64,000 nucleotides of DNA from an uncultured Nitrososphaerales archaeon (GCA_963695855.1 CAVOHZ010000003.1:128001-192000), one strand, 5' to 3'. Positions 1 through 64,000 are shown, counted from the stretch's first letter. The notes: generated from the letters alone by a model not told the origin. Translations and numbers: made by a program.

Positions 1-539
1 GAATTAATTAAATATCCACCAATATTACCACTTTTTTCTGGGTGAAATTGAAATCCGAAAATATTTTTATTCAAATGCTTAAATATTTCAAATTTATTAT
101 CTGGAGAGCTTGCTAGGCATTCCAATTGTGATGAAATTTTGGATATACAGTATTTGTGACTCTGATAAGCACTAAATGAATAATTTGTAGGCAAAGATAA
201 AAAATCTTTCAAAATTGTTATTTTTTTAAAACCTTGTATTACTTGATCCATTCTGTATAATGAACCTCCGAAATAAAGATTTATCATCTCCGCGCCATAA
301 CAGATGCCTAGAAGTGGAATATCTGTTTGATAACAATATCTTATTATTCTGGTATTGACCATATTTGTTTCTTTATTAATTTTCTTCCTTCCAGATAAAA
401 TGATGGAATCATAATCATCCAATCTGTCAATGTTTACTTGTGAATACAATTTACAAAAAAAAATTTTATTAAATCTTACAACATGAAAAAGGATATCCCT
501 AGTAAAAGGTGAGGTGTTATCTACTATCAATGTGTTCAT
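1..539 (-). CDS. class I glutamine amidotransferase (GMP synthase A-like), runs off the window edge
   Basis: Manual translation from ATG 539: MNTLIVDN...PLLGICYGAE...QFHPEKS, giving the Cys-His-Glu triad motifs. No stop before position 1. Not in the ORF track. Confidence 0.85.
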   Translation of the reverse strand, partial: MNTLIVDNTSPFTRDILFHVVRFNKIFFCKLYSQVNIDRLDDYDSIILSGRKKINKETNMVNTRIIRYCYQTDIPLLGICYGAEMINLYFGGSLYRMDQVIQGFKKITILKDFLSLPTNYSFSAYQSHKYCISKISSQLECLASSPDNKFEIFKHLNKNIFGFQFHPEKSGNIGGYLIN

Positions 540-1107
540 TAGTAAGCAAAATGATGGTACATTATTTTTAGCTTTACATGTTTTAATATGTTTCTTAAAT
601 TTGTAATATTGCGTCAAATTTGCATCGATTATCCAACAAGTTCTCTAACATGTTCCATTATTTAATAGATAACAAGAATAATGAAGTATTGATAATCTCA
701 TAATTTTGGCTTAATAAAAATAAAGGTTACCTCTTAGAAATGTTTACTTATGAACAATATTTTTTCACCAATTACACAACTAATATAATCTTCATTTTTT
801 TGGTATTTTGTGAATAATTTTCTAAATATAGTACACTTAGAATTTTTTCGATCATTATCACTACCAAATTCTCAATATATGTAACGTTACAGAGAGTAAT
901 ACTTGTTTCGTTGTCTCTCCAGTATGTTCATGCTTTTATGTAAATTTTGAAATTGATTAATTGCGTTTGGACCGTTATATTAGTACTTGGTGTAAATAAA
1001 CAACTATAAATGTAAACCAAGTAATGTCTCTTCAAACAATCATGTTGTTTTTGTTTAAAATATAATTTTAATACCACTAAATTAATAGTAATATACTGTA
1101 ATATTCA

Positions 1108-2253
1108 TTATAGTACATCAGCTAAACTTTTTGACACTAAATAAATAGCTACTGGATAAGGAACTGTCGTTGAGGAATTATCAAAATGATATTTTTTTTG
1201 TTTGAAAATTAATTTTAACTTTGTTTTAACATTTATGTCTATATTTTCATTTTCTTGAAAAAGAGACGCATCTGAAAAAGGATCGAAAGTATCTAGGTTC
1301 TTGCACTTGACTTTTGAAAGACCACTTTTACTATTAATTGATCCGGCCATTCTAAATATTCTATGAATATCCATGGTAACATAAGGATCTATTTTAACTC
1401 CGATTGTTTTCGTAATATTTTCAACCTCTTTCTTAAATTCATCATATCCACCAATTTTCTTTATGTATTTTGATAACTTATCGTTAGAAACACTCGACAG
1501 ATTTAATTTGTTAATTATTTTTTTTCGCCAACCATATGAGAACCCACTTTGAGGTAGTTTCACAGTCAAGTTATCTTTGATATTTCGCGCACCAAGACTA
1601 CCCAAAGAAATATTCTTGCCCATCAAATAACCCGCAAGATCACTTCTAGCTTTTGAATCCAAAGTAAAATATTTTTGATCTATTGCAGTAATATGAAATC
1701 CTGTATTTCCAGAAAAATAAATAAAGATATATTTACTATCTATTCCAAAATCTTCAGTAAGAAATGAAATTAATTTTTTAGTTTCTTTTTTGAGAATATT
1801 TATACAAGTATGACATGGAATAACAATAGAATGTATCTTAGTACTTTTACATAGATCACAAATTTTCATCAATTTTTGACTAACAATTCCGCATTCTTTG
1901 CAAATAAAGTATGTATGTTGCATCAGACATGGTGAGGCCAGATCTTTCAAATCTATATCAAAAATAAGATCAGCTCCGATCCATCTTTTTTCGTTCATTG
2001 GAAATGTCGGAAATTCGTAATATGAATTGGAATAATATATATCTGATGGAACATTTTGTAAAAGATATGCATTTAATTGACCCATATCGTCAAATGAAAT
2101 ATGTCTTATCATATCGGATTCAAAATTCATGAATCCAAATTCTCGTTGTGAAATATTATGGGGACATTCCAAAATGTCTGTATTTTTAAAATAATATTCC
2201 TTGAAGGATTTTTGTAGAAAGTGCAGATTTTTATTATTTGGTTTAATATTCAT
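1108..2253 (-). CDS. priS: DNA primase small subunit
   Basis: QREFGF, ADLIFDID, FSGNTGFH and RIFRMAGSINSKS motifs; adjacent to priL. Confidence 0.95.
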   Translation of the reverse strand: MNIKPNNKNLHFLQKSFKEYYFKNTDILECPHNISQREFGFMNFESDMIRHISFDDMGQLNAYLLQNVPSDIYYSNSYYEFPTFPMNEKRWIGADLIFDIDLKDLASPCLMQHTYFICKECGIVSQKLMKICDLCKSTKIHSIVIPCHTCINILKKETKKLISFLTEDFGIDSKYIFIYFSGNTGFHITAIDQKYFTLDSKARSDLAGYLMGKNISLGSLGARNIKDNLTVKLPQSGFSYGWRKKIINKLNLSSVSNDKLSKYIKKIGGYDEFKKEVENITKTIGVKIDPYVTMDIHRIFRMAGSINSKSGLSKVKCKNLDTFDPFSDASLFQENENIDINVKTKLKLIFKQKKYHFDNSSTTVPYPVAIYLVSKSLADVL

Positions 2254-2255
2254 TT

Positions 2256-3275
2256 TTATTTTTGTAATTTGTTTCTGCCAAATTGTAGGGGATTATTTAT
2301 TCCTTTACATTCATGAGTATAAAAACATAAATTTTCATTAGCAAGTTTGGAGCAGGAAGGCACTGAATATTTTGTTAAGCTGCCTCTTTGACCAGAGAGG
2401 TGTTCTACTTGATATCTGGTTATCCGTTCATTAAAATCAGGAGCATTCTTGAATAAATCGATAACTTCTTCGCTACCTTTTCCGCAAGTTAGCATATAAG
2501 TTGCTAAAAGAAATCTGGCAGAATGTGGTAAATTTTCATTTTTATTTAGCAAGTCAAGTGCATGATTAATACAAGGAGGATATCTTAAAGTTTTAGTCTG
2601 GAATTTCACTGGAAGAACTACTTTGTTTTTAATTGAATGTGCGTACAAATTTATCGTATCAGGAAATTTTTCTATTTCCATTGCTTTTATTTTATTGTAT
2701 ATCAGTATAGATAGCTCATTTCTAATAAGTCGAACAGTCTCTTCAACATCCAGGTACACCAGTCCTCCATTAACGGAGCGATTAATTAATTTCCATTCTT
2801 GTTCGTGAAATGAAGTTGATCTAACAAGATAATCTGAAATTCTCATTTTGAAAAGATTTGGAGTAAACTCGTGCAAAACTATTTTAAGATCAAAAAGTTC
2901 ATCAAAAATTTTCGAGATCAAGAGTTTTTTCTTTTTTACATCTTTTTCATGACGTAAGTCATCTATTAGAAACGATTCCACCCTCATTGCCTCTAGGAGA
3001 CAATATTTTTTTGTAACAGATTCAATATTGATACATTTTATCATTATTAATGAGATAAGAAATGTAAAGAGGTCAATATCGTATTTTTCTAATTCTAGAA
3101 AGACATTTCCAGTCAGTATTTCATACTCTATTCTGGTTTTAGCTTTTTCCAAAATATGATTGAATTCAGGTCTAGCAAACTCCTCTATACTAAAATGAGT
3201 TTCTTTCACATACATACCTGCTTCCTTTAAAAAGGGATACTTTGCTAGATCATCCTTTCCCAATACAATGCTCAA
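2256..3275 (-). CDS. priL: DNA primase large subunit
   Basis: AKYPF, YPPCI, LPHSARF, TRYQVEH, PSC..C..C Fe-S motifs. Confidence 0.95.
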   Translation of the reverse strand: MSIVLGKDDLAKYPFLKEAGMYVKETHFSIEEFARPEFNHILEKAKTRIEYEILTGNVFLELEKYDIDLFTFLISLIMIKCINIESVTKKYCLLEAMRVESFLIDDLRHEKDVKKKKLLISKIFDELFDLKIVLHEFTPNLFKMRISDYLVRSTSFHEQEWKLINRSVNGGLVYLDVEETVRLIRNELSILIYNKIKAMEIEKFPDTINLYAHSIKNKVVLPVKFQTKTLRYPPCINHALDLLNKNENLPHSARFLLATYMLTCGKGSEEVIDLFKNAPDFNERITRYQVEHLSGQRGSLTKYSVPSCSKLANENLCFYTHECKGINNPLQFGRNKLQK

Positions 3276-3350
3276 TATATTATTAATAAATAAAGACCGA
3301 AATAAAAAACTACGTAACGATATTATCTACCGTACCAGCTCATTATCATT

Positions 3351-4229
3351 ATGAAAAATTTTGGCTTAAAAATTGGTTTTCATGTTTCTATATCAGGATC
3401 AATTATCAACGCTATTATAAATGCTGAAGATCTTAATTGCACTGCTTTCCAAATATTTAGTAGAAATCCCCGTGGCTGGAATGCAAAACCATTAGGAAGA
3501 GAAGACATCCAATCTTTTAAAAAAATGATTGATGAAAGCTATATTGATAAAAGATTTATTATCGTTCATATGCCTTATCTTCCCAATTTAGCGTCTCCTG
3601 ATGGAGAATCATATTATAAATCCAAAAGTACACTCTACGAGGAGATAACTAGATGTAGTTTACTAGGAATTTCTAGCATCGTTCTGCATCTTGGGAGTCA
3701 TTTGGGTAGTGGTAAACAAAATGGTATTAACCAAATTATCAACGCATGTAATTTTGCCATAGATACATTTAAATCCAATTATAAAAGACATGTTGCTCTA
3801 AATATTATATTTGAGAATAGTTCGGGTCAAAAAAATAGCATAGGTAGTAAATTTGAGGAAATTAGAATTTTGTTAGATCAGTTAAATGATAAGAAATATG
3901 CTGTTTGCTTGGATACCTGTCACGCATTTGCAGCAGGATATGATTTAAGAACTGCAGAGGAAGTAAGCAAAGTCTTCAAAAAATTCGATGATATTATTGG
4001 AATAAGAAACCTTAAAGTATTGCATTTAAATGATTCTAAAGGTCAGCTCAATGAAAACAAAGACAGACATGAACATATTGGACTTGGTTCAATAGGAAAA
4101 CAAGGAATGAAGGAAATATTAAAAATTAAATATCTTAGGCAAATCCCCATTATTATGGAAACTCCAGTTGATGATATAAGGGGGAACAAAGATAATATGA
4201 AAGCTGTCGTTGAACTGTTTAATAATTGA
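3351..4229 (+). CDS. nfo: endonuclease IV (AP endonuclease)
   Basis: HMPYLPNL, CLDTCHAFAAGY, HLNDSK, DRHEHIG, ETP motifs. Confidence 0.95.
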   Translation: MKNFGLKIGFHVSISGSIINAIINAEDLNCTAFQIFSRNPRGWNAKPLGREDIQSFKKMIDESYIDKRFIIVHMPYLPNLASPDGESYYKSKSTLYEEITRCSLLGISSIVLHLGSHLGSGKQNGINQIINACNFAIDTFKSNYKRHVALNIIFENSSGQKNSIGSKFEEIRILLDQLNDKKYAVCLDTCHAFAAGYDLRTAEEVSKVFKKFDDIIGIRNLKVLHLNDSKGQLNENKDRHEHIGLGSIGKQGMKEILKIKYLRQIPIIMETPVDDIRGNKDNMKAVVELFNN

Positions 4230-4294
4230 TAGAAAATTGGAAAATTTGATTATTCAACAGGAGATAAGAAAATTATATTGAGGATGAAGAATTA

Positions 4295-5752
4295 ATGACA
4301 AATTATGATACAATTATGAAGCTGTCGCTTGAGAGAGGTTTTTACTTTCCAAGTTCAGAAATTTATTCTGACGCGCCAGCAGGATTTTGGGATTACGGAC
4401 CAAATGGAGTAAATTTAAAAAATAAATTCATAGAATTATGGAGAAGGGAATTGATTAGAAGGGACGGTATGGTGGAAATTGATGGCTCTCAAATTATGAG
4501 TAAGAGTGTATTCAAGGCTTCTGGACATATTGATAATTTTTCAGATCCAGTAATAAAATGCATAAAATCTAACCACACCCTACGAGCAGACAAGTTTATA
4601 AACGAAAAAATCGATTTAAATATTCCTGAAGGATTAAAAAATGAAGAGATTGACACGATAATATTAAAAAATCAATTATTGTGTCCCAGTTGTAAATCAA
4701 AATTTAAAAGTACAGAAAGATTTAACATGATGTTTAAAGTAGAAATAGGTCCAAATAAAGACGAAGCATATCTTAGACCAGAAACATGTCAGACCATTTT
4801 TGTTGATTTTTCACGAATATTCAAAGTTATGCGAGGCAGATTCCCATTTGCAGTTGGACAAATAGGAAAGAGTTTTAGAAATGAAATAGCACCAAGACAA
4901 AGTCTTTTAAGACTAAGAGAGTTTTATCAAGCTGAAATAGAGATATTTTGTAATCCAAATAAATTAAATAGTTTATCAAAATTTGAAGAAATTAAAGACA
5001 CAAATTTAAGAATTCAAATAGATTCAGAAATTAATGAAATAACCACAGAAGAGGCTTGGAAGAAAAAAATAATACCTAATAAATTAATTGGATATTATCT
5101 ATCCCTGTTAGCCCTATTTTATGAAAAAACAGGAATAGATATGAAAAAAACACGATTCAGAAAGTTAGCTGAAGATGAAAAAGCATTTTATGCAAATATT
5201 GCTTTTGATTTTGAGGTTGGAACAAGTTTGGGTTGGTTAGAACTGGTTGCATGTAACTATCGTTCGGATTATGATTTGAAACAACATTCATCATTGAGTA
5301 AGGAGAAGATGGAGGTTATAGACCCTGACACTCAGGAAAAAATTCTTCCTCATGTATTTGAATTATCATTAGGAATAGATCGAAGTGTATATACAATTTT
5401 GGAACATTCTTTTTTTCAAGATACAGATAATAAAAGAACGGTATTAAGATTAAATCCTCACCTAGCTCCAATTAGTATTGGAATTCTTCCTTTGATGAGG
5501 AATGAAGATATAGAAAATATATCAAGACGTATTCACCATAATTTGAGAAGAAATTACGACACCTTTTATGATGCTTCTGGTTCGATAGGAAGAAGATATA
5601 GAAGATTAGAAGAAATAGGTGTACCATATGCAATTACTATTGATCATACTAGTAAAACTGACAATACTGTCACAATAAGGTATAGGGACACAATGGAACA
5701 AACAAGAATCAAAATAGATGAAATTAATGATTTTTTCGCTAAATCAATTTAA
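4295..5752 (+). CDS. glyS: glycine--tRNA ligase (alpha2 type)
   Basis: YLRPETCQ, SFRNEIAPR, LRLREFYQAE, SIGRRYRR motifs. Confidence 0.95.
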   Translation: MTNYDTIMKLSLERGFYFPSSEIYSDAPAGFWDYGPNGVNLKNKFIELWRRELIRRDGMVEIDGSQIMSKSVFKASGHIDNFSDPVIKCIKSNHTLRADKFINEKIDLNIPEGLKNEEIDTIILKNQLLCPSCKSKFKSTERFNMMFKVEIGPNKDEAYLRPETCQTIFVDFSRIFKVMRGRFPFAVGQIGKSFRNEIAPRQSLLRLREFYQAEIEIFCNPNKLNSLSKFEEIKDTNLRIQIDSEINEITTEEAWKKKIIPNKLIGYYLSLLALFYEKTGIDMKKTRFRKLAEDEKAFYANIAFDFEVGTSLGWLELVACNYRSDYDLKQHSSLSKEKMEVIDPDTQEKILPHVFELSLGIDRSVYTILEHSFFQDTDNKRTVLRLNPHLAPISIGILPLMRNEDIENISRRIHHNLRRNYDTFYDASGSIGRRYRRLEEIGVPYAITIDHTSKTDNTVTIRYRDTMEQTRIKIDEINDFFAKSI

Positions 5753-5789
5753 GTAACACTCCTAATATCACCTTCTAGAAAGACAAGAT

Positions 5790-6206
5790 ATGAAATTAGA
5801 TAAAGGAAGAGTAATTAACAATCGCAAGAAAGACGTTGAAAGAGATAAACTTGCTTTCGAGAAATGGATTATCATGGTAAAAGATTATGAAAATCACGAA
5901 GAAAAAGATCCGAAAATTTTTATAAGGCAATTTATGGCAGAGGGATATTATGACGCATATGACATAGCAAGATCGTATGCAGAAAGGTCAAACCTGGAGA
6001 TAGTATGGTTTAAAGAAAAAAGGCTATGTCCTGAATATTATTCAAAGTATTTTCCTTGGCTAGAATTTTTTTGTACTTACTGCAATAGAAAATTTAATGA
6101 TAAAGACCCTTTAGTTTGTAACATAAAACTATGTCAAGCAATATTATGTTCTAGGAATTGTATTAACAATCATATCCAATTAAGACATAAAGAATTTAAA
6201 GGCTAA
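5790..6206 (+). CDS. hypothetical protein with Cys/His-rich C-terminus (putative zinc finger)
   Basis: 138-aa ORF; CTYC...C...C...CSRNC...H...H. Confidence 0.7.
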   Translation: MKLDKGRVINNRKKDVERDKLAFEKWIIMVKDYENHEEKDPKIFIRQFMAEGYYDAYDIARSYAERSNLEIVWFKEKRLCPEYYSKYFPWLEFFCTYCNRKFNDKDPLVCNIKLCQAILCSRNCINNHIQLRHKEFKG

Positions 6207-6250
6207 TTTAGTTGGGAAGGGGTGATACTAAAACTATAAAAAGAAGTAGA

Positions 6251-6850
6251 TCAGACTTTTATCAGTTCAGCATCAAAAAGCTGTTCTAGCAACTGTAATA
6301 TTTCTTGTTCGATTTGTTGTCTTGGTAGTCCTAGTTTTTCTGAGAAGTGATCTGCTAATTGAGTGATGGTTTTTGTACTATCGCAAGAATCCCAAAATTT
6401 TACTATTGCATCATTTACCATGAAACTCTTCTTGTCATTGTTTATTAAGATGAAAGAACCGTCTTCAGCTTTGGTAAACGAACCTTGTTTTTGTGGCTTC
6501 GCTGTTTCATAGTCAATCTGAAATCGAAGTTTTGGTTTACCAAAACCTAATCGTTCCCTTGCCTGAGGATCCATTTTTTCGATAGTCCATGGAGGATCCC
6601 ATACTATATCCACATTTATATCGCCAATACCATCTATTTTTTCCAAGTTTCGTTTTACATCACTCACCAAAGTATTGTGAAGAGGACAGCCTCTTGTTGT
6701 CATTGTCATTGTAATCTCAACATGATTTTTCTCATTCACGGTTACCCCATATATCAATCCTAGGTCTACTATATTCACTGGTATTTCTGGATCCATGCAT
6801 TTCTTTAACTGACTATAAACCTGATCTTTAGTAACAATTTGAGATGACAT
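6251..6850 (-). CDS. DUF59/SufT-type Fe-S assembly factor fused to a PqqD-like C-terminal domain
   Basis: DPEIPVNIVDLGLIY, TTRGCP, VWDPPW; the C-terminal FW..CD..KTI.QL...F...LEQL..AELI pattern is PqqD-like. Confidence 0.85.
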   Translation of the reverse strand: MSSQIVTKDQVYSQLKKCMDPEIPVNIVDLGLIYGVTVNEKNHVEITMTMTTRGCPLHNTLVSDVKRNLEKIDGIGDINVDIVWDPPWTIEKMDPQARERLGFGKPKLRFQIDYETAKPQKQGSFTKAEDGSFILINNDKKSFMVNDAIVKFWDSCDSTKTITQLADHFSEKLGLPRQQIEQEILQLLEQLFDAELIKV

Positions 6851-6898
6851 CTATAAAAAATTATAGAGAAAGACGATAAAAATGTTATTGCATTTAAT

Positions 6899-7954
6899 TT
6901 ATTTTGTGTTCATCATAATTTTTATATTGCTTTTATATGGAGGAAAAATGATGCCTTTTTCCGTTATTATGGATGTGATAAGATCCGGAGGAGTAATATC
7001 AAACGCAGGATTTATTACTTTTATATTAGTAGGTGCAATATTTTTTTTCCCTATCTTTGTAACTTCTTCCTTAGGACGTTCTTCTATCACAATATCGTCA
7101 ATATCATTCTTTAAATCAAAGCTAGATAATGGAGCAGCAACGTAAAATGGTATATTATGGTTTTTAGCCAAAACAGCTATTTGGTAAGTTCCAATTTTAT
7201 TAAATACATGACCCGTATGCAAAATTCTGTCTGCACCAACTATAACATGTTTAATCCCGCCTTTTGTCATAAGATATCCAACTGCTGTGTCAGGAATGAT
7301 GCTAACATCAATATTGTCGTATTGTAATTCAAATGCCGTTAATCGAGAGCCTTGCATAACAGGTCTTGTTTCAGTAGCTATAACACGAATCTCTTTTCCA
7401 GATTCTTTAGCAGATCTTATTACACCTAATGCTGTTCCATATGCCACAGTAGCTAAAGACCCTGCATTACAATGCGTCATTATGGTGTCTCCATCTGAAA
7501 AAAGAATTTCGCCTATACTGCCCATTGATCGGTTAATGAAAATATCCTCTTCTGCCATTTGAATTGCTTCGTCTAACATGATCTGCCTCACTTTAGAAAC
7601 GCTCTGAATATTTTGTATCTTTCGCATTAAACGATCTAGACCCCATTGAAGATTAATTGCAGTAGGCCTAGTTGATCTAATTACGTTATAGGCTTTGTTT
7701 AAATCTTTTAGTAACGACCCAATATTGCGCGAATTGCTTCTTCTGGCTGCAAGTACTAATCCAAAAGCTGCAGCTACTCCTATGGCAGGTGCTCCTCTAA
7801 CTATCATTTGTTTAATTGCTGCAGCAACATCTTGGTAGGTTTTACAATATACATATGATAACTTTCTAGGTAATTTTGTTTGATCAATTAATATTAGTGA
7901 ATCGTCCTTCCATTGAACTGTAAGAAGCATATTATTACCCTTCATTTTAGACAA
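6899..7954 (-). CDS. mtnA: methylthioribose-1-phosphate isomerase
   Basis: DQTKLP, VRGAPAIG, TRPTAINL, THCNAGSLAT, ETRPVMQGSRLTA, NKIGTY. Confidence 0.92.
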   Translation of the reverse strand: MSKMKGNNMLLTVQWKDDSLILIDQTKLPRKLSYVYCKTYQDVAAAIKQMIVRGAPAIGVAAAFGLVLAARRSNSRNIGSLLKDLNKAYNVIRSTRPTAINLQWGLDRLMRKIQNIQSVSKVRQIMLDEAIQMAEEDIFINRSMGSIGEILFSDGDTIMTHCNAGSLATVAYGTALGVIRSAKESGKEIRVIATETRPVMQGSRLTAFELQYDNIDVSIIPDTAVGYLMTKGGIKHVIVGADRILHTGHVFNKIGTYQIAVLAKNHNIPFYVAAPLSSFDLKNDIDDIVIEERPKEEVTKIGKKNIAPTNIKVINPAFDITPPDLITSIITEKGIIFPPYKSNIKIMMNTK

Positions 7955-7982
7955 GATGTGATAAGTAGAGATTTCACTTATA

Positions 7983-9407
7983 TTAATTTAAAATATTGTC
8001 GTATTTTCCCAATCCAATTACCGAATATACATTATTTGAATAGCGTTCTCTATCTAGAATTCCTCTTCCATCATATATTGGAATATTAGTTATATCACTA
8101 ACTATGGTTATGTACTCTAAATGATCTGTTAAGATCATGATTAAATCTGTTTTCTGTATTGATTTACAAAAATTGTTGTAGAATGATGTATTTGGAAATT
8201 TTGTGATCGAATCATCATTTTCAATTAATGGATCATGTACCCTTATCTCCTTAACTTTTAAAGTATTTAATACCTTTATGACTTCATATGTTGGTGATAA
8301 TCTTGTATCCGTTACACCTCCACGAAATGCTAGACCTAAAAGAGTAATTGTCAGGTTGGTGCATTTTTTAGATCTTACTAACTTTAAAGCTTGTTTGACA
8401 CAATATTTGGGCATAGTGTTATTTATTATTCTCCCTAACTTGGTCATTTTACTATTTATTCCAAGATTCTTTGAACTATTTATTATAAATTGGGGATATA
8501 TCGGAATACATGCTCCTCCCACACCTACACCAGGTCTATGAATATGACAATAGGGTTGAGAGTTTGCAGCTGACCTCACTTCCCAGAAATCAATACCCAA
8601 ATTTTCTGAATATATCGCCAACTCATTTGCTAGAGCGATATTTACATCCCTATAAACACCTTCAAATAATTTTTCAGTTTCAGCAGATTTTATGTTACTC
8701 ATAGATATGATTCCTCTTTGATAAATCCTAGAGAAGAGCTTAGCACCAAATATTAAACTTTTTTTTCCATATCCTGAAATAATTCCAGGATAATTTGATT
8801 CTATATCCTCAATAGCTCTTCCCTCATATATCCTCTCCGGATTGTAAACAACATAAAAATCATCTTCTACCTTCAATCCACTATATTTTTCCAATATTGG
8901 GACAACTAAATCCTCTGTTGTTCCAGGAGGAACGCTTGGGTTAAGGGAGACAATATCATTTTTTTTCAAACCTTTGGCAATTTCTTTAGTTACGGTTTTG
9001 ACAGCTATTAAATCTGCACTACCATCTGGAGCCAAGACAGGGACACATATCATCTTTAATAGTGAATCACGTGATGCTTTGACCAAATCACTATACACAA
9101 AAAATCGTTTATTAAATATGCCTTCACCAAAAGCCTCACTAACTCCAGGTTCAGGAATGTGAGTTTTTCCTTTTTTTGCTAAATCCACAACTTTATTTGA
9201 CTTATCAATCCCTATTACACACGCACCTGAGCGAAGCCAAGTAGCAGCAAGAGGAGATCCCACATGTCCTAATCCGTATATGGATATCTTATAGTGACCT
9301 GAAGTTATTTTATCATCTAGTTCCAATAAAAATGACTCGAGGTTAATTTGAGCAAAATTATTTTTTACTTTTTTATTATTTCGTTTACTAATTTTTACAT
9401 TATTCAT
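7983..9407 (-). CDS. nucleotide-sugar dehydrogenase (UDP-ManNAc/UDP-GlcNAc dehydrogenase family)
   Basis: GLGHVG, PERIYEG, YRDVNIALANE, PGVGVGGACIP, DTRLSP. Confidence 0.9.
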   Translation of the reverse strand: MNNVKISKRNNKKVKNNFAQINLESFLLELDDKITSGHYKISIYGLGHVGSPLAATWLRSGACVIGIDKSNKVVDLAKKGKTHIPEPGVSEAFGEGIFNKRFFVYSDLVKASRDSLLKMICVPVLAPDGSADLIAVKTVTKEIAKGLKKNDIVSLNPSVPPGTTEDLVVPILEKYSGLKVEDDFYVVYNPERIYEGRAIEDIESNYPGIISGYGKKSLIFGAKLFSRIYQRGIISMSNIKSAETEKLFEGVYRDVNIALANELAIYSENLGIDFWEVRSAANSQPYCHIHRPGVGVGGACIPIYPQFIINSSKNLGINSKMTKLGRIINNTMPKYCVKQALKLVRSKKCTNLTITLLGLAFRGGVTDTRLSPTYEVIKVLNTLKVKEIRVHDPLIENDDSITKFPNTSFYNNFCKSIQKTDLIMILTDHLEYITIVSDITNIPIYDGRGILDRERYSNNVYSVIGLGKYDNILN

Positions 9408-9527
9408 GCTTTTTTAATTAGTATTGCATTATTTGTTTTTTTTTACTTTTTACTGATCCTAAGTAAAGAAATTAGTGGGATTTATTTCAATAACACAAGT
9501 ATTTTATGACCCTCGCGTAATAATTGA

Positions 9528-10577
9528 GTGTTGTCTAGAACCAATTTTGAAGATCATACAATCTGTACTCTTGGATCTCACTGTTCCTTACAGGTTTTAA
9601 AAGGTGCCAAAGATGAAGGTTTTAAAACTTTATTAATATGTGAGAAAAAGAGGGAAAATCTATATCGAAGATTCTCATTCATTGACGATTTTATTATAGT
9701 TGATAAATTCAGAGATATATTGAAAAAAACGGTCTTTCAGAAATTACCCAATGAAAAAGTATACATGATACCTCATGGAACGCTAATTTCTAATTTTCAG
9801 TTAGACGAGATAGAAAATTTAAACGTGCCATTTTTTGGAAATAAATATATTCTCAGATGGGAGGCAGATAGAGAATTAAAACAAAAAATGATGCAGCAAG
9901 CAAAACTATCTACTCCAAAAGCAATTAAAAACAAAAAGATGATAAAAAAACTTTCTATCGTGAAATTGCATGGAGCGGCAGGAGGTAAAGGATATTTTCT
10001 TGCGTGGAATGAAAGAAGTTTTTATGAGGGATGTAATAAATTAATTAAACAAAAAGTAATTAAAAGTGAGGATGATCTTTATATTCAAGAATATATTTTA
10101 GGTATTCCTGTTTATTTACAATTTTTTTATTCTCCTATAAAAAAAAATACAGAACTCATTGGCATTGATAGAAGATATGAATCAGACATTGATGGCATAG
10201 GACGTCTTCCAGCACATGTTCAACAAAATATTAATTTGAACCCATCATACAACGTGATAGGAAATTTTCCTCTTGTATTAAGGGAATCACTCTTACAAGA
10301 ACTCTTTATAATGGCAGATAGATTTGTCGATGTAACCAAAAAATTCGTATATCCAGGCATTCCAGGACCTTTCTGTCTCGAAGGTGTTTATGATAGTGAG
10401 GGTAATTTCACGGTATTTGAGTTTTCAGCTAGAATTGTTGCAGGAACTAATCTCTTTATCAATGGATCCCCGTACTCTGATCTATTATTCGAAGAGCCAA
10501 TGAGCATGGGGAGAAGAATTGCAAGAGAACTAAAAATAGCTATTAAGACAAATATGCTCTCAAAACTGGTTACATAG
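9528..10577 (+). CDS. purP: formate--phosphoribosylaminoimidazolecarboxamide ligase family (PurP)
   Basis: [50 protein letters not shown]. Confidence 0.9.
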
Positions 10578-10597
10578 TTTAATATTAGATTTATTTA

Positions 10598-11080
10598 TTA
10601 ACCTCCTGTCATTTTAGTAAATTTATTAATCTTCTGCGTTGTAGATATATAATCCAAATTAGCCAGTGCCACTTCAGCAGATTTTCTTACTTCGCAGCTT
10701 TTATCATTCAATGCACGGATTAGTGTTTCTCTGGCTTCCTCTGAACCTATTACTCCTAAGGCTACCGCTGCTTCATGTCGAACGAAAAAACTTGGGTCTT
10801 TATCTACTGCCTCACATAACGGTTTTATCCCGCTGGTAAACCCTAGCTGACCTAGGGAATAAGCTGCTTCATGTCGCACCAATTCATCTAAATCATTTTT
10901 CAAAACAATGCTTATGGGTATTATAGATTCTTCACCGGCAATATCTGCAAATATGCAGACAGCTCTAGTTCTAATGATATGATCAGGATGAAAAAGTAAA
11001 TTCCTAAAAAAATCTCTATTATTGATGTTAAATTCGCTTTCCATCTTACCAAGCAATAAAAGTCTCTCTTTACTATCCAT
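10598..11080 (-). CDS. HEAT/PBS-lyase repeat protein with two His-Glu motifs (half-DOHH-like)
   Basis: LVRHEAAYSLGQLG and FVRHEAAVALGVIG repeats. Confidence 0.85.
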   Translation of the reverse strand: MDSKERLLLLGKMESEFNINNRDFFRNLLFHPDHIIRTRAVCIFADIAGEESIIPISIVLKNDLDELVRHEAAYSLGQLGFTSGIKPLCEAVDKDPSFFVRHEAAVALGVIGSEEARETLIRALNDKSCEVRKSAEVALANLDYISTTQKINKFTKMTGG

Positions 11081-11172
11081 CTTACTTGTCAGTTCAATAG
11101 TTAGATATTTTTAAAAATTTAATCCTTATTAATTTTCATACCTTATTATATTGTTAACAATATTAGTGTTTT

Positions 11173-11634
11173 ATGCGTGTAAGATATTGGCATCTTAACA
11201 TTCAAGAAACACTTAAGTGCAATTACCCACTGGAGAAAATAAATCACTGGGAAATAAAGTGTCTTTGTGGAGATTATGAACATTTTGGAGTATTTTGGTT
11301 TAAGTATGGTACACCTTTTGATAAAGAACCGATTCATGGTATTTGTTTTTATTACAACGAAATAGAAGAAAAAATTGTAAAAGAATTAACAGACTATCTT
11401 TCAAGATTATTTGGTGGAAAGATATTATTTAGACAAACTAGAGTTTTTCTTCAAGGATCCAAAGTAGTTTTTGATCCTAAATCAATTGGAAAATTAGCTA
11501 ATGATTTGAGTCTAAAATTTAATGTACCCGTAGAAATAACTATTGAATTAGAAAAAATATCAGATGAAGAAATAACTGAAAACAATTTTAACTTTCCTGC
11601 TAAAAAGGTCTTACCTATTGTAGGTACGGATTAA
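11173..11634 (+). CDS. hypothetical protein
   Basis: 153-aa ORF filling the intergenic space, typical composition. Confidence 0.7.
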   Translation: MRVRYWHLNIQETLKCNYPLEKINHWEIKCLCGDYEHFGVFWFKYGTPFDKEPIHGICFYYNEIEEKIVKELTDYLSRLFGGKILFRQTRVFLQGSKVVFDPKSIGKLANDLSLKFNVPVEITIELEKISDEEITENNFNFPAKKVLPIVGTD

Positions 11635-11688
11635 TTTTTTTAATAACTGTATTTTATACATATTAGACTTTTATTCTTAAAAAATTTT

Positions 11689-12093
11689 TTAATTTCCTAG
11701 AATTGAATTTAATTTATTGACTAAAGTATACATACTTACAGGTTTACTTATAAAATCTAAGACATCCACTGAAGGAATTACTTTACTGAACTCTTCTTTA
11801 TTAATTTCAAACGCTGTTATAAAAACTACTTTCATACCAGGATGATTTTCTTTTATTCTACGGAATAGTTCAAATCCATTTATCTTTGGCATCCTTATAT
11901 CTGTAAGAACAAGGTCGTAGTAGTCAACCGGATTATTTTTTAATGAATTTAATGCTTCTTCTGCATCCATGAATGTGTTCACCTGAAATTTATTTTTGGA
12001 CTCTAAACCTCTCTTAATAATTGACAAAATGTCTCTTTCATCATCAACAACCATTATTCGTGGTGGAATGTTCCTGCTCTTGGTGACACTCAC
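11689..12093 (-). CDS. single-domain response regulator (CheY-like receiver)
   Basis: IMVVDDE, LVLTDIRMP, FITA, FISKPV. Confidence 0.93.
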   Translation of the reverse strand: MSVTKSRNIPPRIMVVDDERDILSIIKRGLESKNKFQVNTFMDAEEALNSLKNNPVDYYDLVLTDIRMPKINGFELFRRIKENHPGMKVVFITAFEINKEEFSKVIPSVDVLDFISKPVSMYTLVNKLNSILGN

Positions 12094-12222
12094 GATAATT
12101 TTATCAATATTATCCTACTAAAAATGTTATCTATTTTCATGAAGTTTGTTTTTTAAAAGATTTTTATAATTTTGTGAATTATTAATGTAATATTGATATT
12201 ACCCTAATTAATATCTAAGAAA

Positions 12223-12726
12223 ATGGATGACAAAATAAATAATGAATATTTAGATATGCTTAATAGAGAAAAAATACCTGAATTTAATGAATTTCGATTA
12301 AAGAATCTGACATTTAGACCCAATTTATCTGGTCAAGATTTTTCCCGAAAGGACCTTACTAACGCTTATTTGAATGGAGCAATATGTGTTAAAACTAATT
12401 TCAATAATTGCATGCTTGGAAAAACTAATTTTGTTCAAGCTGATTTAAATGAATCAAATTTTGAATCTGCAGATTTAACTGAAACATTGTTCATGTACGC
12501 AGAAATGAAAGATTGTCGATTGACAAATTGCAATATGAATAAGACAAATTTTATGTGGGCAAATCTCCAGAATTCGGATTTACGTGGGAGTAAACTTGAT
12601 GGAACGATATTTATAGAGGCGTATCTACAGAATTCGAATTTAGATAACTTAAAAATGGAAAAAGCATTTATAAAATTTGCTAAACTTGGTAACGGAGAAG
12701 ATAGAGTTAATAAACTATCAAAGTAG
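12223..12726 (+). CDS. pentapeptide repeat protein
   Basis: Tandem A(D/N)Lxx and xxFxx pentamers. Confidence 0.9.
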   Translation: MDDKINNEYLDMLNREKIPEFNEFRLKNLTFRPNLSGQDFSRKDLTNAYLNGAICVKTNFNNCMLGKTNFVQADLNESNFESADLTETLFMYAEMKDCRLTNCNMNKTNFMWANLQNSDLRGSKLDGTIFIEAYLQNSNLDNLKMEKAFIKFAKLGNGEDRVNKLSK

Positions 12727-12775
12727 TCTCTATTTTTATCCATTTGATCAAATAAAGATATTTAAATGATTTAAA

Positions 12776-13003
12776 ATGAGGAATCGAAAAGCAATATTAC
12801 TGGTAGACGATAAAGAAGAAACAAAGTTCGCAAAAGAGATTCTATTTGTAAACAATATTGATTTTATCGAATATCATATTAGTAAATTTGAAGAAAGTTG
12901 TTGTGGGGAACTACCTACAACTAAAGCCCCTTCTATTATCGCACCAGAAGGAGTGTTTAAAGGAATTGATGGTATAAAAGAATTTGTTATCTTAAAAAAG
13001 TGA
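12776..13003 (+). CDS. small glutaredoxin-fold-like hypothetical protein
   Basis: 75 aa; SCCG...APSI...GVFKGIDGIKEF resembles a Grx C-terminal half. Confidence 0.6.
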   Translation: MRNRKAILLVDDKEETKFAKEILFVNNIDFIEYHISKFEESCCGELPTTKAPSIIAPEGVFKGIDGIKEFVILKK

Positions 13004-13553
13004 CGATTGATCAGCAAGCCAATCTATTTTGGTAATAAACAATAAAAAGTAATATAGTACTATTATAAGATAAAATCTAATTTAAAAATAAAATTGTGTC
13101 CTTATAGCTCTAACTTGTTTGATTAAAATATATTTCTTTAAAGATTTAGAAATATATTGCAAAACTGATGAATCAATGTTAAAAGTGGCTAAATGTCCCG
13201 CTCGGAGAACAAAATTTAGTTCTTTTAAAAATATTGAGATTGAATTTGATCTGCTTTTATATTATTTAGTAACTTGGTTTATTTTACATGGGTTTGAAAC
13301 GTGTATAAAACCAATATTATGTACCTTATTATGGTTACCATGTTTTAGTCTTCCCGAATTTTTGGAACGAAATAACATAAACGTTAGATATAGATGTTTT
13401 CACGATTATGGGTATTTGTACCCGCAAGAGAATAAATGATTTCCTTGATTAGTATGTGAATTTTATTGTTAAATAATATAACGTTTCGCGGAATCTATGA
13501 ATTCGAGAACCTCAAAAACATAATGTTTTTTATACCGAATAATCTGTTTTCAG

Positions 13554-14096
13554 ATGGTGGGTATTGACAAGTTAGATTTAAAATCACTAATTGGAAGCTA
13601 CAAAGACTTTCCTAAGAAAGGAGTGATGTTTAGAGACATCAATCCGCTTTTCAGAAACTGGAAAGTAACTCAAGAAATATCTAAGCAATTCATTAAGAAT
13701 CACGAATTACAAGAAATAGATCTGATAGCAGGAATTGAGTCTAGAGGTTTTACTGTGGCCTCTTTACTAGCAGGAAATTTTAATAAAGGAATGGTTTTGG
13801 TCAGAAAGGCAGGAAAACTTCCAGGAGATACAATAAGAAAAAATTATGAGATAGAATACGGCAATGCCATGATTGAAATTCAGAGAGACGCTGTAAAAGA
13901 GGGGCAAAACATTCTGATTGCGGATGATTTAATAGCCACTGGCGGTACTGCAGCTGCTGCCGCAGAATTAATAGAAGAGATTGGAGGAAAGATTTTTGGA
14001 TTTGCTTTTATTATTGAATTATCTTATCTTGGGGGGGGAGATAAACTAAGGAGTAAAGGTTATGAAGTTCGCTCATTGGTGAAATATGATGAATAG
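13554..14096 (+). CDS. apt: adenine phosphoribosyltransferase
   Basis: DFPKKGVMFRDI, ESRGF, RKAGKLP, ADDLIATGGT. Confidence 0.95.
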   Translation: MVGIDKLDLKSLIGSYKDFPKKGVMFRDINPLFRNWKVTQEISKQFIKNHELQEIDLIAGIESRGFTVASLLAGNFNKGMVLVRKAGKLPGDTIRKNYEIEYGNAMIEIQRDAVKEGQNILIADDLIATGGTAAAAAELIEEIGGKIFGFAFIIELSYLGGGDKLRSKGYEVRSLVKYDE

Positions 14097-14898
14097 AAAA
14101 ATATCCGAGAATATCAACATAGGAATAATTGGAGGAACAGGAATTTATGATCCTAGTCTTTTCAATGTTATTGAAGAAAGAAAAATTAATACTCCGTTTG
14201 GAGAACCTTCTGATAAAATAACAATATGTTCCTTGGGGAATAAAAAAATTGCTTTCATACCCCGACATGGAAAAGAACATAGATTACCGCCTCACAAAAT
14301 AAATTTTCGTGCAAATATTTGGGCATTAAAAGATTTAGGGGTTAAAACAATTTTGGCTCCTTCAGCTGTAGGTAGTCTAAAGAAAGAATTTAAACCAGGC
14401 AATATAGCTATACCTGATCAATATATTGATTTTACCAAAAAAAGGGAATATACTTTTTATGACGGAGGAATAGTTTGCCACATCTCTCAGGCAGAACCAT
14501 TTTGCAATGATCTTAGGAAAATCATTTGTCGAGAACTAGAAAAGCTAAATTTTTCATATCATTATAAATGTACTTATGTTTGTATCGAGGGTCCGCGATT
14601 CTCAACGAAAGCAGAATCAAATTATTATAGAAATATATTAGACGCAAATATTATAGGTATGACCTTAGTCCCTGAATGTATTCTCGCTAGGGAGATGGAA
14701 ATTTGTTATCTTTCAATTGCAACTGTAACTGATTACGATGTCTGGGCAGACGTGCATGTAACATCTAAAGGGATCGTAAAAACATTAAGTAAAAATGTTG
14801 AAAAAGTAAGAACATTATTGTTAAATACGATACCAAAAATATCAGAAAAAAGAGACAATTGTAATTGCGGTAAATCCCTTGATAATGCTTTAATATAA
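14086..14898 (+). CDS. mtnP: S-methyl-5'-thioadenosine phosphorylase
   Basis: IGIIGGTG, PRHG, NFRANI, EGPRFSTKAE, GMTLVPE, VTDYD. Confidence 0.95.
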   Translation: MMNRKISENINIGIIGGTGIYDPSLFNVIEERKINTPFGEPSDKITICSLGNKKIAFIPRHGKEHRLPPHKINFRANIWALKDLGVKTILAPSAVGSLKKEFKPGNIAIPDQYIDFTKKREYTFYDGGIVCHISQAEPFCNDLRKIICRELEKLNFSYHYKCTYVCIEGPRFSTKAESNYYRNILDANIIGMTLVPECILAREMEICYLSIATVTDYDVWADVHVTSKGIVKTLSKNVEKVRTLLLNTIPKISEKRDNCNCGKSLDNALI

Positions 14899-14956
14899 TT
14901 GATCTTCAAATTTTAATTAAATTGTTATTAGCACTAAAGATTTAAACTTCCTTCTT

Positions 14957-15256
14957 TCAATCTGGTTTTTCTATATTTTGAGGAAGGATTACATCTCCTT
15001 CAATTAATTTTCTCTGTACTGATAATTGTAACTCTTCTGGGTCTACACCCATTTTTTTAATTTTTGAGATAGATGTATTTGAAAGTTTTATGCTCACGTT
15101 ATGTCCCCCAATCCGACCGAAAGCGACAGAGGTAAACCTAAAACGATGATTATTAAGGATTACAAATCCTTGTAGTCTACTAGCAACCTCTCCTCCAGAG
15201 CAGCTGGTAATAAATACATCAATCTTTAGATTGTTTTCTTCTCGAAAATAGCTCAT
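14957..15256 (-). CDS. hypothetical protein
   Basis: 99 aa; 4-bp start/stop overlap with the upstream gene. Confidence 0.7.
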   Translation of the reverse strand: MSYFREENNLKIDVFITSCSGGEVASRLQGFVILNNHRFRFTSVAFGRIGGHNVSIKLSNTSISKIKKMGVDPEELQLSVQRKLIEGDVILPQNIEKPD

Positions 15257-15675
15257 TTAGTCTTTATCTCCTTTGTAATTTCTACTGTTCTATTCACATT
15301 CTTTTCCACTAGGAAGCTCCACCAGTCATTATCATCTATTTGATAATCCTTTACAAAAGTTTTAACATAGGTTTCATCATCTGTATCATAAAAACTGAAA
15401 GCACCTTCTTTAACAAGCTTTACTAATTTCCATCTGTCTTTACCAATCCTCTTTTTATTTATAACAACTGCCCATTTTTGATAATTTTCGATTTTAGGCA
15501 TCCCTATATAGTCAACGATGTCTAGAACACCCAGTCTTTTTTCTTCACAAAATAATTCCCTGGTAATTACGCTTCTCCAAATATCAACCGCTCCGATAGT
15601 TCTGCCATTTTCATTTATGTTTATTACACCGAAGTAAACAATCTTGTCGTTATTTTCTGAATTTTGTCTACTCAT
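15253..15675 (-). CDS. hypothetical protein
   Basis: 140 aa, within a co-oriented gene run. Confidence 0.7.
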   Translation of the reverse strand: MSRQNSENNDKIVYFGVININENGRTIGAVDIWRSVITRELFCEEKRLGVLDIVDYIGMPKIENYQKWAVVINKKRIGKDRWKLVKLVKEGAFSFYDTDDETYVKTFVKDYQIDDNDWWSFLVEKNVNRTVEITKEIKTK

Positions 15676-15702
15676 TATTTATTCATTACTTGACAATTAT
15701 CC

Positions 15703-16059
15703 TTATTTAGTTCTTGCAATATCGTATGGATGTTCCAAAAATAATCCCAGACTATCTATAAGAGAATTTTTCTTGAATTCAACGTTTTTTTCTTCACATA
15801 ATCTCTTGTATCTGTTAATGACTGCAAATCTAGGATGAAATACCTCGTAGAGGTCTTGAGAATATTCTAACAACATATTTTTAGATATTAAAGAAACAAT
15901 TAATTTTTTGCAAGCATCTATAGGGATACCATACTGATCAGATATTTCTTTAATACTCTTCATACCCTCAATTATTATATACAGAAAAATTTTTGATTCT
16001 TCATCAGATAATTCAAGATTTTCTTTTAGTAATTTTATTATTTTCGATATGTCCTTCAA
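15703..16059 (-). CDS. TrmB-like winged-helix protein
   Basis: LELSDEESKIFLYI...SIKEIS...LISKNML HTH pattern. Confidence 0.7.
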   Translation of the reverse strand: MKDISKIIKLLKENLELSDEESKIFLYIIIEGMKSIKEISDQYGIPIDACKKLIVSLISKNMLLEYSQDLYEVFHPRFAVINRYKRLCEEKNVEFKKNSLIDSLGLFLEHPYDIARTK

Positions 16060-16124
16060 TATTTTTATTTTAAATACGATTAAATATTAAACTTGATTCA
16101 TCTCAATAATTACAAAAAACACTA

Positions 16125-16541
16125 TCAAAAATTCTTATTTAGCAGTTTGTGACAATCTACCAACACGCTTTTTGAATTTTCATATGTGATTCTCTCTAAA
16201 GTATCCCCATACCCTGCCCATTTGAATCCTATGTGTTCATCAGAAAGAACAACCTTCAAAGTATTAGTTTCTGCTATATAATAAATCACATGTTTTGAAA
16301 TCAATTTGTTATCACGTTTATATTTGTAAAAAATCTCTTTCCTAAAATTATTTTGGAGAGTAATATTTGTTATTCCAGTTTCTTCTTTTATTTCCCTAAT
16401 GACTGTTTCAATTTCGGCTTCATTTTCTTCTTTGTTGCCTTTCGGAAAATCCCAATGTCCTGAAACATAATTCAATAATAAATAAAGAATCTTACCGTTA
16501 ATTACAGTATACACAACTGCACCCACAGATAATTCATTCAT
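16125..16541 (-). CDS. NUDIX hydrolase (Ap4A hydrolase-like)
   Basis: HWDFPKG...REIKEETG Nudix box; LSDEH. Confidence 0.9.
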   Translation of the reverse strand: MNELSVGAVVYTVINGKILYLLLNYVSGHWDFPKGNKEENEAEIETVIREIKEETGITNITLQNNFRKEIFYKYKRDNKLISKHVIYYIAETNTLKVVLSDEHIGFKWAGYGDTLERITYENSKSVLVDCHKLLNKNF

Positions 16542-16848
16542 CTTAAACCGTCAATTCTACTCAATTCTAATGAAGAATCGTGTTTCCAATTGCACTTTGG
16601 ACATATGTGCGGGATCAAGTTCCTTTTACATCTGCCGCAGTGACTGCAGTCACTTCAAGATCATCGTCCGGTAAATTATTTTCATTAGATGGTGGAATAT
16701 AATCATGTATTTCTATCCACTCCTTAGAATTCATAAAATATGAACAAAACCATTTCTTAGAAACAGTATCAAAAAATCCATGCTCATACATAAAATTACC
16801 TTGATTATCAGGTATATTTTTATGTTTTAATTTTTTCTCATTTTCCAA
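16538..16848 (-). pseudogene. small zinc-ribbon protein split by an apparent frameshift near 16650
   Basis: The 77-aa ORF ends at 16615. The shifted frame reads DCSHCGRCKRNLIPHICPKCNWKH...GLR* and its stop overlaps the NUDIX start (ATGA). Confidence 0.65.
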
Positions 16849-17647
16849 ATCTTCTCACTCTATTTTGATAAGTACGTATTGCTCTGATGAGGTCAATCTT
16901 CCTAAATTCAGGCCAAAAAACATCCATAAAGATCAATTCGCTGTAAGCACTTTGCCATAAAAGAAAACCACTCAACCTTTTTTCCCCAGATGTTCTTAAT
17001 ATCAAATCCGGATGAGGTTGAGGCAAATGAGAAGTATAAAGGCATGATTCAATAATTTTTTCATTTATATCATCTATTTTAATTACTCCGGAAATAACCA
17101 TTGAACTAATTTTTTTAATGGCATCAAGTAATTCCTTTTGTCCACCGTATGCCACTGCTATATTTAAAAACATTGAACCGTATGAGATAGTTTCTTCTTC
17201 CAAAATATGAAGTATGTCTTGAAGATCTTTTGGTAAAACATCCATATTTCCAATCGCTTTAATTCTCATTTGTTTTTCATGAATCCTAGAATCATCCCGC
17301 AATTTGCAGAGTTTATCATATAACAAAGCATAGATATTTTCGAGTTCACTATCATCTCTTTTCAGATTCTCATTCGACAGAACATATACAGTCGTAATTT
17401 TTATCTCCAAATCATAAATCCAATTCAATAGATCTTCTGCTTTATCCGCGCCCACAAAATGTCCTTTATCTATTCCGATAAGATTGTATTTTGCCCATCT
17501 GCGATTACCATCCAAGATTATTGCAATGTGCTTAGGGAGAGGTTCTCTAATAATTCGAGATTCTAACCATCTTTCATAAATTTTATAAATGCCAGTTAAT
17601 TTAAAGAGAAATTCAAAAATATTTTGTGAAGAATAACCTATATTCAT
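16838..17647 (-). CDS. uppS: cis-prenyltransferase (undecaprenyl diphosphate synthase family)
   Basis: HIAIILDGNRRWA, AYGG, DLILRTSGEKRLSGFLLWQ. Confidence 0.95.
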   Translation of the reverse strand: MNIGYSSQNIFEFLFKLTGIYKIYERWLESRIIREPLPKHIAIILDGNRRWAKYNLIGIDKGHFVGADKAEDLLNWIYDLEIKITTVYVLSNENLKRDDSELENIYALLYDKLCKLRDDSRIHEKQMRIKAIGNMDVLPKDLQDILHILEEETISYGSMFLNIAVAYGGQKELLDAIKKISSMVISGVIKIDDINEKIIESCLYTSHLPQPHPDLILRTSGEKRLSGFLLWQSAYSELIFMDVFWPEFRKIDLIRAIRTYQNRVRRFGK

Positions 17648-17704
17648 TTATTTTTTTTCGATTATTATCAAAATAATCAATGCTTATTTATTTTATAGGA
17701 TTCA

Positions 17705-18868
17705 CTATGATTTTAAGGATTCTCCATCTTTTCTATTTCTATAATATTGATAAAGGAACGTCGCTGCAACAAGAGTAATTGCTAGACCGATTAACAATGA
17801 AGAGATTAAGTTGAAAGGACTTGTACCTTCAGTAAGTACTGAAGTAAATTGTAAAATTGGGTAATATAACAACACCAATATTACTATCCTTAATATATCA
17901 GACATTGTTCTGATACTGCCCTTAAACCAATTGCTGAGTAAAGTGCCAGCCAAAATTGTTCCGATTCCAATCCACATCAACAGAATTGTACCTCTGATAA
18001 AACTTCCTACAATTTCTTTATTCGTAATAATCTCGTATGACTTCATATTATCCGTAAAAATTCCTTCTGGAATATGAGATAGGCCATTAACTACAGATAC
18101 CACAATTATCAATATTCCTGCGACTATTGAAAAAATCCTAATGAAACTGGTAGGATTTGGTTTTCCCAATGACCCAATAGATTTATCAATATCAAACGCC
18201 CTGATGATGAATGCACCACCAAGAATACTCAAGACAAGAGCTATTGCCTCCCTCGTTAATCCAAAGATTGTTGCTATCCCACTGGCTACCAATAGAGCAC
18301 CGGGAACACCCAAAAAAAATCTTGAGTATCTCGGATCATAGACTAGCATCTTTACATACCTAGCAAAAACTGCGTACGAATATTCTACACTTCGACTATG
18401 TCTAATTACAACTCTATGAATTGAAATAACAGGAATTAACGACTGGATTACAGGAATAACGGTTTCATCGTCTTCCCCATCAGAAACAATAACAGAAGCA
18501 TCCGCTTTAAAAACATCGACAATAAATTGAATTTCTGAACCTATTTTTTCATCTCCTTCGATTCCCCTGTTATATTTGCCAGCAACTAATGCCACTTCAG
18601 CTTGATATCCTCGTTTAAGAAGATCTTCGTATGTCTTTACTGCCGCAAAAATGGCGTTTGCGTCAGAATCTTCAGGATCTTCTATTGCCAATCGGGTACC
18701 AGCATTAATACAAGAATCCCTTCCTATAACAGGTGTTTCAATTCCACCTTTTGATCCTATATCGTCATCTCTATCTATACATAATACAAGTATACGATCA
18801 TATTTTCTATTTTGTTTAGTTAATAAATCTCCTCTTGATAAACTTCGATAATCATTATTTTTTGACAA
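17705..18868 (-). CDS. DUF373 family membrane protein
   Basis: LVLCIDRDDDIG, DPEDSDAN, VSDGEDDE, multiple C-terminal TM segments. Confidence 0.88.
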   Translation of the reverse strand: MSKNNDYRSLSRGDLLTKQNRKYDRILVLCIDRDDDIGSKGGIETPVIGRDSCINAGTRLAIEDPEDSDANAIFAAVKTYEDLLKRGYQAEVALVAGKYNRGIEGDEKIGSEIQFIVDVFKADASVIVSDGEDDETVIPVIQSLIPVISIHRVVIRHSRSVEYSYAVFARYVKMLVYDPRYSRFFLGVPGALLVASGIATIFGLTREAIALVLSILGGAFIIRAFDIDKSIGSLGKPNPTSFIRIFSIVAGILIIVVSVVNGLSHIPEGIFTDNMKSYEIITNKEIVGSFIRGTILLMWIGIGTILAGTLLSNWFKGSIRTMSDILRIVILVLLYYPILQFTSVLTEGTSPFNLISSLLIGLAITLVAATFLYQYYRNRKDGESLKS

Positions 18869-19097
18869 AAGGAGTCCTTTATAAATTTCGTCAATGACAT
18901 TAATTAATTTAACTAATAAAAATGATTTTCAGGCTAATAATTTTTTATTTATAAAAAATTTGTATTTATTTGTTTACAAATACAAAAAGGTAAAAGTCGT
19001 ATCTTTTTTATTTAAAGTTTTTAAACTGATATATAAGAAATGATATCTATAGCCATTGCCCAAGTCGAAAACTACTTACAAAAATAAAACCTAAATT

Positions 19098-20561
19098 CTA
19101 CATATATTGCAAATCATTTTCTTCTTTCCAAAGATTGATTCTCTGGTGAAACCAAGGATAAAAGCTGGTATTTTTATCTTCAAACTGTTTTTTTATAATT
19201 TTAGCAATGGTTTTAGATACTTCGCCGGGTTCACCATAAATCTCTTTTTTATTTTTTAAAGATATTCCAAATCCTTCAAATTTATCATAAAGATTATTTA
19301 ACATTGATGGAAGCCATTCAGAGTTTATTGGAGGAATAAGTAAATTACTCTTGGCTTCGAAAATCGTCTCAGGACGATCAGTATTTAGTCTAATGGTTAA
19401 AGAAAGAACATTTTTAAAATATAGTAATTCTTCTTGCATAGAACCTGAATCCGTCATCTCAGCCCAACAATTACCGCTATCAAGGAACTCTATTACTTGT
19501 GCATACTCTTTCCACAAAGGAGTAGTTAAAAATTTTTCTGGAAATTCTTTAGATAATGAATTAATTTTATCTTCTAAACCGTAAAATTTTAATGCTGATT
19601 TAGTACCATTCAGCATTACCAAGATGACCTTATGATCAGAATACTTTATAATATTAACAAGTCCATGGATTATGGACTTGAATCTATGTTCTGTTAAATT
19701 TTCTCTTCTATGTATATCCATTCTAATCCATTTTCCTTTTTCAAGTTGAGGATAACAATCAAAAATACTTCTGTTGACCTTTTGTTTCCTTTTTAGATGG
19801 ATAGCATCTACTACCGAATTTCCAACGACATGAACAAATTCTTCGGGATATCCTTCTCTAACTAGGTTATCTTTATTGAGCTGAGTTGGTGCAAAAAAAT
19901 ATTGTGTTCCTGCTGAACATATCCAAGTATCTATCTGTTCTGGAAAAGGTTCTTCTCTAGCAATAAACCATTTTCCGTGTAATTGTTCATGTACAAATTT
20001 TTCTACGATATCCAATGTGGGTTCTTGATTAACCTTAATTTTTTTCATAATTTCGGGACTCATCGATCTTAATCCCGCTTCATTTTGGGCTACTTTTTGT
20101 CCCATTCCAAAAACCCAAGCAAGAGGGGCAATCCCTGCAACTAATGTATCTCCATGAACCACAGGAAGAAGTTTGGATGTCGAACCGAATTTTTCTTTAC
20201 AATAACGTCCTAATGATCCGAATTTAGTAATCAAGTCACTTGCTTTTTCCATTAGGTCGCCTCTGATCTGCAAGTCACAGCCTACTGATTCTTCTAGATT
20301 AAATTCTTTTATACCAAACCCTAAAATATCATCAAAATGTTGTCCTGTATCAATTACGAATACTGGAAGTTTTTCTCTTTTGGCTTCCACAACAAGAGGA
20401 GCTTGTTTGTAGAAATCAGGTTTAGTACCTATTACAATAGAAAGGATAGGACTGTTATCCGTTTTAGCTTTTGAAAAAATATCCGTTAATAAATCTGTAT
20501 TAATTTTTATTGGTAATGTCTGTTTTGACGTATCAATAAAGGCAATGCCATTACTTTTCAA
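19098..20561 (-). CDS. UDP-N-acetylglucosamine 2-epimerase family protein
   Basis: GTKPD, TGQHFD, VHGDT, EAGLRS, FPE, GNSVVDA, HRREN, TDSGSMQEE, TDRPE. Confidence 0.9.
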   Translation of the reverse strand: MKSNGIAFIDTSKQTLPIKINTDLLTDIFSKAKTDNSPILSIVIGTKPDFYKQAPLVVEAKREKLPVFVIDTGQHFDDILGFGIKEFNLEESVGCDLQIRGDLMEKASDLITKFGSLGRYCKEKFGSTSKLLPVVHGDTLVAGIAPLAWVFGMGQKVAQNEAGLRSMSPEIMKKIKVNQEPTLDIVEKFVHEQLHGKWFIAREEPFPEQIDTWICSAGTQYFFAPTQLNKDNLVREGYPEEFVHVVGNSVVDAIHLKRKQKVNRSIFDCYPQLEKGKWIRMDIHRRENLTEHRFKSIIHGLVNIIKYSDHKVILVMLNGTKSALKFYGLEDKINSLSKEFPEKFLTTPLWKEYAQVIEFLDSGNCWAEMTDSGSMQEELLYFKNVLSLTIRLNTDRPETIFEAKSNLLIPPINSEWLPSMLNNLYDKFEGFGISLKNKKEIYGEPGEVSKTIAKIIKKQFEDKNTSFYPWFHQRINLWKEENDLQYM

Positions 20562-20567
20562 TTAAAT

Positions 20568-21011
20568 TTATCTGATCTCAGCTCCTTTCTTGGATTTTAT
20601 GTAAATAAGGAATCCAATAATAAATATTCCTATACCTGCTATCACAAAAATGTATGGTATGTAAATAATTAGGTTGTTGAAGAATTCAGATGGTATATTT
20701 GAAGAAATACTCAAAGAGACAAACATTCCTACTATCATCAAAATCCCACTAGCAGAAATCAATATCCCTCCTATTTCACTCCCATAATTCCTAGAAAGTG
20801 CATAGACTATTCCGGCAAGAATGATTGACGGAGCTCCAGAAATAGATACAGTTTTAATTAATACTGGTTGGATATCTACAAATCTATCTGGACCTAATTT
20901 GTCTGGACCTATCAAAAAAAGATAGAAAGATGGTATCAAAAGCACAAACATAATTGCCAGACCAAACGAACCTAATGCTACCCATATTTCTAAAGGAAAG
21001 TTTAATTTCAT
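20568..21011 (-). CDS. four-TM membrane protein
   Basis: Four hydrophobic segments. Confidence 0.75.
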   Translation of the reverse strand: MKLNFPLEIWVALGSFGLAIMFVLLIPSFYLFLIGPDKLGPDRFVDIQPVLIKTVSISGAPSIILAGIVYALSRNYGSEIGGILISASGILMIVGMFVSLSISSNIPSEFFNNLIIYIPYIFVIAGIGIFIIGFLIYIKSKKGAEIR

Positions 21012-21037
21012 ATTATATCAAGACACGCCTACTTCTA

Positions 21038-22060
21038 TCACAACACACCTACTAATTTAGCAATCTCCTTTCTGGAAGCCGATCCAAGTTCTGCTGCAGA
21101 AGTTTCAGGTAAAACTTTATTAATGAATACTCCAAATCCTTTTTCCAAGCCACTTAAAGCATATAATTGTGGGAATACTTCAATATGCCAATGAAATTGT
21201 CTACTATTCTTTTTCTCTGGAGATAGTTGAAAGATCAGATTAAATGAAGGACTTTTTAAAACGGATGACATACCCCCAATAGTAGCTCTAAGAATCATAG
21301 CCAGATCAAAAATTTCTTTCTGAGAAATTTTGGTTAATGTAGTGGAGTGTTTTTTTGGATATATGCAAAATTCATATGCATACATTGATGCCCACGGACA
21401 AAAAGCAAGAAAATTATCTGTTGCAAGAACTTGTCGTGGTCCATCAGATTCAGTAGAAATAGCAACGCACGAAGCACAGGTTCCATTTTCATTCACGAAC
21501 CTGTGAGATAATAACGCTTTGGACTCAATCGCAGGAGGAACCTCTGAGAAGGTAACTATATCTACGTGTGAATGATCTATCTTCGTTCCCGAGATCGGTC
21601 CACTATTTATAAAAGCTGATACATAGGTAACCTTTTTTTGAGTATAAAGCCACCTCATCCTATCTTGCAAAACCAGAAGAACGTTTGACCATTGTTCGAC
21701 GGAAATCTGAGAAAAATCTTCTGAATGGTTTGGTGTTGCAACTAATATTTGATGATATCCATAGGCGGGCTCACTATACAATGGTTTTTCAGTATATAAT
21801 GAAGAATTATTGGGTACGAGTATTGGATACCTACTGTTAAAAACCCTAACATCCCAATTTTTAATAATATTGCCTTCTGAGTCTGACAATCTTTGAAGCA
21901 TGCCACCTTTGATTACCAATGAAACAAGTGAAGGTTCTGTTAAATGTTCATTACCCGGACAATAAGGACACTCATTTGTAGTATTTTTTTTTATATCATT
22001 AACAATGTCAGGAAAAATTACAAATTTATCCATAACATAATCCTTTCTTAATTCTCCCAA
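21038..22060 (-). CDS. galactose-1-phosphate uridylyltransferase (GalT)-like protein
   Basis: ELRKD, CPYCPGNE, HSH, FHWHIE, GLEKGFGVFIN..PE. Confidence 0.85.
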   Translation of the reverse strand: MGELRKDYVMDKFVIFPDIVNDIKKNTTNECPYCPGNEHLTEPSLVSLVIKGGMLQRLSDSEGNIIKNWDVRVFNSRYPILVPNNSSLYTEKPLYSEPAYGYHQILVATPNHSEDFSQISVEQWSNVLLVLQDRMRWLYTQKKVTYVSAFINSGPISGTKIDHSHVDIVTFSEVPPAIESKALLSHRFVNENGTCASCVAISTESDGPRQVLATDNFLAFCPWASMYAYEFCIYPKKHSTTLTKISQKEIFDLAMILRATIGGMSSVLKSPSFNLIFQLSPEKKNSRQFHWHIEVFPQLYALSGLEKGFGVFINKVLPETSAAELGSASRKEIAKLVGVL

Positions 22061-22264
22061 CGTAATTTTCCTTTTAAAACGTCATTTCATCCTTTAATTA
22101 AAGGTTCTGGATCTAATGATAAATATTTTAAGACAATTGAACAAACATGATAACTAAAAATTAACAACGGTAAAATTCACTTTTGATAAGTTATCTTGTG
22201 AAAAGATTTTCAGAACCATAAGTTTAAAATATAGTTTCTGAATTGATAGAATTGATAAAATAGT

Positions 22265-22522
22265 ATGACAATGCCAAAAGGTTTTGGATCTAGTCCTAGT
22301 ACCACGGGAAAAAGAAGTTTTAACGATTGGTGGACCAATGTTCCCTCAGATTTAAAACAAAAAGCCAGAAAAGGAGACGAGAGTAATAAACCATTATTAA
22401 ATCAAGTGAATTATGTTTTATTACATCTTGGTCTTGCAGGAAAACATGACGCCAAACCATCACATGAAGAATTAAAAGATTGGTTGCACAGTGGTCAAGT
22501 AGACGTTATGAGAACTAAATAA
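22265..22522 (+). CDS. small hypothetical protein
   Basis: 85 aa, TATA-like element upstream, T-run directly after the stop. Confidence 0.75.
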   Translation: MTMPKGFGSSPSTTGKRSFNDWWTNVPSDLKQKARKGDESNKPLLNQVNYVLLHLGLAGKHDAKPSHEELKDWLHSGQVDVMRTK

Positions 22523-22532
22523 TCCCACAGCC

Positions 22533-22545
22533 TTTTTTTTTCTTT
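22533..22545 (+). terminator. oligo-T archaeal terminator candidate
   Basis: TTTTTTTTTCTTT about 10 nt after the stop at 22522. Confidence 0.5.
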
Positions 22546-22670
22546 GAGAAAATAAAATGTGAGTTTGATTTTATTATTTAGGCAGAAATAGAATTCAAAA
22601 TATCTAGAAAATTTACTTACCGATAATTACGTATCAAGTCGAATCAAACTCAAAAAGATTTAAATGATGA

Positions 22671-23723
22671 TCATTTGAACTCGTTCTGCAATATTTCTTT
22701 TTTCTTCCTCATATTAAAAATCTTATCAGTATGAGACAACGCATCATTGCGAGGTTTCTTAAAAATCATCGACTGAACCAATAAGTGGTTTTCTGGAATC
22801 ACCATGCCAGTCTGATCATCTGAATATGAAAATTTTAAAATATCATCTTGGCTTCTTATCAAGCTTTCATGAATATGGACCATATTGGTGTCACCGTGAG
22901 CAAATCCTAAATCCAATGCTTTCTTCCTTACATCAAGAGTACCCTTTGCAGAGTTCAGAATAGCAACCCCAAATTCATTTTGAAATATTTCTAATACTTG
23001 ATCTTTTGAAGGTGATTTATTTTTAAATCTTATAAGTATCTGGTGTAAATGCATCATCCTAGAAGGAACCTTGAAGGCTTCGATGTATAGGTTGACATCA
23101 GGAATAAAATCTTTGACATCGTCTTGATGGTGGGGATGCGAATCCCATTCTATTGAATCTTTGACTTCTTTCGAATCCTCTAAGTCAGCCCATCTTCTAA
23201 TAAGAGTAACATCATATCGTAGAATATCATCACTGAATTTCTCAATTAATGGTTGCATGATTCTGCCCATCCCAGAAACGTTACAACTTCCTTGCATCAC
23301 ATAGGATTTTCCTGCTGCTTTATCATAATTTACTCTCGAATTATGTATCATATCAGCAACTGAATATTCTCCTTGTCTATCTTCCCCTCCTTGAAATATT
23401 GCCTTTTTTTTCATTGGAACATACAACATTAGTTTATTTTTATATCCCATCCCCTCTTTTGCCGCGTCAATAATCATCTCAGAATAACTAATTCCATCTT
23501 CAATGTAACCTGCAAATTCTAATTTTTTTCTCACAAATTCATTTTCCAAAGTTTTAGGGATAAAAACTCTGTAACCTTTAGATATGGCTTCTTTAGCTCT
23601 TTCATCAGCACTATACTTTGCTATTCCCACCAACTCTATTTCCTCATCTGCACTAAAATAAGTTGCCAGCCTTCTACCAATATTACCATAACCGTTAATG
23701 AATAATTTTACCATTCTAACCAC
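22671..23723 (-). CDS. gap: type II (archaeal) glyceraldehyde-3-phosphate dehydrogenase
   Basis: INGYGNIGRR, FQGGE, GSCN, RRWAD, HHQDDV, VIPEN. Confidence 0.9.
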   Translation of the reverse strand: MVRMVKLFINGYGNIGRRLATYFSADEEIELVGIAKYSADERAKEAISKGYRVFIPKTLENEFVRKKLEFAGYIEDGISYSEMIIDAAKEGMGYKNKLMLYVPMKKKAIFQGGEDRQGEYSVADMIHNSRVNYDKAAGKSYVMQGSCNVSGMGRIMQPLIEKFSDDILRYDVTLIRRWADLEDSKEVKDSIEWDSHPHHQDDVKDFIPDVNLYIEAFKVPSRMMHLHQILIRFKNKSPSKDQVLEIFQNEFGVAILNSAKGTLDVRKKALDLGFAHGDTNMVHIHESLIRSQDDILKFSYSDDQTGMVIPENHLLVQSMIFKKPRNDALSHTDKIFNMRKKKEILQNEFK

Positions 23724-23872
23724 TAAAATCTTATTTGATGTATGAAATTATAATACAATATATTTTTATTTCGAAACAATATTTATAAATTTGTTATTAT
23801 TTGTGAATTTACAGAAAATTATAGAATTTCCTTTATCTGCTCCTGTTTAGGATAGCTTTAATAGATGAATGA

Positions 23873-24484
23873 TTGGTAGTAAAATCACCAACATTAATGA
23901 AACTATTAATTATCGATAATTATGATTCATTCGTTTATAATATTGCTCAATTAATTGGAAAAAAGAATATCGAGACTTTGATATATAGAAATGATAAAAT
24001 TGCGCTAAAAACGATACTAAAATTGGATCCTGATGGAATTATATTATCACCAGGTCCTGGAACTCCAGAAAATAAAAAATATTTCGGAATTTGTGATAAT
24101 ATCATTAAAGTACTTGGAGTGAAAATTCCGATTTTGGGTATATGCTTGGGTCACCAAGGCATTGCGTCTGCTTTCGGTGGAAGAATAGTTAATGCTAAAA
24201 AAACAAGGCATGGTAAGACAAGCCAGATTTCTTTTATGCCAGACCCTATCTTTGATGGATTAAAAAATCCCTTCGTTGCAACTAGATATCATTCGCTAAT
24301 AGCAGATAAAAAAACTCTTCCAAAGTGTTTGAAAGTTATTGCAAATTCATTAGATGATAGTGAAATAATGGCACTCACACATGAAAAATATCCAATAAAA
24401 GGAGTACAATTTCATCCCGAATCGATTCTGACTGGTGAAGGTATTAAATTATTAAGTAATTTTATCACATTTACTAGAAAATGA
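23873..24484 (+). CDS. trpG: anthranilate synthase component II (glutamine amidotransferase)
   Basis: IIDNYDSF, SPGPG, LGICLGHQ, RYHSL, VQFHPES; 4-bp overlap with trpD. Confidence 0.9.
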   Translation: MVVKSPTLMKLLIIDNYDSFVYNIAQLIGKKNIETLIYRNDKIALKTILKLDPDGIILSPGPGTPENKKYFGICDNIIKVLGVKIPILGICLGHQGIASAFGGRIVNAKKTRHGKTSQISFMPDPIFDGLKNPFVATRYHSLIADKKTLPKCLKVIANSLDDSEIMALTHEKYPIKGVQFHPESILTGEGIKLLSNFITFTRK

Positions 24485-25566
24485 CAAACGATTCATACTC
24501 TCGGGGCCTGAGTCAAACCATTAAAAAATTAGAAAGAAAAATAGATCTCTCTTATTCGGAATCTTATAATATGTTTAAAAGAATTATTAATTGCGAGTTC
24601 ACAGATCTTGAAGTTTTTTCGATCTTAAAGGCATTGGGCAATAAGGGAGAATCTATTGATGAAATAATAGCTTTGGTCGATATTATTTATGATAAAGCAA
24701 TAAGGATAACACCGAATATTAAAGGAAGTTTAATTGACATTTGCGGTACTGGTGGCGATAAAATAAATACTTTTAATATAAGTACTGCATCTAGTATAGT
24801 TGCGTCAGCTGTTGGATGCAAGATAGCAAAACATGGTAATAGATCTTCCTCTGGAATTTCTGGAAGTTCGGATTTTTTGGAAGCAATAGGTTTGGATTTA
24901 ATAAAAGCGTCAGAAAATGCTTCACGTTCTATTGAAACTATAGGGATAGGATTTCTCTTCGCACCTTTTTTTCATCCAACTTTAAAAAGTCTATCAAAAC
25001 TTAGGCGATCTATTGGTATGAGAACTATTTTTAACATCGTCGGTCCGTTGTGCAATCCGTGTACCAATCTTACTGGACAAGTAATTGGAGTATATGATCA
25101 TATACTCTCTGAAAAGATATCGAAGGTAGCCTTAAAAAAGGAAGATAGAAAATACATGATTGTTTACTCTCTGGATGGCGTTGATGAATTGACAAATAGT
25201 GGATTGAATAATATCACTATAGTTGACAAAGGAAGGATCGATAAATATAAGTTTTTTTCAACGAATTTTGGGATTACGATTGCTCCAATTGAAAAATTGT
25301 CGATAAAAAACAGGGAAGAATCTATAAGATTAACTTTGCAAGCAATTTATGGGACGGCAGAAAAAGAAATAGAAGATGTAGTTGTTATAAATTCTGCGGC
25401 CTCATTAATCATAGGAGATATCGTAAATAATTTTAAAGATGCGATAGAAATTTCTAGGGAATCGATAAAAACCCAAAAAGCCAGAAAAAAACTCGAGACC
25501 CTGATAGAGAAATATGGAGAAAAAGAAAAATTGATCGAGACAGAAAAAAAATTCCAATTATCATGA
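24481..25566 (+). CDS. trpD: anthranilate phosphoribosyltransferase
   Basis: DICGTGGD, FNIST, AKHGNRS, RTIFNIVGPL. Confidence 0.95.
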   Translation: MTNDSYSRGLSQTIKKLERKIDLSYSESYNMFKRIINCEFTDLEVFSILKALGNKGESIDEIIALVDIIYDKAIRITPNIKGSLIDICGTGGDKINTFNISTASSIVASAVGCKIAKHGNRSSSGISGSSDFLEAIGLDLIKASENASRSIETIGIGFLFAPFFHPTLKSLSKLRRSIGMRTIFNIVGPLCNPCTNLTGQVIGVYDHILSEKISKVALKKEDRKYMIVYSLDGVDELTNSGLNNITIVDKGRIDKYKFFSTNFGITIAPIEKLSIKNREESIRLTLQAIYGTAEKEIEDVVVINSAASLIIGDIVNNFKDAIEISRESIKTQKARKKLETLIEKYGEKEKLIETEKKFQLS

Positions 25567-25639
25567 TATAACTATAGTTACGTATTATCTCCAACTAAAA
25601 ACAGGTAAAATAAAATAATTAGAAAATGAAGAGGAAATG

Positions 25640-25668
25640 ATATTTGCAATGATGCAAATATTTATATG
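25640..25668 (+). promoter_or_regulatory. 9-bp inverted repeat abutting a TATA box upstream of rps24e
   Basis: ATATTTGCA-ATGA-TGCAAATAT followed by TTTATATG. Confidence 0.45.
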
Positions 25669-25682
25669 AGTTTAACAAAAGA

Positions 25683-26054
25683 ATGCAGATATTGAGCTTT
25701 CAGTTAACAACATTGCAAGATCAAGAGAATATCCTACTTGGAAGGAGAGAAGTGAAATATTTCATAAAAGAAGCCGCTGGTAAAATAAGCAGGTTAGAAT
25801 TGATAAGTTTAATAGAGAAGAGCCTTGGAATACAAAAGGATAAAATTTATCCAATTGAATTAAAGACTGAAAAAGGCAAAAATCATGTTAATGCACTAGT
25901 TTATATCTACGATAAAAAAGAACAATCTGACCGACAGCTACCCAAGTATCGAATACTTAGAAGGCTTTCAAAAGAGGAAAGAAAGAAAATATTAGACGAA
26001 GAGAAAGCAGCTAAGCTAAAGGCAAAACAGGCTGCAAAAGCAGATGCGAAGTAG
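25683..26054 (+). CDS. rps24e: 30S ribosomal protein S24e
   Basis: [10 protein letters not shown]...SRLE...G pattern; adjacent to S27ae; the true start may be TTG 25692. Confidence 0.88.
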
Positions 26055-26074
26055 ATCAGTTCCTGGCGATAGAG

Positions 26075-26260
26075 ATGGTTGACAAGAAGAAAAATAAAGA
26101 TTCTAAAATTTATAAATTCTACAAATTTGAGAATGATGTAGTAAAAAGAGTTAGAAGAGAATGTCCGAGGTGTGGGAAGGGAATATTCATGGCTGAACAT
26201 AAAGACAGACATACATGTGGAAAATGTGGATTTACTGAGTTCCTTCATAAAAAGCAATAA
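26075..26260 (+). CDS. rps27ae: 30S ribosomal protein S27ae
   Basis: [23 protein letters not shown]. Confidence 0.97.
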
Positions 26261-26970
26261 TCATTAGTTGTTATGATGATTAGTATTGTATTAATAAATT
26301 AAAAGTAACAGAAATTCATTAGTTCTTCCTAAGGAAGTTACTATAAATTATATTTTTTCCGAAAATCGAAGTGTTAGAAAATTTAAGATTAGAATAAATT
26401 TTTCTCTTTTATTTTTTCATTTCACTTTTTTTAAAATTGTTTGTATCTTATGAGAGAAGAAGGAGGATTCCGACAACATAAGATACTTCTTTATTTTCTA
26501 TTATTTCATCTTTCATCTTTAATAATCGAATACTATGGTTAAGAGATAAAAATCCAGATAAATATTTTGTTCGGGTTACCATATTATCAATTACTATAAT
26601 TGTCGGCAAGAGAATTCTAACAGTCAATTCTTTTGTAAATTGTTGAATGATCAGCTTTTTAAGAAAGTGAACTTTCGGAACATTATTGATCAATTATACT
26701 AAATAAGAAATAACAAGACAAATAATCTTCTTTCACTCAATATTTCAAAAACTTTAATATTAAATAGGCTACATTATCACATTTTTAAATATATAATAAA
26801 TTATTCGATTATTCGATGCAGTTCTAAAATTACTAAATTTTCAAAGATGATTAAGAAATAATTTTATATGTCCATCTTTCATGATATCAAAATGCGACTA
26901 GAAAAAAATGAAATAGCGTATTTTTGCTTTGCTAGTATACCGCCGTAAAAAAATTCAAAAGTTATTACGA

Positions 26971-27684
26971 TTATCTTTCCAATATATATCTTAACCTATT
27001 TTTAAGACTAGGCTCGACTTGAAAATTCAAAATAGAGGACACTGGTATTGAAACATTATTATCTTCTAGGCGAATTTTTCTAATCATCAATCCTCTGTTT
27101 ATCCAATTTTTAACTACCTGCTCTTCCAAATGTACATCTTTAAACCCATCTTGAAACTTGTTTTTTAAACATGTCAATAGATTGTTGTCGTTTTTGAATA
27201 GTTTCTTTGCATCAAACAAATGTTCAAAATCATCATATTTTTCTTCATAGAAAGTACTTTTTACATTATCTGAATGAATGTTCATTTTCATAAAACGATT
27301 TACTAAACTCACATAATGTAAAAACTCGTGTGCAAGTATCGTATGTATCGAACTCTTCAATCCATAGACGACAAGAGGGGCCGTTATCTGAATAAAAATA
27401 GATAAATCGCCATTCTTATTAATATCTGGAATAGTTCTAGCAAAAAGGAGACCATACTGGTCAACCTCTACCAAGGATGATGATACTACAAGACTAGGTT
27501 CAATATAATATGGGGGGAATTTTATCATACTTGTTTTTTCAATTCTTTTGATCCCATCCAACAAAATGGAAAACCGTTTTAAAATAATTTCATATATTTC
27601 CCTAGGTATCAATTTATTGAGAAAAGCATCATTAATAGCAGTTAGAGGTTCATAATCCATTATTAGATAAGATGAAAATATCAT
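26971..27684 (-). CDS. hypothetical protein with HEXXH (zincin-like) motif
   Basis: ILAHEFLHY. Confidence 0.75.
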   Translation of the reverse strand: MIFSSYLIMDYEPLTAINDAFLNKLIPREIYEIILKRFSILLDGIKRIEKTSMIKFPPYYIEPSLVVSSSLVEVDQYGLLFARTIPDINKNGDLSIFIQITAPLVVYGLKSSIHTILAHEFLHYVSLVNRFMKMNIHSDNVKSTFYEEKYDDFEHLFDAKKLFKNDNNLLTCLKNKFQDGFKDVHLEEQVVKNWINRGLMIRKIRLEDNNVSIPVSSILNFQVEPSLKNRLRYILER

Positions 27685-27697
27685 AAATATAAAAAAA

Positions 27698-28849
27698 TTA
27701 CGCGGCAGTTATATCCAGAACGTCAAATTTTATACAAGTGCATTTATTACCAATATATGATGAAACATTTGGTTCTATCCAATCCTTTCCCTCTATAAAC
27801 TGCTTTATGAACAATCCGCCATCTGACAAAACGGTAACAACAAAATCATATTCATCTAATCTCTTAACAGAGATTTTGTAGATTCTTCTTTGAACTATTT
27901 TTGTTTTGTTTCTATATTTTATTGTAGAATTTTTCAGTTGGATTAGTTTCACTAAATTTAAATTGTTTATAGGAGACAGTGTTTTCACATAGGCTTTTGT
28001 TTTTGATTTATAATTTATGGTGTATTTTTTTATTGATTCTTTTTTTTCTTTTATCTGAAATATTATTCCATCTTCTTGGAAAATAATATTCTTTTTTATT
28101 TTCCTTTTTTTTGGGTTAATGATTTGGGCTATAAAAAATCTTCCCTTCCCTAAAACCATACTATTTTGATCTTCGCCTCCCATCCATGTAAAATTTACAT
28201 TATCACAAGAGGTAAAATCCATCAAATGACGTTTTATGATCACTTCAATTGATTTTTTTTGACTATTGTTTTCTATCAGGTTACATATCGTACATCCTCT
28301 TCCTTCACAATTATCACATTTCATTTTCCTTTGATGCATAAGTTTTTTCTTTGTATATCTACAGATCAAGTAGTACGGACGGGTTTGAAAGTCAACAGAA
28401 AATTCAAGATCATGAGATATTGAAAGATTTATCACCATATCAGGAGATTGTATTTTTAGAGGCTTTTTTAAAACTTTTTCAAAATTATTTCTCACTGCAT
28501 GATTAAAAGCTGATTTGATACTCTCTTCTCCACGTAGTTGAAAAAGAGACCTGAAATGATCTTCATTATCAAATAAATATGCAGGAAGAGAAGATCCCAA
28601 AGAATAAGAATCAAATTCATATTTATTTTCAATAGATATAAGAAACGTTATTTCCTTTACAATTTCTTCTATGAGATCAAATAATCCCCTACAAATAAAA
28701 CAGTTTGAGCTAGAGTTATCTGTACTTGTTGTTTTATGATCTTTAAGCATCGCGTACTTCCCAAACAATGTTTTTGCTGTATTGTTTCTTTTTAAACAAT
28801 AATCACATAGAATATAAAAATCATTGATAATATTTCCAGATTGTTTCAA
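27698..28849 (-). CDS. pus10: Pus10-family tRNA pseudouridine 54/55 synthase, divergent active site
   Basis: N-terminal CxxC...CxxC/THUMP region, GGEDQNSMVLGKGR, DGGLFIKQFIEG, PNVS, FDVLDI; downstream of SRP54. Confidence 0.85.
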   Translation of the reverse strand: MKQSGNIINDFYILCDYCLKRNNTAKTLFGKYAMLKDHKTTSTDNSSSNCFICRGLFDLIEEIVKEITFLISIENKYEFDSYSLGSSLPAYLFDNEDHFRSLFQLRGEESIKSAFNHAVRNNFEKVLKKPLKIQSPDMVINLSISHDLEFSVDFQTRPYYLICRYTKKKLMHQRKMKCDNCEGRGCTICNLIENNSQKKSIEVIIKRHLMDFTSCDNVNFTWMGGEDQNSMVLGKGRFFIAQIINPKKRKIKKNIIFQEDGIIFQIKEKKESIKKYTINYKSKTKAYVKTLSPINNLNLVKLIQLKNSTIKYRNKTKIVQRRIYKISVKRLDEYDFVVTVLSDGGLFIKQFIEGKDWIEPNVSSYIGNKCTCIKFDVLDITAA

Positions 28850-28887
28850 ATTATTATTGCACTTAACTATTGTTATTATTAGTTACA

Positions 28888-30255
28888 TTAACCAAAACCG
28901 AAACGTCTCAACATTCCATGCATCTGTCTGCCTTTTGCCTGTTTCATCATACTTTTTGAATTATTGTATTGTTTTATCATTTCTTTAACATCATGTTCCA
29001 TTATACCTGATCCTCTTGAAATTCGTTTTCTCCTTGAATCATTGATCACATTTGGATCTTTTTTTTCCTCTTTTGTCATTGATTGTATAACAAATCTCCA
29101 TTTTTCAATCTTTGTTTGTAAAATATCTAGTTGTTCATCTTTTACCATACCAGAAAGTCCTGGAAGATTTTCCATTACATTTCTAAAACCCATTTTACTT
29201 ACATTTTCCATTTGAGAATAGAAATCTTCTATAGTCATTCTACCACCTAATAATCTTTTAGCTTGGTTTGCATCTGCTTCCAATTCAAGGCTTTTTGCCA
29301 TTTCTAACAATGCCTTGATATCTCCCATCCCCAATATGCGACCTACAAATCTAGTTGGAGAAAATAATTCTAAATCATCAATCCTTTCACCAGTCCCGAT
29401 AAACATAATTTTAGCTCCTGTGGCTGCAGAAGCTGCTAAAGCACCCCCACCCTTGGCAGTTCCATCTAGTTTAGTGATCAAAATTCCTCCTACTGGAGCA
29501 GCATCGTGAAATGCTTTTGCCTGATTGTATGCCTGCTGTCCAATAGTACCGTCTATTACTAGGATGACTATATCAGGATTAACAACATTATACATATCAT
29601 TCATTTCCTGTAATAATCCTGACTCTTCTTTGTGTCTTCCCGCTGTATCTACAATAATTACATCATAATCCAGATTATTATAATACTCTAATCCATTTCT
29701 CACTATAGAAACAGGATCCTTATTATCTTCTTCTCCATAAACTTCCACTTTAATTTTAATGCTATTCATCTTTAATTGTGTAAGAGCGCCAGGTCTCCAT
29801 GTATCTGCACCAATAATAGCGGTTTTATATCCATGCCTGGTTAACCATCTCGCAAGTTTAACAGTACATGTAGTTTTTCCGCTTCCCTGGATACCAAGCA
29901 TCAAAATGATATTCTTCTTCCCAGGTTTAAAATTTAGAGACTCTTTTTCTTCCGAATAAGATTTCTCTATATTAGTTATGCTTGTTCCGCTATATCCAAG
30001 TAAAGAAGCAATTTCATTATAAAGTATTGTAATAATATGATCTTTTCTTGATAATCCTTTTGGAGGCTGTTCATTCAAGGCACGATCTTTTAAATTCTTT
30101 GTAATAGAAAGCACCAATTTAACATTAATATCAGATTGCAATAATGATCTTTGGATATCCTTACAGAGAGAATCAATCAATTCTTCATTTATATCCGATG
30201 CTCCTACTATTTTTTTGAGAGCGCTTCTTAATCCTATCCGTAGATTATCAAACAT
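28888..30255 (-). CDS. srp54: signal recognition particle protein Srp54
   Basis: [26 protein letters not shown], Met-rich M domain. Confidence 0.97.
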
Positions 30256-30256
30256 T

Positions 30257-30943
30257 TTACTTATCCATTAATACAATATCCGTTATTTCTAATATACCTC
30301 TTTGTCCATCCCATTTAGTCTTTGAATTAAGTATTTGTAATCTCTTTTCATAGATTGGACAGTCAATTACAAGTGTTTCTGCTTCTCCTCCTTCAAATGT
30401 CACATTAAACCCATATTTCTCGCTTAGCAAAAATAATTTTTCAAGTTTATCTTGATCTATAATTGTGCCTAACCAAGTCTCGTCCAGTCCCATCGCAGAA
30501 ACGCCAACTATGAGTATGGAGAATTTATGAATGAGTAGTTGCTTCATATATGAAAATTGGTCAGCTTCCCATAGTGGAGAATAAAGTATCAAATCATTAT
30601 CTTTACAAATATTATTAAAAATATTTTTTTGAAAATTTGAGAACAATCCTCCATTGACTAATCCTTCGATGTTGAATTCTTCCTTGGCAATTTTTACCAA
30701 ATGATCTAGAGATTTTATTTCATTATCTAAATTGTTAATTGGAATGTTACATTCAATAATTGGTATATTCATAGCTTGAGATTGCAATTTAGGAACCTCT
30801 ATATTTGGGAAGTGAAATAGAAGACTTTCTTCATTAGATGGATATAATGTAATCAAACATTCTATTGAAAATCCTCTTTTCTTAGCAAGATAGATAGCAT
30901 ATGTACTATCCTTACCCCCGGAGAAAAGACTCGCTAGTTTCAT
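30257..30943 (-). CDS. dph6: diphthine--ammonia ligase
   Basis: LFSGGKDS, PLW, EGGEAETLVIDCP. Confidence 0.9.
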   Translation of the reverse strand: MKLASLFSGGKDSTYAIYLAKKRGFSIECLITLYPSNEESLLFHFPNIEVPKLQSQAMNIPIIECNIPINNLDNEIKSLDHLVKIAKEEFNIEGLVNGGLFSNFQKNIFNNICKDNDLILYSPLWEADQFSYMKQLLIHKFSILIVGVSAMGLDETWLGTIIDQDKLEKLFLLSEKYGFNVTFEGGEAETLVIDCPIYEKRLQILNSKTKWDGQRGILEITDIVLMDK

Positions 30944-31013
30944 TATTTATATCAATTAAATGAATAATATATATAAAAATAAAAAATGGTTAATCAGATG
31001 ATACTTTTGATTA

Positions 31014-31319
31014 TTACATAGTGGAGATTGAATTATGCTGCTGAATGGTTGCGTAATTTGACTGCTCCGAGATCTCTGGGAACAATCCTGCTAATTTATC
31101 ATGTTTGTCTAGAAAATCTACTCCCATAGACGTCGTTTTGTATAAGCCAGTAACTTTGGAATATTCCATTAATCCTTGTTCAACTGCTAAACGCAAATAT
31201 CTAGTTATTTGAGAATGAGATACAGACGCCTTATTCATTATAGTTGTTTGATATTCCCATTTATTGGCAGCACAACGAATTATAGATGCAATTATTCCTA
31301 TATCAGTTCTATTTTTCAA
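31014..31319 (-). CDS. winged-helix transcriptional regulator (HTH_45-like)
   Basis: NRTDIGIIASII...TTIMNKA..S..QI..YL...GL...YKTT..G. Confidence 0.8.
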   Translation of the reverse strand: MKNRTDIGIIASIIRCAANKWEYQTTIMNKASVSHSQITRYLRLAVEQGLMEYSKVTGLYKTTSMGVDFLDKHDKLAGLFPEISEQSNYATIQQHNSISTM

Positions 31320-31587
31320 AGATTCTTACCTCTTTCATCATTCTATGAATGCTGGATGATAGAATTCATTTTAAATAATAAAAAAACCTTTGACAATTAT
31401 TAACGACAAAGTTGTTTGTTAAATTAAAACTGATATAAAGAAATATTAAAAATTAATTAGAACACCTCAGCAACTCATAATCTTCGTCACATACAAATTA
31501 CAATGTGTATCGGACGGCTCTTCCTATACTTCATCGGCATTAAATATGTTTATTACCTTTAATTTAAATTGATCATTATTCAAGACC

Positions 31588-32577
31588 GCTGTTTTGGACA
31601 ACTAGTTTAAATTATAATTTTTTTATTCCAATCCGATGTGTAGTAATCTGGCGTTATAGGTTTAAATCATTTATACAACGATGTTTTCAATATTCTCCCG
31701 TTTGTCATGTTCTCTAACCTTATAGCAGTAACATATTCTCCAAACATTCTCTTTATGCAGGATTAAACAATTTGTACAATACCTCTTTACGATAGCTAAC
31801 GCTATCATTTAATTTGCCAAGATCAGTATTCCATTCCATTACTCCAACATTTCCTTTATATATGCTCGTCTATTTCCCTGTAAAGTTCTTTCCTTTATTC
31901 CATATCACATTGCTCTAAATGATAAAAATTGTTGAAAATTGCTATTATTATCACACGAACAGTCCATACTGGCAGTATCTAGTTCTCAATCTGTTTTATT
32001 GTTATATTACCTGCCAAGTCGTGTGATACTAAGGAACCATGTAATTGTTCACTGCTGGATATCAGTAACCACAAAATTTTCTTCCTTCTTATGTCAACTG
32101 CTACACGTGCAGTTAGATAGCGTTTTTTAAATCTCTTTTTTTTAATATGCTCGTCTCTGAATGATACTTTGATTCCAGTAGAATCAATTGCTATTACAAA
32201 ATTATTATCATGTAAATTACAGTTAATGACCTCGTCGGAAATCTTGCTATCATCCGTCTATTCTTCTGATAATGTTACTATAATGAGGATTTGATGATAA
32301 TGCATTACAAGCACATGCTGGTACTATATCTTCAGTCTGTCTCTATGGTAAATGAAAGTAAACTCATATGTAATCCAACAATTTGGTATACGAAATTTCC
32401 ATCTTCTTTATACCTGGTAATATCTTCCATTTTAGTAATTCGGTTGTCAATAAGATCAAAATCAAGAAATCTCTGCTCTCTTTATAAGATATTAGTCTCT
32501 ATTTCCCGCAGTGAAAAAGATAATAGCATCAGGATTGATAGCTAAATATTTTAGGAATGTAACTTATGCAAGAATAC
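31588..32577 (-). mobile_element. heavily decayed IS5-family (IS903-like) element / transposase pseudogene
   Basis: Minus-strand fragments FVIAIDSTGIKV, VAVDIRRKKIL, DSVSY, KRMFGEYVTAIRLEN broken by stops and frameshifts; boundaries approximate. Confidence 0.75.
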
Positions 32578-32727
32578 ATTAAAATCAAATAAAGAGATTG
32601 GAATCAGGATAACCGATATTCAAATGTGATTTAAAAGTAAAATATGCTAATGTTTTTTTGCACCTAGTATTCATAAAATATAATGAAATAAAATTAATTT
32701 TTATTATCCTTATTTTATATTCAGAGT

Positions 32728-33780
32728 ATGATCTCTGCAAGAATAATTAAAACCAATGAATCTTTGATAATTGAGAATATGCAGCAACCAAAACCTGTAC
32801 ATACACAAGTTTTGGTACGAGTTAAAGCTGCTGGAATATGCCATAGTGACCTACACTTGTGGGAAGGAGGATACATTGGACCTGGTGGAAAAATCATGAA
32901 AGTAGAAGATAGAGGAGTTCGTTTCCCATTAACACCAGGGCATGAAGTAGCGGGTGTGGTGGAGGACATAGGAGAATCAGTATCATATTTTCAAAAAGGA
33001 GACAGAGTTTTGGTCTATCCTTGGATTGGGGACGAAATATGTTCTTCATGCAAGTCAGGGGATGAACATTTATGTGATAAACCTAGAACATTAGGAATTT
33101 ACCAAGATGGAGGCTACTCAGACTTAATTCTTGTTCCTAATTATAAATACCTAATAAAATTAGAACAGAATGATTTTGATTCTGCAGCTTCTCTTGCATG
33201 TTCTGGGTTAACTGCTTATACAGCAATAAAGAAAGCAGCTGCAACTCCCAATGATAATTTGGTAATTATTGGAGCTGGCGGATTGGGATTGATGGCAGTG
33301 CAGATAGCAAAATCAATCACTAATTCCAAAATTCTGGTTGTAGATGTGGACAATGAGAAATTAGAGGAAGCGAAGAAATTAGGTGCAGATCACATTATCA
33401 ATTCCGTGGAGACAGATCCTATCAAGAATGTAAAAGATTTAACAGGGGGAGAAGGTTGTGAAATAGTAATAGATTTTGTAAATAACAGTAAAACCGCGCC
33501 GGTAGCTATAGATAGTTTGAGGAAGCGAGGAAAATATATAATGATAGGATTATTCGGAGGATCTTTGGAATTGAATCTCCCATTGGTTCCCCTGAGAGCA
33601 TTTAATATAATGGGCGCTTATACTGGAAGAATCACAGACTTGGTTGAACTAGTATCTCTCTATAAAAAAGGAAAGATAAGTTCTGTTGTATCAAAGAAAT
33701 ACAAATTGGATGCCGTGAATGAGGCTCTACAAGATTTAAAGAACAGAAAAATTATTGGAAGAGCAGTATTTAATCCTTAA
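32728..33780 (+). CDS. zinc-dependent alcohol dehydrogenase
   Basis: GICHSDLH, PGHEVAG, structural Zn Cys cluster, GAGGLG. Confidence 0.93.
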   Translation: MISARIIKTNESLIIENMQQPKPVHTQVLVRVKAAGICHSDLHLWEGGYIGPGGKIMKVEDRGVRFPLTPGHEVAGVVEDIGESVSYFQKGDRVLVYPWIGDEICSSCKSGDEHLCDKPRTLGIYQDGGYSDLILVPNYKYLIKLEQNDFDSAASLACSGLTAYTAIKKAAATPNDNLVIIGAGGLGLMAVQIAKSITNSKILVVDVDNEKLEEAKKLGADHIINSVETDPIKNVKDLTGGEGCEIVIDFVNNSKTAPVAIDSLRKRGKYIMIGLFGGSLELNLPLVPLRAFNIMGAYTGRITDLVELVSLYKKGKISSVVSKKYKLDAVNEALQDLKNRKIIGRAVFNP

Positions 33781-33819
33781 AAATTTCTAATCCTTTATTT
33801 TTAATCTTCTTTAAGTGTA

Positions 33820-33978
33820 TCCCGCGAGCAGGATTTGCTCCAAATAACAATTGTTACTTTGTTTGAGCCTGCGACAATTCGGTTTCTGTTAAATGTAAGC
33901 CTGATAGGCTGATCACAACGGTTAGCTAAACAGCCAACTTCTACAGCCGAAAGCTCTACCAGGCTGAGCTATCGCGGG
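33820..33978 (-). tRNA. tRNA-Tyr(GTA) with two introns (33940-33884 at 37/38; 33862-33835 in the T loop, about 58/59)
   Basis: Removing both inserts gives the cloverleaf CCCGCGATAGCTCAGCCTGGTAGAGCTTTCGGCTGTAG|ACCGAATTGTCGCAGGCTCAA|ATCCTGCTCGCGGGA; 4-bp helices CTGT/ACAG and GCTC/GAGC with 3-nt bulges at the junctions. Confidence 0.92.
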
Positions 33979-34041
33979 ATACCTGCTGTGAAACATATAT
34001 TATATATAATTGATTCTAAGCAGACATTCAAAGATTCAATT

Positions 34042-35064
34042 TCAATTCGACATGAATTCAGATAAATACAATGAGGAATAAGTAATTATTTTATCTGCTC
34101 CAGATCTTTTAAGTGAACCCAAGAGATTTAAAAGAAAGTGGATCTCATCTATTACTCCCTTCTTTGATGCTGCTTTTATCATCGAGTATTCGCCAGACAC
34201 AATCTGGACTACTGTTGGAACGGTGTATTTCTTACTAACTTGATAAACCAAATCTAAAGAAGTAATAGAAGGTTTTAACATTATCATATCTGCACCTTCT
34301 CGAATATCAAATTCAATCTCCCTAAGCATCTCCATGGTGTTGCAATATGATACCTGATAGGATGATTTGTCCAAGTATTTCTGAAAGTTGAGGAATACTC
34401 CGGATTGAAATGGTTTATAAAGCGACGATGATTGTTTTGCTGAAAATGAAAGTATTTGGGTTTTCTTATATCCCTCGGTATCTAGTTTTTTCCTAATACA
34501 ACGTACTTGACCATCCATCATTGATGAAGGAGCTACAATATCGGCTCCAGCATTGGAATGACTTAACGCTATCTTAGCGAGATAATCGACGGTTTGATCA
34601 TTTTTAATTTCATTATTTTTGCTAGTTATACCGCAATGTCCTGATTCGTTATAGTGGCATAGGCATATATCAGTAATCAATTTTAGTTTATCTCCAAAAT
34701 TAGATTTCAATGTTCTTACTGTCTTTTGAACAACTCCGTTAGATGAAAACGCTAAAGAACCATCTATTGTTTTATTTCTTGGTATTCCAAACAATATGAT
34801 TGATTTGATACCTTTATCTACTATATCTTCTACCGAATCAATTATTTTATGATAGGGAATCTGAAAAATTCCAGGCATTGATCCAAATTGTTGATACTTT
34901 CCCATCTCAGTAATAAAAATTGGATAAATCAGATCATCTTTATATAGTCTAAAATTTTTTGTCAATTCCAAGTAAAATTTTTGATCTGATTCTGGCATCC
35001 TTATTACACCGTTGATCCAATTATTCATAGTTACACCGTTGATCCAATTATTCATAGCTACCAT
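34042..35064 (-). CDS. hemB: porphobilinogen synthase (ALA dehydratase), Zn-type
   Basis: DICLCHYNESGHCG, APSSMMDGQV, SAK, EGADMIMLKP, VSGEYSMIKAA. Confidence 0.92.
   Translation of the reverse strand: MVAMNNWINGVTMNNWINGVIRMPESDQKFYLELTKNFRLYKDDLIYPIFITEMGKYQQFGSMPGIFQIPYHKIIDSVEDIVDKGIKSIILFGIPRNKTIDGSLAFSSNGVVQKTVRTLKSNFGDKLKLITDICLCHYNESGHCGITSKNNEIKNDQTVDYLAKIALSHSNAGADIVAPSSMMDGQVRCIRKKLDTEGYKKTQILSFSAKQSSSLYKPFQSGVFLNFQKYLDKSSYQVSYCNTMEMLREIEFDIREGADMIMLKPSITSLDLVYQVSKKYTVPTVVQIVSGEYSMIKAASKKGVIDEIHFLLNLLGSLKRSGADKIITYSSLYLSEFMSN
35004..35057. repeat. perfect 27-bp tandem duplication at the hemB 5' end
   Basis: TTACACCGTTGATCCAATTATTCATAG x2, encoding MNNWINGV twice. Confidence 0.95.
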
Positions 35065-35109
35065 GCATGAATATCATACCATTTGATTTAATGATAAATT
35101 GCTTCTTTT

Positions 35110-35775
35110 TCATTTTTTTTCATCTTCAGAGAGAGTCCAAGGAAACCATTTCCCAATAATCTTTCCCCAATCTATTTTCAAGTATAAATAAATTATTACT
35201 ACCAATACTATGATACTCGCACTTATTCCAAGATAAAGATAAATAGGATCGGTTTTTCCAGAAGTAAGAGAATCAACTACGGGACGACCTAGGAAAACGC
35301 TACCAAAAACAATTATTTCATTTAAAATAAATTTTCCTGAGAATGTGGATATGGCAAATTTCCATGGACTATATTTTGCTAAACCAAGTGGAATATATAC
35401 CAAGTCGTCAGGTATTGGAGTCATTGCTGCTATAAACGCCCCAGGCCATCCATATTTGGATACCAATCTTTGCAGGGGCAACATCCTCTTCTTAGTTTTG
35501 GTACTCAAAATACGCCGTCCGTAATAACTTACATAAAAAATAATCAATTTAGCTATAACAGCACCTAGAGCACTCACAATAGATACAAGATGAGGATCTA
35601 ACTGTTTATCAATTCCTGCCGTAAACAAAATCGGAAAATAAGGAACTGGTATAAATACAACTATACTTCCCAGAAAACTTATTATCAGTATTCCTAAATA
35701 TCTACCTATGATACCATATTCTTCTACGTATCCAAAATCTTGAAAGAATGAAAGCAGATCATTAGTATTTTCCAA
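35110..35775 (-). CDS. DedA/VTT (SNARE-associated) membrane protein
   Basis: FIPVPY, AMTPIPDDLVYIPLGL..YS.WKF. Confidence 0.88.
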   Translation of the reverse strand: MENTNDLLSFFQDFGYVEEYGIIGRYLGILIISFLGSIVVFIPVPYFPILFTAGIDKQLDPHLVSIVSALGAVIAKLIIFYVSYYGRRILSTKTKKRMLPLQRLVSKYGWPGAFIAAMTPIPDDLVYIPLGLAKYSPWKFAISTFSGKFILNEIIVFGSVFLGRPVVDSLTSGKTDPIYLYLGISASIIVLVVIIYLYLKIDWGKIIGKWFPWTLSEDEKK

Positions 35776-35905
35776 GTATCGTTACTCCTTTTCCTTGTAT
35801 CTAATCGGTATTTAAGTGAATAATGAGATCAATAAAATTTCTCATACACTTGATATTAATATTATTTTCATATATTATTTTAATAAAAGTAAATATGTGT
35901 CTCAT

Positions 35906-37363
35906 TTAGTAGGCTTTTGCAAAAATAACAACATGTTTTGAGGGCTTTCTACAGAATATACAACGAGTATTTTCGTCTTTTTCCTCTAAATCAAAAGGAA
36001 TTATCCTAATATCTGCACCGGTATCGTTTTTTATTTTATTTTCGCAATCTTCATTTCCACACCAAGTGGATAATATAAAGCCGCTATTCTTATCTAATTT
36101 ATCTCGCATGTCCTCATAATTTGAAACACTATGAAAATTATTCAGATGAAACTGCAACGCCTTATCATACATTGCCTTTTGAATATCAGATAAAATAGTA
36201 ATAAGAGTTCTTATTAAGTTGTTTCTTCTTTCAATAATTAATTTCTCCTTTGTATCTCTTCTGACAAGTTCTAACTTTTCATTATTTAGATCCCTTGAAC
36301 CTAGATTAATTCTAAGTGGTATCCCCTTTATTTCCCAATCATTGAACTTCCATCCTGATGTATATCCATCTCTTGCATCCAGGTAACTTCTCAATCCTCC
36401 TGATACCAATTCATTTTGCAATATTCTTGATTCTTCAATTACCAAATCTTTATTGCTATTTTTATAGATTGGTACGATAACTACCTGGATAGGTGCAACA
36501 TTTGGAGGTAAAATTAAGCCTTTGTCATCTCCATGAACCATTATTAATGCGCCTATTAATCTCCAGGACATTCCCCAAGAAGTTTGCCATGCAAAATATT
36601 GCTTAGAATCCTTTCCAAGAAATCTTATCTCGAATGGTTTCGAAAAATTTTGTCCGAGATTGTGAGATGTCGCCATTTGTAAGGCCTTGCCATCAGGCAT
36701 TATAGATTCAAGGCTGGTAGTATACGAGGCTCCAACGAATTTCTCTTTTTCAGTCTTTAAACCTTTCACTGTAGGGATAGCAAGATAATTTTCTATTAAT
36801 TCTTGGTAATATCCTAAAATTAGTAAAACTTCATTTTCGGCATCGCTGCTAGTTTCATGGACCGTATGTCCCTCTTGCCAAAGAAATTCAGAATTTCTTA
36901 TAAAGGGTTTTGTAGATTTTATTTCCGCCCTGAGAGCAGAATTCCAAAAATTTATTTTTAAGGGCAGGTCACGATGACTCATTATCCATTTTGAAAAAAT
37001 GCTATAAGCTAAAGTTTCTGAGGTTGGACGAACGGCTAATTTATCTGAAAGATTATTGTTTCCGGCCTTCGTAACCCAAAATACTTCTGGAGTAAATCCA
37101 GTAAAGTGGTCTTTCTCTTTCGAAAGAAGACTTTCTGGAATCAATATAGGTAAAAAACCATTCTCATGTCCAGAGTCTTTTAGTTTCTTGTCAAGAATCT
37201 CTTTGATATTTTCCCAAATTCGATATCCATAAGGTCTAAGAATAATAAATCCCTTAACTGGAGAATAATCAACTAACCCTGATTTGGTAACCGCTTGGGT
37301 GTACCATTCAGAAAAATTATCATTTTTCTTTACAGTTATTCCGATTTCCTTAGATCCTGACAA
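35906..37363 (-). CDS. proS: proline--tRNA ligase
   Basis: FSEWY, VRPTSET, EFLWQEGHT, HGDDKGLILPP, C-terminal FAKAY. Confidence 0.97.
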   Translation of the reverse strand: MSGSKEIGITVKKNDNFSEWYTQAVTKSGLVDYSPVKGFIILRPYGYRIWENIKEILDKKLKDSGHENGFLPILIPESLLSKEKDHFTGFTPEVFWVTKAGNNNLSDKLAVRPTSETLAYSIFSKWIMSHRDLPLKINFWNSALRAEIKSTKPFIRNSEFLWQEGHTVHETSSDAENEVLLILGYYQELIENYLAIPTVKGLKTEKEKFVGASYTTSLESIMPDGKALQMATSHNLGQNFSKPFEIRFLGKDSKQYFAWQTSWGMSWRLIGALIMVHGDDKGLILPPNVAPIQVVIVPIYKNSNKDLVIEESRILQNELVSGGLRSYLDARDGYTSGWKFNDWEIKGIPLRINLGSRDLNNEKLELVRRDTKEKLIIERRNNLIRTLITILSDIQKAMYDKALQFHLNNFHSVSNYEDMRDKLDKNSGFILSTWCGNEDCENKIKNDTGADIRIIPFDLEEKDENTRCIFCRKPSKHVVIFAKAY

Positions 37364-37408
37364 ACATTCATTCCTCTTTTTAAGGGTTTCGAATATTCAT
37401 TTTTAAAA

Positions 37409-37720
37409 TTAAAGTGGTTCTCCACGACAGTATACTTTCCCAGAAATCCTACTATGGAAATTTTTACAAACATAACATTGTATAAAAGGAACTTCTTTTT
37501 GCAATACTGGACAATCGACTGATTCCATTTTCATCCTTTTAAGCATTTTTGGACTAACTCCTTTTAATTTTAGTTTACCTTTGTCATCCATCATACCAAT
37601 TCCCTTTAATTGATTTTTAACGTCATCAGTTAATCTAGAACTTTTTTCCGTTAATTTTATAGGTACTATGAATTTTGTTTCAGTATCAAGATTATTGTTA
37701 GAATTTGAATCTTCCATCAA
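37409..37720 (-). CDS. hypothetical Cys-rich protein
   Basis: DCPVL...QCYVC...YCRG. Confidence 0.7.
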   Translation of the reverse strand: MMEDSNSNNNLDTETKFIVPIKLTEKSSRLTDDVKNQLKGIGMMDDKGKLKLKGVSPKMLKRMKMESVDCPVLQKEVPFIQCYVCKNFHSRISGKVYCRGEPL

Positions 37721-37826
37721 ATTATTTTTCCTTCAATAGAATATATTTGATTTCCTTACCAAAATTGTTTATGAAAAAATAGAATTACTTTTTATATTAT
37801 AACTTCTTTAAAACACTATTAACGAA

Positions 37827-39023
37827 TTGAATTCAGAGCTGATACCGTGTAAGAATAGTATTGTATCTGAAATTCTCCAAAAGTGTTTTGAAAAAAAAAC
37901 TCTATCAAAAGAGGAAATTCTCTTATTATTAGAGTCAAAAGAAGATCGTTCTCTATTCCATGTTGCTTCCTTTCTAAAGGAAATTTATAAAAAAAAGACG
38001 ATAACCTACTCAAGAAAAATTTTCATCAACATCACAAATTTATGTAAGGATTTTTGTTCCTATTGTACCTACAGAAAAGATCCTTTTCATCAACAAGCAG
38101 TTATGATGTATCCAAATGAAATATTGGATTTGGCAGAGAAAGGAAAAAAATACAAGTGTACTGAAGCTTTGATAGTTTCAGGAGAAAGACCAGAAGAGCG
38201 GTATAAAGAAGCAAAAGATTGGTTGAGATCACTAAATTTTAAGTCTACTGCTGAATATGTTAGCAACATTTCAGAAAAAATAACTAAAAAAACCGGATTG
38301 CTTTCACATTCTAATTTGGGAAATATATCCAAGGATGAGATGAAAATGTTAAAAGAATATAATGTTAGTTTGGGATTAATGTTGGAGTCTTCAACATATA
38401 GATTAAGAGAGAAAGGGATGGCTCATGAATATGCACCAAGCAAGGACCCAGGAATCAGGTTAGAAACAATTGAAAATGCAGGTATATTAAAAATTCCTTT
38501 AACTACAGGAATATTGATAGGTATAGGAGAGAGTATTGAGGAAATAATAGACTCGATTTTGTTAATTGGAAATATTAATGCAAAATATGGTCACATTCAG
38601 GAAATTATCCTCCAAAACTTTAGGCCAAAAACTAATACGAAAATGCGTAATATGCCCCCTCCAGAAGATAATCTTTTTTTGAGATTAGTTGCAATGTCAC
38701 GAATATTGTTGCCTACAATGAATATACAAATTCCACCTAATTTATCTCCATTAAACTATAGATCGTTTATTGATGTTGGAATTAATGATTGGGGAGGTAT
38801 TTCACCACTTACTGTTGATCACGTAAATCCAGAATTTGCTTGGCCTGATATTAAAGACATAGAAAAAAATACTCGATCAAAGAACCAAATTTTGAGAGCA
38901 AGACTCCCTATTTATCCCGAATTTATAAAAAAAGAATTCGTTAATTCAACTCTAGAAAATTATATAGATAATCTAATGGATAAAGACGGATTAGTAAAAG
39001 AGGAATATTTAAATGAATTTTGA
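37827..39023 (+). CDS. cofG: FO synthase subunit CofG (F420 biosynthesis)
   Basis: ITYSRKIF, CKDFCSYC radical-SAM motif, GLMLES, GHIQEII.QNF, IQIPPNL, DWGGISP. Confidence 0.93.
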   Translation: MNSELIPCKNSIVSEILQKCFEKKTLSKEEILLLLESKEDRSLFHVASFLKEIYKKKTITYSRKIFINITNLCKDFCSYCTYRKDPFHQQAVMMYPNEILDLAEKGKKYKCTEALIVSGERPEERYKEAKDWLRSLNFKSTAEYVSNISEKITKKTGLLSHSNLGNISKDEMKMLKEYNVSLGLMLESSTYRLREKGMAHEYAPSKDPGIRLETIENAGILKIPLTTGILIGIGESIEEIIDSILLIGNINAKYGHIQEIILQNFRPKTNTKMRNMPPPEDNLFLRLVAMSRILLPTMNIQIPPNLSPLNYRSFIDVGINDWGGISPLTVDHVNPEFAWPDIKDIEKNTRSKNQILRARLPIYPEFIKKEFVNSTLENYIDNLMDKDGLVKEEYLNEF

Positions 39024-40257
39024 AAGTATTCAAAAATACATTGACCCAGTAATTTCAGAAATTTTAGACAAAGCAGTGGACAATAAAGAAATTACTATTT
39101 CTGAAGTAGTAGAATTACTCGATTGTAAGGGAATGGAAATGAGCATGTTAATTGTTGTTGCAAATTATCTTCGTGAAATTAAAAATGGCAATGTGGTTAC
39201 ATATGTTTTGAACAGAAATATTAATTTCACTAACGTTTGCATCAAAAGATGTGGATTCTGTGCTTTTAGTAGAGATTTTAGACAAGAGGAAGGATATTTT
39301 TTACCAACTGAAGAAGTTGTTAGGAGATCAAAAGAAGCATATCAATACGGAGCAACAGAAGTTTGTATACAAGCTGGACTACCTCCCAAGATGGAGGGAA
39401 ATCTATACGTAGAACTATGTAATTCAATTAAAAAAGAAATTCCAAATATTCATATTCATGCTTTTTCACCAGAGGAGATAATGTATGGGGCTCAACGTTC
39501 AAATATTTCAGTAAAAGAATATCTAAGTAGGCTAAAAGACGCAGGACTAGATAGTATTCCAGGAACTGCTGCTGAAATACTTGACCAAGAGATTAGAAAT
39601 ATTATTTCACCTGGAAGAATTTCTGTAAAAGACTGGATTGATACTATAAAGACAGCTCACTCCATTGGAATCCCATCAACTTCTACAATTATGTATGGGC
39701 ATATCGAATCTCATAAACACATTGCAGAACATTTGCAGATAATAAAAAACATACAAAAGGAAACTAGAGGGTTTACAGAATTTGTTCCCCTAAGCTTTGT
39801 TCATACTGAAGCACCCATGTTTAACAAGAATTTAATACACAATATAAGCCCGGGTCCAGATGGAGCATATGTATTGAAAGTGCATGCAGTGTCAAGAATT
39901 TTCCTTAATAGCTATATAAACAACATACAAGTTTCTTGGGTAAAGGAAGGTCCCAGGATGAGTCAAATCTTGTTAGACGCAGGAGTGAATGATTTTGGTG
40001 GAACATTGATAAATGAAAGTATTTCTACGTCCGCTGGTGCAAATAATGGACAAATATTAAAACCAAAGAATATCAGACAAATAATTCACAGTGCTGGAAA
40101 AATTCCAGCACAGAGAACTTCAAGGTATAAAATCATTAAAAAATTCTGCGAAGAAGACTATGATGACGAAGAGCTATTGGATAAGGCTGACGCCGAATCG
40201 TTTGGATCATATCAAGAATTAATTAAATTAGATAAGTTCAGATTCAGAAAAGAATAA
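39013..40257 (+). CDS. cofH: FO synthase subunit CofH
   Basis: NRNINFTNVCIKRCGFC, HAFSPEE, PGTAAEIL, IQVSWVKEG, ESISTSAG. Confidence 0.93.
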   Translation: MNFESIQKYIDPVISEILDKAVDNKEITISEVVELLDCKGMEMSMLIVVANYLREIKNGNVVTYVLNRNINFTNVCIKRCGFCAFSRDFRQEEGYFLPTEEVVRRSKEAYQYGATEVCIQAGLPPKMEGNLYVELCNSIKKEIPNIHIHAFSPEEIMYGAQRSNISVKEYLSRLKDAGLDSIPGTAAEILDQEIRNIISPGRISVKDWIDTIKTAHSIGIPSTSTIMYGHIESHKHIAEHLQIIKNIQKETRGFTEFVPLSFVHTEAPMFNKNLIHNISPGPDGAYVLKVHAVSRIFLNSYINNIQVSWVKEGPRMSQILLDAGVNDFGGTLINESISTSAGANNGQILKPKNIRQIIHSAGKIPAQRTSRYKIIKKFCEEDYDDEELLDKADAESFGSYQELIKLDKFRFRKE

Positions 40258-40390
40258 GAAAACCTATTAAAACCAAACTAGAAAATTTATAAATATCGAT
40301 CTTCTAATATCATTTTTATAAAGTCTAAACACCATATTTCTAAAATAAGAATTGGTAAGATTTATCAATAGTAATAGATTTTCATAATTT

Positions 40391-42085
40391 TTGTATAAAT
40401 ATATGAATAATTCTCTAAAAAATTCTTTCAAATGGAAAACATTGCAACATAATGGAGTTGCTTTTCCTCCAGATTATTCCTACAAGGGAATAAAAATTGC
40501 GATAAAAAATGATCAATTTCAATTAAATAAAGACCAAGAAGAATTGATATATGCCTGGGCAAAAAAGAAAGATTCTCATTATATTCAAGATATTGTATTT
40601 CAAAAAAACTTCTTAACAGATCTTAAAAAATTATTACCTAACAGATTTCAATACATCAAAAATATTAGCGATATTGATTTTTCTGAGATTTTCGGACTAG
40701 TCGATGAAGAACAAAGAATAAAATATCTAGAGAAGGAAAAAATCAAATCATTACCTAGAGAAGAGAAAAAAAAACTATCAACAGAAAAGAAAAAACAAAA
40801 AGAGTTGTTGAAAAAAACATATGGCATAGCAATAATAGACGGAGTTGAAGTGGAGGTCGCAAACTGGTTAGTTGAACCACCGGGATTGTTTATGGGAAGA
40901 GGATTACATCCTCTAAGAGGACGATGGAAACCAAGAATAAGACCTCAGGACGTTATATTGAACTTGGATGAAAATTCTCCTGTTCCCGAGGGGGTATGGA
41001 AGAAGGTTGTACATGATCATTCCTCTACATGGCTTGCAACATGGACGGAAACATTAACTAGTAAGAGAAAGTATGTTTGGTTACACGATTCTGCATTATT
41101 AAGACAAGATAAAGATAGAGAAAAATATGATAAAGCTAAAAATCTAGAAAAACATGTGGAGAAAATTGAAAAGGATATAATAAATAAAATGATCAACGAA
41201 AAAGATCTTAATCAAAAAAAAATTGCAACAGTTTGCTATCTCATATTAAAATTAGCTATGAGAGTTGGCGACGAAAAAGATACTGATGAAACTGATACTG
41301 TAGGAGCATCAACTTTAAGAGTAGAACATATTAAATTTCCTGAAACAGATGATGGAAGAAAATTTATACAATTTAATTTTCTTGGGAAGGATAGCGTACC
41401 TTGGCAAAAAACCATTGAAATAAGCTCAATAGACACAAATACATTATATGAAAACCTACGATTTTTTATGATAGATAAACAGAAGGATAGTGAAATTTTT
41501 GACAATATAAACTCTGCAAAGGTTAATTCTTTCTTAAGGAATCTTGATCCTAAAAATGTTCCCGGATTGACTGCAAAAGTATTTAGAACATATTTAGCAA
41601 CAAAAATTGTTAAAGATGCATTAAAATCGCCACCTGTACAAGTGGGTAAAAATTCATCTGAATTCAAAAAAATCTATATCGCAAAGATCGCAAATTTAAC
41701 CGCAGCTATAGAATGTAATCACAAAAAAGGAATTGATCCTAATAATCCAGCAAGTAAGAAGGCTATCGAAAGATTGGAAGAATCATTAGAAAAAAAGAAG
41801 CAAACAATTATGAATCTAAGAAATGATATCAAATTGAAAAAATGGAAAACAGAAAAGCAAAAAGAAAAGTTAGAATCCAGAATTGAAAAAATAACATATC
41901 AATTAAAACTGCAGAAGGAAACTAGTGACTACAATCTTGGAACATCATTGAGAAATTATATTGATCCAAGAGTGATGAAGTGGTGGATGGATAGCGTAAA
42001 TCTGGATTGGAAGAAAGTATACACAACAACCCTCCAAAGAAAATTTAAATGGATAGAAACATCTGAAATATCAAAGGATGTCTAA
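40391..42085 (+). CDS. DNA topoisomerase IB (eukaryote-like)
   Basis: KWKTLQHNG, EPPGLFMGRG.HP, MRVGDEKD, FLGKDS, TAKVFRTY, CNH, NYIDPR; all catalytic residues present. Confidence 0.95.
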   Translation: MYKYMNNSLKNSFKWKTLQHNGVAFPPDYSYKGIKIAIKNDQFQLNKDQEELIYAWAKKKDSHYIQDIVFQKNFLTDLKKLLPNRFQYIKNISDIDFSEIFGLVDEEQRIKYLEKEKIKSLPREEKKKLSTEKKKQKELLKKTYGIAIIDGVEVEVANWLVEPPGLFMGRGLHPLRGRWKPRIRPQDVILNLDENSPVPEGVWKKVVHDHSSTWLATWTETLTSKRKYVWLHDSALLRQDKDREKYDKAKNLEKHVEKIEKDIINKMINEKDLNQKKIATVCYLILKLAMRVGDEKDTDETDTVGASTLRVEHIKFPETDDGRKFIQFNFLGKDSVPWQKTIEISSIDTNTLYENLRFFMIDKQKDSEIFDNINSAKVNSFLRNLDPKNVPGLTAKVFRTYLATKIVKDALKSPPVQVGKNSSEFKKIYIAKIANLTAAIECNHKKGIDPNNPASKKAIERLEESLEKKKQTIMNLRNDIKLKKWKTEKQKEKLESRIEKITYQLKLQKETSDYNLGTSLRNYIDPRVMKWWMDSVNLDWKKVYTTTLQRKFKWIETSEISKDV

Positions 42086-42619
42086 TCTTATTCCATGATA
42101 GAATTGATTATGCAAAGTTAAGATATATCTCTAGCACTGTTTTTAATTTATATAACATTTTGTATTTGGTTATCACAACCGGCTTCTAAGAAATACAACA
42201 AATAGAATAATATTTGTTACATAGTTCAATTTTTCATTTTTCATAAAACAATAATGCCGCTATTGATTTAATCTTAGGTATAAATTAATGATACAACTAT
42301 AAAAATCCTCTAGGTGTTGTACTTACTAACATGGGTTGCAATTTCATTTACCAATACAGGTAACGATTTCCAAGCTTCCCAGGAAGTATATAAAAAAGAG
42401 TTATAAACAGAACTCAATTTATTTCAAGAGAAAGAATTGAATGGATATATAGTAACTGATATCTGTAAAGATATGATACGTTTACAGATAGATTAGAAGT
42501 GATAGAACAGGTACCTAAATTATACAATAGATGATCTACTGAAATAGAATTGGGAACCACATAATATACAACCTGTAAAAGTAAAGGACCAGAAACAGAA
42601 TATACTGTTTTCACTGATC

Positions 42620-43260
42620 AAATGATTTGGTTGCAATTGTATAAGATCGGATTAAACTAACACTATATTAAAGATACTGAAAAGACATCGAATAACTTCC
42701 TGGAATGCAAGATCAGCAACAGAAAATCAAAAATTGAGATGTAGAAACCGATTCAGATAATACGCATAAATATTTTAGGTCCGTTTAACATGACAATTTT
42801 GCTCAAAAAACTATTTTATTAGTTGGAAGGATGACTCTTCAAGAAAGATAGCAAGTGTGGGCTATGAGAAAGAAGAGAGTAGATGTTTCAAATGTAATCG
42901 AAGACTACATTGTAAAAAATGATAAACCTGAAAAGATAACACATATAACGGTAAACAGTTTACATTCGAAAAATTCAGGCTTTTTCTGCAAAAGAAATTA
43001 TAAAGGATAAATTAATTCCAAAAGGCTCTCCGCAAATATATGGAAAGATAGAAGCATCCAACAAGATAGTTAAAAACGTATTTTTCGCAGTAAAAAATAT
43101 TCTCAATAGGAAAGAAGGAAATAAAATCTGTTTCATGTTGTTATCAATGGTCACATACCATTTGAAATGTTTCTTATGAAAGAAAGATTAAATAATTCCA
43201 ATGATAGCAAGGAAGTTAAGCAGATAAAAAGTGTCACTCATGTAGATAAGTGAATCTTTT
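42620..43260 (+). mobile_element. decayed integrase-core (IS481/IS3-like) transposase relic
   Basis: Fragments NGKQFT, SPQIYGKIEASNKIVKN, VINGHIPFEMF in broken frames; AAAAGTGTCACTCATGT near 43227 resembles an IS481-type end; boundaries approximate. Confidence 0.6.
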
Positions 43261-43925
43261 ACCTGCCTATGGAAGTACAACATTTAGACAAAGGGCTATT
43301 TAATCTGGAATTTATCAAACATAGAAATTTACACAATCAATTTTATTACTTTATATCCTAATAAACTAGGACAAATCTCTGGATGACTTGTTCATTCTTA
43401 TATTGTCTAGAAAACAATTACGAAATTTTTGTAATTTACGAAATTTAAACTAACAACAAAGGCTAGAAGTATCATCAATCTCGGTTTAGCAGCCATTACT
43501 GCAAAAAACATAAAAAATAAATCGAGAATTTTGAGAATTAGAAAAACAGAATAAGAAAAATTCTAGAAATGGTTGATTAAATTGTTCTAATATTAAAGTA
43601 ATAATACTGAAAACAAACAAGGATGGATGTCATTAAATAATGCTTTAAAAGACTATATTCTTAATTCTCAAAAAATTAGCCAATAAATATCGAAATATTA
43701 GCCATAGGTATGCAACACAAATAACTACATTAAGCCAAACAATATCATAATAAAAATAACAAGGAAAAAAAGAGGAAAAATCTTATATTTACTTTTATAA
43801 GTATTTATATCTACTAACAGATTTATAAAAAAATCGAGAGAATTATCTTCGTAAATGACGTTCATTTTAATATGAATAGAATATATATTACAAAAATTAA
43901 AATTTTCTTGAACGCTTCTGAGTTT

Positions 43926-44000
43926 GCCGGAGTGGCTCAGCTTGGTTAGAGCGTTCGACTCATAATCGAAAGGTCACGGGCTCGAATCCCGTCTCCGGCA
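43926..44000 (+). tRNA. tRNA-Met(CAT), probably elongator, intron-less
   Basis: GCCGGAG/CTCCGGC acceptor stem, TTCGA-CTCATAA-TCGAA anticodon arm, T loop CTCGAAT, followed by T8. Confidence 0.93.
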
Positions 44001-44217
44001 TTTTTTTTAAAAAATGATATAATTTAAAAATCTCTTAATAAAGACTAAAGAATTATAAATTTCTAATAAAGAAATAAAGATAAAGTGAAATATAACACTA
44101 ATTGCAAAAGGGCAATAGGGCTGAACTCGCGTTTATTGATTCTTTCTTTGAAACTACTACAAATTTAAATCACTATTAACTATTTATTATTTATCAATAT
44201 CACCAAATAGAGAATAC

Positions 44218-44895
44218 ATGAGTGAAACAGCCAATCTTAGAACAAGTAAATTTTTGATTGTACTTATCTCTTTTATAGGCTTGACTTTTTTTGTTCATGA
44301 TGGAATAACTAATAACGTTGATAATTTAATAACCAAGATTTTTTACAATATTGGGGGACTCCATAATACCATTGATGTAATTGTAATCATCATCTCATCC
44401 CTTGGAGACCTTTTTGTAATGGTAATAGTAGGATTAATTTTAACAATAATTAGAAGAACAAGGAGAATCGGACTGCTTGTATTGATTTCAATTGTTATCC
44501 TTTCAGTTTCAACGATGTATATTAAACCGCTTGTAGGGAGATCTGCACCATTGGAACAATACGTACCTAAATTTCATGTTCCTGATAAATATACTATCGA
44601 AAAAGACAGCATGATGCCAATTTCTAGAGACCTTTCATTTCCGTCTAATCACGCAGCTCGTGCGACTGCCTTCATTTTAATATTAGGTTTCTGGTTCAAT
44701 GTTCAAGGAAAGAGGAGTATAGTTGGAAGAATATTATGGATATTTCCTCTAGCGATAGGATTCACGAGATTATACCTGCTTCAAAACTATTTGTTTGATA
44801 TAGTCGGGGGTTCGCTTTATGGGATTATAGTTGGGTTAGTATTGTGTAGATTAATAAAGGTAAACAGAATGTCAGAGATGAATAAATTTAATTAG
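44218..44895 (+). CDS. PAP2-family membrane phosphatase
   Basis: KPLVGRSAP, SFPSNH, TRLYL..NY..DIVGG (the His of motif 3 appears replaced). Confidence 0.85.
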   Translation: MSETANLRTSKFLIVLISFIGLTFFVHDGITNNVDNLITKIFYNIGGLHNTIDVIVIIISSLGDLFVMVIVGLILTIIRRTRRIGLLVLISIVILSVSTMYIKPLVGRSAPLEQYVPKFHVPDKYTIEKDSMMPISRDLSFPSNHAARATAFILILGFWFNVQGKRSIVGRILWIFPLAIGFTRLYLLQNYLFDIVGGSLYGIIVGLVLCRLIKVNRMSEMNKFN

Positions 44896-44943
44896 AATTT
44901 TTTTATCTCGTTTTTTATTACACTCATTCTTCCATGAATTTAT

Positions 44944-45279
44944 TCAGAATTCATGTGTTTCGTATATTTCAGAATTCAATAATAACCATCCATAATGTTG
45001 TGGGTCGTGGATATATTTTATATCTCTTATTTTTACCTTAATCTTTCTTTTTCTCAATTCACCCAAAAAATATAATTGAATGTTCAATCCGATCTTTTTT
45101 GCATACCTATTATTTATTTCATTACGAGGGATGAGGATTCTATAACTGAATTTATGTTCTTTTGCTAATAAAATATAATCTTCTATCATGCTTTCAGTGA
45201 ATTTATTTATATCTGCTTCATGAGACATTTCTACTGTTTTATAAACAGGGAAATTTCTAAAGAAGGAAGAGTCATTCAT
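44944..45279 (-). CDS. hypothetical protein
   Basis: 111-aa ORF downstream of sufU. Confidence 0.65.
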   Translation of the reverse strand: MNDSSFFRNFPVYKTVEMSHEADINKFTESMIEDYILLAKEHKFSYRILIPRNEINNRYAKKIGLNIQLYFLGELRKRKIKVKIRDIKYIHDPQHYGWLLLNSEIYETHEF

Positions 45280-45327
45280 AGATCGAAAATAGATATCATT
45301 TTTGTTTGATATATTTTTATTTAGAAA

Positions 45328-45753
45328 TTAAAGATCCGAATCTTTCTCCAATTTTTGAGCTGTATTTGGTTCTTTGTCCTCATAGTATTTAACCATACCC
45401 ATCTTTAGAACCTTTAATGACAATAACGCACATTTTATTCTAGCTGGACCCAAATTTGTTAGACCAATATTTTCTAAAATATCATCTTTCGATATATCTT
45501 TCGCATTAGTTAAAGGTTTGTTAATAATCATTTCAGTCAGCATAGAAGCACTTGCTTGGCTAATTGCACACCCTCTCCCATCGAATTTTATATCTTCAAT
45601 ATTTCCATCTTTAACCTTGAGATAAATATCAATTATATCTCCACATAAAGGATTACTGTCGTGGATTACAACGTCAGCATCTTCTAGTTTTCCTTTATTT
45701 CGAGGATTTCTATAATGATCTAATATAATTTCACGATAAATATCGTCACTCAA
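45328..45753 (-). CDS. sufU: SUF/NifU-type Fe-S scaffold (SufU/IscU)
   Basis: ILDHYRNPRN, NPLCGD, GCAISQASAS, RIKCALL. Confidence 0.93.
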   Translation of the reverse strand: MSDDIYREIILDHYRNPRNKGKLEDADVVIHDSNPLCGDIIDIYLKVKDGNIEDIKFDGRGCAISQASASMLTEMIINKPLTNAKDISKDDILENIGLTNLGPARIKCALLSLKVLKMGMVKYYEDKEPNTAQKLEKDSDL

Positions 45754-46991
45754 AGTCGAAACAACTTTATAGCTTTGCCTAACGCATTAATAAATATATT
45801 GATTTCCTCCTGAGTATTATAAATGTAGAAACTGGCTCTTGATGTAGCAGACACATCTAATTTTTCCATCAATATTTGGGCACAATGGTGTCCTGATCTA
45901 ATTGCAATGCCATTATCGTTCAGGATAGTTGCAAGGTCGTGTGGATGAATATCACCCAAATTAAAAGATATAATGCCACCCCTTCTTGAAAGATTATGAT
46001 CACCATATAATTTCATTCCCTTCAAACTTGCCAGACACTCGAGAGCATACTTTGTCAGCTCTAATTCGTGTCTACGGATATTATCCATACCAATCTTGTT
46101 CAAATAATCAAGAGCATGACTAAATCCTATTACATCTGCAATATTTGGGGTACCGCCCTCATATTTATAGGGTAAATCATTATACGTAGTTTCGTATTTA
46201 TGAACTTCCTTAATCATATCTCCACCGCCTATGAAAGGATTCATACACTCAAGAATCTCTTTTTTGGCATAAAGAACACCGACTCCCGTTGGTCCAAGCA
46301 TTTTGTGTCCTGAGAAAGCAAGAAATTCACAATCTAAATCTGTAACATCAGTTCTAATATGAGGAACAGACTGTGCCCCGTCTACAAAAAATGGTATTCC
46401 AAATGAATGCGCATATTTTATCATCGATTCGATCGGTAATATGTTTCCTAACGCATTAGACATATGACTTAAAGAAATCAATTTTACGTTATTCTGTTGA
46501 ATACACGATTCCAGTTTACTTAAATCTAAATTTCCGTTGTTATCTACATTCAAGTATTCGATTTTTGCTTTTTTTTCCTTACACAACATTTGCCATGGAA
46601 CTATATTACTATGATGTTCCAACTCGGATAGAATTATCGTATCACCTTTTCCGATAGCCTTTCTGCCCCAAGAATAAGCAACAAGGTTTATAGCTTCGGT
46701 GGCATTTCTAGTAAAAATTATTTCCTCACGTGAATGTGCGTTAATAAATTTACAAACTTTATCCCTGGTCATCTCATAGGCATCAGTAGCTTCTTCTGCA
46801 ATCTGGTATACTGCCCTATGAATATTAGCATTGTAGCTAGCATAATAATCAGAGATTGCATTGATTACAGAAAAAGGTTTCTGGGTAGTTGCAGCGTTAT
46901 CAAAGTACACTAATGGCTTCCCATTAATGGTACGGGACAGAATAGGAAAGTCTTTTCGAATCTCATTTACTTCTAATTGGGCTGTTTGCAT
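45750..46991 (-). CDS. sufS: cysteine desulfurase (group II)
   Basis: YFDNAATTQKP, EHHSNIVPWQ, SGHKMLGP, RSGHHCA. Confidence 0.96.
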   Translation of the reverse strand: MQTAQLEVNEIRKDFPILSRTINGKPLVYFDNAATTQKPFSVINAISDYYASYNANIHRAVYQIAEEATDAYEMTRDKVCKFINAHSREEIIFTRNATEAINLVAYSWGRKAIGKGDTIILSELEHHSNIVPWQMLCKEKKAKIEYLNVDNNGNLDLSKLESCIQQNNVKLISLSHMSNALGNILPIESMIKYAHSFGIPFFVDGAQSVPHIRTDVTDLDCEFLAFSGHKMLGPTGVGVLYAKKEILECMNPFIGGGDMIKEVHKYETTYNDLPYKYEGGTPNIADVIGFSHALDYLNKIGMDNIRRHELELTKYALECLASLKGMKLYGDHNLSRRGGIISFNLGDIHPHDLATILNDNGIAIRSGHHCAQILMEKLDVSATSRASFYIYNTQEEINIFINALGKAIKLFRL

Positions 46992-47138
46992 AATATATGA
47001 ATATATAATAATTAATAAATATAAATTGATTGAAAAAAATTTTGAAGGAAATCATCTTTGATTTGCTAGAAAAAGTTTCTTAAGTATCAATTAGCAATTC
47101 CTTTCAAGAATTTCAAAGATGCTCCTTAAAATTCATTC

Positions 47139-47585
47139 CTATCGTCTTGCTTTTGTTGACCAAAATGTCCCTCCTGAATGTCTCCAATTTATGTAATCCT
47201 TGATAATTAATTTATGATCAAATGCGAAGTCAATATTATTGATATTATCTAATGGGATCCAGTGTAATTCTTTTGCATCGTCCCCAGCGCTTGGCTCTCC
47301 TCCATGCGTAATGGTAATGAAAACAACAGTCATCATATGTCCTCTTGGATCTCGTGTAGGAGTAGAATAAACTCCAAGAATTTCAATAGGGTGAATTTCT
47401 AGAGATGTTTCTTCGAAAACTTCTCTTATCAACGCTTCTTCTACTGTTTCACCTTCATCAACAAACCCACCAGGAAGGGCAAAAGTATCCTTATAAGGAT
47501 CATTTTTTCTTTTAATCAACAATAAAAAAGATGATTTTTGAATTATGGCATCGACTGTAGGTATAGGATTTCTATATTCTTTCAT
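47139..47585 (-). CDS. NUDIX hydrolase (ADP-ribose pyrophosphatase-like)
   Basis: LPGGFVDEGE...REVFEET, RDPRGH, AFDH. Confidence 0.9.
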   Translation of the reverse strand: MKEYRNPIPTVDAIIQKSSFLLLIKRKNDPYKDTFALPGGFVDEGETVEEALIREVFEETSLEIHPIEILGVYSTPTRDPRGHMMTVVFITITHGGEPSAGDDAKELHWIPLDNINNIDFAFDHKLIIKDYINWRHSGGTFWSTKARR

Positions 47586-47645
47586 ATGACTAAATATTAA
47601 AGATTATTTTAAAAATATTATATATAATAAGTGTGAAAGACCAAT

Positions 47646-47888
47646 ATGCAACTTTTATGGAGAGAAGAATGGCTTAAGCCTTTAATAGATTATGAGATAA
47701 GTTCTGAGGAGTGTAATTTCTGCAAAAAAAAGTTCCTAGATTTTTCTTTTGTAACCTCATGTGAATTCTGTGACATTGGAATAATGCATGATCATTGTGC
47801 GAATTCACATTTAGTGGGTATTCATTACCAGGAGTTGATAAAAAAAACAAAAAGATACAAGGAAAAACAATTACATGATTTCCAATAA
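47646..47888 (+). CDS. small Cys/His-rich hypothetical protein
   Basis: CNFC..CEFC..HDHC..H..H. Confidence 0.7.
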   Translation: MQLLWREEWLKPLIDYEISSEECNFCKKKFLDFSFVTSCEFCDIGIMHDHCANSHLVGIHYQELIKKTKRYKEKQLHDFQ

Positions 47889-47914
47889 TGTATAGTTAAA
47901 TTAGAAATATATTT

Positions 47915-48823
47915 TCATTCCTCATATAGCCAACATTTCACATAACCGTCCTTCCCAATTTTATAATCTGGGGGATTATTCTTACATTTTTTCATTGCAT
48001 GTTCACACTCTGAGTAATACTTACAACCATTGGAATTGATTTTACCATTCAATATAGGTAATTTACGTCCACTTGGATTTACTTTTTTAACTATAAAATC
48101 AACCTTGATATCTGGAATCGATGATATTAAAGATTTAGTGTAAGGGTGTTTTGGATTAAATATTATCTCTTTGGTAGAGTTTATTTCAACGAGTTCGCCT
48201 GCATACATGATTCCTATCTTGTCTACTAATTGAGCAATTAATGGAATATCGTGGGAAATTAATATAATACTTATCTGTTTTTCTTTTTTTAATTTTTTTA
48301 AGAGATTAATAATCTGAGCTTGAATCAACACATCCAATGCAGTAGTTGGTTCATCAGCAATAATTACCTCTGGGTCAAGCAATAAAGCCATGGCAATAAT
48401 TATCCTTTGTTTCATTCCACCACTTAATTCATGAGGATATTTATCAAGTATTGATTTATCCAACTCAAAATCTTCAAAAATTTGCAATACCTTCTCTAAA
48501 TTTTCTTTTTCCCTATGCGCTAAAAATATACCATTTATTTGAGATTTTATTTTATAAACAGGGTCCAATGAATTCATTGCACCTTGAAATATCATAGAAA
48601 TTTTTTTCCACCTTATCTTCAAACTGAAATCCTTATCAGATAATTTAGAGATATCTTCGTCATTAAAAAATATGCTACCTGATTCTATTTTACCGGGGTA
48701 ACCGATATTTTTCAATATTGCTGATGCTAAAGTACTTTTACCGCATCCTGATTCTCCTGCGATTCCAAACGATTCTCCTGCATTGAGACAAAAGGATACG
48801 TTGTCTACTGCTCTAATAGTCAT
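47915..48823 (-). CDS. oligopeptide/dipeptide ABC transporter ATP-binding protein (OppD/DppD-like); real start probably near 48902
   Basis: GESGCGKST, YPHELSGGMKQR, ADEPTTALD, ISHD, PKHPYT, C-terminal Cys cluster. Confidence 0.92.
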   Translation of the reverse strand: MTIRAVDNVSFCLNAGESFGIAGESGCGKSTLASAILKNIGYPGKIESGSIFFNDEDISKLSDKDFSLKIRWKKISMIFQGAMNSLDPVYKIKSQINGIFLAHREKENLEKVLQIFEDFELDKSILDKYPHELSGGMKQRIIIAMALLLDPEVIIADEPTTALDVLIQAQIINLLKKLKKEKQISIILISHDIPLIAQLVDKIGIMYAGELVEINSTKEIIFNPKHPYTKSLISSIPDIKVDFIVKKVNPSGRKLPILNGKINSNGCKYYSECEHAMKKCKNNPPDYKIGKDGYVKCWLYEE

Positions 48824-48979
48824 ATTATGTAGATAATATGAAACACTTAAATCCTTAACAACTAATCGCTTTCCGGAAGGCAGTTTATTATTTTTATCCC
48901 AAGAGATATTTTAATTTTTTTCAGAAATTTATTCTAGATATATATACTGGATAAAAAAAGAATTAAATATAAAGAAAAA

Positions 48980-49489
48980 TTGAAAACTCCTATTTGTTCT
49001 TTTGATGCTAAAACTGGTATATTGTGTTCAAAATGTGAATCGAAATTAAAATCAGGTCATCTTACAGAAGGCGATGTAGAAGCATCGATAAAATTAACGA
49101 AGTTAGCAGAAAAAAATAATACAATCGATAAATTCACGTTATCTGGAGCGTATAAGCTTGAGGAAGATTTGATAATGGTTCTTCCCAGTTCAGATATCAG
49201 TATCATCAGATCTGATGAAAATATAATGAATAAAATTAAAGAAGAATTTAAAGGAAATATGTGGATTATTGAGACAGGGGCGACTGAAAAGAGATTCATT
49301 GAGAATTTAGTATATCCTGTCAAAATAGATTCTATAAATCTAGTATGGTTACCAGATGGTAACAAACTTACAAAGATAGTGATATCGGAAAAAAAGAATA
49401 AAAATAGAATTGCAGAAGAAGTCAAGATAAAAAGAATCGCCAGCAAGATAAAGAATATTGAGCTATTAATAGAATATGTCAAGAAATAA
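48980..49489 (+). CDS. archaeal NusA-like (NusA2-type) protein
   Basis: MKTPICSFDAKTGILCSKC N-terminus and VWLPDG motif. Confidence 0.75.
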   Translation: MKTPICSFDAKTGILCSKCESKLKSGHLTEGDVEASIKLTKLAEKNNTIDKFTLSGAYKLEEDLIMVLPSSDISIIRSDENIMNKIKEEFKGNMWIIETGATEKRFIENLVYPVKIDSINLVWLPDGNKLTKIVISEKKNKNRIAEEVKIKRIASKIKNIELLIEYVKK

Positions 49490-49540
49490 ATTTTACTACA
49501 AGCAAAAAATGAAATAAACCATAAAAACTATTATAAAATA

Positions 49541-50833
49541 TTGAAAAAAAGAAATAAAAGAACTCATTATTCTAATCAGCTAAATGAAAAGATGTTTGGT
49601 AATATGGTGAATGTCGGAGGATGGATTGAGGACTTTCGAGATATAGGAAAAATAATTTTTTTAATAATTAGAGACATTACTGGACCGATTCAAATTGTTG
49701 TAAATTCTGATGATTTTCCAGAAATAAAAGAAATTCCTAGACAAAGTTCGGTACTTATTTCAGGAACAGTACAGAAGAGCAGGGCAAGGGAAATTAAAGT
49801 CGAAATAAAGCTCGATAAGATAATAAATATATCATATGCCCAACACCCACTTCCAATAGATCCGACAGGAAGACTAGAATCGGCTATTGATAAGAGACTG
49901 GATTCGAGAGCACTGGATTTGCGAAATATGAATGTTTCAAGGCTTTTCATTATTAGGTCAATTGCTCTAGAGATCATAAGAAAGACCTTAAGAAAAAAAG
50001 GCTTTATAGAGGTAAACACTCCAAAAATTATAGGAAGTGCAAGTGAAGGAGGAGCTAATTTATTCTCTTTTGATTATTTTAAGAAAAAAGCTTATCTCGC
50101 CCAGAGTCCTCAATTATATAAGGAACAATTAATTCTTGCCTTGGATTGTGTCTTCGAAATAGCTCCATATTTTCGAGCTGAAAATTCTAATACTGTTAGG
50201 CATCTAACCGAATTTCAAAGTGTGGATATTGAAGCAGCATTTGTTGACTACCATGATATTATGGAAATAATGGAAGAAACAATAAAAAATGTCATCAGCA
50301 AAATGAGCAAATATTATTTAATTAATTTAGAGGATAATGAAAAGATAAAAACTGCATTAGAGTCGAAATTTGAAATTTTGTCTTACAAAGAATGTGTTGC
50401 AGAACTAAGGAAGATTGGAGAGGAAATAGAATATGGAGATGACCTTTTAGATACATCATTAAGAAAATTAGGTCAACTACATCCAGGATTTTACTTCATA
50501 ACTGATTGGCCTTTGAAACTGAAACCATTTTATATTCATGAAAATGAGGACGATCCTTTTCTTTCATACTCCTTTGATTTGCAGATTGGATATTTGGAAT
50601 TGATTTCGGGTGGAACACGACAACATAATCCAGATAAAATCAAAAAGAGATTGATTGAACAAGGCCTCAATCCAGATAATTTTTCCGAACATTTGAAAAC
50701 CTTTCATTGGGGAATGCCTCCTCATTCTGGATGCGGGTTGGGTCTAGATAGGCTTATGATGGCAATTACGAATTCTACTAATGTACGAGAAGTAGTACTT
50801 TATCCAAGGGATCCGGACAGACTTAATCCTTAA
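49541..50833 (+). CDS. aspS: aspartate--tRNA ligase (archaeal, probably non-discriminating)
   Basis: RLDSRALDLR, EGGANLF, YLAQSPQLYK, FRAENS..RHLTE, GMPPHSGCGLGLDR. Confidence 0.95.
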   Translation: MKKRNKRTHYSNQLNEKMFGNMVNVGGWIEDFRDIGKIIFLIIRDITGPIQIVVNSDDFPEIKEIPRQSSVLISGTVQKSRAREIKVEIKLDKIINISYAQHPLPIDPTGRLESAIDKRLDSRALDLRNMNVSRLFIIRSIALEIIRKTLRKKGFIEVNTPKIIGSASEGGANLFSFDYFKKKAYLAQSPQLYKEQLILALDCVFEIAPYFRAENSNTVRHLTEFQSVDIEAAFVDYHDIMEIMEETIKNVISKMSKYYLINLEDNEKIKTALESKFEILSYKECVAELRKIGEEIEYGDDLLDTSLRKLGQLHPGFYFITDWPLKLKPFYIHENEDDPFLSYSFDLQIGYLELISGGTRQHNPDKIKKRLIEQGLNPDNFSEHLKTFHWGMPPHSGCGLGLDRLMMAITNSTNVREVVLYPRDPDRLNP

Positions 50834-51245
50834 TTCTATTAATGAGTACTTCAATAATTTTTTTTTCTTCACTTAGCAAGAAAGCTTTAAATGAAAATTC
50901 CGTTATTGAATAAATTAGCCAAATAACTGGATTTATTTCCATATATCTTTGGTCACTTGCAGACGGATAAGGTATTGATGGATGAGAATGAAATATTGAT
51001 ATAACATCCAAATTCATTGACTTGGATTTTTCATAAAAGGTTATCAAATCTTTTGGATCTACTTCGAAAAATGTAGAAGATTTTGAGAAATTATTCGTTA
51101 TTATGATATTTTTTACAGAATAATTAGTTAAAGAATTTTTCTTGCCTAAAAGTAAAGCACACGATTCTAGTGGAATTGAATCTTTTGCCAACTTTTCTAA
51201 ATGATTTAAATTATAATCACTTATAGAAAGAATTATTGAGTCCAT
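50823..51245 (-). CDS. JAMM/MPN+ (M67) metallo-isopeptidase
   Basis: ESCALL, FHSHP...PSASD. Confidence 0.9.
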   Translation of the reverse strand: MDSIILSISDYNLNHLEKLAKDSIPLESCALLLGKKNSLTNYSVKNIIITNNFSKSSTFFEVDPKDLITFYEKSKSMNLDVISIFHSHPSIPYPSASDQRYMEINPVIWLIYSITEFSFKAFLLSEEKKIIEVLINRIKD

Positions 51246-51566
51246 AATGACAATTTAAATAAAACAAAATAAATTTTTTTGTTAAATAAATAGGAATATT
51301 CAGAAGAATTTACTTATCATTTTTTTCGTCAACTCAAATTTTTATTTAAAAAAACATATAGAGCGATATTCTGTAATGAACGGGGATTCTAGATATCCTT
51401 AGAGACATCAGTTTCACAATACTTGTTGTCATAGCTATATGTTTTTACTCTCTATGTAAGTATGTAATTTCCTATGACAAGTACAAACTAGACTATATAT
51501 CATACAATTTAAATATGTGACTGTAACATTTATACCTGAAACCAATTTTCTTGATCTCATAGATTA

Positions 51567-52599
51567 GATCTATTGCATAATTAGAAAGCTTACAGCTATA
51601 TTCCTCATTTCTATACTAATTTCTCATAAATTTGCTCAATTATGATAGTTTATCTAAAAAACCGTTATTGTTTAGATCCTTTACAGGATTGGAATTATCT
51701 GAGTTTGATTCTATTTGTAAGCAAGTAGAATCAAAATATCCAAAATATGAGATAAAACGTCTATCAAAAAGAAAGAGAAAAAGAAATTTAGGAGCTGGAA
51801 GACATTTCAAACATACAACAAGAGATAGATTTGTTATGCTTCTTGTGTACTATAAACTATACATAACCAATGCATTAACAGGATTTTTGTTTGATCTGGA
51901 TCAGAGCAATGTACATAGAGATGTAAGATATATGGAACCTATAGTAAAAAGTTGTATTCCACTACCTCAAAAAATATACAACGTAACAAGAAGATTAAGA
52001 ACAGTAGATGAAGTAGAACTGTATTTTCCAGGATTTAAAGCATTTATAGATTCAACAGAACAGGAAATTCCAGTACCTACAGACAAAACAAGAAGAAAAG
52101 AGTACTATTCTGGAAAAAAGAAAAAACATACTGTAAAGACACAGTATATGGTAAACAAAAAAGGAGAAATATTACATAAATCAAACCATGAAGAAGGAAG
52201 AGAGCATGACTATACAGTATACAAAGATGTTCATCCGACAACACCAAAAGATGTAAAAAACTATTTTGATCTTGGTTATATTGGAGTAGAAAAAGATTTT
52301 CCAGATATCAAAGCAGTATTACCTGTAAAGAAGAAACGTAATATTGACCTTACAGAAAAAGAGAAAATGTACAACAAAAGACATCGTAGACAGAGAGTAA
52401 TAGTAGAACATACTATATGTAGAATAAAGAAATTTAGTATTATGGGAAACAAATACAGAAACAGATTGAAAAGATACGATACAATGTCAGATATTGTTTC
52501 TGGTTTAGTAAATTATCGAATAATACACAACAGAAGATGATAGCAATATAAGGCATCATCAAGATATATAATAGATTTTATCTAATTACGCAAACGATC
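51567..52599 (+). mobile_element. IS5-family element (ISL2-group-like), apparently intact
   Basis: TAGATCTATTGCATAATTAGA (51565) vs reverse complement TAGATCGTTTGCGTAATTAGA (52601), 18/21 match including the flanking TA; single transposase ORF. Confidence 0.9.
51632..52540 (+). CDS. DDE transposase (HTH_Tnp_4 + DDE_Tnp_4 type)
   Basis: FRSFTGL, IDSTEQ, YSGKKKKHTVK, HD, DLGY.G, RVIVEHTI..IK. Confidence 0.92.
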   Translation: MLNYDSLSKKPLLFRSFTGLELSEFDSICKQVESKYPKYEIKRLSKRKRKRNLGAGRHFKHTTRDRFVMLLVYYKLYITNALTGFLFDLDQSNVHRDVRYMEPIVKSCIPLPQKIYNVTRRLRTVDEVELYFPGFKAFIDSTEQEIPVPTDKTRRKEYYSGKKKKHTVKTQYMVNKKGEILHKSNHEEGREHDYTVYKDVHPTTPKDVKNYFDLGYIGVEKDFPDIKAVLPVKKKRNIDLTEKEKMYNKRHRRQRVIVEHTICRIKKFSIMGNKYRNRLKRYDTMSDIVSGLVNYRIIHNRR

Positions 52600-52697
52600 T
52601 ATTGTATATTTTTGTATTATACTCTGTTAGCACAATTTTAATATAATAAAATATGTCTTATCTATGTTCAATACCTCGCTTCACCTTAAGAAATTAA

Positions 52698-53606
52698 GAG
52701 CCTATCCCAAAAATAGATAGGAATATGACTCGTTGGTTTCCTATCATATATGATAATGTTTGAGTAAGAATAAAAAGTATGTTAGAACAATTATACGTAT
52801 TCCAGACGATCTTTGGAATGAAATTAAAAATATTTTATCAGACGAGAAAGCAGAGAATACAATAGGCCGTCCAATTGTTCCTTATAGAAAAGTACTTGAT
52901 GGGATCATGTTTATCCTCCTGAGGACTGGATGTCAATGGAAAATGTTACCCAAACAAAGAATATGGTTCTGGTTCTACCTGTCATAGAAGATTTCAAGAA
53001 TGGAGAGAATCAGGTATATTTGATAAATTATGGAGCAGATTATTAAAAATATACGATAACAAGAGAGGAATCAAATGGACATGGCAATCACTCGATAGCA
53101 TATCCGTAAAATCACCTTTAGGGGAGCGATGACCGGAAATAATCCTACTGCTAATAGAAGCAAATTAGGGACGAAAAGACATATTCTAACAGATAAAGAT
53201 GGCATTCCCCTTTCAACTGTTATAACATCTGCATATACTCACAATGATGTTACTGTTGCAATTGAAACAGTTGACAGTATGGTTATCAAAAGATTATCAT
53301 CATCCAAACCAAAGCATAAACAGAAACAGAATCTATGTCTTGACAAAGCATATCATTCCAAAAATGTAGAACAAGAAATCATCAAGAGAGGATACATTCC
53401 ACCTATCCGACACAGAAGAGAAGAAAAGATATTTTGTAGAAAACATCCATTAAGACGATGGGTTGTAGAGAGAACAAATTCATGGCACAATAGATTCAGG
53501 AAATTATTTACAAGGTATGAAAAGAAGGATGATGAGAACTATCTTGGTCTTGTGCAATTAGCTAATAGCATTATTGTTTATACGAGGATAATTTTGGGAT
53601 AGGCTC
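52698..53606 (+). mobile_element. IS5-family element (IS427/IS1031-like) with a disrupted transposase
   Basis: Perfect 15-bp TIR GAGCCTATCCCAAAA, TAA duplicated on both sides; fragments LRTGCQWKMLP, EYGSGSTCHRRFQEW, GTKRHILTD, LDKAY, RWVVERT. Confidence 0.92.
52760..53602 (+). pseudogene. IS5 transposase in several frames (ORFs 52760-52987 and 53129-53602)
   Basis: Frame break near 52955 (CAAACAAAGAA) and a second at about 53120 (TTAGGGGAGCG). Confidence 0.8.
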
Positions 53607-53785
53607 TAAGCTTAAATCTAGAAAATCCTTTGCTGCTGATATTTAACCTAACTATTAATGGATATTAAATTTTAGCCTGTTGCAACATATTGCTTTTTGT
53701 CCAGCACATAATGTTATCAAATTCCTTTTCCATATCTTCGTTTAGTGACCTCACGGATTTTGTTGTCAGATGTACATTTTGTTAA

Positions 53786-53830
53786 ATTATATTATATTAT
53801 ATTATGTTATGTTATGTTATGTTATGTTAT
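53786..53830. repeat. pentanucleotide microsatellite (ATTAT)4(GTTAT)5
   Basis: Read directly from the sequence. Confidence 0.95.
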
Positions 53831-54224
53831 GTATGAATTTTCATATCACGCTTACGTGTCGTGAGTTGCTGTTCAATAGATTTTAAAGTGTTAAAATTAG
53901 AAGACCACATGTAATTCAGCTATAATTTTTAATTTTCTACAATATTCTATAACTGCTTTCAAAATCTGTTTGTAATTTTTAACCGAAGCTTTAATGAAGT
54001 AGCTATGAATTTACAAATTATTCCTTCAGTTCTAAGAGCGTATATGATTTTTTTGTTCAATCTCTTTACAGATCAGATCAGAGTTGGACAGATCCAATCC
54101 TAGAATTGATACAAAATAATCCAATTTTATGGATGGGAGAGTAAAATTTGGTAAATCCATATAGACTGGCGCGGTGAAAAGGGAACGAAGCTGTAGACCT
54201 CATTTTCATGCAAGATACCTGATA

Positions 54225-55025
54225 CTACTCCATTTTGAATTTCGCATTCATATATGGATGAATGCTGCAAAAATATTCATACTCTTTATCTTTCAGATCG
54301 GATAACATTAAAGTGTAGCTTTCATTTGATTTTATAATTGATGAGTCGAACGATTTCCCATCGTCTTTGAGGCTTGTTACCGTGTGTGGAACATTATCTA
54401 AATTTGTCCATATAATTCCAGAAGAGCCTTTTATAACTAGATCTTCAGGGGAATAATCGGGATTTCCCTGTGCGGAGGAGCCTGCCAGTATTTCTACTTT
54501 TGCTAGTTTCGAGGTATCTATTTCGCTAGTTTGAAGCTGACTTGTTTCCTGTTTTTGAGTAACTTCGGGTGCTGCTTCAGGATGCGGTATTGCAAGTAAA
54601 GAAAGTACTATTATTCCTACAACAACAGATATAACAAATATAACAAGATATAATTTCACTTTTGAGCTGTTTCTGTGAATTGCTATCACAACTGCTGTGG
54701 CTGGAATTGATATAAGTAGGATAAGCCCAATGTATATGAAAATACTTGGAGCTTGAACACTAGAAATAACAGCATTGGTTAATCCTAAGATTACCAGAAT
54801 TCCTAATGTAATGAAGGTTGCTAATTTTGCTTTTTTCGAAGAGGGAAATCCATCTTTGAGAACCCCAGCTGAAAGGAAAATCATACCTATTAAAAAGGTT
54901 AATAAGGATACAGCGTGCATTCCATCAATAAATGTCTTAGCTATTCCAGAAAGAGATATCATTACACCTACGATACCCAGAGATGTAAGACCTATTCCAG
55001 GGGTTAAGAGGTCCCAGTCAGACAT
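54225..55025 (-). CDS. multi-TM membrane protein with a C-terminal type 1 copper (plastocyanin-like) domain
   Basis: About five hydrophobic helices, then WTN...PHTVT and YFCSIHPYM (H-C-H-M ligands). Confidence 0.9.
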   Translation of the reverse strand: MSDWDLLTPGIGLTSLGIVGVMISLSGIAKTFIDGMHAVSLLTFLIGMIFLSAGVLKDGFPSSKKAKLATFITLGILVILGLTNAVISSVQAPSIFIYIGLILLISIPATAVVIAIHRNSSKVKLYLVIFVISVVVGIIVLSLLAIPHPEAAPEVTQKQETSQLQTSEIDTSKLAKVEILAGSSAQGNPDYSPEDLVIKGSSGIIWTNLDNVPHTVTSLKDDGKSFDSSIIKSNESYTLMLSDLKDKEYEYFCSIHPYMNAKFKME

Positions 55026-55190
55026 ACTGTATGGTTAGTTTTGAGTGTTTCGCTATAATTTTAACCTTTTCAACTGTGATAAGTATTTCACATTGTGATA
55101 ATGACAAAAAAAATATTATATTAAATCATAGAGATATATAACGAATAAATTAAATCCAACGTTATTAATTATTCTAAACGTGCTGATAAA

Positions 55191-56078
55191 GTGGATATAA
55201 AACCGTATATTGAAGTTTCAAAACCAAGAATTGTAGTTGTTTTAGTAATAACTGCGGTAGCATCAATGCTAGGTGCAACTCGATTCGATAGCTCGCCAGG
55301 TATTGCATGGGATGTATCTCTCTGGAAATTATTTTTCTTGACTCTTTGTGGCTCTCTTGCCTCTATGGGCTCTAGTGCTTTAAATCACTACTACGACAGA
55401 GACATTGATAAGATTATGGAAAGAACATCGAAAAGACCTATCCCATCTGGACAATTATCAGCAAGAACTGTCATTATTTATGGTATATGCATTAGTGTTT
55501 TTTCAGTGGTCATTGCATGGTTTACATTAAATCCGATGGCTACATTCATGATCGCATTGGGAATATTTTTTTATGTAGTTATATATACAGCATGGCTGAA
55601 AAGATCACACTCCTTGAATATAGTTATCGGAGGGTTCGCTGGCAGTGCAGCATCAATGGCTGGATGGGCCACAACAACTGGATCCATGGATCTTTTGGGA
55701 TTTCTAGTAGGCTGGTTGGTTTTCATGTGGACACCGCCTCATTTTTGGTGTCTCGCGATAAAAAAGAGAGAAGAATATGCAAGTGTAAAAATTCCGATGC
55801 TTCCTGTGCTTATTGGAAATACAAAAACTGCAAAGTATATCTTTATCAATACTGCCATATTACTACCATTTTCACTTTTATTATATTTTTTTGGATTGGG
55901 AATAGTTTACACAATAATAGCATTTGTTTCTGGTACTGTTATGCTAATTTATCACTATAAATTAACAAAAAATCCGACCCCTGAATTTGCTTGGAAGGCG
56001 TATAAGGTAACAGCGCCTTACTTAGTTATAGTATTTATAGCAATAGCGATAGACGCGTTATTTTATTTTAGATTCTAA
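55191..56078 (+). CDS. cyoE: protoheme IX farnesyltransferase (heme o synthase)
   Basis: NHYYDRDIDKIMERTSKRPIPSG, YTAWLKR, NIVIGG, WTPPHFW. Confidence 0.95.
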   Translation: MDIKPYIEVSKPRIVVVLVITAVASMLGATRFDSSPGIAWDVSLWKLFFLTLCGSLASMGSSALNHYYDRDIDKIMERTSKRPIPSGQLSARTVIIYGICISVFSVVIAWFTLNPMATFMIALGIFFYVVIYTAWLKRSHSLNIVIGGFAGSAASMAGWATTTGSMDLLGFLVGWLVFMWTPPHFWCLAIKKREEYASVKIPMLPVLIGNTKTAKYIFINTAILLPFSLLLYFFGLGIVYTIIAFVSGTVMLIYHYKLTKNPTPEFAWKAYKVTAPYLVIVFIAIAIDALFYFRF

Positions 56079-56112
56079 TAAATTATAGATCATCTAACAA
56101 ATTATAGGTCAT

Positions 56113-56322
56113 TTAACGCAATAGTTCAATTCGTCGTTTATCTTTAGATATCCATGAGACTTTTAATAAACCATAAATTTCCAAATCTAACAGGATTTTG
56201 TTCAGTTCTGCAGAATCTAACTCTATCCCTTCCTTTGACAAAATGGACGTTAATTCTGAATCGGTAAGATTATTTAATTGCTGTATTTTTTCATAGATGA
56301 TATTTCTTAAAGGATATTTCAA
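56113..56322 (-). CDS. small winged-helix-like hypothetical protein
   Basis: LNKILLDLEIYGLLKVSW. Confidence 0.7.
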   Translation of the reverse strand: MKYPLRNIIYEKIQQLNNLTDSELTSILSKEGIELDSAELNKILLDLEIYGLLKVSWISKDKRRIELLR

Positions 56323-56403
56323 GCTTAGTGATAAATGATCATCTAATATAGTATTAATATATTTTCCAATTTCAAATTCATGTGATTTAATAAAAAAACT
56401 CTT

Positions 56404-56685
56404 TTACTTTATATTTACAGATTGTCTACTTACGCTAATAACTTGTATCTCACTTACACCGTTCGTTTTCTTTATGCTTTCTTCTAAGGCATCCATTTGA
56501 CCTTCTGAATCATCTAATGTGAAATCGCAAAGTAAAGAGAAAATACCAAACGCGAGAGGTTCTTTACCATATCTTTTTAGTTCCATTCCACTTGGAATTT
56601 GTAAGGGTAAATCTTTAATAATTTCGTCTAGATTAGTATCAGATTCCATGGGTAATATTTTAATTCTAGCCACGAGTCGAGCCAT
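56404..56685 (-). CDS. ef1b: translation elongation factor 1-beta
   Basis: KILP, EPLAFGI, D..EG..D.LEE; downstream of a Zn-ribbon gene as is usual in archaea. Confidence 0.93.
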   Translation of the reverse strand: MARLVARIKILPMESDTNLDEIIKDLPLQIPSGMELKRYGKEPLAFGIFSLLCDFTLDDSEGQMDALEESIKKTNGVSEIQVISVSRQSVNIK

Positions 56686-56687
56686 AT

Positions 56688-56873
56688 CTATGGACCCTCG
56701 AAGCTACAATTTACACATTTATATGATCTTGCAAATTCTCTACAGCTTTGACATCTCCACAATAAAACGTATCCACAACTAGGACAATAAAATTTTACAC
56801 ATTCATCATTAGGCATTATTGATCTATTACATGATGAACAGACTGGCAATTCTAATGTTTTAGACATTTTCAT
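56688..56873 (-). CDS. DUF1610 / HVO_2753-type zinc finger protein
   Basis: CSSC..F.CPSCG..RC..CR...Y.C..C.FEGP. Confidence 0.92.
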   Translation of the reverse strand: MKMSKTLELPVCSSCNRSIMPNDECVKFYCPSCGYVLLWRCQSCREFARSYKCVNCSFEGP

Positions 56874-56910
56874 TCAATTTGACAAATCCGAATTTATATC
56901 TTGTTATATA

Positions 56911-58081
56911 TTAAAAGTCTATCATATGTCTGAATTCATTTCCCACTATAGTACTGATCAATTTCATAGTTTTTTTAGTTCCAAGAATCCTAGATATAGC
57001 TATACTATGAAAATCGAAACTTGCTGATTCAGAAATTTCATCAAGAGTGGTATCGGTTACAACTGAAAGTATTTCATCAAGGGATTTGTTGTCAAGTCTT
57101 TCCAAAATTTTCCTAAATAGAAGCATAATTTGAAACTCTTTTCCAAAAATCGAAAACCATTTTTTTTCATATTCATGAAGATGAATTTTTTGATTAGTGG
57201 TCTTGTATCTTGCGATGCTCTTCCCAGCCAATATTCCTCCCATTCCACATGAAAAAATTCCTCCTGCAGTAGTTGGTTTTGTTTGGCCTGCAGCGTCACC
57301 TACCAACAGACTTCGCTCATTTATGAAATTTTTTAGTGGTCCTCCAACCCAAACAGGAGCATATATCTTTCTAATGGCAGAATATTTGAAATTGAAACTT
57401 GAGATAAAGGATTCAAGTGTTTGTAAGGCATTGATTTTGCTTCCTGCAACACCTACCTTTGCTTTTCCTTGACCAGTTGGTATTATCCATGCGAAAAAAT
57501 GAGGATATATTTCGCTATCTAATTTTACTAGGATTTCATCACATGGAATCCTATCAGCATAGATCTCATACTGAGCAGATTGTAAAATGCCATTTCGACT
57601 AGTTCGATTAATAAGAGATGAAATACCCCTTGCATCAACAAAAAGAATCCGAACTGAATGAGCAATTATTAGTTCTTATTGCGAATTTCTTTTCAAGAGA
57701 ATCATAATTTATAGTGGTTACTAAATTTCTTGTTACAATATCAGCTCCAGATTTTTGAGCTTGAAACGCTATCTGTTTGTCAAATTCTCTTCTATCGAGA
57801 ACGATTAATTTATCATGTTTTATAATAATGTCAAAACTTTTAGAAGCTGACGAGATTTTTGCTTTTTTTATACTATGTACAATTGATCTCGAAGATGGAA
57901 TAATTCCCAATTTTTCCATAGCCTGAAGACTAACCAGTCCACCACAATGTTCTGGAGTTCCAATTTCACTATCTTCTTCAAGAACTAATACTGATAAACC
58001 GGATCTCGCTATTTCTCTAGCGCACAATAAACCTGAAACGCTTCCACCTGCTACTATTACATCATAGAATTTTTTTTCCAT
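56911..58081 (-). pseudogene. geranylgeranyl reductase-family flavoprotein, single frameshift near 57642
   Basis: GGSVSG...PEHCGG N-half; the +1 frame continues VDARG...FAWIIP...AKVGV...LVGDAAGQTKPTTAGGI with no further stop. Confidence 0.85.
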
Positions 58082-58130
58082 TAATACAATATAACCATTT
58101 TATTAATAATAATTAAAATGTATTTTAGAT

Positions 58131-58484
58131 ATGGATCTTAAACAAGTCATGATAGTTCGAAAAGATCTTAAAATGGGTACTGGAAAGATAGCTGCACAAG
58201 TAGCACATGCCTCAGTTTTAGCATATGAAAGATCTAGAATCAAAAACAGTGCTTGGCTTAAAACATGGTATAAGTTTGGACAACCAAAGGTGGTACTTAA
58301 AGTAAATAGTTTAGAAGAGTTAGAGGAAATAAGGAAAAGAGCAGAGGCACATGATTTACCTGTCGTAATAGTACGTGATGCTGGTTTGACTCAACTTGAG
58401 CCAGGTACTGCGACTTGTCTTGGAATCGGGCCTGCGCCAATTAGTTTAATTGACAGGGTTACTGGAGGTTTAAAGCTTCTTTAG
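58131..58484 (+). CDS. pth2: peptidyl-tRNA hydrolase Pth2
   Basis: KQVMIVRKDLKMGTGKIAAQVAHA, DAGLTQ, GIGP. Confidence 0.96.
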   Translation: MDLKQVMIVRKDLKMGTGKIAAQVAHASVLAYERSRIKNSAWLKTWYKFGQPKVVLKVNSLEELEEIRKRAEAHDLPVVIVRDAGLTQLEPGTATCLGIGPAPISLIDRVTGGLKLL

Positions 58485-58623
58485 AATAGTGGAAAAAAAT
58501 TATTATATTGATCAAATTTTGTTATCCAGCAATATTAAAAAGTCGCTTGAATCTTATTACATAGAAAAAGTTAAGAATTCAGTTAGTTAAAAAAAATTAA
58601 CACAAAGCCTTATTTTAGTTGTA

Positions 58624-59019
58624 ATGTATAAAATATTGTTGCGAAGGAAGAAAAAAGACGTAGTTCATAGTTCACAGATAACCTTAGATGAATTCTATAT
58701 TAAAAAATTTAAGGAAAAAATAGAAAAGATGTTGTTAATAAGTAATATGAATAACCATCCATTAGTACTTTATAGAAGGACGATTGAGGAAAACGATGTA
58801 AGTATAGAAGAAGAAATAGGTACTGTTTCGGAGCGATATGTGGTAGTTCAAATCTTTACTCATGGAGGATACCTTCCGGTCCTATTTAGGGAACAACATG
58901 TTTTCACGCCTGAAGAATTCCCCTACTGGATAATTAAAAGAAGTAGGAGTATGCTCTTACAATGTATGGAAAATATGGATGACTTTATAAACACATACAA
59001 TTCTCATTTAGAGAATTAA
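58624..59019 (+). CDS. hypothetical protein
   Basis: 131-aa ORF filling the gap. Confidence 0.65.
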   Translation: MYKILLRRKKKDVVHSSQITLDEFYIKKFKEKIEKMLLISNMNNHPLVLYRRTIEENDVSIEEEIGTVSERYVVVQIFTHGGYLPVLFREQHVFTPEEFPYWIIKRSRSMLLQCMENMDDFINTYNSHLEN

Positions 59020-59086
59020 TTATTTTTTAATGAGTTTTTTAAATCTATTTTGGCGACATATAACTGAAAAAGGAAAAGAAAAAATT

Positions 59087-60283
59087 TTAAAAATTAGAAT
59101 CTAATATAACTAAACCTGGCATCTTATCACCAGCAAGATATCTAAGAGTAGCACCCCCTCCCGTTGAAACGTGACTTACTTCTGATTCAGAAACTCCGGA
59201 TTTCTTCATGGCCTCCAATGTGTCTCCTCCTCCTATTAGTGTCTTGGACCCTCTCCAATATGCTAAAGCCATACTTTTTGCTATGTGGATAGTACCATTA
59301 GAAAAGAGATCCTTCTCAAAAAATCCCATTGGTCCGTTCCAAAAAATTGTTCCGTTCTTATTAGATCCAATCTCGGAGGAATAATTTTGTATAGTTTCAT
59401 TTCCGATATCAAATCCGATCATTCCGTCAGGAATATTTTCCTTACATAGGATTGCCGACTCGCTTTCAGCATTTGTTGAAACTATGTGATCGACTGGAAG
59501 TACTATCTTTTCCTTGTATCTTTTTAATGAGTTTTTAGCCCAATCTAAATGCGCTTCGTCTATCGGAGAATTCCCAATATTCAGTCCTTTTGCCTTGAGA
59601 AAGGTATATGCAGCGGCTCCGCCTATTAAGATTTTATCTGCTTTTGTTAACAAATTTTCCATTGCCCCAATTTTATCTCTTATTTTGACACCTCCGATAA
59701 CCACAAGAAATGGTCTAATTGGTTTCTCTTTTATCATTGTAAGATATTCAAGTTCCTTCTTCAGATTGAATCCGCCCAATTTCATATCAAACAATGTTGC
59801 GGCGCCATAAGTTGACGAATGTTTTCTATGCGATGTGCTAAATGCGTCATTCACATAAATATCAGCCAATGATGCAAGTTGTTTTGAAAATTCTGGATTA
59901 TTTAATTCCTCCTCATGATGAAAACGGAGATTTTCTAATAAAATAATTCTTGATTTTTGAAGTCTGCGAACTTGGTTGTAAACTTTATTTCCAACACAAT
60001 CCGGAACAAATTTGACTTGTGTTTTTGAAAGAATTTCAGAAAGTCTTGTTGCAACAGGAAATAGAGAATAATCTGAATTGTGATCCTTGGGTCTTCCCAA
60101 GTGCGAAATTAATACTACCTTACAATTTCTTTTTACCAGATAATCTATGGTAGGAATAGACATTCTAATCCTATAATCCTCACCTATGTTCCCATTTTTA
60201 ATACTGACATTAAAATCAACTCGAACTAAGGCAGTCTTTCCATCGTATTCATCATCATTGATATCTGTCAAGAATTTGATCAT
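59087..60283 (-). CDS. pgk: phosphoglycerate kinase (likely start 60283, MIKFLTD)
   Basis: RVDFNV, SHLGRP, LLENLRF, YVNDAF..HR, WNGPMG.FE, GGGDT, STGGGA. Confidence 0.95.
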   Translation of the reverse strand: MIKFLTDINDDEYDGKTALVRVDFNVSIKNGNIGEDYRIRMSIPTIDYLVKRNCKVVLISHLGRPKDHNSDYSLFPVATRLSEILSKTQVKFVPDCVGNKVYNQVRRLQKSRIILLENLRFHHEEELNNPEFSKQLASLADIYVNDAFSTSHRKHSSTYGAATLFDMKLGGFNLKKELEYLTMIKEKPIRPFLVVIGGVKIRDKIGAMENLLTKADKILIGGAAAYTFLKAKGLNIGNSPIDEAHLDWAKNSLKRYKEKIVLPVDHIVSTNAESESAILCKENIPDGMIGFDIGNETIQNYSSEIGSNKNGTIFWNGPMGFFEKDLFSNGTIHIAKSMALAYWRGSKTLIGGGDTLEAMKKSGVSESEVSHVSTGGGATLRYLAGDKMPGLVILDSNF

Positions 60284-60411
60284 ATAGATAGGATAAAAAA
60301 TATCTGTTGGAGAATAAAGGTTTTGATAATTAAAATAATGATAAATACCCAGAAAAAAACAACTGAAATATATCATCAAGTTTTTCTCCGAAAATTATTT
60401 TAGGAAAATTT

Positions 60412-60990
60412 ATGCATATTAATGATTCATCATGGAAAACTAATAGTGGTAAAAAGCTAATATTTTTCTTAGCTGCTGGTTTCTGTCCATATTGTGCTGC
60501 AGAACGATGGGCAATAGTCGAGGGATTAAGAAAATTTGGAGAATGGGAAGAATTGATCGAGAATCACAAAGCAAACACTAATGAAAAGTTTTTAAATATA
60601 CCTACTTTTGATTTTTCTCATTTCAAATATGAAAGTTCGTTTGTAGAGTTTCGTGGAAACGAAATCTCTGACAGATATTCTAAAGAAAAAGAAATATTGG
60701 AAAAAATTGACGCATAAATCCTAGAAACATATAACCCTCATGTTCTGATTGCATTTTTACTAATTGATGGTCAATTTATGCAATTTGGAACTGGGATAAA
60801 TCCAGAATTATTAAAGAAATTAAATCATGAAGAGATAAGAAAAATGATGAGGGACGAAAATTCCCTACTTGGCAAATCTATCATTAACGAGAACAACGTT
60901 ATAGCATCTCTAATATGCAAAAGTATTGACAATATACCAGAAAATATCGAAGATAAATCGATTATAGAACCGTTTTCAAAGATAAAATGA
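60412..60990 (+). pseudogene. DUF929-like thioredoxin-fold protein with an in-frame TAA at 60715-60717
   Basis: FCPYCAAERW motif; both ORFs share a frame and the gap reads ILETYNPHVLIAFLLIDGQF. Confidence 0.8.
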
Positions 60991-61012
60991 AGGAAATTGA
61001 ATAAAAATTAAT

Positions 61013-61507
61013 TTATTTCAATCCAGTTATTCGTATTTCAGTTGGACATCCAAGTTTACTTGATGCTACTTTGAATCCTTCTTTTGCCAATGGTAAATTT
61101 GCAGAAGTAACATAAGCTTCTATTATTGATTGCCCTGGTTTAACCCTCGCTGCTAGCCCAGTTGCTTTCCCAAATGCTCTTCTCATACCTTCCTGGAGTC
61201 TATCTGCTCCTGCAGTTGCTATCATTTTGTTTTCCCTTAGCAGTACATGAGGATATACTTTTAATTTAGAGAAAAAACTAGTCTCTCCAGCCTGAGCCAT
61301 TCTTTTATTAGCAGATAATCTTGCTGCCTCTAAAGCATTATGACGAATTTGAATATTTTCTGTAACAATTAATTCTAATTTATAATCATAGCTATTACTT
61401 GCTTGACCTGAAGAAAATTTTGCAATTTTCGATTGCGGCTTTCCTTTAATATATTCCCGTCTAACATAGGGCATCCCCTTTGGTTCTCTATAATTTGCAC
61501 CTTTCAA
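61013..61507 (-). CDS. rpl10e: 50S ribosomal protein L10e/uL16
   Basis: IRHNALEAAR, YPH..LRENKM..AGADRLQEGMRRAFGK. Confidence 0.96.
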   Translation of the reverse strand: MKGANYREPKGMPYVRREYIKGKPQSKIAKFSSGQASNSYDYKLELIVTENIQIRHNALEAARLSANKRMAQAGETSFFSKLKVYPHVLLRENKMIATAGADRLQEGMRRAFGKATGLAARVKPGQSIIEAYVTSANLPLAKEGFKVASSKLGCPTEIRITGLK

Positions 61508-61544
61508 TTTTAGTTCACTAATCTTTTTATATCAAACATAAACT

Positions 61545-62167
61545 TTGATTTATTCGTTTATGTATAATACGACATCCGGCACAAATCACAATAACACGGA
61601 TAATGAAAATGAATTAAGTTTTAGTGTAGATGCACGAATAGATAATAAAAATACAATAATAATAGATTCTATTAAACAACAGGATCAGTTAAGAAATAAA
61701 GGGTTTGGAGAAAAAATAAAAGAAAAATTTATTATTGAAGCGTATGAAGCTCTTTTTCTTTTATATAACAAAAGATTAGTTTTAAAAAAAAAAAGACAAA
61801 ATTAGATTTTTCACAACTTTCTGAAATGTTATTGAAGGATGACATTTCAATATTTACCAAATTTCTCATATATAGAGATCTAAGAAGTCGAGGATACGTG
61901 GCGAAAGAAGGATTCGGATTTGGTTTAGATTTTCGTGTTTATGATAGAGGAGAATATCTAAAGAAACCTGCTAAATACGTAGTTTTTGGAATTAATGAAG
62001 GATTGAATATTCAGAGTAGCCATTTATATGAGAATATTAATTCCATTGAGAAAATGGGAAAAGAAGGAATAATTGCTGTAATTGAGAGAAGAGGAGAAAT
62101 AATCTATTATAAGATAAATAGAAAAAAATTTGAAACTAATAACAGATCGATTTCACTTTCTCAATAA
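61545..62167 (+). CDS. endA: tRNA-splicing endonuclease subunit (probably structural beta), frame broken at A11 (61784-61794)
   Basis: N-half GFG...EAYEALFL; C-half IYRDLRSRGY...FG.DFRVY..G; the catalytic His position reads PAKY. Confidence 0.85.
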
Positions 62168-62264
62168 TAAAAAAAAGTGCAACTAGCAGATGTAAAAATA
62201 ATAAAATTAAGAAAATAGAGATATAGATGTATTTTTTATATACGTTATTCTGTGTAAGATGATC

Positions 62265-62354
62265 TGTGGGATAATGATGATCACGATAGTCCCCCTATTA
62301 TATGGGATTATGCCCTGTAAAATGAAGAGAGGTACCGGACTACTGAGTTCCATA
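62265..62354 (+). ncRNA. candidate box C/D guide sRNA
   Basis: TATA TTTATATA 62235-42; terminal stem TGTGGGAT/GTTCCATA; box C ATGATGA 62274-80; C' ATGAAGA 62322-28; box D CTGA 62343-46; D' degenerate. Confidence 0.65.
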
Positions 62355-62357
62355 AAA

Positions 62358-62433
62358 TGCTCCGACCGGGATTTGAACCCGGGATCGTCGCCTTGAGAGG
62401 GCGAAATGCTTAACCGGACTACACCATCGGAGC
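62358..62433 (-). tRNA. tRNA-Glu(CTC)
   Basis: GCTCCGA/TCGGAGC acceptor stem, TCGCC-CTCTCAA-GGCGA anticodon arm, T loop TTCAAAT. Confidence 0.96.
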
Positions 62434-62578
62434 CCAACACAATAGAGACGTTCTCAATATAAAAATTCTGTTAGTGCTAAGTAAAAATGAATTTAACAAA
62501 GTTTATTATGGTTCGAACGATCAGTAGAAGATTCAGGAAATTTAATACTTAAAGAAAAATAAATTTTATAACTGAAAT

Positions 62579-62821
62579 TTAAACAGTTATAACAGGGGCT
62601 TCTAGCGGTTCAACGGTTTTTTTGGTTTTAGCACGTAACTTGGCTTTATATTTTAGATTACGTGGTTTAGTTCTCAATCGATAACCACAACATGGGCACC
62701 ACAATCCATCCCATTTTATGAAGATTTCACAAATTTGGCAGCGTTTTTGTCCGCTGGCATACCTTCCAGAACCTACTGGTTTCTGAGCTTTATGTCTAAC
62801 GCAAATACCTTTACAAGTCAT
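62579..62821 (-). CDS. small basic Cys-rich zinc-ribbon protein
   Basis: MTCKGIC...RCQIC...WCPCCG.RLR. Confidence 0.8.
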   Translation of the reverse strand: MTCKGICVRHKAQKPVGSGRYASGQKRCQICEIFIKWDGLWCPCCGYRLRTKPRNLKYKAKLRAKTKKTVEPLEAPVITV

Positions 62822-62942
62822 TGGTATATATATATCATAAACGACTATTTAAATATGAATAAAGTCATATTGTGATAAAATTTAATAAACTAGGAGAAAA
62901 ATTTTTAAAAAATAAAAAAAATATCAATAGTTTGGGAATTTT

Positions 62943-63197
62943 TTAACTTACTGATATACTCTTTGCCTGAAACGCTTCGTTCATGGAAACGTATTCTTCT
63001 ATTTTCATCTTGATATCATCTGGATCAGTATCATCCATTCCCTGAAATCCTGCCTTAAATGAGATTGTATTTCCAGAAACGTTGACATTGTCAATTTCCA
63101 TGTCTGCATAAACATTTGATAATTCAGTAACCCAGTCCTTAGCTTCTTGTGAGTCTATTCCATTGGTATCAATATTTACATTTAGCATTTTTGCCAT
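62943..63197 (-). CDS. small acidic hypothetical protein
   Basis: 84-aa ORF with an upstream TATA-like element. Confidence 0.75.
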   Translation of the reverse strand: MAKMLNVNIDTNGIDSQEAKDWVTELSNVYADMEIDNVNVSGNTISFKAGFQGMDDTDPDDIKMKIEEYVSMNEAFQAKSISVS

Positions 63198-63281
63198 CCA
63201 AATACACCTAACTGATTTATGAAAAAGACATTAATAAATTTGACTAATATAGCTTATAAATATCGAGTAAAAATTTAAAAG

Positions 63282-63446
63282 CTATTCTTTTTCATCAAAT
63301 CTCCAATATTTTATGAGTTCTTTTTCAAATTTTGAAAACTGATTATCATTTAATGATTCTCCGCAATTTTTATGAGTCGGTACTACTCGCATTCCTGCTA
63401 GTTTGAAATCAACCTCATAAAAATGAACAGAAGCACAATCACACAT
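63282..63446 (-). CDS. small hypothetical protein (likely start MCDC at 63446)
   Basis: MCDCASVH...PTHKNCG; the longer track version would overlap the divergent gene. Confidence 0.6.
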   Translation of the reverse strand: MCDCASVHFYEVDFKLAGMRVVPTHKNCGESLNDNQFSKFEKELIKYWRFDEKE

Positions 63447-63559
63447 TACATTAGAATATAAATGATATCCATTTATATTCTTATTAGCCTTAAAATCTCG
63501 TCTAAAAATCATGAAAATATAATAAACATTTATCAATCCTTTTTTAGTTATTATCTTAT

Positions 63560-64000
63560 ATGAAAAAGCATTCATTGATTCAATTTGGATCAAAAATGTC
63601 AGTCAAAATAATCTGCCTCACTTTGGTACTGTCATTAGGAACAATATTTATGACTTTACCTGATTCACAAGCTGAAGATAATAATTGGTATGTTGGAGAA
63701 GGAGTGAAAAAGGATATGTACGTAAAGTATTTAGTCTCACATTACGATGTTAATAATGGAAGAGAATTTGAGATAACTATATATTTCAAAGATCAAGACG
63801 AGAAGGGAAATTGGATTGCTCCAGTATATGTTGAAGATCAGGGAAAAGTTTTAGTAGGAACATTTAGGCTCAGTCCCCTTGACTTGACTGCATTAGGAAC
63901 ATCAGAAATACCGCCAGAGATGAGAGAGTATAGAAGTGGTTATGCTAATTCGTTACAATGGCTTGCAGCATATGTACCTAAACCAGGAAATTCACTCAAC
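63560..64000 (+). CDS. secreted hypothetical protein, runs off the window edge
   Basis: Open frame from ATG 63560/63596: signal-like IICLTLVLSLGTIF..SQA|EDNNWYVGEG...; no stop. Not in the ORF track. Confidence 0.8.
   Translation, partial: MKKHSLIQFGSKMSVKIICLTLVLSLGTIFMTLPDSQAEDNNWYVGEGVKKDMYVKYLVSHYDVNNGREFEITIYFKDQDEKGNWIAPVYVEDQGKVLVGTFRLSPLDLTALGTSEIPPEMREYRSGYANSLQWLAAYVPKPGNSLN

Follow-up and report, generated by a model that had tools for sequence, protein, structure and literature searches.

Introduction

Hypusine is made in eukaryotes by two enzymes, deoxyhypusine synthase acting first and deoxyhypusine hydroxylase (DOHH) second; the synthase also occurs in archaea. Eukaryotic DOHH (yeast Lia1; EC 1.14.99.29; human structures PDB 4D4Z and 4D50) is a single chain of about 290–320 amino acids, with eight HEAT repeats of the PBS type arranged in two lobes. 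A 2021 review describes the enzyme as a symmetrical dyad, built of four plus four repeats, in which four His-Glu sites are strictly conserved. The same repeat type and a solenoid fold occur in generic PBS-lyase HEAT-like proteins (PF03130/PF13646; CpcE/CpcF, NblB, YibA, MTH187 and the alphaReps), which are continuous solenoids, unlike the two-lobe DOHH.

Prunetti 2016, Bassani 2018 and the 2021 review all report that no DOHH orthologue had been found in archaea, in agreement with the initial annotation of the locus described here, which held that no archaeal DOHH is established. The portions available of the 2026 reviews examined likewise name no archaeal DOHH, and among the matches listed for literature from 2022 on deoxyhypusine hydroxylase and archaea no title or abstract presents an archaeal enzyme. 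Our literature search, whose coverage extended to a minority of subscription journals, returned no report of DOHH in Thaumarchaeota or Asgard archaea, none of hypusine in Thaumarchaeota and nothing relevant on an archaeal deoxyhypusine monooxygenase. The DOHH name has already reached some orthologues of the present protein through automatic JGI annotation: among the best 120 of 1599 relatives, 13 are labelled 'deoxyhypusine monooxygenase' and most of the others 'HEAT repeat protein'.

Here we describe P0001, an archaeal protein of 160 amino acids that has the PBS-type HEAT repeats common to DOHH and to the generic PBS-lyase HEAT-like proteins, together with the solenoid fold of the latter. Unlike DOHH, it comprises one lobe rather than two, and unlike the eukaryotic enzyme it has no link to a known hypusine phenotype.

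Results

A half-size HEAT protein with two His-Glu motifs

The gene for P0001, a half-size DOHH-like HEAT protein, occupies positions 10598–11080 on the minus strand of the window, by which we mean the whole 64,000-nucleotide stretch of DNA that was analysed. The open reading frame (ORF) list and the translation place an ATG at 11080 and the stop codon at 10598–10600, so that the interval, stop codon included, encodes 160 amino acids. This is the sole Pfam HEAT_2 gene of the source genome (3.55 Mb, 99.9% complete), and its product matches generic repeats only in Pfam, HEAT_2 at 61.5 bits and HEAT_PBS at 50.2 bits, both over the cut-offs.

The initial annotation named four sequence elements in this gene, and each is present letter for letter in the 160-residue ORF. 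The helix RTRAV of the first repeat (residues 37–41; 10958–10972, minus strand) aligns with the R-x-R-A-L/M-F helix of the eukaryotic DOHH halves. The first His-Glu motif, LVRHEAAYSLGQLG (residues 67–80; 10841–10882, minus strand), and the second, FVRHEAAVALGVIG (residues 99–112; 10745–10786, minus strand), align with the first and second HE sites, respectively, of each DOHH lobe; H70/E71 and H102/E103 are both encoded by CAT GAA, at 10868–10873 and 10772–10777 of the minus strand. The helix EVRKSAEVALA of the fourth repeat (residues 130–140; 10661–10693, minus strand) aligns with the V-x-E/Q-S/T-C-E-V-A-L helix of the DOHH lobes. The protein ends in a conserved C-terminal tail, FTKMTGG (residues 154–160; 10601–10621, minus strand), in which F154, T158, G159 and G160 are invariant. 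An AF2 model of P0001 is all-helical, with four HEAT repeats (pLDDT 97.2, pTM 0.91).

In RNA libraries that two studies prepared from soil and rhizosphere, short contigs of close relatives (95–99% identity) span positions 10511–10933, 10577–10852 and 10672–10864, and the 5′ third of the gene is without cover by these contigs. Because RNA libraries can hold DNA, this is a weak hint of transcription at most.

Kinship of P0001 to the lobes of DOHH

We compared P0001 with proteins of solved structure by sequence and by fold. The best natural match by sequence in the PDB is human DOHH, 4D4Z: a search with P0001 alone gave 70.1 bits (E 1.6e-18), and one with the family profile gave 99.8 bits (E 1.1e-27). 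The remaining natural HEAT proteins are well behind (YibA 33, Rpn2 ~31, MTH187 25, CpcE 23). The highest raw scores against solved structures are those of designed alphaRep proteins, because alphaReps are consensus HEAT repeats. Foldseek, which the initial annotation had suggested for a comparison with DOHH, returned 4d4z_A with both the best query TM-score (0.74) and the lowest rmsd (4.7 Å) among near-full-length matches. BLASTP against cucumber DOHH gave in-register alignments to the C lobe (41% over 81 aa) and to the N lobe (36% over 103 aa); thus, P0001 aligns to one lobe at a time, and is not a single chain of eight repeats and two lobes.

P0001 resembles a lobe of DOHH in having four repeats with HE in the second and third, and the spacing from HE to HE is 32 residues in P0001 and 33 in human DOHH. 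Flanking positions are also held in common: repeat 1 has R-x-R-A, L-G-Q follows the first HE, and repeat 4 has E-x-x-x-S/T-x-x-V-A-L. The inter-lobe linker of DOHH is absent from P0001, and the F-x-K/R-x-T-G-G tail that is invariant in the aligned orthologues of P0001 is lacking in eukaryotic DOHHs. We aligned P0122, a natural double form described below, to 23 eukaryotic DOHHs and three further double forms. Apart from a few Gly, Ala, Leu and Val residues, no side chains other than those of the four HE pairs were invariant in this alignment, and each of the four profile sites is occupied by HE in human DOHH. We take the His-Glu residues at these sites to be the iron ligands of human DOHH (six ligand residues). 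Judged by these alignments, P0001 is homologous to the DOHH lobes, and the DOHH-like nature that was first proposed for it can be made more precise, as that of a true homologue of one lobe, in register along all four repeats. The metal-ligand positions of DOHH are intact in P0001, as a predicted iron site.

Identity as a phycobilin lyase was considered and rejected, with NCBIfam scores of 38.6 bits for CpcE (cut-off 330), 31.9 for NblB (cut-off 300) and 19.1 for CpcF (cut-off 220). A search of protein representatives with the family profile gave 68,416 matches at E ≤ 0.001, most of them giant multi-repeat HEAT proteins, which dominate because repeat scores sum; as for distant relatives of the half-size protein, this search brought out only P0122, P0184 and P0194. 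In the ESM Atlas, only generic HEAT clusters were found beyond the P0001 family's own clusters.

Conservation of the His-Glu motifs

The initial annotation had staked its reading in advance on the His-Glu motifs being kept in orthologues, and they are kept throughout: HE is present in repeats two and three of all 121 family members (P0001–P0121). A pattern match scored 119 of them, and the other two, P0026 and P0086, were scored by eye on account of a neighbouring F or I substitution. We also counted the two residues after the V-R of each PBS-type repeat in a comparison set, namely the 147 large HEAT proteins with the highest scores against the family profile. HE occupies the equivalent site in only 6 of 1752 such repeats, and the generic PBS-lyase HEAT-like proteins, unlike P0001, are thus without paired His-Glu motifs. 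The His-Glu pattern of the family is more than chance.

Across 25 aligned orthologues (alignment A1), the invariant positions include H31, R37-T38-R39, C42, H70-E71, H102-E103, E130, V131, S134, A138, Y144, F154, T158, G159 and G160. A word-index search for relatives of 88–280 aa returned 1599, the best 120 of which are all 63–95% identical to P0001 and come, where the source is named, from Nitrososphaera or Nitrososphaeraceae; orthologues range in length from 148 to 215 aa. Among contigs, the best 80 of at least 598 pattern matches are all Nitrososphaeraceae-like, the best match being 93% identical. These results demonstrate strong purifying conservation of the P0001 family.

Distribution among archaea

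We surveyed a class sample of 201 genomes and a Thermoproteota sample of 401 genomes. Strong full-length matches (E ≤ 1e-40) were found in 130 of the 136 other genomes of the ammonia-oxidiser order, a count that includes one unpublished genome (G132). The six exceptions are a genome with a divergent paralogue only (G196), three with weak matches only (G064, G104 and G188), one with a fragment bearing a stop codon (G183) and one with pieces beside masked runs (G193). The P0001-type gene is thus a core gene of ammonia-oxidising archaea and near-universal among them. Outside that order, strong matches within the class sample were confined to families f8 (1/1) and f6 (4/9), with none in f7, f9, f10, f11 or f12–14. 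At E ≤ 1e-20 in the phylum sample, the only further gene-bearing families were f23 (9/17) and f42 (2/15), and the gene was not found in any other family of that sample.

Haem-copper oxidase subunit I was detected in all 38 genomes tested from f4, f6, f8, f23 and f42, the gene-bearing families outside the ammonia oxidisers, with or without the gene. The gene is confined to lineages that carry a terminal oxidase, a distribution that fits an O2-dependent enzyme without being diagnostic of one. As a predictor of the gene the oxidase was rejected: it is present in all tested members of f23 and f42 and does not discriminate within them, and oxidase-bearing relatives are often without the gene, which only 9 of 17 and 2 of 15 genomes of these families possess.

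The control genome of Sulfolobus acidocaldarius contained no HEAT_2 gene, despite matches for deoxyhypusine synthase, aIF5A, MqnA/D and oxidase. This species has been reported to contain hypusine, and archaeal hypusine therefore cannot depend on the P0001 family in general.

Tails, subfamilies and unusual relatives

The half-size proteins fall into groups that differ at their C termini. The tail [K/R]-F-[A/T]-[K/R]-x-[T/I/P]-G-G ends the proteins of the ammonia oxidisers, f8, f23 and f42, and so reaches into further classes of Thermoproteota; a second group (f6, f4 and P0314–P0316) keeps both HE motifs and ends in APRP or MPHP; and a third (P0318, P0320, P0321 and P0324) ends in KPKIRL. None of these three tail types occurs in eukaryotic DOHHs. 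Lineage-specific, strongly conserved basic C-terminal tails are thus a feature of half-size His-Glu HEAT proteins (loci L095–L118).

Two further relatives were observed. A second half-size protein, divergent and ~166 aa long, occurs in some Nitrososphaeraceae; it has two HE motifs and the ending GEAIL (L110, G171:C1:150900-152000; L111, G196:C86:4200-5300) and is absent from the source genome. P0381 (392 aa), known from one Logan-derived sequence, joins a His-Glu HEAT unit to a C-terminal borderline match to adenylate/guanylate cyclase (E 1.4e-4; 22.0 bits against a cut-off of 21.9), a weak match that may keep a sensor reading alive for some members of the family.

Natural double forms and the history of the duplication

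Four natural double forms consist of two units with four HE motifs in total: P0122 (363 aa), P0313 (285 aa), P0323 (280 aa) and P0345 (252 aa). We placed their units in a tree of 78 units and 140 columns (IQ-TREE quick search, LG+C20, SH-aLRT support only). The two units of each of P0313, P0323 and P0345 are sisters (SH-aLRT 99, 96 and 99, respectively), and both units of P0122 lie inside a Nitrosopumilaceae-type clade (SH-aLRT 99). Since the units of one fusion are each other's nearest relatives, at least four independent tandem duplications have taken place outside eukaryotes. Recurrent fusion of two copies is expected if the working unit is a pair of lobes, and the functional unit is therefore probably two lobes.

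An AF2 model of P0122, built from alignment A2, has a pLDDT of 80.7, with low values confined to the first 44 residues and to the linker at 194–217. Against human DOHH it gave a Foldseek TM-score of 0.82 normalised to the target, all other chains scoring 0.51 or less, and VIA-align superposed it on 4d4z_B with Z 31.0 and an rmsd of 2.9 Å over 266 of 290 residues, the next match having Z 17.4 over 153 residues. This likeness is partly by construction, because eukaryotic DOHHs are part of the alignment and 4D4Z was already public when the method was trained; we regard the model as a consistency check for a DOHH-type two-lobe fold and not as independent proof.

The same tree sets every His-Glu unit apart from five HEAT proteins without His-Glu (SH-aLRT 88). 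It also gathers the N and C lobes of the eukaryotic enzymes into a single group of 34 rows (SH-aLRT 84), with all 39 prokaryotic units outside it. This topology is consistent with single-lobe proteins that predate the eukaryotic duplication. An alternative in which the prokaryotic units group with the C lobes and the N lobes fall outside has an lnL difference of 10.98 and is not rejected by the AU test (p-AU 0.203). The proposal that P0001 represents a pre-duplication form thus agrees with the maximum-likelihood (ML) tree, and the AU test leaves the alternative standing beside it.

Gene neighbourhood and the hypusine pathway

The source genome encodes an aIF5A of 130 aa with the loop SKPGKHGSAK on contig C10, the P0001 gene being on C3. 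This aIF5A was found with TIGR00037; PF01287 misses it, as it also misses that of the Haloferax control. The same contig C10 carries two side-by-side divergent deoxyhypusine synthase genes (G000:C10:531743-533744; loci L001 and L002), and, of 59 further ammonia oxidisers in the sample, 58 have at least two synthase copies. Synthase copy number was rejected as a correlate of the P0001-type gene, since many families without the gene also have at least two copies.

Proximity of the P0001-type gene to a deoxyhypusine synthase gene was observed in f23. In genome G375 of this family the two genes are divergent and 75 bp apart, with a second synthase gene next to the first, and in genus g66 a synthase gene lies 5.0–7.3 kb from the P0001-type gene in 7 of 8 gene-bearing genomes, the eighth being too fragmented. 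Because these genomes are kin, such proximity counts as about one or two events rather than eight. Among the ammonia oxidisers we saw no conserved functional neighbour and no linkage to deoxyhypusine synthase or aIF5A; in genomes G074, G008, G120 and G116, the P0001-type gene is 35 kb or more from these genes. Nitrosopumilaceae have Rad50/Mre11 and a redoxin as neighbours; in the window, the genes nearby are of the PurP-like, response-regulator and pentapeptide kinds. An mqnD gene adjoins the P0001-type gene neither in the window nor in the other loci examined.

Several other features of the surroundings were recorded. A putative gene, a 153-aa ORF at 11173–11634 on the plus strand, is divergent from the P0001 gene and has no Pfam match at E ≤ 0.01. 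Just beyond the P0001-type gene, a pentapeptide-repeat protein is encoded both in the window (12223–12726, plus strand; recognised by eye) and at 4636–5124 of locus L127 in genome G120 (recognised by Pfam), and this shared neighbour suggests local synteny within Nitrososphaeraceae. At 4575–5379 of locus L116 (G223:C1:1211485-1219976; f23), the divergent neighbour encodes a small protein that resembles ThiS/Urm1, and CGI-121 (KEOPS) comes next. CGI-121 adjoins the gene in L113 too, and the HEAT protein itself ends in Gly-Gly; the association may be chance.

We also looked for the futalosine pathway. MqnA/D is found in none of the 17 f23 genomes, nine of which have the P0001-type gene, and is present in every genome of f24 (23/23), f32 (15/15) and f36 (12/12), none of which has it. 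The gene does not track the futalosine pathway in Thermoproteota, and a role in quinone metabolism is therefore not general.

Discussion

In the explanation that we prefer, P0001 would be a single lobe of a DOHH-type enzyme, contributing four HEAT repeats and two His-Glu motifs. A pair of identical chains would meet head to head, and their four His-Glu motifs would form one two-iron centre. O2 would bind at this centre, which would convert the deoxyhypusine side chain on aIF5A to hypusine by hydroxylation, deoxyhypusine synthase having presumably placed deoxyhypusine beforehand on the conserved lysine of aIF5A. That P0001 is a homodimeric two-iron oxygenase is a prediction in which we have good confidence; deoxyhypusine on aIF5A is its putative substrate, a point on which our confidence is evenly balanced. 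To the explanation as a whole, a homodimeric half-size DOHH acting on aIF5A deoxyhypusine with dimerisation, iron, O2 and substrate all predicted, we give roughly half of our credence.

It is unlikely, in our estimation, that P0001 is a homodimeric DOHH-type two-iron HEAT oxygenase acting on some other substrate, either a protein side chain or a small molecule of, for example, quinone or lipid metabolism. The fold and ligands fit an oxygenase without fixing its substrate, the gene in ammonia oxidisers is unlinked to those for deoxyhypusine synthase and aIF5A, and the existence of several half-size subfamilies, with a second paralogue in some Nitrososphaeraceae, suggests diversified roles; the family is also absent from archaea such as Sulfolobus acidocaldarius for which hypusine is reported. 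Against a different substrate, however, the futalosine genes and the P0001-type gene do not co-occur (0/17 in f23, 50/50 in f24, f32 and f36), the only functional neighbourhood found is that of deoxyhypusine synthase, and DOHH positions other than the ligands (R-x-R-A, L-G-Q and the E-x-x-x-S/T helix) are kept as well.

We consider it improbable that P0001 is a non-catalytic HEAT protein, a metal sensor or adaptor that binds a partner through its concave face and tail and in which the metal at the His-Glu sites is structural or signalling. Pfam and NCBIfam recognise only generic HEAT or PBS-lyase repeats, the invariant tail resembles a docking peptide, and in P0381 the unit is joined to a weak cyclase match, an arrangement that is frequent in sensors. 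A protein of this kind would nevertheless have retained all six iron-ligand residues of human DOHH, together with their spacing; tandem duplication has repeatedly rebuilt a two-lobe enzyme architecture; and identity of at least 63% across the order is unusual for a plain adaptor. Transfer of a eukaryotic DOHH gene to archaea with later cutting to a single, non-ancestral lobe survives the AU test as a tree with the prokaryotic units beside the eukaryotic C halves (p 0.203), yet it is very unlikely given the ML grouping of the eukaryotic N and C halves (SH-aLRT 84) apart from the 39 prokaryotic units, the diversity of half-size forms, with at least three tail types and a spread over several archaeal classes, and the about equal similarity of P0001 to both DOHH halves (41% and 36%).

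Returning to the half-size hydroxylase, we offer a wider picture tentatively, as possible but doubtful when all of its parts are taken together. Ammonia oxidisers and a few O2-respiring archaeal lineages would make true hypusine with a homodimeric half-size hydroxylase; this form would stem from a single-lobe ancestor that became the eukaryotic enzyme by tandem duplication, an event that recurred several times in prokaryotes; and the invariant tail, as a new element, might close the dimer or dock on aIF5A.

Even if P0001 proves active, hypusine formation in Sulfolobus or in anaerobic archaea would be unexplained by this family, the gene being lacking there. P0001 is a testable candidate for the enzyme that the hypusine papers say archaea lack, and its family supplies a specific gene that can be studied in ammonia oxidisers, organisms that are abundant worldwide and can be cultured. 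If the protein is active, a HEAT-repeat two-iron site can form from two identical chains, and an evolutionary route from half to dimer to fusion exists for eukaryotic DOHH. Activity would also mean that O2-dependent tuning of translation factor 5A is tied to the aerobic lifestyle of these archaea.
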